Assembly (NCBI GenBank): GCA_963666735.1
Contig: OY762926.1
Span: 2,336,001 to 2,400,000, forward strand
DNA: 64,000 nt
Direction of reading: 5' to 3'
Source of the DNA: Gemmatimonadota bacterium
GTDB lineage: Bacteria > Gemmatimonadota > Gemmatimonadetes > Palauibacterales > Palauibacteraceae
Shown: piece after piece, positions 1 through 64,000 of the stretch
Layout of the letters: each line of letters begins with the position of its first letter
Numbering within the stretch: the first letter of the stretch is position 1
Position numbers and translations under genes: made by a program
Notes under the pieces: generated by a model
What the model saw: only the letters and a program-made list of their open reading frames with translations
What the model was told of the DNA's origin: nothing
The model's database searches: none

Positions 1-253
1 GAACTGCCGGTCAACGTGCGACACGGATCGGAGAGGCGGCAATGGCGGCAGGAGCGTCGCGCGCGTGATGAGTTTCCGTTGACCGACCCCGCCATCCTGT
101 GATGCGGTAGCGCGGACGGCAGGCGTTCGCGCATGAGAAGTCGAGGACCCTACCTTGGGTCGAGGATCACGGAGATACGATGAAACATCTCGATCACGCT
201 ACGCGGCATCCCGGGCGAGGCGCCGCCTCGCCGGATTCGGCGGAGGCACGCCG

Positions 254-628
254 ATGAGCGGGGAGATGATCGCCATCATTGCGGCGACCATCGCTTTGGC
301 CGCAGTTCTCGTTCCCGGTCAGCGCGGCATGCGGAACGACATCAAGCACCTGCTGGCGAAGACCGGCGGGCTGGAGGAACGGCTGGACGGAATGGACGGA
401 CGGCTCGACAGCATGGACGGACGCCTCGACAGCGTGGATGGACGGCTCGGCGCCGTGGAGCGGGAGGTCGCCGCCGTGCGCACGGAGGTGGCGCGAGTAG
501 AGACGCGGCTCACGAGCCGCATCGGCAAGCTGGAAGCGGAACTCAAGGAACGCCTGGCTCGGCTCGAAGGCTACTTCGAAGCCATGGGTGCCGGAGAACG
601 CGGGATCCGAAAGCGAGCCGCCAAGTAA
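254..628 (+). CDS. Small membrane-anchored coiled-coil protein with heptad repeats (hypothetical)
   Basis: ATG at 254 after GGAGG (242-246); hydrophobic N-terminus MIAIIAATIALAAVLV, then RLDGMDG-RLDSMDG-RLDSVDG heptads. Confidence 0.7.
   Translation: MSGEMIAIIAATIALAAVLVPGQRGMRNDIKHLLAKTGGLEERLDGMDGRLDSMDGRLDSVDGRLGAVEREVAAVRTEVARVETRLTSRIGKLEAELKERLARLEGYFEAMGAGERGIRKRAAK
380..463 (+). repeat. Four degenerate 21-bp tandem repeats encoding heptads
   Basis: cggctggacggaatggacgga / cggctcgacagcatggacgga / cgcctcgacagcgtggatgga / cggctcggcgccgtggagcgg. Confidence 0.85.
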
Positions 629-645
629 GCGGAGCCGCTACGGCA

Positions 646-1044
646 TCATGTGGCGAGCTTGAACAGGCCGTTGCGCGCCGCCCGGCGATCGAACGTGTAT
701 GTCGGAGCACAGCCACGTGCGTGGTTGGAGCGCCCGATAAGGTAGTCGGCGAAATCGGCCGTGCCCGACTCGTAGTCACGCAAGGCAAGTCGAACCGTCT
801 CGTTGTCCTCCACGATGAGCTCGGCCGCGCCCAGGAGCTTCCGGACGACCTCCACGACGGCGGTCTTCTCATAGCGATAGCCGCGCCGCAGCACCCACAC
901 CAGTTCAACGAGGACAGGCGCGCAGACGTGGCCGGGTGACTCGGCAGTACAACGCCTCTCGATCAGCCGCGTGGCGGCGGCCGCAAGTTCCCGGTCATCC
1001 CGGGTGATGAAACGCACCAGAATGTTCGTGTCCAGCCCGATCAC
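646..1044 (-). CDS. vapC: PIN-domain toxin, VapC family
   Basis: MIGLDTNILVR N-terminus, ADFADYLI and TFDRRA motifs typical of PIN domains; 4-bp overlap with upstream antitoxin. Confidence 0.9.
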   Translation of the reverse strand: MIGLDTNILVRFITRDDRELAAAATRLIERRCTAESPGHVCAPVLVELVWVLRRGYRYEKTAVVEVVRKLLGAAELIVEDNETVRLALRDYESGTADFADYLIGRSNHARGCAPTYTFDRRAARNGLFKLAT

Positions 1045-1289
1045 CGGCGTAGTGCCCGCCGAACGGCCCCTCCCGCGATCGCTGCGTCCATCTCTTCCTG
1101 ACTGAGCGGAACGGCGGGTCGCGGAAGCATGCCCGCAAGGTCCATGACGGACCCCGTGATCGGCGTCACCATGAGCCTGCCATCATCCTCCATCGAGAAT
1201 GCAATCCGGTCACCCGCCTTGAGATCGAGCCGGTCCCGGATGGGCTTCGGCAGCGTGACCTGGCCCTTGCTGGTGATCGTCGCTTCCAT
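1041..1289 (-). CDS. AbrB/MazE/SpoVT-family antitoxin (VapB)
   Basis: MEATITSKGQVTLPKPIRDRLDLKAGDRIAF is a classic AbrB fold; start set at ATG 1289. Confidence 0.9.
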   Translation of the reverse strand: MEATITSKGQVTLPKPIRDRLDLKAGDRIAFSMEDDGRLMVTPITGSVMDLAGMLPRPAVPLSQEEMDAAIAGGAVRRALRR

Positions 1290-1312
1290 CTCGATTCCCT
1301 CTTCGACAACGT

Positions 1313-1329
1313 CCTTACCAAAAGTAAGG
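1313..1329. promoter_or_regulatory. Palindromic operator upstream of vapBC
   Basis: CCTTAC-caaaa-GTAAGG perfect inverted repeat 24 bp upstream of antitoxin start. Confidence 0.6.
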
Positions 1330-1387
1330 TAAACGCGCCCGTGCTCGGTGTCCATTTCCGGGCTCGTCCGGCTCCAGGGTCTGGCGG

Positions 1388-2182
1388 CTACTCTCCGCGG
1401 TAGACGGGGTCGCGCTTTCGGGCGAACGCCTCGAGCCCCTCGCGCCAGTCCTCGGAAGCCATGCAGGTGAAGAGCGCCTCGGCCTCGAGGCGCAGCGCCT
1501 CCTCGGGGTCGGCGGATTCCGCGCGGTCGAGGAGTTGCTTCGCGAGTCGCATCGAGATGGGTGCGTTACGGGCCAGGCGCTCGGCGAGTCGGCGCGCGGC
1601 GGGGAGGACTTCGTCCGCCCGGAGGACCTCGTTCGCCAGACCCCAGGCCCCGGCCTCCTCCGGGGTGAAGTAGCGGCCCAGCAGGATGAGTTCGGCCGCG
1701 CGGGCGTGCCCCACGCGCCGCCGGAGCGTGTAGGCCGTGCCGCCGCCGATGAACGTTCCCAGCGCGACCTCCGGCATGCGGAGCTTCGCCTCCTCCGCCA
1801 CGATGACGAAATCGCACGAGAGGGCGAGTTCGCAGCCCGCCCCGATCGCGTGTCCGTTCACGGCCGCGACCACCGGCTGCGGCAGCGTCTGAAGTGCGCG
1901 GAACACGCGCTGGCTCGTCTCGATGTAGGCGCGGCGTTCGGCGATCGACGCCTCGTGATCGCGGTGGGCCTTGAGGTCGGCCCCGGAGCAGAACCCCCGT
2001 CCCGTCCCCGTCACGATGACGACGCGCGTCTCGAAGTCCGCCCCGATGCGCCCGAGTTCGGCCTCCAGCGCCTCGTACATGGGGAGGCTCACGGCGTTGA
2101 GACGGTGGGGACGGTTGAGGCGGAGGATCCGGACGGGACCCTCCGCCTCGACCAGAAGCGGGACTTCGATGGCTCCGCTCAG
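1388..2182 (-). CDS. Enoyl-CoA hydratase/isomerase (crotonase) family protein
   Basis: LNRPHRLNA, FCSGADL, AAVNGHAIGAGCELALSCD, MPEVALG motifs; start uncertain (CTG at 2182 overlapping upstream TGA). Confidence 0.85.
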   Translation of the reverse strand: MSGAIEVPLLVEAEGPVRILRLNRPHRLNAVSLPMYEALEAELGRIGADFETRVVIVTGTGRGFCSGADLKAHRDHEASIAERRAYIETSQRVFRALQTLPQPVVAAVNGHAIGAGCELALSCDFVIVAEEAKLRMPEVALGTFIGGGTAYTLRRRVGHARAAELILLGRYFTPEEAGAWGLANEVLRADEVLPAARRLAERLARNAPISMRLAKQLLDRAESADPEEALRLEAEALFTCMASEDWREGLEAFARKRDPVYRGE

Positions 2183-4644
2183 CTTCCCGCGTCGTCCGTG
2201 GTGGTGACGGGCTTCGCGGGCTTCACGTGCATCTCGAGCCAGCGGTCGGTCTCCCACAGGACGTGCAGGACCGATTCGCGGGCCGCGTAGCCGTGGCTCT
2301 CGGCGGGCAGGAAGACGAGCCGCGCCGTCGCGCCCAGCCCCTTGAGCGCCGCGTAGAAGCGCCGCGACTGGATGGGGAAGGTGCCCGAGTTGTTGTCGTC
2401 CTCCCCGTGGATGATGAGGATGGGCTCGTTCACCTTGTCCGCGTGCATGAAGGGCGACATGTACAGGTAGAGATCCGGGTCCTCCCAGAAGAGCCGCTGC
2501 TCCCGCTGGAAGCCGAACGGCGTCAGCGTCCGGTTGTACGCGCCGCTGCGCGCCACGCCGGCCCGGAAGATGTCGGAGTGGGCGAGCAGATTGCCCGTCA
2601 TGAACGCGCCGTAGGAGTGTCCGCCGACGCCGACCCGGTCCGGATCCACGACCCCGCGCCGCACGCCCTCGTCGATCGCCGCCTGGGCGTTCGCCACGAG
2701 TTGCTGGCGGAAGGTGTCGTTGGGCTCCGCGTCGCCCTCGCCGATGACCGGCATCGACGCGTTGTCCAGCACGGCATAGCCCCGGGTCACGTAGGGGACG
2801 GCGCCGCCGTAGGGGATCCGCGTGAACTGGTACGGCGAGTCGCGTCGCTGGCCGGCCGCCGCCGCGCTCTTGAACTCGGTCGGATACGCCCACACGAAGG
2901 TCGGGAGGGGACCATCGCGCTCCTGGTCATAGTCCGCCGGCAGGTAGAGCGTAGCCGAGAGCGGGATGCCGTCCCCGCGCTCGTACTGGATCGCCTCCTT
3001 GCGGATGCCGGCGAACTGCGGATACGGGTGCGGGAACTCGGTCACCGCGCTGATCGTTCCCCGTTCGAGGTCGCGCAGGAAGTAGTTCGGGGGCTCGTCC
3101 ACCGATTCCCGCCGCGTCATCAACCGCCCGTCCTCGAGGAGCGTGACCACGCCCTCGTAGTACGGCGCCTCGGAGCGGAACAACTCCTCTTCCTCTCCCG
3201 TTTCGAGGTTCCGCCTTCTCAGGAAGGGACGGTTGCCTTCGGGCGAAGCGCCCTGCCCCGCCAGGTAGATCGAAGATCCCCCGTCGGCGGTCATGAGGAC
3301 GCCCCGGCCGCGCTCGTTCGTCGTGAACATCGGGAAGCCGGGGTTGTTGTACCGGTCCTCCGTCTGGAGATCGAAGATCAGCTCCATCTCGCCCGGGGCG
3401 TCGGGATCGATGCGGTACGTGCGCTGCTGGCGGGTCGAGAACCAGTTCTCGCTCACGAAGGCGAACCCCTCCTCCGCCCACATCACGCCGCCGTAGCGGA
3501 GCGGGAGCGCCGCGATCGCGACGGGCTCGCCGGAGAAGGGCGCCGTGTGCATGAACACCCGGTCGCGGATGTCCGCCTCGGCGAGGGCGTCGCCGCCGTC
3601 CTGCGCCTCCGTCCAATACAGCGTCGCGTCCGCGTCGGCGCGCCAGGCGATCGACCGCACGCCCGTCGGAACCGACCCGAACGACGTGGGGACGCCGTCC
3701 TGGAGCGGGAGTTCCGCGACTCCGTGCACCACGTTCCCCTGCGCGTCCCACACCTCGATCGTGCGCGGGAAGCGGGAGGCCGGCACCTGGTACGAGTACG
3801 GCCGGTGGGTGGTCTGCACGAGCAGGTATTCGCCGTCCGGCGATGGCGAGGCGCCGGAGAAGATCGACGGATCGCCCACCATGGCCGCCGATCCGTCGAG
3901 GCCGACGCGGGCCAGTTGCGCCGTCGAGTAGTACTCGTAGAGCGCTTCATCGTGCTGGTCCCGCAGCAGGTCCTGGTACGTGCGGGCGGGAGCCGCTTCC
4001 CCCGAAGTCTCCTCGATCATGGGCGCCGTCGGCACCATCGGCTCGGCGGGCGCCGGGCCGCGGCCGGGCGGCACCGCCATGGCGTAGAGAAAGCCTCCTT
4101 CCGGCGACCAGTTGAACGGGGCCCCGAAGCCCACGTTCACGAGATCGAGGTCGGACAGCCGCCGGGCCGCCGCGGACGCGACATCCAGTATCCAGAGCTG
4201 CACGGCCGAGTCGGTATCGTGCGTGAACGCCACCGTACTCCCGGTCGGCGACCAGCGCGTGTTGCGGATGCGCGGATTCTCGGGCAGGCCGGTGACGGCA
4301 CGCTCTTCCCCGTCCAGCGTGCGAAGCGCGAGACCGTTCGAGGGACGGGCGCGGCTGGGGCCGTTCGTGCGCGGGTTGATGCGCAGTCCGGCGATTCGCA
4401 GTTCCGGCGCGGCGACCTCGGCGATCGACGGCAGGCTGGGCCGCATCGTGAGCAGCATCACCGACTCGTCGGGACTCAGACTGATTCCCGGGGTCGCCGG
4501 GGCATCGACGAGCGCGGCGAGTTCGGCGGCCGGCGTCTGGTAACCGTCCGCACCCTCCTGCGCTGCCACATCCATCGTGACCGCGGCGAGGAGGAACGCG
4601 AAGGAGAGGGAGAATCGAAGGCTGCTGCCGTGATCGTGTCGCAT
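2179..4644 (-). CDS. Secreted S9 (prolyl oligopeptidase-like) serine peptidase
   Basis: Signal peptide (…AAVTMDVAAQ), propeller region, GHSYGA nucleophile motif, HGEDD and ESHGY triad motifs. Confidence 0.9.
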   Translation of the reverse strand: MRHDHGSSLRFSLSFAFLLAAVTMDVAAQEGADGYQTPAAELAALVDAPATPGISLSPDESVMLLTMRPSLPSIAEVAAPELRIAGLRINPRTNGPSRARPSNGLALRTLDGEERAVTGLPENPRIRNTRWSPTGSTVAFTHDTDSAVQLWILDVASAAARRLSDLDLVNVGFGAPFNWSPEGGFLYAMAVPPGRGPAPAEPMVPTAPMIEETSGEAAPARTYQDLLRDQHDEALYEYYSTAQLARVGLDGSAAMVGDPSIFSGASPSPDGEYLLVQTTHRPYSYQVPASRFPRTIEVWDAQGNVVHGVAELPLQDGVPTSFGSVPTGVRSIAWRADADATLYWTEAQDGGDALAEADIRDRVFMHTAPFSGEPVAIAALPLRYGGVMWAEEGFAFVSENWFSTRQQRTYRIDPDAPGEMELIFDLQTEDRYNNPGFPMFTTNERGRGVLMTADGGSSIYLAGQGASPEGNRPFLRRRNLETGEEEELFRSEAPYYEGVVTLLEDGRLMTRRESVDEPPNYFLRDLERGTISAVTEFPHPYPQFAGIRKEAIQYERGDGIPLSATLYLPADYDQERDGPLPTFVWAYPTEFKSAAAAGQRRDSPYQFTRIPYGGAVPYVTRGYAVLDNASMPVIGEGDAEPNDTFRQQLVANAQAAIDEGVRRGVVDPDRVGVGGHSYGAFMTGNLLAHSDIFRAGVARSGAYNRTLTPFGFQREQRLFWEDPDLYLYMSPFMHADKVNEPILIIHGEDDNNSGTFPIQSRRFYAALKGLGATARLVFLPAESHGYAARESVLHVLWETDRWLEMHVKPAKPVTTTDDAGS

Positions 4645-4750
4645 TGTACAGGCTCCAGCTGATGACCGAGGTCGCATAAACCGGGATCGGGACCACCGTG
4701 GCATAGTCCGAACCGCTCCCGGCACACGCAAGACGCGTCCGTACACGCGC

Positions 4751-6264
4751 TGTCGTACCAAAGTAGAAATGTCCCCCCTTAGCCAAGTAGAAATGTCCTC
4801 TTACGGTCCATGTTCGGTCAACGGCGGAACGGGATCCGGGAGAGGAGCGGATGGACTTGAGTCTGAGGGAGCGGGATCGCATCTCGGTGCTGAGACAGGT
4901 GAGCGAGGGAGTGCTGACGGTCGCTGCGGGAGCGGAGCGGATCGGCGTGACTCGGCGGCATTTTCGCCGGTTGCGCCGGAAGTTCGAGGCCGAAGGCGAC
5001 GCGGCGGCGGTTCACGGACTGCGGGGGCGGCGGTCGAACCGGGCGTTGCGCGCGGAAGATCGGGAGCGGGCGCTGGAGGTCGCGAGGGACCCGCTGTACC
5101 GGGACTTCGGGCCGACGCTGCTTGCGGAACACCTGGAAAGACGCTTCGGGCTGCGTCTGAGCGCGGAGACGCTGCGGTGCTGGATGCTGGAGGCCGGGCT
5201 GTGGGAGCGTCGCCGCAAGCGCGCGAAGCACCGCCGCCGGCGTCCGAGGCGGGCGGCGCTGGGCGAGCTGGGGCAGTGGGACAGCTCGGTGCACCCGTGG
5301 CTGGAGGAGCGGGCGGCGGGAGGACAGGTGCTGATCTCGATCCACGACGACGCGACGAGCCGACTGATGATGGCCCGCTTCGCGGCGCGCGACGACGGGG
5401 CGGAGAACCGGCGGGCGATCATCGGCTACCTTCGCCGCCACGGCCGCCCGGTGGCCGTGTACACCGACCACGCCGGTCACTTCGGGCAGTGGCTCTCGAA
5501 GAAGGAGGAGCGCACGGACACGATCATCGCCCGGGGACTGGGCGAGTTGGGGGTCGAGGTGATCCTCGCGGGTTCCCCGCAGGCCAAGGGCAGGGTCGAG
5601 CGGAGCTTCGGCACCGCGCAGGACCGGCTGGTCAGGGAGATGCGGGTGGAGGGGGTCGCCACGCTCGAGGCGGCCAACCGCTTCCTCCAGCACTACTGGG
5701 TTCCGTTCTGGAACGAACGCTTCGCCGTGGAGCCCGCCGATCCCCGCGACGCGCACCGCCCGCTCCCGGACGGCGTGGACCTCGAGGCGCTCTTCGCCGA
5801 GACGGAGAGGCGCGTCGTGGCCCGCGACTTCACGATCCGCTTCCGGAACCGCCACTTGCAGATCCCGGAGAGGGAGGCCGCCGGCATCGCCCCCGGCGAC
5901 GAGATCGTCGTCGAGCGCCGCCTCGACGGCGAGGTCCGCTTCCGCTTCGGCGAGCGCTACCTGGAGCTCGAACCCGTATGCCGAGCCCCCGCCGCCTCCC
6001 CCGGCGACGCGCCCGTCAAGCCGGCGAAGCCGAGGCCCGCGCCCCCGAAGCCGGCTCCGGACCACCCATGGCGCAAGCACTTCCAAGCCAGTGCCCAGCA
6101 GGCCATCGCGCGTCGCGACCTCCGCCGCGAGCGAGAAGCGATATCCAACGAGAAGGAACCGCCCCGCTCCCCCGAACCGGCCCGGGAACAGGGCAGAACC
6201 GAACCGCCGGGGGAGGACATTTCTACTTTGGGCTAACCCCGGACATTTCTACTTTGGTTTGACA
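4751..6264 (+). mobile_element. Insertion sequence, IS1202 family (ISNCY-annotated; ISTde1-like subgroup by TSD length)
   Basis: Ends TGTCGTACCAAAGTAGAAATGTCC…GGACATTTCTACTTTGGTTTGACA; each end has two copies of AAGTAGAAATGTCC; 17-bp direct repeat CGCGTCCGTACACGCGC at 4734-4750 and 6265-6281. Confidence 0.93.
4851..6236 (+). CDS. DDE transposase of IS1202/ISNCY family
   Basis: N-terminal HTH, DFGPTL motif, QWDSS / YTDH / KGRVER DDE motifs, C-terminal PAPDHPWR motif; uninterrupted 461 aa. Confidence 0.92.
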   Translation: MDLSLRERDRISVLRQVSEGVLTVAAGAERIGVTRRHFRRLRRKFEAEGDAAAVHGLRGRRSNRALRAEDRERALEVARDPLYRDFGPTLLAEHLERRFGLRLSAETLRCWMLEAGLWERRRKRAKHRRRRPRRAALGELGQWDSSVHPWLEERAAGGQVLISIHDDATSRLMMARFAARDDGAENRRAIIGYLRRHGRPVAVYTDHAGHFGQWLSKKEERTDTIIARGLGELGVEVILAGSPQAKGRVERSFGTAQDRLVREMRVEGVATLEAANRFLQHYWVPFWNERFAVEPADPRDAHRPLPDGVDLEALFAETERRVVARDFTIRFRNRHLQIPEREAAGIAPGDEIVVERRLDGEVRFRFGERYLELEPVCRAPAASPGDAPVKPAKPRPAPPKPAPDHPWRKHFQASAQQAIARRDLRREREAISNEKEPPRSPEPAREQGRTEPPGEDISTLG

Positions 6265-6395
6265 CGCGTCCGTACACGCGCCCTGGCCGCCCCTGGCTGT
6301 CGCGCGGCCCCCCGGGGCGATAGCGTTGCCGGACAGCGAACGGCAGCGGCGTTCGCGGGCACACACCAAAGGGAAAGCGAGACAGGGAGATGCGG

Positions 6396-7067
6396 ATGAT
6401 GGACGCGCGTTATCTCCGGCTATTCACGGCGGGGGCCCTCGTGGCGGTCGGGTCGGCCGGCTGCGCACCCGAGGGAGACACGGAAGATGTCGACGTCTCC
6501 GAGGCGCCGGTCGAAGAAGCGGCTCAGGTGGTGCTCGGTCCGGTGGACGGACACGACCTGCCCCCGGCGGACCTCGAGCGCGTACTCGCCGGCAGCCCCG
6601 CCCCCGACTTCACCGCCCTTTCGAGCACCGGCGAGCCGATCACGCTCTCCGACTACCGCGGAGAGAAGAACGTCATCCTCTTCTTCTACCGCGGCCACTG
6701 GTGACCGTACTGCGCAAAGCAGCTCGGAGAGCTGCGAGATTTCATGACGCCCGAACAGCGCGAACGGACCGAACTCCTGGCGATCGCCCCGGACAGCCCC
6801 GAGGACATCGGGCTCATGGTCGACCGTGTCCTCGAGGACTACGACTACGCGCTCGACTTCCCGCTCCTGTCCGATGACGGCTCCGCGATCACCCACCGCT
6901 ACGGACTCCTGAACGAGGAGGACGGGCGCGGACGCCAGATCCCGCACCCCACGACCTACGTCATCGACATGGACGGGACGGTGCGCTGGAGCTTCACCGA
7001 AGTGGACTACCGCATCCGCCCGGAGCACGCCGACATCCTGGCCGCACTCGAAGCCCTGGAGCCTTAG
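6396..7067 (+). CDS. Lipoprotein peroxiredoxin-like (AhpC/TSA) protein with in-frame TGA; probable selenoprotein (U-x-x-C)
   Basis: ORFs 6390-6704 and 6744-7067 share a frame; read-through gives …APDFT…ILFFYRGHW-TGA(6702-6704)-PYCAKQLGEL…PTTYVID; lipobox GSAGC; hairpin after TGA. Confidence 0.88.
6719..6735 (+). promoter_or_regulatory. Putative bacterial SECIS stem-loop
   Basis: GCAGCTC-GGA-GAGCTGC perfect 7-bp stem with G-containing loop about 22 nt 3' of the UGA. Confidence 0.75.
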
Positions 7068-7595
7068 GTGCCTCTCGCGGCAACCTGGGCGGTTGTCGTG
7101 CTTATCTGCCCACTTCCTATTTGGGCCCAGGAGACTCCCGAAGCCGTGAGAGTAGATACGCTCACTGGCGGACGAATCGTTGTGTCGAATCCTTCCTCCG
7201 CGGGGGGTGGACACACGATCGAAGGCTGGAGGGTGACCGAGGAACTCCGAATCACATATGTCGTGCGTTTGTCCATGTCGACTGACTACAACGTGCTGGC
7301 GGGCGATACGCTTTTCCTTGAAAGGAGGAAGGTCGAGTTGGACGTGTCGCCGGAAGGGTGGTTGTGGGCGAGACGAGAGGATCAGGGCGACGGTTCGGCA
7401 TGGGATCTTTTCGACAACTGCGGCGCTTATCGCGGCGAAGCCATCACGCCGCTCTCGCTCGCCTCGGTCCGGATCGGTTGGGGCGGCGTGGTACACGGCG
7501 TGGTCTCGGATGCGCTGGATGTTGACTACGTTGTGCGGTTGCGTGTCGATAAGCCGGACGGTTCTGTAACCGCAGCCGCAACCTGCCCCTTCTGA
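7068..7595 (+). CDS. Short, probably internally deleted member of the 6-bladed beta-propeller surface-protein family
   Basis: Has N-terminal (VDTL…GRIVVSNP…WRVTEELRI) and C-terminal (WDLFD…G…DALDVDYVVRLR) motifs like the paralogs at 46.5-55 kb but only 175 aa; lower GC than flanks. Confidence 0.5.
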   Translation: MPLAATWAVVVLICPLPIWAQETPEAVRVDTLTGGRIVVSNPSSAGGGHTIEGWRVTEELRITYVVRLSMSTDYNVLAGDTLFLERRKVELDVSPEGWLWARREDQGDGSAWDLFDNCGAYRGEAITPLSLASVRIGWGGVVHGVVSDALDVDYVVRLRVDKPDGSVTAAATCPF

Positions 7596-7708
7596 GGTAC
7601 CTCCAGGGACGAGTTCCGCGCTTCGCCCGCCGGGATTCGTGGCCGCCTTCTGCGACTTGGCGCGGGGCGATGCCGCCGAACGTGACTTGACCGCGACCTA
7701 CCCCCGAG

Positions 7709-8680
7709 CTACGCCGAGGCGTCGCCTTCGAATCGGCAGCGGCCCATCCGGCAGCGAATGCCGGTCAGCTCCTGGCTCAGCCGCTTGAGCCGGGCGCGCG
7801 CCTCGGAATCGTAAGCCTGGGCGTTGGCCCGGGCGGGCGTGAGGCCGCTGAAGTACTGCCCGCTCTCGAAGTCGTCGGAGTCGACCACCTGCATCGTCGC
7901 GTCGGCGCCTTCGGCGATGGTGGCGCGCGGGGTCGCGCCCAGCCGCCGCACCATGCCGGTCGGCATGTAGGTCGCTGGATGGAGTGAGCCGACGACGATC
8001 CCGGTTCCGGCCAAGTCCTCGGCCAGGTCGTGCGTAAACATGATCTGGGCGAGCTTGCTTTGGGCGTAGGCGCGGCGCCCGCTGAAGTTGTTCTCGATCA
8101 TCACGTCGTCGAAATCGATCGGCGCCTGCGCGCCGGACGACACGTTCACGATGCGCGACGGCGTGCTGTCCAGAAGTCGCGGCATCAGCATGTGCGTGAG
8201 CAGGAAGGTGGAAAGGTAGTTCACCTGGAAGCGGTACTCGTGCCCGTCCTCCGTGACCCACCGCTCGTCCGGGGCCGAGCCGAACCCCGCGTTGTTGATG
8301 AGGATGTCCAGCCGGTCGTAGTCGGCCAGCAGTGTCTCGGCGAAGGCGCGGACCTCCGCGAGAGACGCGAAGTCGGCACGGTAGAAGCGGGCGCTGCCCG
8401 GCCCCGCCGCATTGATGGCGTCCACCACCTCCGCCCCCCGCTCCTCGTCGCGCCCGTGGACGATGACGTGATCGCCCCGCGCGCCCAGCCGCAGGGCGAG
8501 TTCCCGGCCGAGGCCGGACGTGGATCCCGTGACCAGGGCCACCTCCTGGCCGGCGGTCGGCGCCGGGGTCTCCTGGGCCGCGACCTCGCGGACGGAAGCG
8601 GGCCATGCGGTCATGACGACGGCGGCGGCCATGGCGGCGGTCTTGCCGGATGCAATGTTCTTGAGTGTCGTGTGGTTCAT
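7709..8680 (-). CDS. SDR family NAD(P)-dependent oxidoreductase with signal-peptide-like N-terminus
   Basis: TGSTSGLG, NNAG, YAQSK motifs; N-terminus …WPASVREVAAQ. Confidence 0.9.
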   Translation of the reverse strand: MNHTTLKNIASGKTAAMAAAVVMTAWPASVREVAAQETPAPTAGQEVALVTGSTSGLGRELALRLGARGDHVIVHGRDEERGAEVVDAINAAGPGSARFYRADFASLAEVRAFAETLLADYDRLDILINNAGFGSAPDERWVTEDGHEYRFQVNYLSTFLLTHMLMPRLLDSTPSRIVNVSSGAQAPIDFDDVMIENNFSGRRAYAQSKLAQIMFTHDLAEDLAGTGIVVGSLHPATYMPTGMVRRLGATPRATIAEGADATMQVVDSDDFESGQYFSGLTPARANAQAYDSEARARLKRLSQELTGIRCRMGRCRFEGDASA

Positions 8681-8705
8681 GGTGCCATCTTCCCTTCCAG
8701 ACGGG

Positions 8706-10649
8706 TCAGGGGACGAGTTCCTCCTCGACGAGACGCGCGATCCACAGGCCGGAGTGGAGGTCGGAGGTGAAGATCCGGCCCTTGAACAACTGGGCGCCCC
8801 ACGTCATTGACCAGTTGGGCACGGCGCCCTCAGGCGATGACGTCTTGATCGCGCCGATTTCGCGGCCCTGGCGGTAGAGGTCGCCGCGCAGTTCGCCCGA
8901 AATGTCCAGCACCCGCAGCCCCGCCTGGTAGTAGCCGACGTAGAGCCGGTCCCGGTCGTCGCTCCACAGGTTGTGGGCTCCGGCTTCGGGCACGGTGTAG
9001 TGGGCGACCTTCACCGGCTCATCCATATCGGTCATGTCGAGTACCTCGACGAAGCCGCGCGCCTCGATGGGGCCGAGCGCGTTCGGATCCCAGTCCGACG
9101 GATAGATCTCCGCCGCCACGAACAGGTACCTGCCGTGCCGCCAGGCGACGTGCGTGTTCCCCTGCCCGGACACCCACCGCGAGACGAGCTTTGGGTCGCG
9201 GGCCGTGCCGCCGTGCGTCCCGGCGCCCGCATCGAGGATGTAGATGCCCTCGTTCCAGAACGACGCGTAGGCGTACCCGTCCTGGACGATGACGTCGTGC
9301 AGGCTGCGGACCGGTTCATCGTGCACCCAACGGTTGATCTCGCGCGGGTCGGACGGATCGGAGATGTCGAGGATCACGATCTCGCTCGTCCCGTTGTGGC
9401 AGGCGTAGACGAGATCTTCATCTCCCAGGATCCAGACGTTGTGCACGCCCCCCGTCACCGTGTCCGTGTACTCGGAGAGGATCTCCGGATGGGCGGGATT
9501 CGAGAGGTCGAGGAAGACGATCCCGTTCCGCCGGCTCGACGCGCCCTCACGGGTGACGATCCCGAGACGGTTGTTGGGATGGATCTTCACATCGTTGATG
9601 CGGCGGGCGTCGAGCTGGATCGAGTCGGTCAGGACCGGCTGGGCGGGGTCCGTCACATCCCACACCTTCATCCAGTCGTGGAAGAAGGTGCCGAGATAGG
9701 CGTAGTCGCGTCCGTCGACGCCCTCGAACACCCACGTGTCTCCGGCGCGGTGCGTGGAGGTGATCCCGCTTCCGACGAGTTCGAGGCGGGCCGTGTGGCG
9801 GCGGGGCGCGACCCGCACGGCCACCGTCCGCGCGATGGCCGGGCCCGCGATCGCGGTCACGTGGTACGTACCCGGCTCCTCCGCGACGAAGAGTCCGCGT
9901 CCGTCGACGGGTTCGACGCTCGCCCCGCCCGGCGTGACGCTCCACAGCGGCGCCAGGGCGATGTCCCCCCCGGCCCCGTCGCGGCCGAGCAGCCGAAACG
10001 CCGCGACATCTCCCGTCGAGAGCGAGCTTACATCCCCGGAGGGCACCAGCTCGTAGTTCTCGGCCGGGTTGGGCTGGACCCTGACTTCGACCTCCGTCGC
10101 GGCCGCTCCCGCGGAGACGGTCAGTACGGTCTGCCCCGGCCCGTGGCCGAGGACGCGCCCGGCGTTGTCCACCGTCGCGACCGCGGGATCGGCCGAGGCG
10201 AACTCGAACTCGATGTCCTCCACGGCACCGCCCAACGCCGTGTAGGCGCCGATTTCGAGGGCGGCAGTCGCGCCCGCGTAGACGGGGCCGGCGACGCGGG
10301 CCTCGATCCGGTCGGCCTCGAGGCGGGCGACGAGGATCCGGACCCAGCTCGGCTCGCCGCGGAACATCGCCGCCACGCGAGATTCGCCCGGCCGGACCGC
10401 CGTCACGATGCCCTCGGCCGTCACGGTCACGCCGTCGTCGGCCGCGAACCAGCGCACCTCCGAGGCGGCGGCTTCTTCCGCGGTGCCCTGGATCTCCGCG
10501 CTGAGCTGGAAGGACATTCCGACCTCGAGTTCCAGTTCAGCCGGTGAGGCCACCGCGTATACCCGCTCCTGGGCGGTGAGGGCCGGCGGGCCGGAGACCG
10601 CGGCGCACGCGGCGAAGACGGTGGCGAGACGTGCAGAGCGGAGCGACAT
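8706..10649 (-). CDS. Secreted protein with Ig-like (Big_2-like) domains and C-terminal LVIVD-repeat propeller
   Basis: Start ATG 10649 with GGAGGA RBS; signal peptide; SADPAVATVD Ig motif; repeated (V/I)(W/L)D(V/I)(T/S)DP / HNVW / HDV motifs. Confidence 0.8.
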   Translation of the reverse strand: MSLRSARLATVFAACAAVSGPPALTAQERVYAVASPAELELEVGMSFQLSAEIQGTAEEAAASEVRWFAADDGVTVTAEGIVTAVRPGESRVAAMFRGEPSWVRILVARLEADRIEARVAGPVYAGATAALEIGAYTALGGAVEDIEFEFASADPAVATVDNAGRVLGHGPGQTVLTVSAGAAATEVEVRVQPNPAENYELVPSGDVSSLSTGDVAAFRLLGRDGAGGDIALAPLWSVTPGGASVEPVDGRGLFVAEEPGTYHVTAIAGPAIARTVAVRVAPRRHTARLELVGSGITSTHRAGDTWVFEGVDGRDYAYLGTFFHDWMKVWDVTDPAQPVLTDSIQLDARRINDVKIHPNNRLGIVTREGASSRRNGIVFLDLSNPAHPEILSEYTDTVTGGVHNVWILGDEDLVYACHNGTSEIVILDISDPSDPREINRWVHDEPVRSLHDVIVQDGYAYASFWNEGIYILDAGAGTHGGTARDPKLVSRWVSGQGNTHVAWRHGRYLFVAAEIYPSDWDPNALGPIEARGFVEVLDMTDMDEPVKVAHYTVPEAGAHNLWSDDRDRLYVGYYQAGLRVLDISGELRGDLYRQGREIGAIKTSSPEGAVPNWSMTWGAQLFKGRIFTSDLHSGLWIARLVEEELVP

Positions 10650-10766
10650 CGTAATCCTCCGTGTACGGATGCGATTCGACGGACTCGAAAGCTCGGTGCG
10701 ACGGACGCGGGCGGCAACAACCCGCGTGGTTGACCCGGCCCCGGCGGCGTGGGAGCTTCGGCCTCC

Positions 10767-13700
10767 ATGGAGACGCTCGACGCCGGATACGCTGCCGGGA
10801 GGCCTTCTTTTTCGGAGGAAGCGGCGGCGCGGCTCGTCCGGACACACTGGGGTGTGGACGGGACGGCCCGCGAATGCGCCAGCGAGCGAGACCGGGTGTT
10901 CGAGATCTCCGACCGGGCCTTGGACGGGACTGCGGAGGGAGGCCCCGATGGCTCCGGGGTCCGCGGTTACCTGAAGGTCTCGAACCTGCTCGAAGACCGC
11001 GCCGCCCTCGAGGAGGAAGCGGCCATGCTCGAGACTCTTTCGGAGTCCCAGGCCTGCTTCGCGCTTCCGCAGTGGCGCCCCACCGCGAAGGGCCCGGAGG
11101 CGGAGGCCTCCGCGGACACATTGACCGGTGGGCGCCTTATCGAACACGCGATCGGCGGGCGCGCCCACTTCGCCCGGTTCCTCGAGCCGGTTCCGGGCAC
11201 TCCACTGGACCGCTTCCGGCCGCACGGACCCGAACTGCGCAGACAGATCGGACGCCTCGCGGGGATCCTCGACCGTTCCTCGTCGGAGGTGTCGGGCGCG
11301 GACCGCCCGATGATCTGGGACCTTCGCGGTGCCGCCTCGCTCATCGCGGAGCACCTGGGCGCGATCCGCGAACCGGGGCGGCGTGAGGTCCTCGCCCGCG
11401 TCCTCGAGCGACACGCCGCGGTCGTGCGGCCGCGGGCGAGCGAGTTGCGCGAGAGCCTGATCTACAACGACGCGAACCCGGCCAACATCCATGTGGACCC
11501 CGGACGCATGAAGAACGGAGCGCCCCACATGGTGGGCGTCGTGGACTTCGGGGACGTGATTCGGTCGTGGACGGTGGCGAACCTCGCCGTCGCCTGCGCC
11601 TACGCCGGGTTCGGAACTCGCGATCCCGTAGCCGCTTTCTGCGACGTGGCGCGCGGGTGCGTCGCGGAGCACGACGTTACGGAAGCAGAGGCGGACGTCC
11701 TGTATGAACTTGCCCGCCTGCGTCTCGCGCTCAGCGTGACGGTGTCGTCGGTCCGCGGCGCCCAGGAGCCGGACAACGAGTACCTGCTCGTGAGCCAGGC
11801 TCCCGCCTGGAAGGTGCTCGAACATCTGGACGCAACGCCCGCGGAGCTGGGGCGCTACCGGCTGCGGGAGGCCTGCGGACACGCGCCCTGTCCCTCCACC
11901 GCCCGGGTCGTCGCGGCACTCGAACGCGCCGCCCCGGGCGCCGCGCCGGTGCTGGATCCGGATCCGCGCGCGGTACCCACCGTCACGCTCGACCTGAGCG
12001 TCGAGTCGGGGGACGATGGCGGGACGTTCGACCCAACGGATCACGCGCAGTTCTCGCAACGGCTGTTCGACCGGATGCGGGACGCGGGTGCGGAGATCGG
12101 CATCGGACGCTACGACGAGGTGCGGTGGTGGTACACGGGCGAGGCCTTCCGCGCGCCGGGAAACGAGATGGACGAGTGGCGCAGCGTGCACCTCGGCGTC
12201 GACCTGTTCGCGGAGCCGGGGACGCCCGTCCACGCGCCGCTCGGGGGTCGCGCCGTGTCCGCGCATGACAACGCCGACCGCCTGGACTACGGCCCCACGA
12301 TCATCCTGGAGCACGAACTGGAGGACCCGGCGGGCAAGACGGAGGGACTCGTCCGGTTTCGAACGTTGTTCGGGCATCTGTCACCCGAATCTCTCCCAGC
12401 GGTCGCGCCCGGCGAGGCCGTGGAACCCGGCCGGACCATCGGCTGGATCGGGGCCCCGCCGCAGAACGGCGACTGGGCGCCGCACCTTCACTTCCAGATC
12501 TTCGTCGATCCGCTCGACTACGACGGGACCTTCCCCGGCGTGGCCGCCCCGAGCGCGCGCGCTGTCTGGACGGCGGTGAGCCCCGACCCGAACCACCTGC
12601 TGCGGCTGCAGGGCGAGGCGACGGCACCAAGGCCTCGCGACCGCGCCGCGCTGATCGAGGACCGGAACCGGCGGCTCGGCCCTTCGCTGAGTCTCTCCTA
12701 CGGGAGACCCCTCCACATCGTGCGGGGGCGCGGAAGCCGGCTCTACGATTCCGAGGGACAGCCCTTCCTCGACTGCGTGAACAACGTCGCTCACGTTGGA
12801 CACGCGCACCCGCGCGTGAACGAGGCGGCGCGCCGGCAGATGGCCGCGCTCAACACCAATACGCGCTACCTGCACGAGGCCATCCTCGAGTACACGGAGC
12901 GGCTGACGGCCCTCTTCCCGAGCCCGCTCGATGTGTGCTTCCTCGTCTGCTCCGGCACCGAGGCCAACGAACTCGCCCTGCGCATGGCGCGCACGCACAC
13001 CGGCAAGGTGGGCGCGGTCGTCCTCGACGGGGCCTACCACGGGAACTCCAGTTCGGTCGTCAACCTGAGCCCCTACAAGTTCAACGGCCCCGGCGGGAAA
13101 GGGCTCCGGCCCTGGGTCCGCATGGCGCCCATGCCGGACCTCTTCCGGGGGATCCACCGTGGGCCGGAACGCGAGGTGGCGCCCCTGTACGCGGCGTACG
13201 TCGGGGAGGCGGCGCGGGCGCTCGAAACGGAACCCACCTGGTTCGGGGACCGCCCACCCGGCGCGGCCGCCTTCTTCCACGAATCGATCCTCAGTTGCGG
13301 GGGGCAGATCCCGCTCCCGGCCGGATACCTCGCGGCTTCCTACGCCGGAGCCCGCGAGCAGGGCGCCGTGTGCGTGGCCGATGAGGTGCAGGTCGGCTTC
13401 GGCCGCGTGGGGTCGCACTTCTGGGCGTTCGAGGAGCACGGCGTCGTCCCCGACATCGTGACCCTCGGCAAGCCGATCGGGAATGGGCACCCCCTCGCCG
13501 CGGTGGTCACGACGCGCGAGATCGCCGAGTCCTTCGCCAACGGGATGGAGTACTTCAACACCTACGGCGGGAACCCCGTCGCGTGCGCCATCGGCCTCGC
13601 CGTCCTGGACGTGATCGAGGAGGAAGGTCTACAGGAGAACGCGGCGAACGTCGGAAAGCGCCTTCTGGAGGGTCTCGAATGCGTCCGCGACCGTCACGCC

Positions 13701-13958
13701 CCGGTGGGGGACGCCCGCGGCCGCGGCCTGTTCACGGGCATCGAGTTCGTGCGGGAGGGAGACGATATCGAGCCGGCGGCGGATCTCGCGGACGCGGCGG
13801 TCCAGCGCATGCGCGACCGCGGCATTCTGCTCAGCACGGACGGCCCGGACCACAACGTGATCAAGATGAAGCCGCCGCTCGTCTTCTCCCAAGCCGACGC
13901 GGATCTGCTGATCTCCAACCTCGACGAGATCCTCTCGGAGACCGCCTTCCTGCGCTGA
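10767..13958 (+). CDS. Triple fusion: aminoglycoside-phosphotransferase-like kinase + M23 peptidase-like domain + class-III PLP aminotransferase/phospho-lyase
   Basis: YNDANPAN and DFGD kinase motifs; HLGVD and PHLHFQ M23 motifs; DEVQVGFGR and TLGKPIGNG class-III motifs. Confidence 0.88.
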
Positions 13959-14002
13959 CCCGCCCCGTTGCACACCGAATCCGTGGCCGAACAGCCAGGG
14001 CG

Positions 14003-15172
14003 TCAGGCCGGAAGTTGCTGCAGGAAGTCCTCGAGCGGGAGCACCTCGACGCCGTCGAGCCGCTGAGGGCGCTCCCCCAGGAACACGACGATTCTGCGGG
14101 CGACGCGGTCGCAGCGGCCGGCGAGCGACGACAGGCCGCTCACCATGCGCCGGCTCACTCGTCGCCCCGCCTTGACCTCGATCCCCCACACTTCACGTCC
14201 GACCTCCAGGACAAAATCCACTTCGGCGCCGTGCCGGGTCCGGTAGTGATAGAGCGCGGCCTCCGGCCAGAGCGTCCCCAGCCTTCTGTACAACTCGCAG
14301 CCGACCAGATGTTCGAGGAGGACGCCGCGCTCGTCGGCGAGCGGCGCATCCAGCGGCCGCCGCAGCAACGCGTTGCGCACTCCCAGGTCGAAGAAGAAGA
14401 GCTTTGCGTGCCGGACGAGATTCGCGCGGCTCGACCCGCGCAACCCGCTCCATGCCGGCACCCGGAACATCACGAGCGTGTCTTCCAGGACCTCGACGTA
14501 CCGCCGGGTCGTTTCGTACCCGAGACCCGCGTCCCGGCACAGCGCCTGCACGTTGAGGATGCGGCCCGACGCAGCGGCCATCAGGTCCAGCAGCCGGGCA
14601 AAGCCGCCGATGTTCCGTACCAGGGCTTCCGCCTGGATTTCCTCCCGGAGATAGGTGTCCGTGTAGCTTCGCAGGTCGGCGGCGCGAGTCGCGGGATCGT
14701 CTTCCGAGTAGATGCCGGGCAGCGTCCCGTGCGCGAGCACACGGTCGAGATCGAAATCCCGTCCGAGTTCCGCGGCGAGAAGCGGGTGCAGGTGATGCAC
14801 ATGGACGCGGCCCGGAAGGAGGTTCGCCTGCCCGCGACGAAGTTTGCGCGCGCTCGATCCCGAGAGCAGGAAGCGGAAGCGGTCGGGCCGGTCGTCGATG
14901 CAGACCTGCACGACATCGAGCAGAGCGGGTACTCGCTGCACCTCGTCGAGGAAGACCGTCTTCACTGCCGGGGGCGCCGCATCGAGTTCACGGCGCAACC
15001 GCTCGGGGTGCGCCGCGTAATCCCGGAAGGTTCGCGGGTCCGCGAGGTTCAGGGAATGGTCAGGGCCGAGCGCGGACAGAAGGGTAGACTTCCCCACCTG
15101 TCGCGGCCCCAGCACGAGCGCGCTGCGACGACGCGTAGACTGCAGATACGGAAACAACATTCTTGTGTACAT
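14003..15172 (-). CDS. AAA_14 ATPase with DUF4143 / PD-(D/E)XK-like C-terminus
   Basis: GPRQVGKS Walker A, VFLDEVQ Walker B, LSGSS, KLFFFDLG, EVDFV…IEVK. Confidence 0.88.
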   Translation of the reverse strand: MYTRMLFPYLQSTRRRSALVLGPRQVGKSTLLSALGPDHSLNLADPRTFRDYAAHPERLRRELDAAPPAVKTVFLDEVQRVPALLDVVQVCIDDRPDRFRFLLSGSSARKLRRGQANLLPGRVHVHHLHPLLAAELGRDFDLDRVLAHGTLPGIYSEDDPATRAADLRSYTDTYLREEIQAEALVRNIGGFARLLDLMAAASGRILNVQALCRDAGLGYETTRRYVEVLEDTLVMFRVPAWSGLRGSSRANLVRHAKLFFFDLGVRNALLRRPLDAPLADERGVLLEHLVGCELYRRLGTLWPEAALYHYRTRHGAEVDFVLEVGREVWGIEVKAGRRVSRRMVSGLSSLAGRCDRVARRIVVFLGERPQRLDGVEVLPLEDFLQQLPA

Positions 15173-15203
15173 GTGGGTAAAATAGCCGCCATTCTACCCA
15201 CAT
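15171..15203. promoter_or_regulatory. AT-rich inverted repeat over the ATPase start
   Basis: ATGTGGGTAAAAT-agccgcc-ATTCTACCCACAT (12/13 match). Confidence 0.6.
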
Positions 15204-15222
15204 ACAAGCGCCGATAGCCGTG

Positions 15223-15354
15223 TCAGCGGCGCCAGTCGCGGCTCCGAGCGTCCGCACGCCACTCGTCGTCATCGACTTCCACGCGGACGGTCCCCTTGAG
15301 GTGACGGATCCGGTCGCCGAGCGGCCGGTCCGCCAACGCCTCGCGAAGAATCTC
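15223..15354 (-). pseudogene. 3' remnant of a CopG/RHH-type antitoxin-like gene
   Basis: Reads EILREALADRPLGDRIRHLKGTVRVEVDDDEWRADARSRDWRR*, no start codon; 5' end lost next to a G9 tract (15362-15370) and hicB stop. Confidence 0.45.
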
Positions 15355-15375
15355 ACAGGGCGGGGGGGGGTTCGT

Positions 15376-15699
15376 TCAGAAAGCGATCTCCCTGAGGCGC
15401 TCGGCTATGTAGGCATTCATCGAGAGCCGATGGCTGCTGGCGTTGGTCGCGAGTTTGCGATGCACTTCCGGATCGATCCTTATGAGAACCCGGCCCGAAT
15501 AGGGCTTGCTGGGCTCTCTCCCCTTTTCCTCACAGAATTCCAGGTAGTCGTCCACCGCGCGTCGCATGGACTCCTTCAACTCCGACACCGACCTGCCCTC
15601 GAAGTTGATCCCGTCTCGCGTGTCGATGACTCGGCCCGAAAAAAACTCGTAGTCTTCATCGTACTCGAAGACACCGGTGTATCCCTTGTACTCGATCAT
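15376..15699 (-). CDS. hicB: HicB family antitoxin
   Basis: MIEYKGY…FEGRSVSELKESMRRAVDDYLEFC…PSKPYSG…RIDPEVHR is typical HicB. Confidence 0.92.
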   Translation of the reverse strand: MIEYKGYTGVFEYDEDYEFFSGRVIDTRDGINFEGRSVSELKESMRRAVDDYLEFCEEKGREPSKPYSGRVLIRIDPEVHRKLATNASSHRLSMNAYIAERLREIAF

Positions 15700-15881
15700 G
15701 GCGCGACTCCCGCCCGTTCCAGGGAGCTACGCATCCGCTTTACGAGTCCCCTGCCGCACTCCGGACGCGGATGCGGCCGGTGTACGGTCTCGATCTCTCC
15801 GTTCAACTCAACGATTACCGAAGAGCCGCGCCGTTCGTGGATCTCGGCACCCAGGCTCCGAAACATGGCTTCCGATATCAT
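15696..15881 (-). pseudogene. hicA: N-terminally truncated HicA toxin
   Basis: FRSLGAEIHERRGS…HRPHP HicA core; only 27 nt separate it from the upstream peptidase stop, so the usual N-terminal ~20 aa are absent. Confidence 0.7.
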
Positions 15882-15908
15882 GCGGCAAGCGGCGCGGAGC
15901 GGCTTTGG

Positions 15909-18032
15909 CTAGGCACCGGTTTGCGTGGCGGCGGTGCGCTCGTCGTCGTGCGTGCCCCACCGCTCGAACCACTTCCTGAGGATGAGTTGCGTGCGCAGGA
16001 AGTTGGACGGCAGGCGCGACGTGCCGTGCCACTCGCCCTCGAACTGGACCATCGCCGTCGGCTTGTTCTGCGCCTTGAGCGCCTGATAAAACTGCTCCGT
16101 CTGCGACATCGGCGTGCGCAGGTCCAGGACGCCCGTCATGAGCATGGTCGGCGTCGTGACGTTCCCCACGTACGAGATCGGCGAGCGGCGGATGTGCTCG
16201 CTCGGGTCCACCCACGGGAACTCCTGGAAGTCCGCGTACCAGCGCAGGTAGTTTCCGTCGACCTCGTTCGGGAAGTTGAACCAGTTCACGACCGGGCAGT
16301 TCGCCGACGCGGCCCGGAAGCGGTCCGTGTGCCCCACGACCCACGACGTCAGCACGCCGCCGCCCGAGCACCCGTAGACGAACATGTTGCCGTCGTCCAC
16401 GTAGCCGCGGGAGATGACCTCGTCCACGCTCGACATGAGGTCGTCGAAGTCGTGGTTCGGATAGTCGTACTGGATCGCGTTCCCGAACTCCGTCCCGTAG
16501 CCGGAGCTTCCGCGCGGGTTCGTATAGAGGACGACGTATCCGTTCGCGGCGTGCTCCTGCCACGAGAAGTTGAACCCGCCGTTGTACATGCCGTGCGGGC
16601 CGCCGTGAATCACGAGGATGAGCGGATACTGGTGCGACGCGTCGAAGTCCGGGGGCTTGATGACCCAGCCGTGGATCGGGAGTCCGTCGTGGGATGACTC
16701 GCTCCACACCTGCTCGACTTCGCCCAGCGTCACGCCCGCCAGCACGTCGGCGTTCACATCCGTGAGTCTCGTGCGCCGGCCGGGCCGGTCGACGGGGAAG
16801 GCATGGATGTCGCCGGGTTCGTGCGCGTCGCCCCACATCCCCACGGCCATGCCGCCGTCGCTCACGTCGTTGAGGCCGAACATCTGCGGCCCCTCGCTCA
16901 TCGCCCGCACGTCGCCGTCCACCGAGACGTAGTGGATGTTGCGGTAGCCGTCCGCCGTGGCGTCGAAGTAGATGCCGCCGCCGTCCCGGGCCCAGTGCAG
17001 CGCCCCGGGACTGCGGTCCATTTCGGCCGTAAGGGCGCGCGGGTTCGATCCATCCGCGTTCATCACGTAGACGGCGGACTCAATATAGTCGAACGTCGTC
17101 GTGTCGTGCCCCACGTAGGCGATCATGCGCCCGTCCGGCGATGGCGCCGGCCGGTTGTCCGGGCCCTTGCGCGTCGTGACCTGGCTCAGTTCGCCGGACT
17201 CCGCGTCGAGCCGATAGATCTCCGTCTCCTGCCATCGGTATTCGGCGTTCTCGACGATGAGACCGCTGAACAGGAGCGACCGTCCGTCGGGCTCCCAGGC
17301 CGGGACGCCGAAGTTGTAGTCGCCCTCGGTGAGTTGGCGCGCGGTGCCCCCTTCGGCGGGGACCACGAAAATGTGCTGGTACCTGTCACCCAGGAATCCG
17401 ATGCGGTCCTGCCGATAGACGAGGCGCTCGATGATTCGGGGGCCCGGCGTCCACGTCGCCCCCTCCGGCTTCGGCAGCGAGATGGACCAGTGGCGCGCCG
17501 TGGGCTGCTCCGCCCCCACGCGCATCGTGAACGAGAAGCGCGTCCCATCGGGAGACCAGGCCAGGTTGGAGGGACTGTCCGTGATCCGCGTCACCTGCGA
17601 GACGGCGCCCTCGGCGTCCATCCAGCGCACGAAGATCTGGGTGTTCCCCTCGTCGTCGGGCGCGAGAAACGCCAGGCGGCTGCCATCGGGCGACCAGCGC
17701 GGCGAGGACCCGTCGACGAGGTGGCGGGGGCGGCTGCCGTCCGGATTCACGATCCAGATCGCGGACTCCCACGCGTCGTTCATCTTGTCGACCCACAGGC
17801 GCTCATAGACGACCGAGCCCCCGTCCGGCGAGATCCGCGGATCCTGGACCCGCTCCCAGTCGAGCCACGACTCGAGCGCGAGGGCGCCGTTCGCCTCCTG
17901 CGCGACGAGCGTCGGGGCGGGGAGGGCGAGACCGCAGAGCAGGCCGGGTACGACGATCGCTGCGAGGGTGACGGGACTCCGGGCGGGATTCCGGAAGAGG
18001 ACGCGGGGGGAAGCGGGGGCGCGCGTGTCCAT
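15909..18032 (-). CDS. Secreted S9 family peptidase (acylaminoacyl/dipeptidyl peptidase-like)
   Basis: Signal peptide, PD40-like SPDG repeats, IHGGPH, NPRGSSGYG, GCSGGG nucleophile, DLRTP, EWHG. Confidence 0.9.
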   Translation of the reverse strand: MDTRAPASPRVLFRNPARSPVTLAAIVVPGLLCGLALPAPTLVAQEANGALALESWLDWERVQDPRISPDGGSVVYERLWVDKMNDAWESAIWIVNPDGSRPRHLVDGSSPRWSPDGSRLAFLAPDDEGNTQIFVRWMDAEGAVSQVTRITDSPSNLAWSPDGTRFSFTMRVGAEQPTARHWSISLPKPEGATWTPGPRIIERLVYRQDRIGFLGDRYQHIFVVPAEGGTARQLTEGDYNFGVPAWEPDGRSLLFSGLIVENAEYRWQETEIYRLDAESGELSQVTTRKGPDNRPAPSPDGRMIAYVGHDTTTFDYIESAVYVMNADGSNPRALTAEMDRSPGALHWARDGGGIYFDATADGYRNIHYVSVDGDVRAMSEGPQMFGLNDVSDGGMAVGMWGDAHEPGDIHAFPVDRPGRRTRLTDVNADVLAGVTLGEVEQVWSESSHDGLPIHGWVIKPPDFDASHQYPLILVIHGGPHGMYNGGFNFSWQEHAANGYVVLYTNPRGSSGYGTEFGNAIQYDYPNHDFDDLMSSVDEVISRGYVDDGNMFVYGCSGGGVLTSWVVGHTDRFRAASANCPVVNWFNFPNEVDGNYLRWYADFQEFPWVDPSEHIRRSPISYVGNVTTPTMLMTGVLDLRTPMSQTEQFYQALKAQNKPTAMVQFEGEWHGTSRLPSNFLRTQLILRKWFERWGTHDDERTAATQTGA

Positions 18033-18217
18033 GGGTACCTCCTGGGGTGAAGGGCGCCGGGCCTCTCGAAACATGGGATGCGCCACGCCGCGTGCATAGG
18101 CCGCGCGCGTGGCCCCGCCCGCCCCCATGCCGCCCGAAGTGCCGCGTCTTATGTTGCGTCAGCGAACGACCGCGGCTGCCGCGCGCCATGCGGCGGCCCA
18201 CAAGCCGGGAGGTTTCC

Positions 18218-19540
18218 GTGACGACTCGCACGCCCACCGACGTGACCCGCCTGCCCGACCGTCGCCGATTCCTCAAGCGTGCCGCCGCGGGAGCCGCCCT
18301 CGCGGCCACGCCGGCGTGGACCTTCGCCCGCCCAAAGCCCGACCTCGGCCTCGAGGATCTGTCGGCGCGGCGAGACCTCGCGGGGACCGGGGACGAGTCC
18401 TTCTGGGAGATGGTGAAGGGCCAGTTCCCGCTTCGCCCCGGCCTCATCCTCGTGAACGCGGCGAACCTCTGTCCCTCCCCCTGGCCGGTGCAGGAGACGG
18501 TGTTCGGGTACACGCGGGACATCGACCGGGACGCCTCGTTCCACAACCGGGCCAAGTTCAACGCGCTCGCCGCGAAGTCGGTCGAGTCACTGGCCGAACT
18601 GCTCGGCGCCTCGCCCGAGGAGATCGTGGTCACGCGCAACACGTCCGAGAGCAACAACGCGGTGATCAACGGACTTGTCCTGGGCGCCGGAGACGAGGTC
18701 GTGCTCTGGGACCAGAACCACCCCACGAACAACGTGGCCTGGGACGTCCGGGCCGACCGCTTCGGCTACAGGGTGATCCGCGTGGCGACGCCCCCGGCGC
18801 CGGAGACCGAGGATGAGTTGATCGACGCCTTCGTGAGCGCCTTCACGGACCGCACCCGGGTGCTGGCGGTGACCCAGATCTCGAACATCTCGGGCGTCGA
18901 ACTCCCGGCGCGCCGCCTGTGCGAGATCGCGCGTGAGCGCGGCATCTACGTCCACATGGACGGGGCCCAGAGCTTCGGCGCGGTGGCGGTCGACCTGCGC
19001 GGCATGGGGTGCGACTCGTACACGGGCAGCGCCCACAAGTGGTTCTGCGGGCCGAAGGAAGCCGGTGTCCTCTACGTGCGGGCGGACCGGGTCGCCGAAT
19101 TGTGGCCCAGCGTCGTGGGTGTGGGCTGGGACGGTGCGATTGCCGGAGGCGGAGCCGACAAGTTCGGCACTTTCGGGCAGCGCGATGACGCGGCGGTGGC
19201 GGGCGTGGGGAAGACGGTCGACTTCCACCAGGCGATCGGGGCGGCGGCGATCGAGGAACGCATGCGGGCACTGGCGGCCAGACTGAAGGCGGCGATCCGC
19301 GAGCGGATTCCCGGCGTGACGTTCCACACCTCCGACGTGCCGGGACTCGGTGGCGGAGTCGTCATTGCCGAGTTGGGGGTCGACGATCACACGGAGATCT
19401 ACAACCGGATCTACGAGGAACACGGCGTCGCGGGAGCGCTCCGCCGGGGCGTGTTCCCGGGCATTCGCCTCTGCCCGCACATGTACAACACGATGGCGGA
19501 GATGGAACAGGTCGCCGATGCGCTCGCCCGATCCGTCTGA
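18218..19540 (+). CDS. Tat-exported class-V PLP enzyme (isopenicillin-N-epimerase/cysteine desulfurase-like)
   Basis: DRRRFLK Tat motif; DGAQSFG and SAHKW PLP-lysine motif; start GTG 18218 after GGAGG. Confidence 0.85.
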   Translation: MTTRTPTDVTRLPDRRRFLKRAAAGAALAATPAWTFARPKPDLGLEDLSARRDLAGTGDESFWEMVKGQFPLRPGLILVNAANLCPSPWPVQETVFGYTRDIDRDASFHNRAKFNALAAKSVESLAELLGASPEEIVVTRNTSESNNAVINGLVLGAGDEVVLWDQNHPTNNVAWDVRADRFGYRVIRVATPPAPETEDELIDAFVSAFTDRTRVLAVTQISNISGVELPARRLCEIARERGIYVHMDGAQSFGAVAVDLRGMGCDSYTGSAHKWFCGPKEAGVLYVRADRVAELWPSVVGVGWDGAIAGGGADKFGTFGQRDDAAVAGVGKTVDFHQAIGAAAIEERMRALAARLKAAIRERIPGVTFHTSDVPGLGGGVVIAELGVDDHTEIYNRIYEEHGVAGALRRGVFPGIRLCPHMYNTMAEMEQVADALARSV

Positions 19541-19547
19541 ATCGCGG

Positions 19548-19883
19548 TTGGCCGTCGAGTCGAACCGGGACGCGGACACGTTGCCCCGTTTCCTGGCCGC
19601 GCTGCGTCCTCTCCTGCGTGAGCACTCCGCGCGCTCGGCATGGGTCGTCGGATCCCACGCCCGCGGGACGGCCGGTCCCGAAAGCGACATCGACGTGATC
19701 GTGGTCGCGCCGACCCGCCGCCCCTCTGTGGAACGTTTCCGGGACTACCTGCCCGCAATCATCGCCGCCGGTGTCGGAGTCGATCTCGTCGTGTACACGC
19801 CGGCCGAGTTCGAGCGACTGCGGGCGGAAGGGCGCCCCTTTCTCCGGCACGCCATGCAATCGGCCATGGCCATCGAGGTCTGA
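19548..19883 (+). CDS. Minimal nucleotidyltransferase (MNT) antitoxin-like protein
   Basis: GSHARG…SDIDVIVV and VDLVVYTPAEF motifs; start uncertain (TTG 19548). Confidence 0.85.
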   Translation: MAVESNRDADTLPRFLAALRPLLREHSARSAWVVGSHARGTAGPESDIDVIVVAPTRRPSVERFRDYLPAIIAAGVGVDLVVYTPAEFERLRAEGRPFLRHAMQSAMAIEV

Positions 19884-19888
19884 CCGCC

Positions 19889-20296
19889 GTGTGGGATGGC
19901 GCCGGGGAGGCGCGCAGGTGGCTTGCTCAGGCCGAGAACGATCTCGAGTTCGCGCGCCTCGCCCTGCGCGAGAGGTTTTTCCACCAGACGTGTTTCATCG
20001 CCCAGCAGAGCGCGGAAAAGTCCGTCAAGGCGATCGGCTACGGACTCGGCGACCGGACGATCATCGGTCACTCGGTGGTCGCGCTCGCCGAGCGTTATGC
20101 GGAGAGGATCGACGGCCTTGGGCGCCTGATGGAGGACGCCGGAGTTCTGGATCAGTTTTATATCCCGGCCCGCTACCCGAACGGCCTTCCCGGCGGGGTT
20201 CCGTTCGCCGCTTTCCACGAACCGCAGGCGCGCGCCGCGATCGAGGCCGCCGAGCGCTTCCTGGCTCTGGCGCGCACGCACGTCGACGAGGATTAG
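19889..20296 (+). CDS. HEPN domain protein
   Basis: WLAQAENDL…CFIAQQSAEKSVKA…GHS…YIPARYP; adjacent to MNT. Confidence 0.87.
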   Translation: MWDGAGEARRWLAQAENDLEFARLALRERFFHQTCFIAQQSAEKSVKAIGYGLGDRTIIGHSVVALAERYAERIDGLGRLMEDAGVLDQFYIPARYPNGLPGGVPFAAFHEPQARAAIEAAERFLALARTHVDED

Positions 20297-20320
20297 CCGG
20301 CGGCCCGCACCCGGTGGCCG

Positions 20321-22033
20321 CTAGAGTTCGCCGCGGTTCTTCGCCCAGAGCGCGTAGTGGCAGGCGCGGGCGGTGAGGGCCATGTAGGTGAGTGAGGGGT
20401 TCTGGCAGGCGGATGAGGGCATGGCGGCGCCGTCGATCACGAACAGGTTCGGCGCATCCCACGCCTGGTTGAAGCCGTTGAGGACGGAGGTCGCCGGATC
20501 CCGCCCCATGCGGGCCGTTCCCATCTCGTGGATCGTGAGGCCGGGCGCCGTGAGATCCGTGAGCAACTCGACGTCCACGCCGCCGCCGGCTTCGAGCATT
20601 TCCGCGGCGCGGTCCGCGCTGTCCCGCATCATCAGGCGTTCGTTGTCGCTCCACTCGCAGTGGATGCGGAGGGCCGGGATCCCCCACGCGTCGACCCGCT
20701 CCGGATCGAGCTCGATGTAGTTCTCCTCGCGCGGCAGGCATTCCCCGAAGGCGCCGAGTTCGAACTCCCACACGCCGGGTTCCGTGAGTTGGCGCTTGTA
20801 CTCCGCCCCGAAGCCCGGCATGTCGAGGCCGCGGCTCCAGCTCTGCCGCGTCGACCAGCCCTGGTAGCCGTAACCCCGGATGAAGTCGGGCGAAGGCTCC
20901 GTCACGTTGCGGAAGCGCGGGATGTAGATCCCGTTGGGACGCTCGCCGGTGTAGCCGTGGCCCTCCCAGCCCGGGAACTTCGCCTTCGCGCCGGTGCTCA
21001 TGGTGTGATCCATGAGATAGCGGCCGAGGGCCCCGCTCGAGTTCGCGAGGCCGTCCGGGAAATCGGCGGACGTCGAGTGGAGGAGGATCCGCGTCGACTC
21101 GAGCGCCGAAGCGCCCAGCATGACGATCTCCCCGAAGAACTCCAGCTCCTCCCCTGTCTGCCGGTCGATGACCCGCACGCCCGCGACCCGCCCGCGGGCG
21201 GCGTCCCAGATCACGCTGTGCACGACGCTGTCCGGCCGCAGCGTCATCCGGCCCGTGGCCTCGGCGGCCGGGAGGGTGGCGTTGAGCGAACTGAAGTAGC
21301 TCTTCGTCCGGCAGCCGCGGTGGCAGGGACCGCAGTAGTGGCAGGCGCTCCGTCCCTTGTGGTCGCGGGTGAGGACCGCCGTGCGTCCGATCGTCATCCT
21401 CCGCGTGTCGCCGAAGTCGCGCGCGATCGCCTCCTTCACGGCGTTCTCGACGCACGTCATCTCCATGGGAGGCAGGAGGACGCCGTCCGGCAGTTGGGGG
21501 AGGCCCTCGGCGCGGCCGCTGATGCCGACGAACTCCTCGACGTGCGCGTACCACGGCGCGAGGTCCGAGTAGCGGATCGGCCAGTCGACGCCGATCCCGT
21601 CGCGCGCGTTGGCCTCGAAGTCGAGGTCGCTGAGGCGGTACGACTGACGCGCCCACATGATCGAGCGTCCGCCGACCTGGCGGCCGCGGATCCAGAGGAA
21701 CGGCTTCTCGCCGGGCGTCGTGTACGGGTTCTCGATGTCGTTGACGAAGAACTTCCGGCCCATCTCGTCGCAGGCGTAGCACTCGCGCTGGACGGGCTGC
21801 TCGGCGGCCAGCGCCTTGCGGTCGTTCCAGCCGCGGTACGGCATGCGGTACGGGGGCACGTGTTCCACATAGTCGCGTTCCGGGACGATCATCGGGCCCG
21901 CCTCGAGGACGAGCGTGCGCAAGCCCAGTTCGGTGAGTTCCTTCGCGGCCCAGCCGCCGGTGATGCCCGAGCCGACGACGATCGCGTCCCAGACCTCCTG
22001 GCGGCGACCGGGCGCCGGCGACCGGCCGCTCAC
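20321..22033 (-). CDS. GMC family flavoprotein oxidoreductase (glycoside 3-dehydrogenase/gluconate dehydrogenase large-subunit-like)
   Basis: [18 protein letters not shown] motif, [11 protein letters not shown]e-S motif, [25 protein letters not shown] overlaps upstream TGA. Confidence 0.9.
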
Positions 22034-22683
22034 CGCCGGCCCCCGGCACGGCTCTGCTGCCGGCTCTGCTGCTGGTTCTGTTCGCCGGGGCGGCCCTCGC
22101 CGGTGCCGTACTGGTCGAGGATCACGCACCCCTCGAAGGCGCCGGGGATGATCCGGTATCCGAGCGTCCGCAGACCGGCCTGAGACGTGAAATAGCCGGC
22201 GAGGGTGAAGCGCTTCATGTCGTAGAAGAAGGTCTCCCGCTCGTCCTCATCGGGGTCCCGGCGGAGGCGATCGAGGTCCGCGTCCATCCGCGCGACGAGT
22301 TCCGTCTGCTGGGCCGGGGTGCAGTCGGCGAAGTCGGCCCCGTGGGCCGCCCGGGCGACGGGGTCCACGGCGTCCAGGCCGGCGAGGAAACGGTCGCGGT
22401 CCGACGCGTCCAGCCAACCGGTCAGGAGAGCATCGACGAATGCGGTAACGCCCGCCTCGCTCGCGCCGGGCGTGGCCGTCCGGGGGATGATGGTCTCGGC
22501 GAGCGCCATCACCGTCCGCGCCTGCGCGGGCGTGAGCGTCGCGGGCGGCGCGCCGCCGACCGGTCCGGTGACCGCACGGATGCGCTCCCCCAGCGCCAGC
22601 GCCTGCCCCACCGCGCCCCCCGGCACGAGGAGGGGCGCGCCCGCCGCCGCGCCGATGATCTCGAGAGCCCTGCGCCGTCTCAC
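22030..22683 (-). CDS. Gluconate 2-dehydrogenase subunit 3 family (Tat small subunit)
   Basis: RRRRAL Tat motif; ETIIPRTATPGA…AGV..F; FTLAGYFTS. Confidence 0.87.
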   Translation of the reverse strand: MRRRRALEIIGAAAGAPLLVPGGAVGQALALGERIRAVTGPVGGAPPATLTPAQARTVMALAETIIPRTATPGASEAGVTAFVDALLTGWLDASDRDRFLAGLDAVDPVARAAHGADFADCTPAQQTELVARMDADLDRLRRDPDEDERETFFYDMKRFTLAGYFTSQAGLRTLGYRIIPGAFEGCVILDQYGTGEGRPGEQNQQQSRQQSRAGGRR

Positions 22684-22841
22684 AGTCGGTCCTCCTCGCC
22701 GGCATCGACGCGCGCGCGGGCGGCGGGGGCGCCGCCTCGCTCCGCCATAATAGGCCGAGGCGCCCCCGGCGCGAAGACCGCCGCCGGAGGACGGATCGAC
22801 GGCGACCGGGAGGCGCGACATATTATGGCATGGACAGACCG

Positions 22842-23702
22842 ATGAAGCGACGACGATTCGTGCGTAATTCACTCGGCGCCGGCCTCCTGATGACGAGCGC
22901 GGGTCGCGCGGCAGCGGCCGGGATCCGGACGCTGCCGGAGGCCTGGGGACTCCAGCTCTATACGGTGCGCTCGCTGATGGCCCGCGATGTCGAGCGGACG
23001 CTCGCCGCCGTCGCCCGCATCGGATACGGGGAGGTGGAGTTCGCCGGCTATTTCGGCCGCTCCCCCGCCGAGATCCGAACCACGCTGGAAGCGGAGGGCC
23101 TCACGGCCCCCGCGGTCCACCTCTCGCTCGAGGAACTCCGATCGAGCTTCGAGGAGGCTGTGGACGCGGCGGCCGAGACCGGACACCGCTACCTCGTTCT
23201 GCCCTACCTCGCGGGTCACGAGCGTCCCGGAGCCGATGGCGCAACGGGAACGGCTCTGGTCGACGGATACCGGCGGCTCGCGGACGAGCTCAACGGGTTC
23301 GGAGCGCGCTGCCGCGAGGCCGGACTCCGCTTCGCCTATCACAACCACGATTTCGAACTCGAAGAGGTGAACGGGCTCCGCCTCCTCGACGTGATGATCG
23401 AGAACACGGACCCCGAACTGGTGTGCTACGAGATCGACCTCTTCTGGCTCGTGCACGGCGGCGGTGACCCGTTCGACTACTTCAGCCGGTACCCCGGCCG
23501 GTTCGACCTCTGCCACGTGAAGGACCGCACGACGGAGGGCGAGATGGTGGACGTGGGCGCGGGCGTCATCGACTTCGAGGCGATCTTCGAGCAGTCGGCC
23601 CAGGCGGGACTCACTCACTATTTCGTCGAGCACGACACGCCCGGGGATCCCATGGCGTCGGTCCGGGTCAGCTACGAACACCTCGCTTCACTGGATGGCT
23701 AA
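22842..23702 (+). CDS. Tat-exported sugar phosphate isomerase/epimerase (xylose-isomerase-like TIM barrel)
   Basis: MKRRRFV; GLQLYTVR, YHNHDFE, EIDLFW, HVKD, FVEHD. Confidence 0.88.
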   Translation: MKRRRFVRNSLGAGLLMTSAGRAAAAGIRTLPEAWGLQLYTVRSLMARDVERTLAAVARIGYGEVEFAGYFGRSPAEIRTTLEAEGLTAPAVHLSLEELRSSFEEAVDAAAETGHRYLVLPYLAGHERPGADGATGTALVDGYRRLADELNGFGARCREAGLRFAYHNHDFELEEVNGLRLLDVMIENTDPELVCYEIDLFWLVHGGGDPFDYFSRYPGRFDLCHVKDRTTEGEMVDVGAGVIDFEAIFEQSAQAGLTHYFVEHDTPGDPMASVRVSYEHLASLDG

Positions 23703-24621
23703 GCCCCCCGCCGCCCCCCCCGGCGGGACGCCCGTCAGCCGCCGCGACGCCCTGCGCGCGACGGGCGCCGCCTCGCTCGGTTTCCTGGTCGGAGGCGCGG
23801 GAAGGCCGGCGCCGGCTCTCGGCCGGGCCCCCGGCGCGGCCGCCACCCCGGTACAGGTGGCCGGCATCACCCAGTCCGTCGCGCGCTGGTGTTTCGAGGA
23901 CATCCCGCTCGTCCCCTTCTGCCAGGGCGTGGCGGAGATGGGTCTCACGGCGATGGATCTGCTCCGGGTCGAGGAATGGCCGGTCGCGCACGACCACGGT
24001 CTCACGGTCTCGTGTGGGGACGTGTTGGCCGGGACCATCGAGGACGGCCTCAACGAGCCGAGGAACCACCGCGGGATCATCGAGGCCTTCGAGCGCCACA
24101 TCCCCCACGCGGCCCGCGTCGAAGTGCCCAACGTGATCTGCTTCTTCGGCAACCGCCGCGGGATGGAGGACGCCGTCGGGATCGAGAACTCGATCCGCTG
24201 CCTGCGGGAGTGCGCCCCGGTCGCCGAATCCGGGGGCGTGACGATCCTCGTCGAGGTCCTCAACTCGAAGCCCGGCGGACACGTCGACTACATCGGCGAC
24301 CACATGGACTACGCGCTCGAGATCATCCGCGCCGTCGACTCGCCCCGCGTGAAGATCCTCTACGACATCTACCACATGCAGATCATGGAGGGGGACATCA
24401 TCCGCACGCTCACGGATGCGAGTCCCTGGATCGGCCACTACCACACCGGCGGGGTCCCCGGACGGGCCGAGATCGACGACTCGCAGGAACTGAACTATCC
24501 CGCGATCGTGCGCGCCATCGGGGACACCGGTTTCGAGGGCTTCATGGCTCACGAGTTCATCCCGCGGAGCGGCGACCCCCTGCGCTCGCTGCGCGAAGCC
24601 GTGGAGTTGTGCGCCGTCTGA
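23695..24621 (+). CDS. Tat-exported hydroxypyruvate-isomerase-like TIM barrel protein
   Basis: SRRDAL Tat motif; EVLNSK, LYDIYHMQIMEGD, HYHTGGVPGR, HEFIP. Confidence 0.88.
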   Translation: MAKPPAAPPGGTPVSRRDALRATGAASLGFLVGGAGRPAPALGRAPGAAATPVQVAGITQSVARWCFEDIPLVPFCQGVAEMGLTAMDLLRVEEWPVAHDHGLTVSCGDVLAGTIEDGLNEPRNHRGIIEAFERHIPHAARVEVPNVICFFGNRRGMEDAVGIENSIRCLRECAPVAESGGVTILVEVLNSKPGGHVDYIGDHMDYALEIIRAVDSPRVKILYDIYHMQIMEGDIIRTLTDASPWIGHYHTGGVPGRAEIDDSQELNYPAIVRAIGDTGFEGFMAHEFIPRSGDPLRSLREAVELCAV

Positions 24622-24630
24622 CTCGAACCG

Positions 24631-25989
24631 TCAGGGACGGCGACTCCCGGCGCTCGCCGCCAGCGCCGACTGCTTCTTTCCCAGCCACAGCGAGATCATC
24701 AGCCACAGTCCGGCCAGCGGGACCATGGTCAGCACCAGCGCGGAGCTTCCCATCCCGAGCGCGCGCAATCCCGCGAAAGACCACACGCCGATCTGGTCGC
24801 CCGCGCGGTAGACGAACAGGTCGTTGAAGTTCTTGGCCTTGTACTTGTCCCGGCGCGGAAGGACGGTGTAGAGCACCTCCCTCGTCGGCACCGCGAGCGC
24901 GAAGTTCCCTGCCCTCCGCAGGATCTGGAACACCACGAACACCGCGAAGACCGGCGCCGCCCCGAGCGCCAGGAAGCCGAGGATGCTGAGCACAGGCAGT
25001 ATCCCGAGCGCCAGGCGCACGCCGAGCCACTTCAGAATGCGGCCCGTCAGAAAGAGTTGGGTCACGAGGGTGAGCAGGCTCACCGCGAGGTCGATGCGCG
25101 CGAAGACCGAGGTTCGCTCCGCTCCCGTCTCGAACGTCCGCGAGATGATGTCCGCCTGGATGTTGTAGAGGAAGGTGGAACCGATGGTGAACAGCAGCAT
25201 GAAGGCGCCGATCCCCAGCAGATAGGGGGACGCCAGAACCCGCCGTATTCCCTCCAGCGGCGAGCCCCCGATCACCTCCTTCGCATCCCTTCCACCGCCT
25301 GCACCATCCGAACCGTCGCCGGCGACGCCGCCCGCACCTTCAACCGCAGCCCCGGGGGTCGCGCAGCGCGAATCCAGCGCCTTGAGGCACAGGACCGCGC
25401 CCTCGAGCAGCAGCACCGAGAACAGAAGGAGCGTCGCGGGCGACAGAAACCCCACCAGGAAGGCCGTGATCGAGGAGCCGACGATCCCCCCAAGGGTCCC
25501 GCCGACCCCTATGAGGCCGAACACGCGCCGGCTCTGGCGTTCGCGAAAAATGTCGGTCATGAACGACCAGAAGACGGAAACGACGAACAAGTTGAAGACG
25601 CTGATCCAGACGAAGAAGGTCCGGCCGATCCAGACCGCAGCGGGGCCGTCGGTCACGACCCGCAGCAGCACGAAGTAGACGAGCAGGTTCAGCATGAAGA
25701 AGCGGTACGTGAGCGTCACGAACCGGCGGCGGGTCCACCGCGACACAACCGCGGCGAAGACCGGATGGACGAGGAGCATGGCGGTCAGCGTGCCCGTGAA
25801 GAGCCAGGGGATGTTCTCGACTCCGCCCGCCACGGCCATCTCCTCGCGGATGGGCCGGATGACGTAGTACGCGGAGAGAATGAAGAAGAAATAGAGGGCC
25901 GACAGGAGTACGAGCCGGGCCTCTTCCGGACGGGCGCCGGTCAGTCGCGCGGCAACCGTGCGCGGCTCGCTCTCCGGGGGTGGGGTCAT
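24631..25989 (-). CDS. MFS transporter, Npt/TLC (nucleotide exchange)-like
   Basis: YYVIRPIRE, FNLFVVSVFWSFMTDIF, REVLYTV…KYKAKNFND.FVYR.GD; about 12 hydrophobic segments. Confidence 0.82.
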   Translation of the reverse strand: MTPPPESEPRTVAARLTGARPEEARLVLLSALYFFFILSAYYVIRPIREEMAVAGGVENIPWLFTGTLTAMLLVHPVFAAVVSRWTRRRFVTLTYRFFMLNLLVYFVLLRVVTDGPAAVWIGRTFFVWISVFNLFVVSVFWSFMTDIFRERQSRRVFGLIGVGGTLGGIVGSSITAFLVGFLSPATLLLFSVLLLEGAVLCLKALDSRCATPGAAVEGAGGVAGDGSDGAGGGRDAKEVIGGSPLEGIRRVLASPYLLGIGAFMLLFTIGSTFLYNIQADIISRTFETGAERTSVFARIDLAVSLLTLVTQLFLTGRILKWLGVRLALGILPVLSILGFLALGAAPVFAVFVVFQILRRAGNFALAVPTREVLYTVLPRRDKYKAKNFNDLFVYRAGDQIGVWSFAGLRALGMGSSALVLTMVPLAGLWLMISLWLGKKQSALAASAGSRRP

Positions 25990-26093
25990 GCGGGGGAAGC
26001 TCCGGGGTGGCGCTCCATTGTGCCTCTGCTTGCCCGTCGGTGGAGAAAAGGATTCTCTTCAGAGGATCTCGGAACCTAACGGTGGGAGCGAAC

Positions 26094-27467
26094 GTGGCCA
26101 GCTTGCTGGAAGTTGTGTTAGGCCTCGCGAGGCGGATTCTCAACATGAGGCGGGGCGAGTTCAGGCTCGCGGTATTGTCCGCGCTCTTCTTCTTCCTCGT
26201 CCTCTGCGGCTACTTCTTCCTCCGCCCGGTGCGGGAGGCGATGGGGGTCGCCCGCGGGATGGGCGACCTGCGCTGGCTCTTCGCCGTCACATCGGTGGCG
26301 TCGCTCGGCGCCGTCCTCATCTTCGGGGGCGTCGTTGCGCGCACGAACCGACGGCGCTTCATCCCGGTGGCCTATCTCTTCGTCATTGCCTGCCTGATCG
26401 GTTTCGCGACGCTCCTCATCCTGGACGCGCGCGCGGGCGGCGGCCTCATCGGCACCGACGCGGAGACCGGCCTCTCGCGCGGCATCGGGTACACGTTCTA
26501 CGTGTGGCTGAGCGTCATCAACCTCTTCTCAACGAGCGTGTTCTGGGCCTTCATGGTCGACGTGTTCGACGTCGATCAGGGGAAGCGGATGTTCCCCTTC
26601 ATCGGGATCGGGGGCACGCTCGGGGCGCTGGCCGGGGGTGGGGGCGCAAGCCTGATCAGCGGCCTCACCGACAGCCCCTACCTGCCCGCGGGCCTCATGC
26701 TCACCGGGGCCGGCTGCTTCGGGCTCGCGATCGCCGTCATGCTGATCCTCGACGGCACGGCGGGCCGCTCGGAGCTGTCCCGGCTCGAGACGGCGGCTGC
26801 AGCGGGAGCCGAAAGCGGCGGCGGGAGCGCACCCGGCGCCAGGATCGGTGGCGCATTCTGGGACGGCGCGCGGGCCGTGGCCACATCGCCCTACCTGCTC
26901 GGCGTCGGCCTATGGGTCGTGTTCATGGCCGTGTCGAACACGCTGATCTACTTCACGCAGGCCAATGTGATCCTCGAGGCGACGGACACGTTCAGCCAGC
27001 GGGTGGGAAGCTTCGCCAACTTCGACTTCCTGGCGCAGGCCGCCACCCTGTTCACGCAGGTCTTCGTCACGACGCACGTGATCCGGAAGCTCGGCGTCGG
27101 GTGGACGCTCGCCATCCTGCCGGTCGTGACGGTGCTCGGGTTCGTCGTGCTCGCCGTGTGGCCGGTCTACGGCGTGATGATGATCTTCCAGGCCGTCCAC
27201 CGGGCGACGCGGTACGCGATTTCGCGGCCCTCGCGTGAAACGCTGTTCTCGGTCGTGCCGCCCGCCGAAAAGTACAAGGGGAAGCCGATCGTCGATGTCT
27301 TCCTGTACCGGGGCGGTGACCTCGCCGGCGCCGGAATCGACAGCATGTTCGCGCTGCTCGGCCTGACGCTGGCCTGGGTGGCGATGTCCACGGCGCCGCT
27401 GGCCGGGATGTGGATTGTACTCTCCGTCGCGCTCGGACGGGCCCAGGCGCGGCGCGTGGATTCCTGA
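26094..27467 (+). CDS. MFS transporter, Npt/TLC-like (paralog of the divergent neighbour)
   Basis: YFFLRPVRE, NLFSTSVFWAFMVDVF, RETLFSV…KYKGKPIVDVFLYRGGD; start uncertain. Confidence 0.82.
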   Translation: MASLLEVVLGLARRILNMRRGEFRLAVLSALFFFLVLCGYFFLRPVREAMGVARGMGDLRWLFAVTSVASLGAVLIFGGVVARTNRRRFIPVAYLFVIACLIGFATLLILDARAGGGLIGTDAETGLSRGIGYTFYVWLSVINLFSTSVFWAFMVDVFDVDQGKRMFPFIGIGGTLGALAGGGGASLISGLTDSPYLPAGLMLTGAGCFGLAIAVMLILDGTAGRSELSRLETAAAAGAESGGGSAPGARIGGAFWDGARAVATSPYLLGVGLWVVFMAVSNTLIYFTQANVILEATDTFSQRVGSFANFDFLAQAATLFTQVFVTTHVIRKLGVGWTLAILPVVTVLGFVVLAVWPVYGVMMIFQAVHRATRYAISRPSRETLFSVVPPAEKYKGKPIVDVFLYRGGDLAGAGIDSMFALLGLTLAWVAMSTAPLAGMWIVLSVALGRAQARRVDS

Positions 27468-27484
27468 GCCGCCCGGCGGTGCCG

Positions 27485-28309
27485 ATGCTGCCCGACGATC
27501 TCTTCGGGCCCGGGTCTCCGCTGCGGGTCATCGGCCACCGGGGGGCCGCGGCGTTCGCGCCCGAGAACACGCTCCCTTCCTTCGAGCACGCGGTGCGCGT
27601 GGGGGCCGACGCGGTGGAACTGGACCTGCACCGGAGCGCCGATGGCCACCTCATGGTCATCCACGACCCCGGCCTCGCCCGCACCACCGACGGGACGGGG
27701 CGGGTGGAGGAGATGACGCTGGACGAACTGCGCCCCTTCGACGCCGGCTACCACTTCACGACCGATAACGGGAAGACCTTCCCGTTCCGGGGAAAGCGTG
27801 TCGGCATCCCCACCCTCGAGGAGGTGCTCGAGGCGCTGGGGGATCTCCCGGTGGTGGCGGAGATCAAGTCGGCCGCCGCGGGGCACGAACTGGGGGCATG
27901 GCTGCAGAGGAGCCGGAACCGCGGAGGTCGGGGGCGGATCCTGGTGGGCGGCTTCGAGCGCAAAGAGGTCGAGCCCGCGAGCCGGCACGCCCGCTGGCGC
28001 TGCGCCTACCAGGACGAACTCCGCACCTACGTCGTCCTCGGCAAGTTCGGCCTTGGAGGCCGGGTCGCGCCGGCCGGCTGCGATGCCGCCATGCTGCCCG
28101 AACGGCAGGGCACGCTGCGCATCGTCACACCGCGGTTCGTGCGGCGCGCCCACGCCGACGGCATGGGCGTCTTCGTGTGGACCGTAAACCACCCGGACGA
28201 TATGCGGCGCCTCCTCGACTGGGGCGTCGACGGGCTCGTGAGCGACGCCCCCGGACGAGCCCGCCGGATCCTGGACGAGCGGGAAGTGGGGAGCGATGCC
28301 GCAGCCTGA
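27485..28309 (+). CDS. Glycerophosphodiester phosphodiesterase
   Basis: HRGAAAFAPENT, ELDLH, IHD, WTVN…GVDGLVSD. Confidence 0.9.
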   Translation: MLPDDLFGPGSPLRVIGHRGAAAFAPENTLPSFEHAVRVGADAVELDLHRSADGHLMVIHDPGLARTTDGTGRVEEMTLDELRPFDAGYHFTTDNGKTFPFRGKRVGIPTLEEVLEALGDLPVVAEIKSAAAGHELGAWLQRSRNRGGRGRILVGGFERKEVEPASRHARWRCAYQDELRTYVVLGKFGLGGRVAPAGCDAAMLPERQGTLRIVTPRFVRRAHADGMGVFVWTVNHPDDMRRLLDWGVDGLVSDAPGRARRILDEREVGSDAAA

Positions 28310-29516
28310 AACTCGGCCGCGCACGATCCTCCACGTCGACATGGACGCGTTCTATGCCGCCGTCGAGATGCGCGAGGATCCCTCGCTGCGCGGGAAGCCT
28401 GTCATCATCGGATCCGCTCCGCACAAGGGCCGGGGCCGGGGCGTCGTCTCGACCGCGAACTACGAGGCCCGGCGCTACGGCATCCACTCCGCGATGCCGA
28501 TCTCGCAGGCGTGGCGCCGCTGTCCCGAGGGCACCTACGTGCGCCCGCGGATCGGCTTTTATGCGGAGATCTCCGAGCGAATCTTCGACATCTTCCGCTC
28601 GTTCACCGACCAGGTGGAGACGCTCTCGCTGGACGAAGCCTTCCTCGACGTGACGGCGAGCCGGCGGCTGTTCGGCGCCGGGCCCGAGATCGCTGCGCGG
28701 ATCCGGCAGCGGATCGCCGAAGAGGAGCGGCTCACGGCATCGGTCGGCGTCGCTTCCAACAAGTACGTGGCGAAGGTGGCGAGCGACCTGAAGAAGCCGG
28801 ACGCGCTCGTCGTGGCGCCGCCGGGGACCGAACGCGAGTTCCTGGCGCCCCTCTCGGTAGCGCGACTCTGGGGCGCGGGGCCGAAGGTGCAGGCCCGCCT
28901 GGCCCAACTCGGCCTGAAGACGATCGGGGATCTGGCGCGCAACAAGCCCGAGTTCCTCGAGGCGTCCCTGGGCCGGAAGTTGGGGCGATGGCTGCACGAA
29001 CTCGCGAACGGGGTCGACGTACGGCGGGTCGACCCGCGCCCGGGGCGAAAGTCACTCGGCAAGGAGGTCACGTTTCCGAGCGACGTGGAGGATCGCGCAC
29101 GCGTGGAGCGGACCCTGCTCGCCCTCTGCGAAGGGATCGCGCGGTCGCTCCGAAAGAAGGGGATCGCGGGGCGCACGGTGCAGTTGAAGTTGCGCTGGGA
29201 CGGTTTCGAGACGCACACGCGCCAGCGCACGCTCGAACGGCCGGCGGACATGACGGAAGCGATCTGGCCCGTCGCCCGGGAGCTGTTCCGGGAGGCGGAC
29301 GATCCCCGCCGGCTCGTGCGGCTCATCGGCGTCAGCCTCTCGGGCTTCGATCATCCTGAGGGCGAGCAGTTGAGACTGCTCGACGACGATGACCCGGCCT
29401 CCGGCGACGCGGTCCACCGGGAGCTGGCGAAGACGATGGACACGGTAGCGGACCGGTTCGGCCGGGACGCTCTGAAACGGGCCGCCCTTCTCGATTCCAA
29501 CGTGCGAGGCACATAG
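28296..29516 (+). CDS. dinB: DNA polymerase IV
   Basis: ILHVDMDAFYAAVE, STANYEARRYG, SLDEAFLD, AKVASDLKKP, VRLIGV. Confidence 0.95.
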   Translation: MPQPETRPRTILHVDMDAFYAAVEMREDPSLRGKPVIIGSAPHKGRGRGVVSTANYEARRYGIHSAMPISQAWRRCPEGTYVRPRIGFYAEISERIFDIFRSFTDQVETLSLDEAFLDVTASRRLFGAGPEIAARIRQRIAEEERLTASVGVASNKYVAKVASDLKKPDALVVAPPGTEREFLAPLSVARLWGAGPKVQARLAQLGLKTIGDLARNKPEFLEASLGRKLGRWLHELANGVDVRRVDPRPGRKSLGKEVTFPSDVEDRARVERTLLALCEGIARSLRKKGIAGRTVQLKLRWDGFETHTRQRTLERPADMTEAIWPVARELFREADDPRRLVRLIGVSLSGFDHPEGEQLRLLDDDDPASGDAVHRELAKTMDTVADRFGRDALKRAALLDSNVRGT

Positions 29517-29524
29517 CGAGGCAC

Positions 29525-30022
29525 ATGACCATGCAGGTATTCCCGATTCCGCCCGCCTCCGGGCGCGGCATCCTCTGGTTCTTCGTCATCATGATGGTGG
29601 TCCTCGGCGCCGTGACGCTGATGATGGGTTGGGCCGCCTGGTCCACCCGCAACAGCCGCGCCGAGGTCTCCCCCGCAGGGCTGAAGCTCGTGGGAGACCT
29701 CTGGGGCCGGACGATCCCCCTCGACCGTCTCGAACTCGACGAGTCGCGCGTGGTCGATCTCCGCGGCGAACCCGATCTCGTCCCGCGCCGTCGCACGATG
29801 GGAACGGCGCTCGGCGGTTACTCCGCCGGATGGTTCCGGCTGCGAAGCGGGGAAAAGGCCCTCCTGTACCTCACGGACCGGCGGCGGGTGGTGTACATTC
29901 CCACGCTCGACGGATACTCGCTCCTCCTGAGCCAGGGTGAACCCCGCCGCTTCCTGGACGCCCTGCACGACGCGACGGGGGGCACGGCCGGAAACGCCGA
30001 CGAAGCCACCGAAGGAGAGTGA
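29525..30022 (+). CDS. Membrane-anchored bacterial PH-domain protein
   Basis: One TM helix, then RTMGTALGGYSAGWFRLRSGEKALLYLTD. Confidence 0.7.
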   Translation: MTMQVFPIPPASGRGILWFFVIMMVVLGAVTLMMGWAAWSTRNSRAEVSPAGLKLVGDLWGRTIPLDRLELDESRVVDLRGEPDLVPRRRTMGTALGGYSAGWFRLRSGEKALLYLTDRRRVVYIPTLDGYSLLLSQGEPRRFLDALHDATGGTAGNADEATEGE

Positions 30023-30028
30023 CCGCGG

Positions 30029-30616
30029 ATGCTCCCGACACGCGCTGAGGCGCTCGCGATCGTCCACGAATACACCGAGAGTCCCGGCCTCCGGCGCCAC
30101 ATGCTGGCGGTGGAGGCCGGCATGCGGGCCTACGCGAGAAAATACGGCGCCGACGAAGACCGTTGGGGCGTGGCGGGGCTGCTCCACGACTTCGACTACG
30201 AGCGCTGGCCCAACCGCGACCGCGCGCCCGACTCGGAACATCCCTCCACCGGGGTCGCCATCCTGCGCGAGAAGGGCGTGGACGAGGACATCCTCGAGAC
30301 CATCATGGCCCACGCCGACTACACGGACGTGGAGGCGACGACGCTTATGTCGAAGACACTCCGGGCCGTGGACGAACTCACCGGTTTCATCACGGCCTGC
30401 GCCCTCGTGCGGCCGACGCGCCTCGCCGGCATGAAGACGAGGTCGGTGAGAAAGAAGATGAAGGACAAGGCCTTCGCCGCCGCCGTGAGCCGCGAGGAAA
30501 TGCTGGAGAACTGCGCCGAACTCGGTGAGGACATGGGCGAGCACATCGCCTTCGTGATCGCCGCGATGCAGGTTGCTGCGGAAGACCTCGGCCTGAATGG
30601 CCCCGCCCCCGGCTGA
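30029..30616 (+). CDS. HD/HDIG domain metal-dependent phosphohydrolase
   Basis: RHMLAVE, LLHDFD, AVDELTG. Confidence 0.85.
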   Translation: MLPTRAEALAIVHEYTESPGLRRHMLAVEAGMRAYARKYGADEDRWGVAGLLHDFDYERWPNRDRAPDSEHPSTGVAILREKGVDEDILETIMAHADYTDVEATTLMSKTLRAVDELTGFITACALVRPTRLAGMKTRSVRKKMKDKAFAAAVSREEMLENCAELGEDMGEHIAFVIAAMQVAAEDLGLNGPAPG

Positions 30617-30657
30617 ACCGCCGTGCGGACCGGCCCCCGATTCGGAGGTGACCGAGC

Positions 30658-30777
30658 ATGACCACGACGACCGTAATCATGATCATCGTCATCCTCGGAT
30701 TCGTCTGGGGAGGGCTCGCCATCCTCGCGTCGGCCGCCTGGCGCAAGGAAGGCGCCAAGCGAGGCGGAGAGGGCTGA
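30658..30777 (+). CDS. 39-aa single-pass membrane protein, MetS-like NSS transporter small subunit
   Basis: GGAGGTG RBS (30644-30650); MTTTTVIMIIVILGFVWGGLAILASAAWRKEGAKRGGEG with WGGL motif; below ORF-track cutoff. Confidence 0.7.
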   Translation: MTTTTVIMIIVILGFVWGGLAILASAAWRKEGAKRGGEG

Positions 30778-30786
30778 CCGCCCGTA

Positions 30787-31629
30787 ATGCCCGTGATGCC
30801 CGGAATGCCCGTCACGACGGACAGGAAGCAGAAGCGTCGTGGGGGAGGGACCCTCCTGGTGACGCTGGCTGCGCTGGCGGTCGGATCGTGCTTCCTTCCC
30901 CGTCCGATGCGCCCGCCCGAAGACCCGCCGGCGGCTGTACCGGATTCGGTCGCCCGCGATTCGGCGGCCGCGGAGGCCGCGCGCCGGGATTCGATCGCGA
31001 GGGCGCAACGAGCCGTGGCCGCGGCCGCCCGGCAGGATTCGATCGCGAGGGCAGAACGCGAGGCCGCCCGGCAGGATTCGATCGCGAGGGCACAGCGAGA
31101 GGCCGCCCGCCGGGACTCCATCCTCGAGGCCGAGCGGGCCGCGGCCGCCCGCCGGGACTCCATCCTCGAGGCCGAGCGGGCCGCCGCGCGCCGAGATTCG
31201 CTGGAGGCCGCGCGACGCGACTCGCTGATCGCCGCCGCCCGCCGCGACTCGCTGGCCAGCATCGAGACGGCCCGGGCCGCGGTCGAAGCGGAGTTGGCGG
31301 AACTCCGCGAATCGGGTCCCGTCTACGTCGCCCACGACGAAGCGCCCCGCCTCGTGTGGGACACCGATGCCGAGGCCGCGCTGGCGACGACCCTGCTTCC
31401 GGTCATCCGCGCCAGGGGACTCGACGCGGACATCGCGGCCTCCATCTGGCTCCTCGTGCGGATCGACGGAAGGGTCGAGGCAACCGCGATCCAGGTCTCG
31501 TCCGGCGACCAGGCCTTCGACGCGGCGGCCGTGCGGGCGGCCCGCGGAATGCTCTTTGCTCCCGCCCTCCGTGGCGGCCGCGTGGCGCCCGTATGGGTTC
31601 TGCGCGAAATCTCGCTTCTCATGCGGTAA
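30787..31629 (+). CDS. TonB-C-domain protein with lipobox-like N-terminus and AARxDS repeat stalk
   Basis: LAVGSC; about 9 RDS/QDS repeats; C-terminal DGRV…SSGDQAFDAAAVRAARGMLFAPA..GG.V..VW. Confidence 0.75.
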   Translation: MPVMPGMPVTTDRKQKRRGGGTLLVTLAALAVGSCFLPRPMRPPEDPPAAVPDSVARDSAAAEAARRDSIARAQRAVAAAARQDSIARAEREAARQDSIARAQREAARRDSILEAERAAAARRDSILEAERAAARRDSLEAARRDSLIAAARRDSLASIETARAAVEAELAELRESGPVYVAHDEAPRLVWDTDAEAALATTLLPVIRARGLDADIAASIWLLVRIDGRVEATAIQVSSGDQAFDAAAVRAARGMLFAPALRGGRVAPVWVLREISLLMR

Positions 31630-31696
31630 CCGCGGCCTTCTTCGCCCACCTTGGGGGGCTGCGATCCGCCGTCCGACCGAATAGCTTGCGCGCCCG

Positions 31697-34600
31697 ATGC
31701 CACGCCGCGACGACATCTCTTCGATCCTTCTCATAGGCTCCGGCCCGATCGTGATCGGCCAGGCCTGCGAGTTCGACTACTCCGGGACGCAAGCCTGCCG
31801 GGCGCTCCGCGAGGAGGGATATCGAGTCATCCTCGTGAACTCGAATCCCGCCACGATCATGACGGACCCGGACATCGCCGACGCGACCTACATCGAGCCG
31901 CTGACGGCCGACTGGGTCGAGCGGGTGATCGAAGTCGAGAAGCCCGACGCGCTCATCCCGACGATGGGCGGCCAGACGGCGCTCAACGTCGCGCTCGAAC
32001 TCGCCGAACGCGGGGTGCTCGACGAACACGGGGTGGAGTTGATCGGCGCCGATGTCCGGGCGATTCAACTCGCCGAGGACCGGGAACAGTTCGCCGAAGC
32101 GATGCGGCGAATCGGGCTCAAGTTGCCGGCGGGAGGCTTCGCCCGCTCGCTCGACGAGGCGCTCACGCTGGTCGAGAACACGGGATTCCCCGCCATCATC
32201 CGGCCCTCCTTCACCCTCGGCGGCACCGGCGGCAGCACCGCCTACAACCGCGAGGAGTTCGAGGATCTCGTCCGCTCCGGCATCCGCTCGTCGCCGATCG
32301 GCGAGGTGCTCATCGACCGCAGCATCATCGGCTGGAAGGAGTTCGAACTCGAGGTGATGCGGGACCGGGCGGACAACGTCGTCATCGTGTGCTCGATCGA
32401 GAACTTCGACGCCATGGGCGTGCACACGGGCGACTCGATCACCGTCGCGCCGGCGCTCACGCTCTCGGACCGCGAGTACCAGGCGATGCGGGACGCGGCC
32501 ATCGCGTGCATCCGCGAGATCGGAGTGGACGCGGGGGGCTGCAACATCCAGTTCGCCGTGCACCCGACGACGGGCCAGATGCTCGTCATCGAGATGAACC
32601 CGCGGGTGTCCCGGAGTTCGGCGCTCGCGTCGAAGGCGACCGGGTTCCCCATCGCCCGCATCGGCGCCAAGCTCGCGGTCGGTTACCGCCTCGACGAGAT
32701 CCCGAATGCGATCACCCGGGTGACGCCTTCGTGCTTCGAGCCGGTGCTCGATTACATGGTCGTGAAGATCCCGCGCTTCGCGTTCGAGAAGTTCCCGAAG
32801 GCGGACGCCACGCTCGGCGTGCAGATGAAGGCCGTGGGCGAGGTGATGGCGATCGGCCGCACCTTCCAGCAGGCGTGGCTCAAGGGCTTCCGCGCGCTCG
32901 AGAACGGGCGGTCGGGGTGGCTTCCCTCCCCGGACCCCGATGAGGACCGGCTGGAGGACGACGAGGTCGACACGGTACGGGCCGCGATCCGCACCGCGAC
33001 GCCGGAACGCCCCTTCCAACTGTACCGCGCCTTCCAGGCGGGCCTCTCCGTGTCCGAGATCAACCGGATCACGGGGATCGATCCCTGGTTCCTCTCGCAG
33101 CTCGAGGAACTGGTGCGGGAAGGCCAGACCTTCGCGGCGGCCGCGGAGGTCACGCCCGGGGACGTCGAACGGTTGAAGCGGATCGGCTTCGGCGACGCGG
33201 AGATGGCACAGTTGCGCGGGACACGCGGGACGACGGAGGCCGCGGTTCGCGAGATGCGCCAGACCGCGGGACTCCGGCCCGTCTACAAGACCGTCGACAC
33301 GTGCGCGGGCGAATTCCCCGCCGCCACGCCGTACCTCTACTCGACGTACGAAGACGAAAACGAATCCGAGCGCTCCGACCGGCGCAAGATCATCATCCTC
33401 GGCAGCGGCCCGAACCGCATCGGACAGGGCATCGAGTTCGACTACTGCTGCGTCTCGGCCTCGCTCGCGCTGCGCGAGGAAGGGTTCGAGACGATCATGA
33501 TCAACTCGAATCCCGAGACCGTCTCCACCGACTTCGACATCTCGAACAAGCTCTACTTCGAGCCCCTGACGGTGGAAGATGTGCTCGCGATCGTGGAGCA
33601 GGAGAAGCCGGAGGGCGTCATCGTCCAGTTCGGGGGACAGACGCCGCTGACCATCGCCCGCAAGCTGGAGCAACTCGGCGTCCCCATCCTCGGGACGAGC
33701 GTCGAATCGATCGACCGCACCGAGGACCGCCGCCGCTTCGACCAACTCTGCCGCGAGCTCGGCGTGCCCATGCCGCCGGGCGGGACCGCGACGAGCATCG
33801 AGGAGGCGCTGGAGATCGCGGAGGAGATCGGGTATCCCGTCCTCGTCCGGCCCAGCTACGTGCTCGGCGGCCGGGCCATGGAGATCGTCTACGATCCGGT
33901 CTCGCTGCGGGAATACTTCGCGCGCGCGGTGCAAGCTTCTCCCGAACATCCCGTCCTCCTCGACCGATTCCTCGAGGACGCCTTCGAGGCGGACGTGGAT
34001 GCGGTGTGCGACGGGGAGACGGTCGTGATCGGCGGGATCATGCAGCACATCGAGGACGCCGGCGTGCACTCGGGCGACTCGGCCTGCGTGCTGCCGCCCT
34101 ACCTCCTGCGCGACGTCGACATGGAGGCGATGCGCCGCTTCACGCGGGACTTCGCCCTCGCGCTGGACGTCCGGGGCCTCATCAACGTGCAGTTCGCCGT
34201 GCACGAGAAGACGGTGTACGTGCTCGAGGTGAACCCGCGCGCGAGCCGCACCGTGCCCTTCGTGAGCAAGGCGACGGGGGTCCCGCTGGCCCGGGTGGCC
34301 GCGCGCGTCCTTGCCGGGGTGAAGCTCGCCGACCTGGGCCTCGGCGACGAACTTGTCCCGCACCAGGTCTCGGTGAAGGAGGCGGTGCTCCCCTTCGACA
34401 AGATCCCGGATGCGGACACCGTGCTCGGGCCGGAGATGCGGTCCACGGGCGAGGTCATGGGATACGCGGACAGCTTTGGGCTCGCGTTCGCGAAGTCGCA
34501 GATCTCCGCCTACCAGGGGCTGCCGACGGAGGGGGCCGTCGCGATCACCGTGCACGATCAGGACAAGCCGAACATGGTCCCGATCGCGCGGCGCTTCCAT

Positions 34601-34969
34601 GAACTCGGCTTCTCGATCTTCGCCACCGAGGGCACGGCGAAATACCTGCGCGGGCGGGGAGTCCCCTGCGAGCGCATCCTGAAGGTGCACGAGGGTCGGC
34701 CGAACCTCCTCGACCGCATCGTCTCGGGCGAGGTCCAGCTGCTCCTGAACACCCCGCTCGGCAAGCACGCGCAGCACGACGACTACATGATCCGCCGCGC
34801 GGCCGTCGTCCGGCGGGTACCCTACACGACGACCCTTTCCGCAGCCTCGGCAGCCGCGGACGCGATCATCGCGCTCCGCCACCGCCGCCACACGGTCCAG
34901 AGCCTCCAGACGCGCGACGTGGCGGAGGTGGAAGAGGACCGGCGCACGAGGACCGCCGGCCCCGTCTGA
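31697..34969 (+). CDS. carB: Carbamoyl-phosphate synthase large subunit
   Basis: MPRRDDI…[11 protein letters not shown], two ATP-grasp halves, [18 protein letters not shown] domain. Confidence 0.97.
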
Positions 34970-35000
34970 CGTTCCCGCGGGAACGTCCTCGCCCGCAGTC

Positions 35001-35036
35001 CCATTTCACCTGTCCATCCCACCGCCCCATCTCACC
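35001..35036 (+). repeat. Three 10-bp direct repeats with exact 13-bp period
   Basis: CCATTTCACC (35001), CCATCCCACC (35014), CCATCTCACC (35027). Confidence 0.7.
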
Positions 35037-35056
35037 GGACCAGCCAGTTCTCATTT

Positions 35057-35094
35057 GTTGCATGTTTATTCAAGATCTTGTATATATTCCCGCC
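35057..35094. promoter_or_regulatory. ARG box(es), putative ArgR operator
   Basis: TGCAT-GTTT-ATTCA (35059-35072) fits TGMAT-N4-ATKCA; weaker second half-site TGTATATATTCC; AT-rich island upstream of argG-argH-argR. Confidence 0.75.
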
Positions 35095-35167
35095 CCGCGC
35101 GGGCGCGCCCTCGTGCGGATCTCACTCCGTGAACGGTTCGACTTAACTGCCACCTCAGGATCGACGC

Positions 35168-36523
35168 ATGACGAAGAAGAGCGTGAAGCGGGTCGCCCTG
35201 GCGTACTCCGGGGGCCTCGATACATCGGTGATGGTCACCTGGTTGAAGGAGAACTACGACTGCGAGGTCGTGGCGGTCGTCGTGGACGTCGGCCAGAAGG
35301 AGGACTTCGAGGCGGCTCGCGAGAAGGCGATGGCGACCGGTGCGATCGCCTGCCGGGTCATCGACCTGCGCGAGGAGTTCCTGACCGAATGCGCCTTCCC
35401 CGCTCTGAAGGCGGGGGCCGTGTACGAGGGCCGCTACCTGCTCGGCACCTCCCTGGCCCGGCCCGTGATCGCGGCCGCCCAGGTCGAGGTCGCGCGCGAG
35501 TACGACTGCGACGCGGTCGCGCACGGATGCACCGGCAAGGGCAACGACCAGGTCCGCTTCGAACTCACCTACCAGGCGCTCGCTCCGGACCTGGCCGTGA
35601 TCGCCCCGTGGCGCGAGTGGGAAATCACCTCCAGGGAGGACGCCTTCGCCTACGCCGCGGAACGGAACATCCCCGTGCCGGGCAGCCCCCGGAAGCTGTA
35701 CAGCATCGACCGGAACCTGTGGCACACGTCGTTCGAGGGCGGCATCCTCGAGGATCCGGGCGCGGCCGCGCCGGACGAGTTGCGGGAACTGACGGTCGAT
35801 CCGGCCGAAGCGCCGGACACGCCCGAGGACGTCGTGATCTCCTTCGAGGGCGGCATCCCGGTGGCGCTCAACGGTGAGGCGCTCGATCCGATGACGCTGA
35901 TTCAGGGTCTGAACGAGAAGGCGGGGGCCCACGGGGTGGGGCGCGTGGACCTCGTCGAGAACCGGCTCGTGGGCATGAAGAGCCGCGGCGTCTACGAGAC
36001 GCCGGCGGGAACGGTCCTTGTCGCCGCGCTCGCCGATCTCGAGTCGATCACGCTCGACCGGGACACGGCGGGCTTCAAGCGGGGGATCGCCGACCGCTAC
36101 GCGGAGCTCGTCTATCAGGGTCTCTGGTTCTCGCCGCTGCGTGCGGCCTTCGACGCGTTCCTCGATGAGGCGCACGCGACCTCGACCGGAGACGTGACCG
36201 TTCGGCTGTTCAAGGGCTCCGCGCTGCCGGTGGCCCGCACGTCGCCCTTCTCGCTGTACCGGGAGGATCTCGCCACGTTCGAGGAGGATTCGGTCTACGA
36301 CCAGGCCGACGCCGGCGGCTTCGTCCGCCTGTGGGGCCTGCCTTCGAGTCTGGCGGCGCGAGTGCGGAAGGCGGCGGAGGCGGACGGCCCCGTCACCGAC
36401 TTCGCGTCCAACGGCGCGGATGCGGCGCGGGTTGGCCCGGAGGGGGGCACGGGACCGGGAATGGCGGTCCCGGCGGGCCTGCCCAGGCGAGCCGGCCGGC
36501 CGCTGGCGTCCACCCGAGGCTGA
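35168..36523 (+). CDS. argG: Argininosuccinate synthase
   Basis: LAYSGGLDTS, HGCTGKGNDQVRFE, ENRLVGMKSRGVYETP. Confidence 0.97.
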   Translation: MTKKSVKRVALAYSGGLDTSVMVTWLKENYDCEVVAVVVDVGQKEDFEAAREKAMATGAIACRVIDLREEFLTECAFPALKAGAVYEGRYLLGTSLARPVIAAAQVEVAREYDCDAVAHGCTGKGNDQVRFELTYQALAPDLAVIAPWREWEITSREDAFAYAAERNIPVPGSPRKLYSIDRNLWHTSFEGGILEDPGAAAPDELRELTVDPAEAPDTPEDVVISFEGGIPVALNGEALDPMTLIQGLNEKAGAHGVGRVDLVENRLVGMKSRGVYETPAGTVLVAALADLESITLDRDTAGFKRGIADRYAELVYQGLWFSPLRAAFDAFLDEAHATSTGDVTVRLFKGSALPVARTSPFSLYREDLATFEEDSVYDQADAGGFVRLWGLPSSLAARVRKAAEADGPVTDFASNGADAARVGPEGGTGPGMAVPAGLPRRAGRPLASTRG

Positions 36524-36529
36524 CCACCC

Positions 36530-38020
36530 GTGACGGAAGAACCCGAAGGGAGAACGCCGGGCGACGCCCTTTGGGGAGGGCGCTTCGCGGTCCCCGTACA
36601 TCCCGCGATCCTCGAGTTCACGAACTCGCTCCCGTTCGACCGCAGGCTGGTGCGGCACGACCTCCTCGCGAGCCTCGCGCACGCCCGCATGTTGCGCGAG
36701 ACGGAAATCCTCTCGACGGCTGACAGCAACCTGATCCTGTCGGGGCTGTCGGAGGTCCTGCGGGACGTGGAGAACGGCGAACTCAGGGTCGAAGGGCCGG
36801 ACGAGGACGTGCACACCTGGATCGAACGCACGCTCGTCGAGCGCGTGGGCGAAGCGGGCAAGCGGCTGCACACCGCGAGGAGCCGGAACGACCAGACCGC
36901 GATCGCGCTCCGGCTCTACGTGCGCGAGCGGCTCGAGGACGTCCTTTCGGGGGTGGCCGGGCTGCAGCGGGTGCTGACGGGCCAGGCGGCCTCGTTTCGG
37001 GAGACTTTCCTGCCCGGCTATACCCACCTGCAGCGGGGACAGCCGGTCAGCCTCGCGCACCACCTCCTCGCCCACGTGGCCTCGCTGGCCGCGGACGCGG
37101 AACGGCTCCGGGCGGCGCACCGGCTGGCGGGCGTGTCGCCGCTCGGCGCGGGGGCACTCGCCGGGACGTCGTTCCCGATCGATCCGCAGCGCAGCGCCGC
37201 CCTGCTGGGGCTCGACCGCACCTTCGCCAACAGCATGCACGTCGTCGGCGACCGCGACTACGTGCTCGACGCCGCGTACGCCTGCGCCATGCTCTCCGTG
37301 CACCTGTCGCGCTGGGCGGACGAAGTCGTGCTCTGGTCGACGCGCGAGTTCGGGTTCATCGACCTCGACGACTCCGTGGCGCAGGGCAGCAGCATCATGC
37401 CGCAGAAGAAGAATCCGGAGGCCGCCGAGATCCTGCGCGGCAAGTCGGCGCGGGCGATCGGAAACGTGACGTCGCTGCTCGCGCTGATGAAGGGTCTCCC
37501 CCTCACCTTCAACAGCGACTTTCAGGAGGACAAGGAGCGCCTCTTCGACTCCTTCGACACGGCGGACTGGTCGCTGGCGGCGGCGATCGCGATCGCGCGG
37601 GGCGTGGACTACCGGACCGATGCCATGGAGGCGGCGCTCACCGGCGGGATGCTGACGGCGACCGAGCTCGCCGACTATCTCGTCCGCGGCGGCGTCCCCT
37701 TCCGGACCGCACACCACGAGGTCGGCGAGGCGGTGCGCCTTGCCGAGGAAGGCGGCGTCGAACTGTGGGAACTGGACCTCGAGACCCTCCGGACGTGCTG
37801 TCCCACGGTGGGGGGCGACGTGCACGAGGTGTTGCGCCCGGAGGCCGCCGTCGCCGCGCACGACTCGCCGGGCGGGCCGGCTCCGGGACGCGTGCTGGAG
37901 CAGTTGCAGACGTGCGACCGCGATGTGGCGGCGCTCGAAACCTGGCTCGACGGCCGCACCGATCCCCCGATCCGGCGCGCCCACCTCGAGGAGCGCCTGC
38001 TGGACGCGGTGATCGCGTGA
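36530..38020 (+). CDS. argH: Argininosuccinate lyase
   Basis: LWGGRF, LHTARSRNDQ, PGYTHLQ, GSSIMPQKKNP. Confidence 0.97.
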   Translation: MTEEPEGRTPGDALWGGRFAVPVHPAILEFTNSLPFDRRLVRHDLLASLAHARMLRETEILSTADSNLILSGLSEVLRDVENGELRVEGPDEDVHTWIERTLVERVGEAGKRLHTARSRNDQTAIALRLYVRERLEDVLSGVAGLQRVLTGQAASFRETFLPGYTHLQRGQPVSLAHHLLAHVASLAADAERLRAAHRLAGVSPLGAGALAGTSFPIDPQRSAALLGLDRTFANSMHVVGDRDYVLDAAYACAMLSVHLSRWADEVVLWSTREFGFIDLDDSVAQGSSIMPQKKNPEAAEILRGKSARAIGNVTSLLALMKGLPLTFNSDFQEDKERLFDSFDTADWSLAAAIAIARGVDYRTDAMEAALTGGMLTATELADYLVRGGVPFRTAHHEVGEAVRLAEEGGVELWELDLETLRTCCPTVGGDVHEVLRPEAAVAAHDSPGGPAPGRVLEQLQTCDRDVAALETWLDGRTDPPIRRAHLEERLLDAVIA

Positions 38021-38484
38021 CGCCGGCACGCCGCAGAGCGCGCGAGCGGGCGATCCTGCGGATCATCGACCGCCGGCCGATCCGGACGCAGACCGAACTC
38101 GTAGCCGCGCTCGCGCGAGAGGGCGTCTCGACGACCCAGGCGACGCTGTCGCGGGATATTCGGCGCCTCGGCGTCGTGAAGCGGCCCGGCGCGCGCGGTC
38201 CCCGGTACCAGCGCGCCGAGTCCGAGACCACCCCGCCCAACCCCCGCCGCGTGCTGGCGGTGACGCTGAGCGAGTTCGCGCTGGAGGTCGGCCCGGGCGA
38301 CGCGCTGCTCGCGATCCGGACGCTGAGCGGCTGCGCCAACGCCGTCGCGATCGCCGTCGATGAGTCGGACCTGGAGGGCGTCGTCGCGACGGTCGCGGGC
38401 GACGACACGATTCTCATCCTGTGCCGCGACGCGGAGGTGCGGTCCCGGCTCACCGCCGAGCTGAGGTCGCTGGCCGGCCTCTGA
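38017..38484 (+). CDS. argR: Arginine repressor
   Basis: TQTELV…TQATLSRDIRRLG, TVAGDDTILIL; GTG overlaps argH stop. Confidence 0.93.
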   Translation: MTPARRRARERAILRIIDRRPIRTQTELVAALAREGVSTTQATLSRDIRRLGVVKRPGARGPRYQRAESETTPPNPRRVLAVTLSEFALEVGPGDALLAIRTLSGCANAVAIAVDESDLEGVVATVAGDDTILILCRDAEVRSRLTAELRSLAGL

Positions 38485-38539
38485 GTCGCGCTATGTCGCG
38501 CGCGGTCGAACAGTCCCCGCTTTCGTTACGCCTTGTCCA

Positions 38540-39745
38540 TCATGGACTGAAGAACTGCCGTCGCACCTCGCCGCTCCCGACGAACTGGGACAGCAGGCGA
38601 TAATTGTTGCGTTCAAAACGCACGCGGCCCGCCACAACGGCCGGATGAACTCCCACATCGCTTGCGAAGTGCATCACGTTCATCGCTGTGGGACGCTCAC
38701 GAACGCCGCTGGCGTCCCATGCATCCCCGGGGATCAGTGCCTCCTCCGCCCACTCGTCGGCCTCCCCTTCGCGCGGATCCTCGGTGGAAGCCCTGGCGCG
38801 ACGGAGCGAATGATCGTCGAGGAACGCCCGGGGATCGTCGTAGTCCATGTGGCGCCCTACATGTGCCAGCTCGTGCAGAAGGCAGAACCAGAAGTTGTCT
38901 ATGCGATTGTGCCTGAGGGTCAGAGCCACCACGGGGGTCCCGTCGGCGAGCTGCAGCGCTGCGCCATCAAGGTAGGTGCGCGGCAGGTGTTCCAGGGCCA
39001 CGAACGGGATTCCGAGTTCGGTCAGGCTGGCTTCGGCGCGGCTGGGACCATCTCGCAGCGGACTCATCCTCGCCAGTTCGCGCAGAACATCCGGGGTGAT
39101 GCACCCGGGAGCGAAATCGGCCTTCGGTCGGTTCGCGTTCGCGACCGCCATCGCCTGCCAACACCAGGCCTGCAGCGCGTAAGCGTCGGCCTTGGCGTTC
39201 GCCCGGAGGCCCGTTTGCCGAAACATCACGGCGCCGCCGGGCCCGACGCCGGCGCGCTCCACAAACCGTTCCATGATCTCCTTGGCATGGTGTGCCAGTG
39301 ATGGGACCTTGGGGATCCAGCCGCGATTGGCCATCGTGCGGAGCGGAAAGCGCCTCCAGTGGTCGTCGTCCCAGTCCTCCGGCGGATCCGGCCTTCGCAG
39401 CAGATTTTCGGCCCGAACGCCCAGGTGCCTATGTAGCGCTCGCGCCATGGGGAGCGTCAGCGGACGCTTGCGGCCCAGTACTTCCGACACCCTCGCGGCA
39501 CTCCCGATGAAGGGAACCAGGTCACGCGGCGACAGATCGCGCTCCTCCATGCGCAACTTGATGGCGTCGATCGGATCCAGGTCGCCCGTGGGGAAGTGCC
39601 TTCGCTCATAGAGCTCCACCAAATCCGCCAGGATGTCCAACTCTCGCGCTTGATCGCTTCGCGGATCTGCACCCATCAGTTCGGAGATCCGAGCAAGGGC
39701 GGCTTGGTAGGCGGTCTCGGAGCGGATGGGTCTCAGCTGTGGCAT
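38540..39745 (-). CDS. higA: HigA-like HTH antitoxin fused to ImmA/IrrE (M78) metallopeptidase
   Basis: LRPIRSETAYQAAL…DPIDAIKLRMEE…SEVLGRKRPLTL; FWFCLLHELAH HExxH motif; E.EAD..A. Confidence 0.87.
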   Translation of the reverse strand: MPQLRPIRSETAYQAALARISELMGADPRSDQARELDILADLVELYERRHFPTGDLDPIDAIKLRMEERDLSPRDLVPFIGSAARVSEVLGRKRPLTLPMARALHRHLGVRAENLLRRPDPPEDWDDDHWRRFPLRTMANRGWIPKVPSLAHHAKEIMERFVERAGVGPGGAVMFRQTGLRANAKADAYALQAWCWQAMAVANANRPKADFAPGCITPDVLRELARMSPLRDGPSRAEASLTELGIPFVALEHLPRTYLDGAALQLADGTPVVALTLRHNRIDNFWFCLLHELAHVGRHMDYDDPRAFLDDHSLRRARASTEDPREGEADEWAEEALIPGDAWDASGVRERPTAMNVMHFASDVGVHPAVVAGRVRFERNNYRLLSQFVGSGEVRRQFFSP

Positions 39746-39761
39746 CTTCTTGTTCCCTCAG

Positions 39762-40055
39762 TCAGATCGTGGCCGCGTCCACCCGGTCGTACTCGCTGTG
39801 CGTGCCCGCAAATCGCACGAAGATTATCCGGTTGGCGTAGTCCACCTGCGCGACGATTCGGTAGCGGTTTCCTCAAATTCTGAAGACCACCCTGTGACCG
39901 GGCAGGATGCTGGGATTCCATCTGCCGGCCCGGACATCGGCAGGACCAACCCATTCAGCCCGTTCGACATCTTGAAGCCAGTCCACGAACGCGCTCCGCG
40001 CGTCCGCGTGATCTCTTGCGCAGTCGTGAATCAGCTTCTGGGAGACGATCCGCAT
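39762..40055 (-). pseudogene. higB: HigB family toxin interrupted by an in-frame TGA
   Basis: MRIVSQK…RVVFRI-TGA(39875-39873)-GNRYRIVAQVDY…FAGTHSEYDRVDAATI*; same frame continues to a full-length 97-codon HigB. Confidence 0.85.
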
Positions 40056-40105
40056 GGCATCCTGACATCGAGTACATCTCCATCCAAGATATCGTATCTA
40101 GACAG

Positions 40106-40120
40106 TTTCCAAACCGGAAA
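40106..40120. promoter_or_regulatory. Inverted repeat upstream of higBA (putative operator)
   Basis: TTTCC-aaacc-GGAAA in AT-rich patch about 50 bp upstream of higB. Confidence 0.45.
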
Positions 40121-40121
40121 G

Positions 40122-40406
40122 CTAGATGCCGGTCACATCGTGATCAAAGACCAGCGCGACGGCGTCGGGCGCGAAGCGGAAATCGGGGTAGCGGAGGGCG
40201 AGCAGCGATCGGAGCGCCTCTTCCACCGACCGCTCCTCGTTCCTGGTCGCCACGATCACGGAGAGACTGGGAGGCGGGGGCTCGTCGGCGGCGGCGGGCT
40301 TCACCTCATCGAGCCGGCCAACCTTGAGCCCGCTGTAGGTGACGGTCCCCGCGATGCTCGTCCACACAACGAGCGTGAGGACCGCGAGCGCGAGGAGCAG
40401 CGTCAC
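40122..40406 (-). pseudogene. Truncated family-2 glycosyltransferase (N-terminal fragment)
   Basis: TM helix then PSLSVIVATRNEERSVEEALRSLLALRYP (GT2 start); ends before any DxD motif. Confidence 0.75.
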
Positions 40407-40458
40407 CGTCTATCGCCGTCCGGCGAGTGGCCGGCCCGGCAGGCGGGGGAGAGGAGTG

Positions 40459-42045
40459 CTAACGGGTGCCGCTCGTGATCGGCTGGCCCGGGTAGACGCC
40501 CGGCACGATCTCCCCGCCCCGGACCACGGCCGTTCCCTCGACGAGGAGGTGCATGACTCCCTCCGAGGGCGCCGCCGGATCGGCGTACGTCGAGCGGTCG
40601 ATGATCGTCTCCGGGTCGAACACGACGATGTCCGCGTCGGCGCCGGCCTGCACCCTGCCCTTCCGCGCCATCACCGGCGCGAAACCCTCCACCCGCTGCG
40701 CCGGCAGGATCGTCATCTTGGCGAGCGCGTCCATGAGGCTCAGCGCCCCGCGCTCACGCACGTAGTGGCCGAGCACCCGCGCATAGGTCCCCGCGCCGCG
40801 GGGATGGATCGCCTCGTACAGATAGGGGATCCCGTCGCTGGCCACGATCACGTCGGGCTGCGCGACGATCCACTCGTTCGTCTCCTCGTTCCTCCCGTGG
40901 ATCACGACCCAGCCGCCCTGTTCCCGGTAGCGGCGGAAGCTCTCCGCGTTCAGCCGCTCCGGCGTCCCGGACCACTGCAGACGGCCGTATTCCTCGTCGG
41001 AGAGTCCCTCCCACGAGTCGAACAGGGCCGACTCGATGCGCGTCGAGCCCGCCGTATAGGGGTAGGATTCCGTCGTGATGTCGATCCCCCGCTCGCGCGC
41101 CCCGCGGATCATCTCCAGCGTCGTGCGCGCCAACTCGTCGGCGCTCGAGTTCATGTGGACGATGTGGAGCGAGGCCCCCGTCGCGAGCGCGTTCGCGATC
41201 ACCTCCTGGAAAGCGCCCAGCGTGCCGCCCGAGTTCTCGCCCCGGATGTGCACGTAGGCCGGAGCCCCCTGCGCCGCGGCGAGTTGGAAGGCCCGGTAGA
41301 TCTCCGTCCGCGACGCGCCCGGCGTGTAGGTGATCCCAAATCCGATCCCGAGCCCGCCCTCCTCCAGGCCCGAAGCGATGAGCCCGTTCAGTTCGAGAAT
41401 CTGATCGTCGTCCAATTCGCCGTACACCGCCTCCGACTCGAACGGGCTGGGCTCCCCCGGGGGCGTCATCGTCGAGTGTCCCACGTCCACGCCCGTGACG
41501 AGCTTCACGCGAGCACCCGGGTGGCTCACCGTCGCTCCGAAGTGGATGGGGGCCGTCCCCTCGCGGGAGGCGACCCACTCGGCCACCGGGTACACGCCAA
41601 TCTCCATCTCGAGCGCCGTCGTTACGCCGTCGAGCGCCTGGAGCTTGGCGCTCACCGTGTCCTGTCCATGGGCGTGCAGGTCGATGAAGCCGGGCGCGAC
41701 CACGAGGCCCGTGGCGCCGATCGTGTCCCGTCCTTGGACGCCCCCCTCCACGACCGCCGTGATTCGTCCGTCGGCGACCGCGACATCACGCGCGGCGTCC
41801 AGCCGCGTCTCCGGGTCCATGACCCGACCGCCGAGGATGACGAGGTCCGCGACGCCCCCCGCTCCCGCGGCCGCGTCCCCGCTTTCGGGAGAACCCTCGG
41901 GGGAACTTTCCGGAGAACCTTCGGGGGAAGCGCAGGCCGCGAACGCGAGGGACATCAGCCACGCGATTCCAAGCGTCGAGGCTGCCCGCCCGCGCGCCGT
42001 TCGCGTGCCACGGCCGCCGCCCCTGTCGCCGCTGTCGATCGTCAT
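40459..42045 (-). CDS. Lipoprotein amidohydrolase (D-aminoacylase/D-glutamate deacylase-like)
   Basis: LAFAAC lipobox; PGFIDLHAH, HPRGAGTYARVLG, GADADIVVFD; SPEG/SPES repeats near N-terminus. Confidence 0.88.
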   Translation of the reverse strand: MTIDSGDRGGGRGTRTARGRAASTLGIAWLMSLAFAACASPEGSPESSPEGSPESGDAAAGAGGVADLVILGGRVMDPETRLDAARDVAVADGRITAVVEGGVQGRDTIGATGLVVAPGFIDLHAHGQDTVSAKLQALDGVTTALEMEIGVYPVAEWVASREGTAPIHFGATVSHPGARVKLVTGVDVGHSTMTPPGEPSPFESEAVYGELDDDQILELNGLIASGLEEGGLGIGFGITYTPGASRTEIYRAFQLAAAQGAPAYVHIRGENSGGTLGAFQEVIANALATGASLHIVHMNSSADELARTTLEMIRGARERGIDITTESYPYTAGSTRIESALFDSWEGLSDEEYGRLQWSGTPERLNAESFRRYREQGGWVVIHGRNEETNEWIVAQPDVIVASDGIPYLYEAIHPRGAGTYARVLGHYVRERGALSLMDALAKMTILPAQRVEGFAPVMARKGRVQAGADADIVVFDPETIIDRSTYADPAAPSEGVMHLLVEGTAVVRGGEIVPGVYPGQPITSGTR

Positions 42046-43439
42046 GCGACCACCTTTCCCGGGTTCATGAGGCGCTTCGGGTCGAGCGCCTCCTTGATCG
42101 AACGCATGGCGTCGACCGCATCTCCGTGCTGCGCCCGCATGTAGGGGATCTTCCCGTAACCGACCCCGTGCTCGCCGGTGCAGGTGCCGCCGACCGCGAT
42201 CGCCTGCTCGATCATGCGCGCGTTCACCCGCTTCGCCCGCGCCATCTCCTCTTCATCGTCCGGATCGATGATGAAGAGAACGTGGAAATTGCCGTCTCCC
42301 GCGTGGGCCACGATCGGCGCCAGCAGACCCTCCGCGTCGATGGCTTCGCGGGTCTTCAGTAGACATTCGGCGAGCGAGGAGATCGGGACGCAGACATCCG
42401 TCGCCCACCCCCGGGCTCCCGGACGCAGGGCAAGCGAGGCGTAGTAGGCCTCGTGCCGGGCCGCCCACAGCCGCGACCGCTCCCCGGCGCGCGTGGCCCA
42501 CTCGAAGTCCGTTCCGCCCAGTTCCTTCGCGATGAGGCCCACTTCGGCCGACTGCTCCTCGACACCGGCGGCCGATCCGTGGAACTCGAAGAAGAGCGTG
42601 GGACGCACGGGATAGTCGAAGTCGGAATACCGGTTCACCGCGTCCATCTGCACTTCGTCGAGGAGTTCGGCGCGCGCGACCGGCACTCCGCTCTGGATCG
42701 TGTGGATCACGGCGTCCACCGCGTCGGCCAGCGTCGGGAAGGAACACACCGCCGAGGCGATCGCCTCCGGAATCCCGTGCAGCCGGAGCAGGACTTCCGT
42801 GATGATGCCGATCGTGCCCTCGGAGCCGACGAAGAGCCGCGTGAGGTCGTAGCCCGCCGACGATTTACGCGCGCGCCCGCCCGTCCGGATCACCGCGCCG
42901 TCCGGGAGCACGACGGTGAGGCCGAGCACGTTTTCCCGCATCGTGCCGTAGCGGACGGTGGTCGTCCCGGAGGCCCCGGTCGCGGCCATCCCGCCGAGGC
43001 TCGCATCGGCGCCCGGGTCGATGGGGAAGAACAGGCCCGTCCCCTTCAAGTGCTGCTCCAGCGCCATGCGCGTCATCCCCGCCTCGACGCGGCAGTCCAT
43101 GTCCTCGGGGTTGAGTTCGACGAGGCGCTTGAGGCCGCTCGTCGCGATCGTCACCCCCCCGCGCAGCGCGGCGACATGCCCCTCGAGCGAGGTCCCGGCC
43201 CCGAACCCGATCATCGGGACGTCGTGCCGGTGGCAGGCGCGCACGACCGCGGACACCTCGGCCGTCGACGCGGGGAAGACCACCGCGTCGGGCGGCTCGT
43301 TGGCGTGGAACGACTCGCCTTCGCCGTGCTGCCGGCGCATCGCCTCGGCCATCGTGAAACGGTCGCCGAACACCTGTTCGAGTTCGTTCTCGAGCGCCGC
43401 CGGGAGCGGGGTCCGTTGCGTCGGTGTGATCGTGCTCAT
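42042..43439 (-). CDS. FAD-linked oxidase, D-lactate dehydrogenase/GlcD family
   Basis: GAGTSLEG, DPGADASLGGM, GSEGT, HAGDGNFH, GEHGVG, MNPGK. Confidence 0.92.
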   Translation of the reverse strand: MSTITPTQRTPLPAALENELEQVFGDRFTMAEAMRRQHGEGESFHANEPPDAVVFPASTAEVSAVVRACHRHDVPMIGFGAGTSLEGHVAALRGGVTIATSGLKRLVELNPEDMDCRVEAGMTRMALEQHLKGTGLFFPIDPGADASLGGMAATGASGTTTVRYGTMRENVLGLTVVLPDGAVIRTGGRARKSSAGYDLTRLFVGSEGTIGIITEVLLRLHGIPEAIASAVCSFPTLADAVDAVIHTIQSGVPVARAELLDEVQMDAVNRYSDFDYPVRPTLFFEFHGSAAGVEEQSAEVGLIAKELGGTDFEWATRAGERSRLWAARHEAYYASLALRPGARGWATDVCVPISSLAECLLKTREAIDAEGLLAPIVAHAGDGNFHVLFIIDPDDEEEMARAKRVNARMIEQAIAVGGTCTGEHGVGYGKIPYMRAQHGDAVDAMRSIKEALDPKRLMNPGKVVA

Positions 43440-43545
43440 GCCGGACGTTGCCGCCCGGCCCCGCCCTGCGTCAAACGCGTGCGGGGGCCGGCCATTCCGC
43501 ACCCCGTCTCTTGACCGGTGCCCGCGCCGCCCGGACTTTGCGCGC

Positions 43546-44022
43546 ATGGACATGCGTGGAGTGATGCTCTTTCTGCATCTGACCGGGCTGGCGCTGTGGT
43601 TCGGCGTCACCTTCTCGCTCGCGATCCTCGGCGTCCGGGCCAACAAGACGGGCGACCGGAACGTGATCGCGTTCATCTATCGCGCCGGCCACCGGCTGCT
43701 CAGGGGTCCCGGGCTCATCGGCATGGTGCTGACCACCGTCGCCGGATTCGGGCTCGCCGGCCTGGGCGGCTACGGCGTCTTCCGGCTCACGCCGCACTGG
43801 CAGTTTCAGATGCAGGTGCTGGGGCTGATCGCGTTCGCCCTCGCGGTGGCGATTCAGATCCCCAACTCGGGCCGGCTCGCGCGCGCGGCGGAAGCCTCCG
43901 CCACCGCCGGCGAGGACAGCGCCTCGTTCCTTCGTTTCCGGAAGACGAACGCGATCGTGGCCTCGATCAACGGCGTGCTGATCCTGATCGTGACGCTGCT
44001 GGGGACCATCCGCCCCATGTAG
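43546..44022 (+). CDS. Four-TM integral membrane protein (DUF2269-like)
   Basis: LFLHLTGLALWFG start, four hydrophobic helices, ends …IRPM. Confidence 0.65.
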   Translation: MDMRGVMLFLHLTGLALWFGVTFSLAILGVRANKTGDRNVIAFIYRAGHRLLRGPGLIGMVLTTVAGFGLAGLGGYGVFRLTPHWQFQMQVLGLIAFALAVAIQIPNSGRLARAAEASATAGEDSASFLRFRKTNAIVASINGVLILIVTLLGTIRPM

Positions 44023-44037
44023 CGCCCGCAACCGCCC

Positions 44038-46368
44038 TCAGTTCCCCGGCACGCCGAGTCCGGCGAGCAACCCGAAGTGGTCCGCGCGCCCATAGGCCTC
44101 CTCGGCGGCTTCCACGTCTCCCAGGTGTTCCTCCGTCATGCCGTGCAGGTAGTACGCGAGGTAGTACTGGGCCGGGATGCTCGACTGCGTGGACGGCTCG
44201 GGCCACTCGTCCCACTCCAGGACGCCATCGAAGCGGAATACATCCCACAGCAGTTCGCTCGTGCGCGCCCGGTCGTTCCACGTCGGCGATATCGTGTTCG
44301 GCATGTACGCGCGCAGGTTCACGAGGTCGTCCGTCTCCTCGAGCGCCGCGTCCACGAGCTTGAAGGCCAGCCCGTGCCGCACGAGGTGCGGCTGCAGCCC
44401 CCACTTTCCGTACACCGGCGGGGCCGTCGCCGCGAAGTAGACCGGCCGGTCCCCCAGCGACTGCTGCATGATGTGGAACACGAGGATGTCGGGATAGAGA
44501 ATCGAGTCCCCGCCACGCACGGTCGCCGTCACCGCGCTCGACACCCGGAATGCCGTGTCCTGCTCGATCGCGATACCCGGCGCGAGCCCATCGATCTGCG
44601 CGTCGTTCAGGGCGATGATCGAGCGCGTCGGAGACGGCGCCGCCGCATCGGCGTACGGGCTCGCCGCATTCGCCGCATCGAAGGGACGCTGGCACACGAT
44701 GGTTGTGGGAGAATCCGCCGCGGACACCCCCGGCTCGCAGGGCGTCGTCAGGGACCGCAGCTGTTTCGGATACCAGTCCGTGCCGAGGTAGGAGTGGACG
44801 ATGACGGTCACGTCGCGCCGAATCCCCTCCACTTCCTGCAGATACCAGAGCGGAAACGTGTCGTTGTCCCCGTTCGTGAACAGCACGCCGTAGGGTTCCA
44901 CCGACTGCAGGATGTTGTACGCCCAGTCGCGGGCCGCGCTGTCCTCCGTCCGGTCCGCGCGCGCGAAGTTGAAGAAGAAGGGCACGAACGCGACGGCGAG
45001 GATCGGCGCCGCCCTCCAGTGCCGCTCGTTGAAGCCGGCCGGGCGGTCCTCCGGCGGACGCGTCCTGCCCGGTAGCGCGGCGGTCCTCTGTCGGGCCGGG
45101 ACGGTCCAGTTGCCCCACAGCGAGACGAGTCCCAGTCCGGCGTAGATCCCCCACAACTGGAAGCCGATGATGTAGAAGTAGTCGCGCTCCCGCACCTCGT
45201 GCAGGAGCATGTTCGGCGCCTCCTCCAAGTACAGCGAGTAGCCGTACTTGAAGTTGAGATAGTAGACGAGAAGGAGCGTGACCGTGAAGAAGAGGGTGCC
45301 CGCGTAGACGAAGCGCTTCCGGTCGCTCCGGAAGTGGGTCCAGAGGCCGACCAGCGCGAGGAAGAGGAAGAGCATGCTTGCGGCGATCCGGCCGGCCGGC
45401 GGCAGCGAGCGCGCCCACTGCCAGTCGAAGTACTGCCAGTAGTTCGCGTATTGGGCGGACAGCGGGGCCTGGCGCTGCGTGACGGGTCCCGGGCCGTACT
45501 GATCGCGGATCAGCGACAGGGCCAGCGGCTCGCACGCGACGGAGAGTTTGCTGTTCCCGAAGCGGTCGTCGATCCGACTGGGCGTCACGGCCGATATGAG
45601 CGTCGGACACTCCGGGTCCGCCTCGTCGATGATCGGGTTCTGCGCCGACCGAATGGGGATGAAGAGGAGCTGCACCGAGTAGCCGACCGCGAACAGCGCC
45701 ACGCCCAGACCGAGAACGCGCGGGTTCAGGGCGGCCCGCCAGCGGTGCAGGAGGACAAAGAGCGCGAGCGCCGGGCCCGGCAGCAGCGACATGGTGTGAT
45801 TCGACCAGCCCAAACCGAGCAGGAGCGCGATCAACACGAGCAGCCGGTTCCCGCGCGCGGTGTCCGCCTCGTCCACCCAGACCATCGTCAGATAGCTCAC
45901 GAGGGAGACGACGAAGAGCGAGAGCGTGTAGACCTTCTCGTTCAGGTTCGACTGGGTCCACACGGTGAAGGCCGTCGCTCCGATCCACACGGCGACCATC
46001 GAAGCCACAAGGATCTCGTGCCGGTTCTCGCGAAAGTGCGCGACCATGCGCGCCACGGAAAGGAACCAGAAGAAGCTCGCCCCGGCGGAGAGCGTCGCGC
46101 TCAGCACGTTGATCCTGAGGGCGACCGGGAGGCCGGTGAAGCCGAGCAGGAGGTCCCATACGCGGCCCACGAGGACGAAGAACGGGTTCCCCGGCGGGTG
46201 CGGGAGCCCGAGGATGTGCGCCGTCGTCACGTATTCCGACGTGTCCCAGAAACCCGTCGTGGGCGCGATCGTCAGCAGATAGAGCGACCACACGGCGAGG
46301 GCCGTGACAAGCCCCCACAGACGCAGCGTCAGCGGACCGATCTTCTCGCGCTCGATGCCGTTCATCAC
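44038..46368 (-). CDS. DUF2723 / TMEM260-like GT-C glycosyltransferase (putative protein O-mannosyltransferase)
   Basis: APTTGFWDTSEY…LGLPHPPGNP, EKVY, RERDYFY, FTNGDNDTFPLWYLQEVEG; many TM helices. Confidence 0.87.
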   Translation of the reverse strand: MMNGIEREKIGPLTLRLWGLVTALAVWSLYLLTIAPTTGFWDTSEYVTTAHILGLPHPPGNPFFVLVGRVWDLLLGFTGLPVALRINVLSATLSAGASFFWFLSVARMVAHFRENRHEILVASMVAVWIGATAFTVWTQSNLNEKVYTLSLFVVSLVSYLTMVWVDEADTARGNRLLVLIALLLGLGWSNHTMSLLPGPALALFVLLHRWRAALNPRVLGLGVALFAVGYSVQLLFIPIRSAQNPIIDEADPECPTLISAVTPSRIDDRFGNSKLSVACEPLALSLIRDQYGPGPVTQRQAPLSAQYANYWQYFDWQWARSLPPAGRIAASMLFLFLALVGLWTHFRSDRKRFVYAGTLFFTVTLLLVYYLNFKYGYSLYLEEAPNMLLHEVRERDYFYIIGFQLWGIYAGLGLVSLWGNWTVPARQRTAALPGRTRPPEDRPAGFNERHWRAAPILAVAFVPFFFNFARADRTEDSAARDWAYNILQSVEPYGVLFTNGDNDTFPLWYLQEVEGIRRDVTVIVHSYLGTDWYPKQLRSLTTPCEPGVSAADSPTTIVCQRPFDAANAASPYADAAAPSPTRSIIALNDAQIDGLAPGIAIEQDTAFRVSSAVTATVRGGDSILYPDILVFHIMQQSLGDRPVYFAATAPPVYGKWGLQPHLVRHGLAFKLVDAALEETDDLVNLRAYMPNTISPTWNDRARTSELLWDVFRFDGVLEWDEWPEPSTQSSIPAQYYLAYYLHGMTEEHLGDVEAAEEAYGRADHFGLLAGLGVPGN

Positions 46369-46503
46369 GCCGGTGCTACGCCGCTCCGTTCACGAAGTTC
46401 GCGTGGGGAGATGCCGCCGCGAGTCTGGAACGGCCGCGGCGGTTCTATGTGCGCGCCGAAACTAGCCGCCGGTCGCGACGGGAGCGAGCCACCCCGCAGC
46501 CTG

Positions 46504-47718
46504 TCAGGAGCCGGCCCGGGCGAGCGGCCAGAGCTGAACGTACTCGATCCGAAATTCGTCGTACGCGGCGCCGAGGATGTAGTCGGGGCCGATTTCGAAC
46601 ACTCGCAGGCCGGGCGGAGTCTCCATGAAACCGAGCACCCGGCCCGCAGGGTCGAACACGGTCCAGACACGGTCGGTTTCGCCGGGCTGACGGTACTCTT
46701 CGACCCAAAGATGCTCGAGCCCGTCCACGCGGATGGTGTTGAACGCGGGGAACGCCTCGGTCAGCGCCATGTCGGCCACCTCGGCCAACGCGGCGGAGCG
46801 TTCCTCGCCGGACAGGTTCTCGTACCGCCGGGCGTGGTATGCGTCGAGGTCCGCGCGGGTGGGGCGCCGAGCTTCGTGGTCGCGTCGCACGATCCGCCTC
46901 GGCCCGCCGTCCGTGGCGTAGGCGCGGATTTCATAGCGGTCGTTGGCGCCGATCACGACAAGCTCTCCCCACACGGCGTAGATCGGGGAGCGGCTGAAGG
47001 GGTGCGGCCGGACGGACATTTCCTCCGCATTGGCGGACCATTCCCTGCCCGGATGCGTACCCAGCGTCGAATGTGCGCGGCCATCCGCCTCGACGATCCC
47101 GTACTCGAGCTCTATGCGAGCCACTCCGTCCGGGAAATCACCATCGGGAGGGCGAAAACTCGAAACCGTCCCGGCGAACAGCTTCCCCCCGGGCAGGAGT
47201 CCGATCAGGCGGTAGAAGGGATTCGGCAGCGAAACCGTGCGGCCGTGTTCTCCGTTCGCGTCGAAGACGGAGAACCGCCTCGCGTACGTGTCCGAGGCCG
47301 AGATGGAGTCGCCCGGCCAGCGCCCGACTGCGGAGGGCCCGCCGAGGCCGAATTCCCCCGGCCCCTCCCCCTCGCCCCCCCAGGTGCCCAGGTGGGCGCC
47401 GGTTTCGTCGAACATCCGCAGTTCGGCGGAACCCGCGTTCGCGACCACGATCCTTCCATCGGGGAGCCGGGTCGCATCCGCAACCCGGAACAGTTCGTAG
47501 GCGGGATCGCCTTCGACGGCGCCGAGCGAGAGTGTGGGCTCCGGGCCGATCCGCCACCCGAGCCGCGTATCGGACGCGGGCCTTTCATTCTCGACGACCG
47601 TCACGCCCGCGCTGTCCCGAACCACCGATTGAAGGCCGGCGTTCGCGCCCTGTGCGCCGCCGTAGGCAAGGAAAGAGGCCGTGGTCGCGAACAACCCGCC
47701 GAGAAACACGCTCCGCAT
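46504..47718 (-). CDS. 6-bladed beta-propeller (NHL-like) exported protein, array copy 7
   Basis: VRDSAGVTVVEN, GGEGEGPGEF, C-terminal DEFRIEYVQLW; FLAYGG where paralogs have a lipobox Cys. Confidence 0.8.
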   Translation of the reverse strand: MRSVFLGGLFATTASFLAYGGAQGANAGLQSVVRDSAGVTVVENERPASDTRLGWRIGPEPTLSLGAVEGDPAYELFRVADATRLPDGRIVVANAGSAELRMFDETGAHLGTWGGEGEGPGEFGLGGPSAVGRWPGDSISASDTYARRFSVFDANGEHGRTVSLPNPFYRLIGLLPGGKLFAGTVSSFRPPDGDFPDGVARIELEYGIVEADGRAHSTLGTHPGREWSANAEEMSVRPHPFSRSPIYAVWGELVVIGANDRYEIRAYATDGGPRRIVRRDHEARRPTRADLDAYHARRYENLSGEERSAALAEVADMALTEAFPAFNTIRVDGLEHLWVEEYRQPGETDRVWTVFDPAGRVLGFMETPPGLRVFEIGPDYILGAAYDEFRIEYVQLWPLARAGS

Positions 47719-47763
47719 GCTTACCTCCAGGTTTTCCTCAACGGCCGGCCGCGATCGTCTTGC

Positions 47764-48969
47764 TCAACGGCCGCCCGCGATCGTGACCAGCTCCGGGGGG
47801 AGAGGGTAGAGGGACACATACTCGATGTCGAGTTCGTCGGTTTCCGTTGCGATCAGGCGCCACCGGCCGACGCGCGTGAGGTTGGCGTTCGGAGGGAGCG
47901 CGAGGCGGCCCAGGAGGCGTCCTTCTCCGTCGAACGCGAGCCACCGTTCCCCTTCGGGATCGCCCGGGCGAGGCATCTCCCCTACCCACACGCCCCCGTC
48001 CGGGGCGGGACGAAGTCCGGACACGGTGCCGAACTGCTCGGCGGCGGGTGTCGCGTCGAAGCGGCGCAGGGCCGATTGCCGCTGTTCGTCCGGCACCCGG
48101 CGGCTTAGGGCCTCGCGGGCCGCGGCCACATGCGCCTCCCTGACGGTGCGGTCGCGTCCCGTCCAGCGGATCAGCCGGGTCAGCCGCCCTGCAAAATCGA
48201 GGATGCGGACCTCGTACGCATTCCCCGGCGTGAGCGCGATGCCGTCCCTCAGGGCGCGAGCTCCGGCCAGTCCCTCGAAGTGCCGGGCGACGAAGACGGT
48301 CTCGTCGCCGATTTCGACGGGCCCGAGGTTCCAGCCGGGGACATTGAACACCGTATCCCGGGAGGCTCCCGTCGCGTCGTAGCGCATCCCGGTGAGCGGC
48401 GACCACGTGAACTCGCCGGAGCGGGTCATGCGGAGGCTTGTGACGAGGACGCTCCCGTCCCCGAAGCGTCCCGCGGGAATCGGAGCCGCCGGGACCGGGC
48501 GCAGCGGACTCACCGAGAGGAACCTTCCACCCTCGGTCCAGTAGGCGAGCCGCCGGTTTCTCCAGTCGTAGATCACCAGGGAGTCGGCCCCCGCCTTCCA
48601 CAGCCGTTGTGGGAGGCCGAATTCCCGCGGACCCTGGCCCAGAGACCCGAAGAAGGCGCGGATCGTACCGTCCGGGTTGAAGAAGCGGAGGAGCGGCTCG
48701 ATCTGGGCCGCTACGGCAACGGATCCGTCGTCCAGCTCAAGTGCGTCGACGACCCGAAACATCTGCTCCTCGGGCGGGCCGTCCCGCCGGCCCAGCCGCA
48801 GCTTCCTCTCGGGGAGGACCAACTCGGGAACGTTTCCCCCGTTCTCGGCGATCTCGATGCCCGCGCTGTCGCGCACGGAGAACTCCCGGGACCGGTCACC
48901 GGAGGAAGCCTCGCACCCGATGCACAGGACCGCCGCAGCCAGGGATGTTGCCGCGCGGAAGTTGTCCAT
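47764..48969 (-). CDS. 6-bladed beta-propeller lipoprotein, array copy 6
   Basis: LCIGC lipobox, VRDSAGIEIAEN, GQGPREF, DELDIEYVSLY. Confidence 0.8.
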   Translation of the reverse strand: MDNFRAATSLAAAVLCIGCEASSGDRSREFSVRDSAGIEIAENGGNVPELVLPERKLRLGRRDGPPEEQMFRVVDALELDDGSVAVAAQIEPLLRFFNPDGTIRAFFGSLGQGPREFGLPQRLWKAGADSLVIYDWRNRRLAYWTEGGRFLSVSPLRPVPAAPIPAGRFGDGSVLVTSLRMTRSGEFTWSPLTGMRYDATGASRDTVFNVPGWNLGPVEIGDETVFVARHFEGLAGARALRDGIALTPGNAYEVRILDFAGRLTRLIRWTGRDRTVREAHVAAAREALSRRVPDEQRQSALRRFDATPAAEQFGTVSGLRPAPDGGVWVGEMPRPGDPEGERWLAFDGEGRLLGRLALPPNANLTRVGRWRLIATETDELDIEYVSLYPLPPELVTIAGGR

Positions 48970-48978
48970 CCATCCCTC

Positions 48979-50139
48979 CTACGGGATCCGGGCGAAGCGG
49001 ACGCGTACGGCTCGCCAGACATCGAGAGAGTCGCGCGTCGTGCCGTAGAGGGCCGTCTCGGTGACCCAGGGAGATCCGAGGTGGCTGACGCGGCGCGGCC
49101 AGCGGTAGCGCGCCACCAGCGTTCCCGCGCGGTAGACATCGGCTTCACGCATCTGCTGTCCCTCGACACCCGTCTTCTCCACCCACATCCGGCCGGCGCG
49201 ATCGAAGAAGAGTCCTTCGAGGACCGGCTTGCGATCCGGGATCCCCCATGGGTGTGCCCGCAGGTCGAATCTCTCCTTCTCCCGGTCGATGCGGGCTTGC
49301 GCGCCGCGCCGCTCATCCGGGCTCAACTCCGGTCCCCGCAGCGGCGCCCGGACCAATGACGTGCTCCCGTCGGGATGGCGGAGCGTGACCGCGTACGCGG
49401 AACTGATCGCCGTGGCCCACCAGCCTCCCGTCCCGTGCCCGTGAATCCATAGCGGACCGAAGGGCTGGTAAACGAAGAATGAGGCGGCCTGATCTCCAAT
49501 CATGATGTCGACCGGGCTGAAGCCGGTGGCCTGCTCCTCGGCCGTCGCCATCGGGACCGTATCCACGGTCGTGCCGGGACCCAGGTGAAAGCGTGTGAAC
49601 CGGGTGTCGCCGGCCGCCATCCCGAGATCCACGAGCCGGCCCTCCGCGTCGAAGGTCACCGGAGCGATCAGGTTGAAGGAGGCGTTGAGGCTCCTGAGGC
49701 CGCGTACGTACTCCGCGCCCTCGTCCTCGAGTCTGAACGCGCTGTAGCGGACACTCTCCCGAACCCAAAGGAGGCCGTTGGGCCCGAACGTCATGCAGCA
49801 GGGATTCGTCATCTCGCCGGGACCCTCCCCCTGGCCGCCGAAGCTGAAGGCGAAGCGGCCGTCCGGCTCGAACACCCGCACCTCGTGAGTCTGGTAGTCC
49901 GCGACGATCATCCGCCCGCGTTCGTCTTCCACCACGGAGCCGATGGTCGTGAACAGGTAGGGATCCTCCCCCTCGACCTCGCCGATCTCGAGGTCGACCG
50001 ACCCCTCCCAGACCGGGACTTCGCGCGGCGCCTGGGAACCGCCATTCGTACACGCGCTGACGCCCAGGACCAGCGCGACCCCAATCGCCATTCCGCCGAA
50101 TGTCCCCGCGTCCCCCGGGATCGCCGGTCCGGGCTTCAT
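48979..50139 (-). CDS. 6-bladed beta-propeller lipoprotein, array copy 5
   Basis: VSAC lipobox, GGQGEGPGEM, DSLDVWRAVRV; ATGA overlap with upstream stop. Confidence 0.8.
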   Translation of the reverse strand: MKPGPAIPGDAGTFGGMAIGVALVLGVSACTNGGSQAPREVPVWEGSVDLEIGEVEGEDPYLFTTIGSVVEDERGRMIVADYQTHEVRVFEPDGRFAFSFGGQGEGPGEMTNPCCMTFGPNGLLWVRESVRYSAFRLEDEGAEYVRGLRSLNASFNLIAPVTFDAEGRLVDLGMAAGDTRFTRFHLGPGTTVDTVPMATAEEQATGFSPVDIMIGDQAASFFVYQPFGPLWIHGHGTGGWWATAISSAYAVTLRHPDGSTSLVRAPLRGPELSPDERRGAQARIDREKERFDLRAHPWGIPDRKPVLEGLFFDRAGRMWVEKTGVEGQQMREADVYRAGTLVARYRWPRRVSHLGSPWVTETALYGTTRDSLDVWRAVRVRFARIP

Positions 50140-51404
50140 GAGCCGGAGCGGTCGAGAGGCCAGGACTCCACGTACTCGATGCCGAGTTCGTCTCGCCGGG
50201 TACCGAGGATGTAGTCCTCGCCGATCTCGGTGACGGCGAAGCTGCCGGGCATCTCGACCAGCCCGAGGGCGCGGCCCTCCGGATCGAATACGGTCCACAG
50301 CCGGTGCGTCTCCCCGGGCAGCCGGTATTCCTCGACCCAGAGGTGGCCCATCCGGTCGGCGAGCACCCGGCCGAAGGCGGGGAACGCCTCGACGAGCGGC
50401 ATGTCGGCGACCGCTTCCAGCGCCTCGGGCCGGCCGGGGTTCTGCCGGGCCACGGCGTCGCGCAGGTCGGCCCTGGTCGGAGCCCGGGCCTCGTGGTCGC
50501 GGCGGACGATCCTCGCGAGCGACCCGTCCGGCCGGTAGGCGCGGATCTCATAGCGGTCGTTGGTGGTGATGACGACCAGGTCACCCCACACGAAGGCGGA
50601 CGCGCTGCGATTGAAGGGATAGGCGCGGGGCCACGGCGGCCCCTCGGCCGTGTTGACGAGGTACAGTTCCGATCCGGGGTACGCGCCCAGATCCCGCTGC
50701 ACGCTCCCGTCCGCGTGGAGGATCCCATACTCCAGATCCGGCCGGATGACCTCCGAAGTGCCCGGTTCCCCGCGCTCGAACGTCACGAGCGTGGCGGCAA
50801 GGATCCTGCCGTCCGGGAGCGGCCCGGCCACCCGCTGGTAGCCGCCCGGCAGCCGGAGGGCGCGACCGAACGTCCCATCCGCGGAGAAGATTGAGATCCG
50901 GCTACTGAAGGAGTCTCTGGCCATTAGCGAGTCGCCCGGCCACGGTTCCACCCCTCCCGGAGCCATGGCTCCGAATTCGCCGGGACCATCGCCCTGGCCG
51001 CCCCACGATGCGAGGTGGACGCCGTCCGTGTGGTAGACGCGAAGCTCCCCGGTCCCTGCGTTGGCGACCACGATCCGTCCGTCCGAGAGTCGCATCGCGC
51101 CGCCTACCCGGAAGAGTTCGTACGCGGGGTCGCCCTCTGCCGTCCCGATGGTCGCGGTCGGCGTGGGCCCGACCCGCCATCCCAGCCGCGAATCGAGCGC
51201 GGGTCGGCCGTTGTCGACGACCATGACGCCGGCGCTGTCGCGCACCGTGCTTCGCAGGCCTCCAGCGCCTCCGCCGCCGCCCGGGCCGCCCGAGCACGCT
51301 GCCCAGAACATGCCACAGAGGACGCCGACGAGGACGGGCGGAAGGAACCCCGGAATCCGCATCGTGCCGGGTCTTCGGATGGTCATGGCTTGTCCAGTGG
51401 TCAT
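50136..51404 (-). CDS. 6-bladed beta-propeller lipoprotein, array copy 4
   Basis: WAAC lipobox, VRDSAGVMVVDN, GGQGDGPGEF, DELGIEYVESW; closest paralog of 46504-47718. Confidence 0.8.
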   Translation of the reverse strand: MTTGQAMTIRRPGTMRIPGFLPPVLVGVLCGMFWAACSGGPGGGGGAGGLRSTVRDSAGVMVVDNGRPALDSRLGWRVGPTPTATIGTAEGDPAYELFRVGGAMRLSDGRIVVANAGTGELRVYHTDGVHLASWGGQGDGPGEFGAMAPGGVEPWPGDSLMARDSFSSRISIFSADGTFGRALRLPGGYQRVAGPLPDGRILAATLVTFERGEPGTSEVIRPDLEYGILHADGSVQRDLGAYPGSELYLVNTAEGPPWPRAYPFNRSASAFVWGDLVVITTNDRYEIRAYRPDGSLARIVRRDHEARAPTRADLRDAVARQNPGRPEALEAVADMPLVEAFPAFGRVLADRMGHLWVEEYRLPGETHRLWTVFDPEGRALGLVEMPGSFAVTEIGEDYILGTRRDELGIEYVESWPLDRSGS

Positions 51405-52669
51405 GGCTTGTCCAGGGGATAGAGGCGCACTTGCTGGATGTCCTGCGCGTCGCGCCATACGCCGAGGATGTAGTCGTCGCCGATTTCCAGACCCGGCGCG
51501 AAGTTCGGGATGAAGCCTCGTTCCAACCCGCCGGGCACGGAGACGCTGCCCAACCACGTGCCGTCGGCAGCGAAGACCTCGAAGGGCCCGATGTCTGTCC
51601 CGGCACCGAAGAACGGCTCCACCCAGAGATTCCCCCCGGCATCCAGGCGGATGGAGCGCAAGACTGGCAGCGTCGGGGCCCTGGGGTCCTCGCGCCGGCT
51701 CCGCGCCATGTCCTCCGCCTGTTCGCGCGAGACGCCGCCGTACAGGACGTTCGTCTCGATGTACTTCTCGATCTCGGCATCCACGTGGGCAGTCGTGACG
51801 GGGGGCGGCGCGATGTCGCGGTGCAGGATCCGCGCGATCCTGCCGTCTTCGAGGCTGAACAACCGTATTTGGTACGCCTCTGTATCGACGGCCGCGAGCG
51901 TCCCGGGAGCGACGGCGAACCGAGGCCCCTTTCCAAAATCGTAATCGATGCGCGCGACGCTTTCGCCATAACGTCGTATGACAATCTCTGGACCGGGAAA
52001 ATCCGACACCACCTTGATCGTCCCGTCCGAAAGATCGAGGGTGGCGATCCTGATCCCCGGCCATCTCACGACGCCTCCCTCGGGCATGTCACCGCCATCC
52101 GCGAAGTTCATGATCAGCCGGCGGCCCGAGACTCCCACGGCCGATCGAGGCCAAGACCCGCGCCAGGGCGGCTCCACCGGGAGCGTGCGGACGAGTTCGC
52201 CTTCAGCGTCGAAGATCTGTACGCGCCGCAGTCGGATGTCGTACGTAACGAGGGAGTCGCCCGCGAGCAAACCGAGGAAGGAGAGAAACTGGTGTTCGCC
52301 GGGCCCTTCGCCCGCTCCGGCCGCACGCCACACGAAGGTCTCGTTGCGATCGTAGCGGCGGAGTTCACCGGAGCCCCCGTCCGCGAGGACGATGTCGCCC
52401 GAGCTGAGGCGTACCGCCCCTATGACATCGTCGAGCAGGTAATCGGGATCTCCGATGGCGGTCCCGATCTCGAGCAACGGCTCTTCGCCCACGGTCCAGC
52501 CTTCGTCCGGCCCCCACAGCGGCTCGACAGCCGTGGCGACCGCCACGCCTGCGGAATCCGAGTGCAGCGTGCCCGTCGGCGCCCCCGTCGAATCACAGGC
52601 CTGCAGAACGAACACGACCAGGAGCGGAAGGAGACAACCGCGGCAGCGCGGCAGCCGTGACCGACCCAT
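51401..52669 (-). CDS. 6-bladed beta-propeller lipoprotein, array copy 3
   Basis: LQAC lipobox, DSAGV, GAGEGPGEH, DAQDIQQVRLY. Confidence 0.8.
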   Translation of the reverse strand: MGRSRLPRCRGCLLPLLVVFVLQACDSTGAPTGTLHSDSAGVAVATAVEPLWGPDEGWTVGEEPLLEIGTAIGDPDYLLDDVIGAVRLSSGDIVLADGGSGELRRYDRNETFVWRAAGAGEGPGEHQFLSFLGLLAGDSLVTYDIRLRRVQIFDAEGELVRTLPVEPPWRGSWPRSAVGVSGRRLIMNFADGGDMPEGGVVRWPGIRIATLDLSDGTIKVVSDFPGPEIVIRRYGESVARIDYDFGKGPRFAVAPGTLAAVDTEAYQIRLFSLEDGRIARILHRDIAPPPVTTAHVDAEIEKYIETNVLYGGVSREQAEDMARSRREDPRAPTLPVLRSIRLDAGGNLWVEPFFGAGTDIGPFEVFAADGTWLGSVSVPGGLERGFIPNFAPGLEIGDDYILGVWRDAQDIQQVRLYPLDKP

Positions 52670-52730
52670 GACGCTCTCCCCGTGGCAGGTTCAGTGTGGC
52701 AAGTTCAGTCGTACCGAGCCGGAGACACGA

Positions 52731-53951
52731 TCAACGGCGGCTTGGTTGCACGGAGACCAGCTCGTACACCGCCACGTTCTCCAGGTCCATGTCGTCCCTG
52801 AGCACCCCGAGGACGAGTCCTCCGGTCACATCGAGGACGCGGAACCTGGACGGAGTCTCAACCTGTCCCAGCCACTCCCCGTCCGGGGAAATAACGGCGT
52901 ACGGCGACCCTTCCTCCGGATAGCCCGGCCGGTAGGCGGGCAGCCACACGTTTCCGTCGGCGTCGGCGAAGGGGGAACCGAAGAGCGGTATCGGTTGGCC
53001 GATCATGGCGCGATACCGGGCCATGTCTTCCTGAACCATCTCCTCGAGCCGGGCTTCAGATACTCCGTAGTTCATCCGGCCGATCATTAGGTTGTAGGCC
53101 TCGACGTCCACCAGGAGTTCGTCGGTCAGCAGGTTGGGCTCGGGCCGCCAGCGCAGGATCTGGTTTACCGTGCCGTCCGGCAAACGCCAAGTGATCTCGG
53201 GCCTGTCGGACCTCGTGTAGACGAACCGCCCTGCAGCGGTCGTGACCTCGCCAACGGGCTGGATGATCGGGTTCGCCGCACCCCGCGTTGCTCGCGGCAT
53301 GTGGTCGTACGACGCGACCGTGTCCAGCGCACCGGTTTCAGTATCGAACAGGGTCATGTGCCCGCCGAGCCACTCCTCCTCTATATCGAACCATGACCGG
53401 TTGGGGTATCGGTTCCAGAGCAGCAACTCACCGGATGCACCGATCCCCGCCACACCGATGTGGGCTACCCGAGGGGTGCTCACGATGCGCGCGACCGCAT
53501 CGCCGACGAAGAGAGTGAGGCGAGACAGACGACGGTCTGGCACAAGGACGCTGTCCTGGCCCAAGACGAACGCCGAGTAGGGTTCGATCACTTCGCCCGG
53601 ACCCTCTCCAACCCTCGCGAGCACCTTGTGCGTCGTCCCCTCCGGACTCAAGACGACCACTTCGCCGTACCACTCGGCGACGACCGCGCCTCCATCCGGG
53701 AAGAGCCGGCCGGCGTCGACCGACACGAACTCGTAGTTGCCCGGGTTCGCGCCGTGCCGGTATCGCGGTTCCGCCCCCAGAGCGAAGGGCGCCTCAACCT
53801 CGGGCACTCCGGCATACTCGACGATCCGTACGCCGGCGCTGTCCCGGACCTGGACCCGAATGTCGTCGGAGAGCCCGGGGCCTCCCCCGCAGGCGGCGAG
53901 GGCCGGCGCCAAGATCGATATTGGGCTCAGCGTTGTTACGCGGCTCTTCAC
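52731..53951 (-). CDS. 6-bladed beta-propeller lipoprotein, array copy 2
   Basis: LAAC lipobox, VRDSAGVRIVE, GEGPGEV, DDMDLENVAVY; GTGA overlap with upstream stop. Confidence 0.8.
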   Translation of the reverse strand: MKSRVTTLSPISILAPALAACGGGPGLSDDIRVQVRDSAGVRIVEYAGVPEVEAPFALGAEPRYRHGANPGNYEFVSVDAGRLFPDGGAVVAEWYGEVVVLSPEGTTHKVLARVGEGPGEVIEPYSAFVLGQDSVLVPDRRLSRLTLFVGDAVARIVSTPRVAHIGVAGIGASGELLLWNRYPNRSWFDIEEEWLGGHMTLFDTETGALDTVASYDHMPRATRGAANPIIQPVGEVTTAAGRFVYTRSDRPEITWRLPDGTVNQILRWRPEPNLLTDELLVDVEAYNLMIGRMNYGVSEARLEEMVQEDMARYRAMIGQPIPLFGSPFADADGNVWLPAYRPGYPEEGSPYAVISPDGEWLGQVETPSRFRVLDVTGGLVLGVLRDDMDLENVAVYELVSVQPSRR

Positions 53952-55051
53952 CGGACGAAGGGCAGGCCTGCGATGTCGTACCAGTCGAGGGCTCGATCGG
54001 GCATCCCGCCGGCATCGTCCGGCCCGGCCTGCCGGTCGACAAGCACGACCAGGGTCGACCCAAGGAGGTCGAAGGCCTGGAGCCGATCCCTGACCCGCAC
54101 CGACCCGACGTATTCGGCGTTCTCGTACACGTCCAGCCAGGACCATTCATGCTGGTCGCGCCGGGTGGCGATCCAGTAGCGGTTGGCGTCGTCGAACAAC
54201 TGCTGGCCCGTGGACAGATGGTAGTTCTTCGGGGTGGCGCGATAGTCGTCCACCTGCTCCTCGACACCCTGCGAGATGGGGAAGCCCCGCTCCCTGTTGA
54301 AGCGCCTGAGCGTCTCTTCGAACCGTGCCACGTCCCGCTCGTTCGGAAGTTCCGGGACGTACATCGGGGCGCGAAGCACCGTGGCGTCACCGGTGTCGCC
54401 GACGAAGATCAGATGCCCTTCGCAGCCCACGAACGCCCACCCCTCTCTCCGGTCCGGGATGCCATGGATGACCTGCCCGCACTCGACGCCCCACGGCCCG
54501 TGCGGCGAGCCCTCCTGCCGCACGACCGCCCCGGAGGCAAGGTCCACCTCGTACCGGGTCATCAGCGAACCGGAGCCGTCGCCCCGGAGCATCTCCATGT
54601 AGTCCAGCGACACGCCCGAGACCGCGGCGCCGAACGATGGGCCGGGCTGGAACACGCTTGGCAGCACCACGGCGGACACGTAGGCGCCCGATGGCTCGAA
54701 GACCGAGAAGCGGCCCAGGCCGGAATCGATCACGCCGACGGTTCCCGCCTCTCCGCGGGCGAGATACGCGGGATCGCCAAACTCGCCGGGGCCTTCGCCC
54801 TCGCGACCGAAGACTCCCGCGACGGCGCCGTCCCCCGCCACGCAGCGGACCCGCCCTTCGTAGGAGTCGATGACGCAGGCGGTTCGCTCGTCCGCGAGAA
54901 GCGCGAGTGAGGGATTATCGCTGAGAGGCACGGCCGTCGTATGGATCAATTCGGGCGTAAAGATGGCCTCGTCGCCGGCGTCGCCCGGACCGCATGCCCC
55001 GGCGAAGACCAGGAGCGAATAACACGCTGCGCGGACCCGGCCACTCAGCAC
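53948..55051 (-). CDS. 6-bladed beta-propeller lipoprotein, array copy 1
   Basis: AGAC lipobox, FGREGEGPGEF; overlaps stop of HEAT gene. Confidence 0.78.
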   Translation of the reverse strand: MLSGRVRAACYSLLVFAGACGPGDAGDEAIFTPELIHTTAVPLSDNPSLALLADERTACVIDSYEGRVRCVAGDGAVAGVFGREGEGPGEFGDPAYLARGEAGTVGVIDSGLGRFSVFEPSGAYVSAVVLPSVFQPGPSFGAAVSGVSLDYMEMLRGDGSGSLMTRYEVDLASGAVVRQEGSPHGPWGVECGQVIHGIPDRREGWAFVGCEGHLIFVGDTGDATVLRAPMYVPELPNERDVARFEETLRRFNRERGFPISQGVEEQVDDYRATPKNYHLSTGQQLFDDANRYWIATRRDQHEWSWLDVYENAEYVGSVRVRDRLQAFDLLGSTLVVLVDRQAGPDDAGGMPDRALDWYDIAGLPFVR

Positions 55052-56937
55052 CGTTCCGGACCGCCCTCCCGTGGAGGCGGGATCGTGTCGGTCGCCGCCG
55101 CCGGCAGGAACTCGAGGAGAAAGCCCACGGCTTCCTCGGCGCCCGTGCGCCCGAGCCAGTAGATCCCACGCTCACGTACTTCCGCGTCGGTTTCCTGGCG
55201 AATCAGGTCCATCATCGTCGACGCCGCCCCGGAGTCGGAATCCACCCTCCGATAGATGGCGTACATCGCGTGCCGCCGCATGAAGGGCTCCGTGAAATCG
55301 CGATAGAGTTGGGCAAGGCCCGCGACGTCGGCCGATGTGCCCTCCGCCCAGGCGTCGAAGGCTTCACCCCGGACGCCTTCGGACGCGGAAGAGTCGAGAG
55401 CGATCGCATAGACCCAGGCGGCGGACTCCTCGTCACCCGTCCTACGCAGCTTGGCCCCCAGTTGGTCCAGGAGATATTGCTTGACTTGATCTTGATCCGC
55501 GTACGACGCGACGTCTTCGTAAATCGTGATGAGCTGGCCGCCAGTCACTTCCTCGCGTCTACCGAGTTGACGGATCGCCTGGCGGCGGAGCCTCAACGAT
55601 GCCGATCGATCGGCGATGACGTCGGCGAGCGCGCCCAGGACCCAGATGGGTTTCGTCGCCCAATACCGACTGCTTCCAAGCCCGTCAACTGCGGCCAGCC
55701 TGGTGGTCTGGTCCTCGGCGTCGAGCTTCGACCGGAGTACCAGGTACGCGTCGTAGGAGTCGAAACGCCACAGTTCCGCAACGGCGGCCCGGCGGACCGG
55801 TTCGTCCAAGTGGCCCTGAACGACGCCGAGAAGCACTGCCTGGGCTTCATCCGTCGCCTCCTGGCCAATGAGTCCGACGACCTCATCGTGAAGCAGTATC
55901 GAGCAGTCGTCCTCGCGGTCCAGGACGCCGCGCAGGATCTGCATGCGATTGACGTCGAAACGCATGAGCGCCTCGAGCGCGGCAAGCTGCACCGACACGC
56001 CCTCGCACGCCTCCTGCTGCCCGGTCCGGGCGCGGTAAGGTTCCTGGTACTCCGCTACTGCCTCCCGCACGTATGCCGTCGCCCATTCGGCATATTCCGC
56101 CGCGGCTTGGTCGGCTCGTGCCACCTCGTAGAATGTCTCGGCCAGCGTAGTTGCGAGCGGCTCCTGCCGTGCGCGCCGGGCCGCGGCCGGAGAATCTGCT
56201 CCGTCACGGGCTTCCGCCATCGCCGCGTCCGCCATGATCGAGTCCGGCGGCGGGTAGGCTCCTGCGTTGATTACATCCGCTTGCCGGCCGGCCGCCCCAA
56301 ACGCCGCCGCCGCCATCGTGTCACCCTGCGCCGGCAGCAATGTCCGCCTTTGGATTACCAGGTGCGCCAACGGATCCGGCGATTCGACATCGTCGGTTAT
56401 CGCCGCCGGTAGTGAGGGGAATCCGGACTCCGCGTCGAGAGCCGCCTCCGCCTCGCGGAGCAGGTCGGCCGTCTCATCCGCATCGCCGCGGGCCGCCAGC
56501 TGACTTCGGATCTCGAACTCCAGCGCCCGCGCATCGTGGTACAGGCGCCCGGTCTCCCTATACCTGCCGACTCCTGTCTGCGCCTCTTCGAACCCGATCA
56601 TGAGGGTTTCCAACAGCAACCGCGCCTCGGCCAGATCGCCGAGCCGATAGCGGGCGAATGCCTCCCAATAGTAGGAATCCGCCTCAAAGCGCGGTGACGA
56701 CGTGATGCTTTCGGTGCGGATCTCCTTGAAGAGTTCCGCCGCGCGCGCGAATTCCTCCGCGTTGATGGCGCGACGCGCCTCGAGAAACGCCGCGACTTCC
56801 GTCTGTTTGACGGTCTGTGCCGAGAGGGCGTCCGCTCCGAGCATCCGGAGCCGACCGGATGCGGGTACTGCCTGGACCGCTGCAAAACCGGCCAGCAGCA
56901 GCCCAACCGAGATCAGGCTCTTCGCGCGATGGTTCAT
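55045..56937 (-). CDS. Exported TPR-like + HEAT-repeat protein
   Basis: Signal peptide; EARRAINAEEF..AAELF…YYWEAFARYRLG; HEAT-like VRRAAVAEL, VRERGIYWLG; GGAGGA RBS. Confidence 0.75.
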   Translation of the reverse strand: MNHRAKSLISVGLLLAGFAAVQAVPASGRLRMLGADALSAQTVKQTEVAAFLEARRAINAEEFARAAELFKEIRTESITSSPRFEADSYYWEAFARYRLGDLAEARLLLETLMIGFEEAQTGVGRYRETGRLYHDARALEFEIRSQLAARGDADETADLLREAEAALDAESGFPSLPAAITDDVESPDPLAHLVIQRRTLLPAQGDTMAAAAFGAAGRQADVINAGAYPPPDSIMADAAMAEARDGADSPAAARRARQEPLATTLAETFYEVARADQAAAEYAEWATAYVREAVAEYQEPYRARTGQQEACEGVSVQLAALEALMRFDVNRMQILRGVLDREDDCSILLHDEVVGLIGQEATDEAQAVLLGVVQGHLDEPVRRAAVAELWRFDSYDAYLVLRSKLDAEDQTTRLAAVDGLGSSRYWATKPIWVLGALADVIADRSASLRLRRQAIRQLGRREEVTGGQLITIYEDVASYADQDQVKQYLLDQLGAKLRRTGDEESAAWVYAIALDSSASEGVRGEAFDAWAEGTSADVAGLAQLYRDFTEPFMRRHAMYAIYRRVDSDSGAASTMMDLIRQETDAEVRERGIYWLGRTGAEEAVGFLLEFLPAAATDTIPPPREGGPERC

Positions 56938-57007
56938 CGTATCCTCCAGGACGTTCTGTCTTGTCCGTTTTCCGTGGTGTCGCGTTGAGGTCGTATTGTC
57001 GGCTCGC

Positions 57008-58096
57008 TCAGGCGCCGCTCGCGGAACGAAGCCGCATCAGCGTGCCCTTCCGTTCCATGCTCTCATGGGCCAGTTCGCGCTCGAAATCCGGGGCATCCGG
57101 GCCCAGGCGCGCGATCTGCACGAGAACGAGTTCGAGATCCCGCAACAGGGCGCGCTCCCTCTGGCCCTGCGCCCCCGGCGTGTCGAGCAGGGAACGGGTC
57201 TCGACCAGGAACTCGCGCGCCCACCTGGCCAGGTCGCTCTGCGATTCGTCGCTCCCGCTGTCCGTCCGGAACGCCACGAGCAGGGCCTGGGTCCGGTCGA
57301 GGTGGCGGGACATGCGGGACATGTCGTACTCGCCGGCCGCGGAGCGCGGCGCGGGGAGCCCGACGGGTCGCTGTGAGGGCGAGCTGACGGCGGCGCGAAC
57401 GGGCGGATCCGCTTCGGGTCGGCGCGTCGTCTCCCCGGGGGCCGGATCGACGGCCGGCGGCGGAGCGGCGATCGCGAACCGGCGGCTCGTCTCCAGGGGG
57501 TCCCCGACGCGGGAAGGCGCCGGCGCCTCCTCCGCGGCCGTTGGAGCGAGGGGCCCGTAGTCGGCCGGCGCGACCGAGGCCGGCGTCGCCGCCGCGATCG
57601 TCGCGGGTTCCGCAGGCTCCGGTAGCTGCGCACCGCCGTCGAGCGCCACGGCCAGCGCAACCGAAGCGGCCGCGGCTCCCGTCAGCCATACCACCGTGCG
57701 GCCGGGCCGCCGCCCGAACGCACGGGCCACGACAAGCCGGAGCGGGCCGCGCGTCGCCTCGCGCGCGCCGGGGGTCTCCGGCTGCCGCGCGACCCAACCG
57801 GCCTCGATTCGCTCCCACATCGCCTCGCGCGGCGCGGGCGGCGGGTCGTGGTAGCCCAGCGCGTCGAAGGGGTGATCCAACGGGAGACCGACCGCGCCTC
57901 CGACGCCGGCCGCGACGCCCGTCATCTCCGGCGCCTCGATCGAATCGGGCACCGGTGCCGCGCCCAGCCGCGTCTCGATCTCGGCCCACATCGCCTCGGC
58001 CGGAGGCTCCGGCGGGTCGTGGTAGCCGGCCGCCTCCCGGCGGACGAACCGGGCAAAGCGGCTCGCGTCGTCCATGCGATCCTTCAGCATGCCCAT
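57008..58096 (-). CDS. Putative anti-sigma factor (single TM)
   Basis: Overlaps ECF sigma stop; duplicated GYHDPP..P.EAMW..IE motif; TM WLTGAAAASVALAVAL; C-terminal LLRDLELVLVQIA. Confidence 0.65.
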   Translation of the reverse strand: MGMLKDRMDDASRFARFVRREAAGYHDPPEPPAEAMWAEIETRLGAAPVPDSIEAPEMTGVAAGVGGAVGLPLDHPFDALGYHDPPPAPREAMWERIEAGWVARQPETPGAREATRGPLRLVVARAFGRRPGRTVVWLTGAAAASVALAVALDGGAQLPEPAEPATIAAATPASVAPADYGPLAPTAAEEAPAPSRVGDPLETSRRFAIAAPPPAVDPAPGETTRRPEADPPVRAAVSSPSQRPVGLPAPRSAAGEYDMSRMSRHLDRTQALLVAFRTDSGSDESQSDLARWAREFLVETRSLLDTPGAQGQRERALLRDLELVLVQIARLGPDAPDFERELAHESMERKGTLMRLRSASGA

Positions 58097-58626
58097 TCTC
58101 CTGCGAAATCCGCGAGTTTCTCCCGCAGGCGGCCGCGGGCCCGAAAAAGTTGCGACTTGGATGTCCCGGACTTGATCCCGAGCATCGCCCCGATCTCCTC
58201 GTGCGTGTAGCCCTCGAGATCGTGCAGCAGAAAGACCGTTCGATAGCCCGCAGGAAGTTCGTCGATCGCGCGGTGCAGGCGCTCCTTGACATCGGGTTCG
58301 AGGCGGTCCGGGCCGCCGGTCGAGCGGAGATCCTCGTGCAGCGCGGTCTCGCGGTTGCGAAAGCGCTTGACCTTGCGGAGCCCGTTCAGCGACACCGTCG
58401 TCGCGATCGATCCGAGCCACGTCCCGAACGCGGCCTCGCCGCGAAACGTGTCGATCTTCGTGAACGCCCGCACGAACGTCTCCTGCGTGAAATCCTGGGC
58501 GAGATGGTCCTCGCCGGCGAACCGGTAGCATATCCGGAACACCCGGTCGACGTGCGCATCGTACAACGCGCGCGCCGCGTCCTCGTCTCCGTCCCTGAGC
58601 CGCTGAATGAGTTGCGGTTCCGTCAC
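58084..58626 (-). CDS. ECF sigma-70 factor
   Basis: AQDFTQETFVRAF…FRGEAAFGTWL (region 2); LHDLEGYTHEEIGAMLGIKSGTSKSQLFRAR (region 4). Confidence 0.93.
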   Translation of the reverse strand: MTEPQLIQRLRDGDEDAARALYDAHVDRVFRICYRFAGEDHLAQDFTQETFVRAFTKIDTFRGEAAFGTWLGSIATTVSLNGLRKVKRFRNRETALHEDLRSTGGPDRLEPDVKERLHRAIDELPAGYRTVFLLHDLEGYTHEEIGAMLGIKSGTSKSQLFRARGRLREKLADFAGEWAC

Positions 58627-58684
58627 CGTGCCGGGGTCTCCGGGTACACGCCGGTTCTTCCGCTTCTTCTGCTTCTGGATCGGT

Positions 58685-58710
58685 GACACAGGCAACTGGG
58701 GATTGGTTGC
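58685..58710 (-). promoter_or_regulatory. ECF-type promoter upstream of the sigma gene
   Basis: Minus strand GCAACC-N16-TGTC (AAC-N17-TGT). Confidence 0.55.
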
Positions 58711-58865
58711 GCGGGAATCCGGCGGGCCGCCGGAGGAGGAAACGACGGGCGGACCCGGAGGACGACCGCACCGCGGCGGCGATGCGCCGCGGCCGGTCGG
58801 CCGGAGGCGGGGTTCCGGGAGCGGCCGAGGCTCCCGGCCGGGCGGCGAGCGCCCGAATCCGCTAC

Positions 58866-60083
58866 TCAGGCGACGGCGACGGCCGCCCCCCGCACCACCT
58901 CGGCGATGTGTTCCAGCGCCCATTCGAGGCTGGCCTTTTCGATCGTGAGCGGAGGCGCGAACCGGATCACCTGCTCGTGCGTCTCCTTGGCGAGGATCCC
59001 GCGCGCCTGCAGTTCCTCGCAGAACGGACGCGCCGATCCGGACTCGTCCCGGATCACGACGCCGATGAACAGGCCGCGGCCCCGCACATGGTCCACATGC
59101 GGAGAATCGATCGATTCCAGTTCCCGCTTGAACCAGGAGCCCAGTTCGTTCGACCGCCCGGCGAGATCTTCATCCCGTATCACGTCGAGCGCCGCCATGC
59201 CGACCGCCGCGCCCAGCGGATTTCCGCCGAACGTCGAGCCGTGGTCTCCCGGATGGAAGACGTCCATGATCTCCGAGTTCGCGAGGATCCCGGAAACGGG
59301 GAACACCCCCCCTCCGAGCGCCTTGCCGACGATCATGATGTCGCCCCGGTCCGCCTCCCAGTCGGCGCAGAACAGCTTGCCGGTTCGCCCGAGACCCGTC
59401 TGGATCTCGTCGTTGATCATGAGGACGTTGTTCGCGCGGCAGATCTCCAGCGCCCGCGCGTAGTAACCATTGGGCGGCACCACGACGCCCGCCTCACCCT
59501 GGATCGGCTCGACGAGAAAGCCGACGGTGTTCGGCGTAATCGCCGCCTCGAGCGCGTCCGCATCCCCGTAGGGAATCGGCACGAAGCCCGGCGTGAAGGG
59601 GCCGAACCCGGACGTGGATCCCTCGTCCGAGGAAAAGCCCACGATCGTCGTCGTCCGGCCGTGGAAATTGTCCTCGCAGACGATGATTTCCGCCTGGTTT
59701 TTCGCCACGCCCTTCACCGTGTAGCCCCACTTGCGGGCCGCCTTGATCGCCGTCTCCACGCCCTCGGCGCCGGTGTTCATCGGCAGCGCGCGCTCGAACC
59801 CCGTCATCTCGCACAGCTTCTGGAGGAACGGACCCATGCGGTCGTTGTGGAAGGCGCGCGACGTGAGCGTGAGCTTCTCCGCCTGCGCGCGCAGCGCCTC
59901 GATGATGCGGGGATGACGGTGTCCCTGGTTCACGGCGGAATAGGCGCTCAGCATGTCGAGGTACCTTCTGCCCTCGACGTCCCACACCCACTCGCCTTCG
60001 CCACGATCGAGCACGACGGGAAGCGGATGGTAGTTCTGGGCGCTCCACTGGTCGACCTGAGAGATGTAATCGCTGGTGTTCAT
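58866..60083 (-). CDS. rocD: Ornithine--oxo-acid aminotransferase
   Basis: NYHPLPVV, DMLSAYSAVNQGH, LTLTSRAF, EPIQGEAG, DEIQTGLGRTG, HGSTFGGNP. Confidence 0.93.
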   Translation of the reverse strand: MNTSDYISQVDQWSAQNYHPLPVVLDRGEGEWVWDVEGRRYLDMLSAYSAVNQGHRHPRIIEALRAQAEKLTLTSRAFHNDRMGPFLQKLCEMTGFERALPMNTGAEGVETAIKAARKWGYTVKGVAKNQAEIIVCEDNFHGRTTTIVGFSSDEGSTSGFGPFTPGFVPIPYGDADALEAAITPNTVGFLVEPIQGEAGVVVPPNGYYARALEICRANNVLMINDEIQTGLGRTGKLFCADWEADRGDIMIVGKALGGGVFPVSGILANSEIMDVFHPGDHGSTFGGNPLGAAVGMAALDVIRDEDLAGRSNELGSWFKRELESIDSPHVDHVRGRGLFIGVVIRDESGSARPFCEELQARGILAKETHEQVIRFAPPLTIEKASLEWALEHIAEVVRGAAVAVA

Positions 60084-60290
60084 CGCTTCCTCACTGAGCT
60101 GCCGAGATTGAGCCATCGAGATTGCGGCCGAGACCGAGCTGCCGAGCGATCTCGACCACGGGTTGATACGGGTCTGGGCCGGATTGAACCGGACCTGAGA
60201 GAATAGACGAAAACCCCACGCCCGACAAGGTGATTCGGGCGCGTGTCCCCATCGGTCCCCGTCCCTGTCGCAGGCTGCTACCTTGGGCGC

Positions 60291-61775
60291 ATGAGCGACG
60301 CCTCCGTCATCCCCGACCTTGCCGAATTCTCCCGCCTCGCCGAGCCCGGCCGGATGGTGCCCGTGGCCATCGAGATCCCGTTCGACCTCGACACTCCGGT
60401 CACGGCGTTCTCGAAGCTCCGACGCGGCCCGTTCTCCTTCCTGCTCGAGTCGGTGGAGGGCGGGGAACGCTGGGCGCGATTCAGCTTCTTCGGCTCGGAG
60501 CCCCGGGAAGCGTGGCGACTCGACGGGTCGGAGATCCGGCTCTGGACGCCCTCGGGAGGCTGGGGCGAGCCCGAGACGACGAGCGATCCGTTCAGCGCCT
60601 TCGATGCGTGGATCAACCGTTACGAACCGGTCGAACTCCCCGCCCTGCCGCGGTTCTGGGGCGGGGCCGTCGGATTCTTCGGCTACGATACGGTACGCTG
60701 GCTCGAGCGGTTGCCCGCGGCGCCGCCCGACGACCTCGGCGTGCCCGACGCCTGCTTCATGTCGACGGAGCACATGCTCATCATCGACAACCTCTATTCG
60801 CGGGCCGTCGCCGTGGCGGCCGTGCCGGTCACGCCCGACGACGACCCGGCCGAACTGTACGGGAAGGCCGTGGACCGACTCATCGACTGGGTTCGCGGCC
60901 TCGAGAGACCGCACGGGCTGGGGCCGATGGGCGGCGGCGGGGCGCGCACCACGGAGGTGGCCGGAAACCGCTCGCGGGAGGACTACGAGGCGGCCGTCGA
61001 GCGGATCCGCGAGTACATCGTGGCGGGCGACGCGTACCAGGTCGTCGTCTCGCAGCGCGCCGGCGCCCGTTTCGGGGGCGACCCCCTCGAGCTCTACCGC
61101 GCACTCCGGCGCAGCAACCCGTCGCCCTATCTCTTCTTCATCGAACTGGACGGCATGCGCCTCATCGGCTCTTCCCCCGAGACCCTCGTCCGCGTCGAAG
61201 ACGGGATCGTGACCGTACGCCCGATCGCCGGGACGCGACCGCGCGGGGCCACGCCGCGGGAGGACGAGCGGCACGCGCGCGAGCTGCTCGCCGACGAGAA
61301 GGAGCGGGCGGAACACCTCATGCTCGTGGATCTCGGCCGCAACGATGTGAGCCGGGTCGCCCGGCCCGGCTCCGTCGAGGTGTCGCGCTTCATGGAGACC
61401 GAGCGCTACAGCCACGTCATGCACCTCGTGAGCGAGGTGGCGGGGTCGCTGAAGGACGGAGCCGACGCCGTCGACGCGTTCCAGGCGTGCTTCCCCGCCG
61501 GCACGCTGACCGGCGCCCCGAAGGTGCGCGCGATGGAGATTCTGGACGAACTCGAGCCGACCCGGCGCGGGCCGTACGGCGGGGCGGCGGGTTACGTGGG
61601 CTACGGCGCGACGAGCCTCGACATGGCCATCGTGATCCGGACGCTGCTCTCCGTCGGCGACCGCGTGTACGCGCAGGCCGGGGCGGGGGTCGTGTACGAC
61701 TCGGAACCGGCGCGCGAATGGGAAGAGACCCGCCACAAGGCCCGCGTGCTACTCGAGGCGCTGGAAAAAGTCTAG
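60291..61775 (+). CDS. trpE: Anthranilate synthase component I
   Basis: FLLESVEGGERWARFS, NPSPY, RPIAGTRPRG, AEHLMLVDLGRND, GTLTGAPKVRAM. Confidence 0.92.
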   Translation: MSDASVIPDLAEFSRLAEPGRMVPVAIEIPFDLDTPVTAFSKLRRGPFSFLLESVEGGERWARFSFFGSEPREAWRLDGSEIRLWTPSGGWGEPETTSDPFSAFDAWINRYEPVELPALPRFWGGAVGFFGYDTVRWLERLPAAPPDDLGVPDACFMSTEHMLIIDNLYSRAVAVAAVPVTPDDDPAELYGKAVDRLIDWVRGLERPHGLGPMGGGGARTTEVAGNRSREDYEAAVERIREYIVAGDAYQVVVSQRAGARFGGDPLELYRALRRSNPSPYLFFIELDGMRLIGSSPETLVRVEDGIVTVRPIAGTRPRGATPREDERHARELLADEKERAEHLMLVDLGRNDVSRVARPGSVEVSRFMETERYSHVMHLVSEVAGSLKDGADAVDAFQACFPAGTLTGAPKVRAMEILDELEPTRRGPYGGAAGYVGYGATSLDMAIVIRTLLSVGDRVYAQAGAGVVYDSEPAREWEETRHKARVLLEALEKV

Positions 61776-61801
61776 CCGCCCCCGCTCACGGCCCCGGACG
61801 G

Positions 61802-62179
61802 TCACATCCGGGCGAGACGTTCCTCGCGGGCCACGATGGGGTCGATCTGGGCGGCGTACTCCTTGGCGTACGCGAGGGCTTCCTCGAGCGCCTCCGTCCG
61901 CGTACCCGCGAAGCGCTGGCCCACGGCGGCGCTCATCGCACGGCCCGGCCCGGCCGCCGCCGCGACCTCCCACACCTCCGGCCCCCCGCGCAACGCCGCC
62001 CGCCTGCCCGCCCGCGTCTCCCGGAACTCGATCTGCGGGAATCTCTCCGCCGCGAGCCACTCCAGGAGAATCCGCCTCAGTCCCTGGGATGGAGTCCATT
62101 GCTGCTCGAGGAACACGCGTTCGAGTTCCGACTCGACCTCGCGCGAGACGCGCGTGCAGAGAGGACGGGGCAAAGGCAT
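61802..62179 (-). CDS. Orphan antitoxin-like DNA-binding protein (RHH-like N-terminus + DUF433-like part)
   Basis: FPQIEFRETRAGRRAALRGGPEVWEV…ALAYAKEY..ID; palindrome ATGTATACAT over the start (62178-62187). Confidence 0.55.
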   Translation of the reverse strand: MPLPRPLCTRVSREVESELERVFLEQQWTPSQGLRRILLEWLAAERFPQIEFRETRAGRRAALRGGPEVWEVAAAAGPGRAMSAAVGQRFAGTRTEALEEALAYAKEYAAQIDPIVAREERLARM

Positions 62180-62251
62180 GTATACATAGTATACCATCCA
62201 CCGAAGACATGCCAGGCGGCATGGCCCCGCGGGCTTGGCAGCGAAGCGCGA

Positions 62252-62280
62252 TGTAACCCTTTCCCCGTTTGCGGCGTCTA
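62252..62280 (+). promoter_or_regulatory. ECF-type promoter upstream of the VWA gene
   Basis: TGTAACC-N16-CGTCTA (AAC-N17-CGT) about 80 bp upstream of ATG 62361. Confidence 0.65.
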
Positions 62281-62360
62281 CGGGTGTGTCGCCGGACGCT
62301 CGCTGTTCGTCGCAGGAGCGCGGCAGCGGCCTTCGGCCCAGGGAAGGAAACGAGGCGACC

Positions 62361-64000
62361 ATGAACATTCGCGGAATCCCGGCGCGCGTCGGCACCCTGT
62401 TGGCCCTGATCCTCGCGGTCGCGGACCCGGCCCCGTCTCACGCCCAATCGGAGACGGGAACCGTGCGGGGGAAGGTGCTCGCTGCGACGGCCAACGTCGG
62501 AGTCGCTGGAGCCCAGGTCTTCCTGGCGGGGACGACGGTCGGCACGCTGACCGATGCGGAGGGCGGGTATTCCCTCTCGGGCGTGCCGGCGGGAGAGCGG
62601 GTCGTGACGGTCCGGTTGATCGGCTACCGGGAGACCAGCCGGCCGGTCACCGTGGCGGCGGGGCAGACGGTCACGCTGGACTTCACGGTCGAGCGGACGG
62701 CGGTGCGGAGAGAGGAGACCATCGTGACGGGGGTGGCCGCGGCGACCCCCGAGGCCGCGCCGCCCTTCACCGTGCTGCGAGGACCCTCGTCGATTAGCGC
62801 TTCCGCCAGGGCGATGTCTCTGGCGCGCCCGTTCCACAACACCGGCCACAACACCGAGTCGTACGCCCCCATCGAGGAGAACGACTTCCGGCTCGTGAGC
62901 GCGTCGCCGCTCTCCACCTTTTCGATCGACGTCGACCGCGCATCCTACGCCAACGTCCGGCGCTTCATCCAGGCGGGAGAGCGTCCGCCCACCGATGCGG
63001 TGCGAATCGAAGAGATGATCAACTACTTCCCCTACGAATGGGATGTCGAGGCGGGCGACCACCCCTTCCAGCTCCTCACCGAGGTGTGGGATGCGCCGTG
63101 GAGGACGGAGCACCGGCTCGTTCGCATCGGACTCCGGGCCCCCTCCATCGACACGGAGAACCTGCCGCCGAGCAACCTGGTCTTCCTGTTCGACGTGTCG
63201 GGGTCCATGAACTGGCCGGACAAGCTGCCCCTGCTGAAGAAGGCGTTCGCCCTCCTCGTCGACCAACTGAGGCCGCAGGACCGGGTTGCGATCGTCGTCT
63301 ACGCGGGAGCCGCGGGTCTCGTCCTCCCCTCGACGCCGGGCAACCGGCGCGGGAAGATCCTCGAGGCGGTGGAGCGGCTGGAGGCCGGAGGGAGTACGGC
63401 GGGCGGGGCCGGGATCGCCCTCGCCTACGACGTGGCGCGGAAGCATTTCATCGAGGGCGGGAACAACCGCGTGATCCTGGCGACGGACGGCGACTTCAAC
63501 GTGGGCGCTTCCAGCGACGGCGAGATGGTGCGGCTCATCGAGGAGGAACGCGACAGCGGGATCTTCCTCACGGTCCTCGGCTTCGGCACCGGGAACCTGA
63601 AGGACTCGAAGATGGAGCAGATCGCGGACCGCGGGAACGGCAACTTCCACTACGTCGACGGCCTCCTTGAAGCGCGGAAGGTGCTCGTGGAGGAGATGGG
63701 GGGGACGCTGTTCACGGTCGCGAAGGACGTGAAGCTGCAGGTGGAGTTCAACCCCGCGCGGGCCGCCGCATACCGGCTGATCGGGTACGAAAACCGGCTG
63801 CTTGCCGACGAGGATTTCAACGACGACACGAAGGACGCGGGCGAACTCGGCGCCGGACACACGGTGACCGCGCTGTATGAGGTCGTGCCCGCGGGTCTCC
63901 CGGTCCCCCGCAGCGTGGATCCGTTGCGGTACGAGTCCACCGCCGGCCCGCAGCTATCGGTTGAAACGCCTCCGGGTGCGTTCGAGGACGAACTGCTCTA
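62361..64000 (+). CDS. Exported VWA-domain protein (YfbK-like) with N-terminal carboxypeptidase-regulatory-like domain; runs off window end
   Basis: Open frame from ATG 62361, absent from ORF track; signal peptide; GTLTDAEGGYS; STFSIDVDRASY, DVSGSM MIDAS, LATDGDFNVG, YRLIGYENR. Confidence 0.88.
   Translation, partial: MNIRGIPARVGTLLALILAVADPAPSHAQSETGTVRGKVLAATANVGVAGAQVFLAGTTVGTLTDAEGGYSLSGVPAGERVVTVRLIGYRETSRPVTVAAGQTVTLDFTVERTAVRREETIVTGVAAATPEAAPPFTVLRGPSSISASARAMSLARPFHNTGHNTESYAPIEENDFRLVSASPLSTFSIDVDRASYANVRRFIQAGERPPTDAVRIEEMINYFPYEWDVEAGDHPFQLLTEVWDAPWRTEHRLVRIGLRAPSIDTENLPPSNLVFLFDVSGSMNWPDKLPLLKKAFALLVDQLRPQDRVAIVVYAGAAGLVLPSTPGNRRGKILEAVERLEAGGSTAGGAGIALAYDVARKHFIEGGNNRVILATDGDFNVGASSDGEMVRLIEEERDSGIFLTVLGFGTGNLKDSKMEQIADRGNGNFHYVDGLLEARKVLVEEMGGTLFTVAKDVKLQVEFNPARAAAYRLIGYENRLLADEDFNDDTKDAGELGAGHTVTALYEVVPAGLPVPRSVDPLRYESTAGPQLSVETPPGAFEDELL

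What the first reader, a model, noticed from the sequence alone, without database searches (positions are those of the whole stretch)
6396..7067. Hidden selenoprotein: exported peroxiredoxin-like lipoprotein with U-x-x-C and SECIS-like hairpin
Seen: two ORFs in one frame are joined by TGA (6702-6704) exactly where AhpC/TSA-like proteins have the first Cys of FYRGxWCPYC. A perfect hairpin GCAGCTC-GGA-GAGCTGC follows with its loop about 22 nt downstream, and the N-terminus has a lipobox (GSAGC). Established: bacterial Sec insertion uses UGA plus an immediately 3' stem-loop with a G in the apical loop, and Prx-like UxxC selenoproteins are known. Inference: a membrane-tethered extracytoplasmic Sec redoxin that standard pipelines would split or call a pseudogene.
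Basis: partly seen in the sequence, partly recalled or inferred. Interest (0 to 1): 0.8.

Follow-up and report, generated by a model that had tools for sequence, protein, structure and literature searches.

The report
Selenocysteine redox lipoprotein gene, Gemmatimonadota
The apparent stop codon in the middle of this gene almost certainly encodes selenocysteine at the active site of a membrane-anchored redox protein; it is a well-supported example of an already known kind of selenoprotein that gene-calling software cuts in two.

Summary
Confirmed. Window 6396-7067 (+) is one 223-codon gene with TGA 6702-6704 in a U-P-Y-C motif of an AhpC/TSA-fold protein. The genome, a close relative of Ca. 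Palauibacter (Gemmatimonadota), has selA, selB, selD and tRNA-Sec. Of 96 matches in 401 phylum genomes, 91 carry a TGA, all in selA genomes. The four full-length Cys forms, one clade, lie in genomes where selA was not found and lack the GG loop. The hairpin is unremarkable by folding energy. It is real by conservation: 97% of cells paired, three covarying pairs, stem codons 95-98% fixed against 61% elsewhere. The lipobox Cys is kept in 24 of 24 genus loci. The peroxiredoxin catalytic Pro, Thr and Arg are absent, so it probably works as a DsbD-fed envelope disulfide reductase; that function is inferred. It belongs to the known 'Prx-like thiol:disulfide oxidoreductase' UxxC selenoproteins, and exported Sec lipoproteins are already in print. 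This scan reported the same family before on other genomes (e1-707210, e1-4568424). New member of a known kind; interest 0.27.

The parts
6384..6389 (+). Shine-Dalgarno-like AGGGAG, 6 nt before ATG 6396
   Evidence: Sequence; function inferred
6396..7067 (+). Complete CDS, 223 aa with Sec103, ending in TAG
   Evidence: orthologues 62-100% identical in 24 genus genomes, each with 1 TGA
6396..6464 (+). Predicted lipoprotein signal: basic n-region, hydrophobic h-region, lipobox GSAG-C, Cys23 at 6462-6464
   Evidence: Cys after a hydrophobic stretch in 24 of 24 genus loci although the flanking residues vary; simple heuristic, no SignalP run
6465..6533 (+). Acidic, length-variable tether (residues 24-46)
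   Evidence: Linker of 6-33 residues in the lipobox-bearing loci
6534..6587 (+). Subfamily-specific conserved N-terminal extension (LGPxDG...DLxRV, residues 47-64)
   Evidence: Gly48, Pro49, Asp51 and Arg62 invariant in 49 of 49 rows of alignment A2
6591..6989 (+). AhpC/TSA (PF00578) thioredoxin-fold domain, residues 66-198
   Evidence: Pfam E 9.6e-31; model pLDDT 91 matches BCP/AhpE at Z about 20, rmsd about 2 A
6702..6704 (+). In-frame TGA read as Sec103, first position of the UxxC motif
   Evidence: TGA in 91 of 96 phylum matches; TGC in the 4 full-length matches from genomes without selA
6711..6713 (+). Cys106, second position of UxxC (resolving Cys, inferred)
   Evidence: Invariant in 49 of 49 rows
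6719..6735 (+). Bacterial SECIS hairpin: 7-bp stem, GGA loop at 6726-6728, 21 nt after UGA; encodes QLGEL
   Evidence: Covariation and synonymous constraint; meets the four published bSECIS criteria
6945..6950 (+). His184-Pro185; Pro185 occupies the position of the Prx catalytic Arg (thioredoxin-type cis-Pro position, recalled)
   Evidence: Alignment to AhpE; both invariant in 49 of 49 rows

Best explanation
One gene encodes a selenoprotein of the 'Prx-like thiol:disulfide oxidoreductase' (PF00578, UxxC) kind. SelB with Sec-tRNA binds the GG-loop hairpin 21 nt downstream of UGA103 and inserts Sec (machinery and hairpin shown by sequence; insertion inferred from the established bacterial mechanism). 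The preprotein is exported and lipidated at Cys23, leaving a thioredoxin-fold domain on an acidic tether outside the cytoplasm (signal shown by conservation; processing inferred). The Sec103 selenolate most likely attacks a disulfide or sulfenic acid on an envelope substrate, Cys106 resolves the mixed bond, and DsbD or CcdA re-reduces the Se-S bond. This catalytic role is inferred, about 0.6 likely given that the gene is a selenoprotein; the substrate is unknown.
For: Machinery: selA, selB and selD over curated cut-offs, SelD itself with 1 TGA, tRNA-Sec with TCA anticodon. Eight other in-frame-TGA candidates in the genome fall in known Sec-type families: SelD, FdhA, two OsmC-like, two AhpD/CMD-like, two more AhpC/TSA. 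Codon: 24 of 24 genus matches and 91 of 96 phylum matches hold a TGA. All 91 genomes are on the selA list, and none of the 4 TGC genomes is. Hairpin: 97.0% of 301 cells paired against 89.6% shuffled, 20 cells with double changes in 3 pairs, slid controls 28-56% paired. Stem codons 95-98% fixed against a mean of 61% at 68 other conserved columns, while the loop's third base is free; Arg after the stem is CGN opposite G in 14 of 14 rows and the rare AGR opposite U in 8 of 8. Reductase role: Prx Pro, Thr and Arg replaced; dsbD lies divergently next to all 4 Cys-form genes and a TlpA-like gene follows in 5 loci; the genome has a full DsbD and a CcdA.
Against: No protein-level evidence of Sec or lipidation. 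The hairpin's folding energy is ordinary, and 8 of 60 TGA loci miss my strict 6-bp GG-loop rule. The four Cys/selA-negative genomes are one clade, so the Cys switch and the dsbD linkage are each one event; no dsbD lies within the 1.5-3 kb flanks of any TGA locus tested. selA is common in the phylum anyway (322 of 401). The tRNA-Sec search also missed G402, which has selA and the TGA form. The lipobox has Ser at -3, not the usual Leu/Val/Ile (recalled consensus). In this strain an IS sits 114 bp upstream of the start and may alter expression. The best structural matches are true peroxiredoxins, not TlpA/ResA.
Confidence: 0.92

Rival explanations
1. It is a selenoprotein, but works as an envelope peroxidase: Sec103 reduces H2O2 or organic peroxides directly, as Sec does in glutathione peroxidases, with invariant Arg99 and His184 standing in for the missing Prx residues.
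For: Closest folds are AhpE and BCP peroxiredoxins (Z about 20). Arg99 and His184 are invariant in 49 of 49 rows. Selenolates react fast with peroxides (established knowledge).
Against: PxxxTxxC/U and the catalytic Arg are absent (motif requirement in PMC13188914). Caulobacter PrxL, another exported Prx-like protein lacking those residues, showed no peroxidase activity (PMC3322552; a different CDD family). The genome has a separate exported TxxU peroxiredoxin candidate.
Confidence: 0.25
2. TGA is a true stop: a pseudogene, or two small genes (a 102-aa lipopeptide and a C-terminal piece starting at Met 6744).
For: Gene callers do report the halves separately. TGA is the commonest stop here, 1203 of 1798 long gene-like ORFs. 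An ATG lies 13 codons after the TGA.
Against: The TGA sits at one column down to about 46% identity with intact frames on both sides. The Met at +14 is Leu in most distant orthologues. A stop would not need a covarying hairpin. Cys replaces it where selA is missing. The C-terminal piece has no complete active site.
Confidence: 0.02
3. TGA is read as Trp or by leaky suppression rather than as Sec.
For: One database homologue, P0002, reads YW-W-LYC at this column, which could be a TGA=W translation or a real Trp.
Against: TGA is the main stop codon in this genome, ARAGORN lists one tRNA-Trp, with anticodon CCA, and natural substitutions at this column are Cys.
Confidence: 0.02

Closest known systems
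'Prx-like thiol:disulfide oxidoreductase' selenoproteins (PF00578, UxxC/UxxU; PMC13188914 Table 1, example WP_010940744.1; 'Prx-like protein' UXXC of PMC1088965)
   Same: PF00578 domain, distant homology to Prx, thioredoxin-like UxxC in place of TxxU, UGA followed by a bacterial SECIS.
   Different: This subfamily has an export signal (lipoprotein in this genus; cleavable or membrane-anchor types elsewhere) and a conserved LGPxDG extension. I could not compare it with the published reference sequence. The passages read do not mention export for this family.
AhpE (PDB 1XVW) and BCP/PrxQ peroxiredoxins (PDB 3HJP)
   Same: Same fold, Z about 20, rmsd 1.9-2.0 A over about 150 residues, 21-29% identity; Cys106 aligns with the peroxidatic Cys.
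   Different: Pro of PxxxTxxC is Arg99, Thr is Sec103, the catalytic Arg is Pro185; exported and Sec-containing.
TlpA/ResA/CcmG envelope thiol-disulfide reductases, and Caulobacter PrxL reduced by ScsB (PMC3322552)
   Same: Exported thioredoxin fold with an N-terminal anchor, a two-residue redox motif and probable DsbD-family electron supply.
   Different: ResA model scores 49.5 bits against a cut-off of 170; fold is nearer Prx than ResA. PrxL is CDD cd02969 with two distant Cys, not an adjacent UxxC.
Exported Sec proteins SaoB, SaoX and SaoC (10.1101/2022.07.06.499078)
   Same: Predicted selenoproteins with signal or lipoprotein signal peptides; SaoC has a 7-bp stem with a GGU loop, like this hairpin.
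   Different: Unrelated folds (substrate-binding proteins) in an anaerobe operon.

Membership tests
Bacterial selenoprotein gene | selA, selB, selD and tRNA-Sec in the same genome | tested here: met
   all over curated cut-offs; anticodon TCA
Bacterial selenoprotein gene | In-frame UGA aligned with Cys of homologues | tested here: met
   TGC in L090-L093; Cys in P0004, P0007, P0008
Bacterial selenoprotein gene | bSECIS consensus: 3-9 nt loop with G in first two positions, 4-16 bp stem, 16-37 nt spacing, MFE <= -7.5 kcal/mol | tested here: met
   Criteria from PMC13188914; loop GGA, 7 bp, 21 nt, -11.5 kcal/mol. bSECISearch itself was not available.
Bacterial selenoprotein gene | Hairpin conserved as structure | tested here: met
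Bacterial selenoprotein gene | Selenium found in the protein | not testable with these tools
   Needs 75Se labelling or mass spectrometry
Prx-like thiol:disulfide oxidoreductase (UxxC) | PF00578 domain with UxxC rather than TxxU | tested here: met
   definition in PMC1088965 and PMC13188914
Prx-like thiol:disulfide oxidoreductase (UxxC) | Orthology to the published reference sequence WP_010940744.1, or CDD cd02970 assignment | not tested
   Reference sequence and CDD were not at hand
Peroxiredoxin (Prx) proper | PxxxTxxC/U motif | tested here: not met
   RGHW-U-PY-C aligns with PLAF-T-GI-C of AhpE
Peroxiredoxin (Prx) proper | Catalytic Arg (requirement recalled; AhpE R116) | tested here: not met
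   Pro185 aligns with it, invariant in 49 of 49 rows
TlpA/ResA/CcmG | Family HMM over cut-off | tested here: not met
   NF002854 ResA 49.5 bits, cut-off 170; none of the 10 NCBIfam hits passes its cut-off
Bacterial lipoprotein | Basic n-region, hydrophobic h-region, lipobox ending in a conserved Cys | tested here: met
   24 of 24 genus loci; 45 of 64 rows overall by a loose pattern. No SignalP.
Bacterial lipoprotein | Lipidation of Cys23 | not testable with these tools
   Needs globomycin or palmitate labelling

The most novel reading that the evidence does not exclude
The LGPxDG subfamily is a distinct, uncharacterised envelope selenoenzyme. It keeps the Prx fold but rebuilds the active site around Sec103, Arg99 and His184 for its own chemistry, as a Sec peroxidase or a reductase of a specific envelope substrate. 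With the exported TxxU Sec-peroxiredoxin beside ccdA-tlpA it would form a selenium-dependent envelope antioxidant pathway across Gemmatimonadota, including sponge symbionts.
Probability: 0.2. Interest if true: 0.55.

Novelty: new member of a known kind. Interest (0 to 1): 0.27.

Why it matters
It corrects an annotation error repeated across a phylum: about a quarter of sampled Gemmatimonadota genomes (96 of 401) carry this gene, and databases hold it mostly as halves. It is also a clean natural example of a SECIS written inside coding sequence: the hairpin fixes synonymous codons, selects rare Arg codons, and its GG loop is lost once Sec reverts to Cys. It gives a testable candidate for selenium-based redox defence in the cell envelope. 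It does not show a new recoding mechanism or a new protein class.

Tried and rejected
Folding energy as evidence for the hairpin: not significant against shuffles. Candidates 1944584, 2596347, 163697, 2417798 and 2711165 were inspected and dropped as gene ends, adjacent genes or broken genes. Word-based homologue search found only 2 full-length proteins at E<=1e-20, as expected if the gene is usually split. Gene neighbourhood in the genus is a S9 peptidase, an SDR and an LVIVD protein and gave no functional clue. Promoter scan found no sigma-70-like site. tRNA-Sec search over five relatives found none, including the selA-positive control, so it does not discriminate. No result from the protein-language-model atlas was obtained, so look-alikes there are untested. 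No complex prediction was run.

Full report
Observation. Window 6396-7067 (+) reads as 102 codons, TGA at 6702-6704, 120 codons and TAG. Read with TGA as Sec it gives one 223-aa protein with FYRGHW-U-PYC and an AhpC/TSA domain at residues 66-198 (E 9.6e-31). The hairpin GCAGCTC-GGA-GAGCTGC is at 6719-6735, its loop 21 nt after the TGA. GSAGC ends at Cys23. The hairpin's energy (-11.5 kcal/mol) is not unusual for this 68% GC sequence: z -0.75 to +0.45 over five windows, and one window folded otherwise. The codon is not an assembly error: a contig of run X2 matches 6238-7200 with no difference, one of run X7 matches 6264-7067 with 4 differences and 1 gap, none listed at the TGA, and an RNA-library contig of a relative (X18) bridges it with no change listed there (4 of 24 listed runs laid; contigs only, transcription not shown).

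Host and machinery. The nearest named relatives (77-97% identity) are mostly Ca. Palauibacter, Gemmatimonadota. The genome holds selA, selB and selD above their curated cut-offs, SelD with its own TGA, and a tRNA-Sec with anticodon TCA. A screen of 49254 TGAs kept 193. From these and the check lines I picked eight more plausible Sec genes: SelD, FdhA, two OsmC-like, two AhpD/CMD-like, a second UxxC AhpC/TSA protein and a TxxU peroxiredoxin. Five of these eight, like the target, have a stem of at least 6 bp with a GG-starting loop at +16 to +25. The background is 25 of 1202 TGA gene ends and 30 of 2321 Cys codons. I set this rule after seeing the genes, so it is descriptive; the two OsmC-like hairpins lie a little further out.

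The codon across relatives. Among 41 relatives, 24 matched, all in the genus, all with one TGA at this column. Among 401 phylum genomes, 96 matched at E<=1e-25: 91 with a TGA (two with a further stop in the match), 4 full-length without a stop, and 1 covering only the C-terminal half. I opened 60 distinct TGA loci and 4 no-stop loci in all; each has TGA or TGC at the same column; the other matches were not opened. All 91 TGA genomes are among the 322 of 401 with selA; none of the four TGC genomes (97-99% complete) is. The tally of 322 includes the unpublished genome G191; no other claim rests on it. Caveats: selA is common in the phylum, kin are not independent, the four Cys forms are one clade (100/100), and a tRNA-Sec search over five genomes also missed the selA-positive G402. 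With a midpoint root the Cys clade lies among Sec forms, which suggests one Sec-to-Cys reversion; I did not test the root.

The hairpin is a conserved structure. On 43 distinct 45-nt sequences from TGA loci, 97.0% of 301 cells pair (shuffled 89.6%, 0 of 500 as high; slid controls 28-56%). Three pairs show double changes: the outer pair is GC in 23, UA in 15, AU in 1, CG in 1, UG in 1 and unpaired in 2, and two inner pairs change once each. RNAalifold finds the same stem unprompted. By eye on the tree the outer pair changes state at least four times. In 45 Sec rows the four stem codons are 95-98% fixed, against a mean of 61% at 68 other conserved columns (1 of 68 reaches 95%), while the third loop base is free. 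The Arg after the stem is CGN opposite G in 14 of 14 rows and AGR opposite U in 8 of 8, although AGR makes only 51 of 631 Arg codons elsewhere. The strict rule holds in 52 of 60 TGA loci and 0 of 4 Cys loci; the eight misses have a mismatch in the stem or a GUG loop. The element meets all four published bSECIS criteria (PMC13188914, passages).

Export. A Cys after a hydrophobic stretch is kept in 24 of 24 genus loci while the neighbouring residues and the tether length vary. Over 64 rows (one duplicate included; L096 and L097 dropped for lack of the anchor motifs), 45 have a lipobox-like Cys and 19 a hydrophobic leader without one. Export thus looks general and the lipid anchor lineage-dependent. 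This is a simple pattern test, not SignalP; lipidation is inferred.

How it most likely works. The model of residues 44-223 (pLDDT 91) matches BCP and AhpE peroxiredoxins best (Z about 20). Yet against AhpE the Pro of PxxxTxxC is Arg99, the Thr is Sec103 and the catalytic Arg is Pro185; these residues and His184 are invariant in 49 rows. It is therefore not a peroxiredoxin by the defining motif (PMC13188914). Sec in the first position of an xxC motif with a Pro opposite is the thioredoxin arrangement (established knowledge), so I infer a reductase: Sec attacks, Cys106 resolves, a DsbD-family protein recycles. Context fits but is thin. dsbD lies divergently beside all four Cys-form genes, one lineage; a TlpA-like gene follows in five loci; selD lies about 2.5 kb away in four TGA loci. 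No dsbD was found in the flanks of TGA loci, but this genome has a full DsbD and a CcdA elsewhere. The precedent is Caulobacter PrxL, an exported Prx-like protein kept reduced by ScsB with no detectable peroxidase activity (PMC3322552, passages). I put reductase at about 0.6 and Sec peroxidase at about 0.25. In this strain an IS lies 114 bp upstream of the start, absent from four close relatives compared, so expression here may differ.

Comparison with what is known. Prx-like UXXC selenoproteins were reported in 2005 (22 sequences, PMC1088965, passages), counted in genomes in 2006 (PMC1794560, passages) and are listed as high-confidence predictions in 2026 (PMC13188914). Exported and lipoprotein selenoproteins are in print (10.1101/2022.07.06.499078, passages; its supplements were not seen). 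A search for 'Gemmatimonadota' with 'selenocysteine' gave 5 papers, none on this by their listings; none of the 15 papers listed holds 'Palauibacter'; one search listed no paper on this subfamily. BSepDB's input table lists Ca. Palauibacter genomes (PMC13326102, passages and one supplement, cut when stored), so the gene may already be catalogued there; I could not see the database. Protein collections hold the gene mostly as halves ending at FYRG[HY]W. Earlier notes of this scan describe the same family on other genomes; I had formed my reading before seeing them and do not count them as support.

Verdict. It is a new member of a known kind, with unusually clean evidence for its SECIS and an unknown substrate. 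Confidence in Sec recoding and the overall anatomy 0.92; interest 0.27.

Noticed in passing
window 4733-6281: An insertion sequence (4751-6263, 461-aa transposase at 4851-6236, terminal inverted repeats) flanked by a perfect 18-bp direct repeat (4733-4750 and 6264-6281), inserted between the divergent S9 peptidase and the selenoprotein gene. Six near-full copies in the genome, 91-100% identical. Long direct repeats recall the IS1202 family (recalled, not tested).
   Followed up: partly
G000:C1:2845385-2846446 (-) and L118: A second exported Sec candidate: a TxxU peroxiredoxin-type protein with a cleavable-looking signal peptide, lying convergent with a ccdA and a TlpA-like gene. It resembles the ScsB-TlpA-PprX pathway of Caulobacter. 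Its hairpin lacks the GG loop.
   Followed up: partly
G000:C1 positions 538007+, 1222810-, 2753753-, 2509707+, 2723743-, 3945438+, 484818+: Seven further in-frame TGA candidates: SelD, two OsmC-like, a second UxxC AhpC/TSA protein, FdhA, two AhpD/CMD-like. With the target and the TxxU protein, at least nine probable selenoproteins.
   Followed up: partly
phylum sample: selA was found in 322 of 401 Gemmatimonadota genomes searched, so Sec use appears to be the rule in this phylum.
   Followed up: no
L068, L070, L071, L072: selD lies about 2.5 kb downstream of the orthologue in these four loci.
   Followed up: partly
P0002: A database homologue named 'peroxiredoxin' has Trp at the Sec column, possibly a TGA translated as Trp by the gene caller.
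   Followed up: no
window 7068-7595 (+): A 175-aa ORF with no Pfam hit starts right after the stop codon; the region is absent from the four close relatives compared.
   Followed up: no
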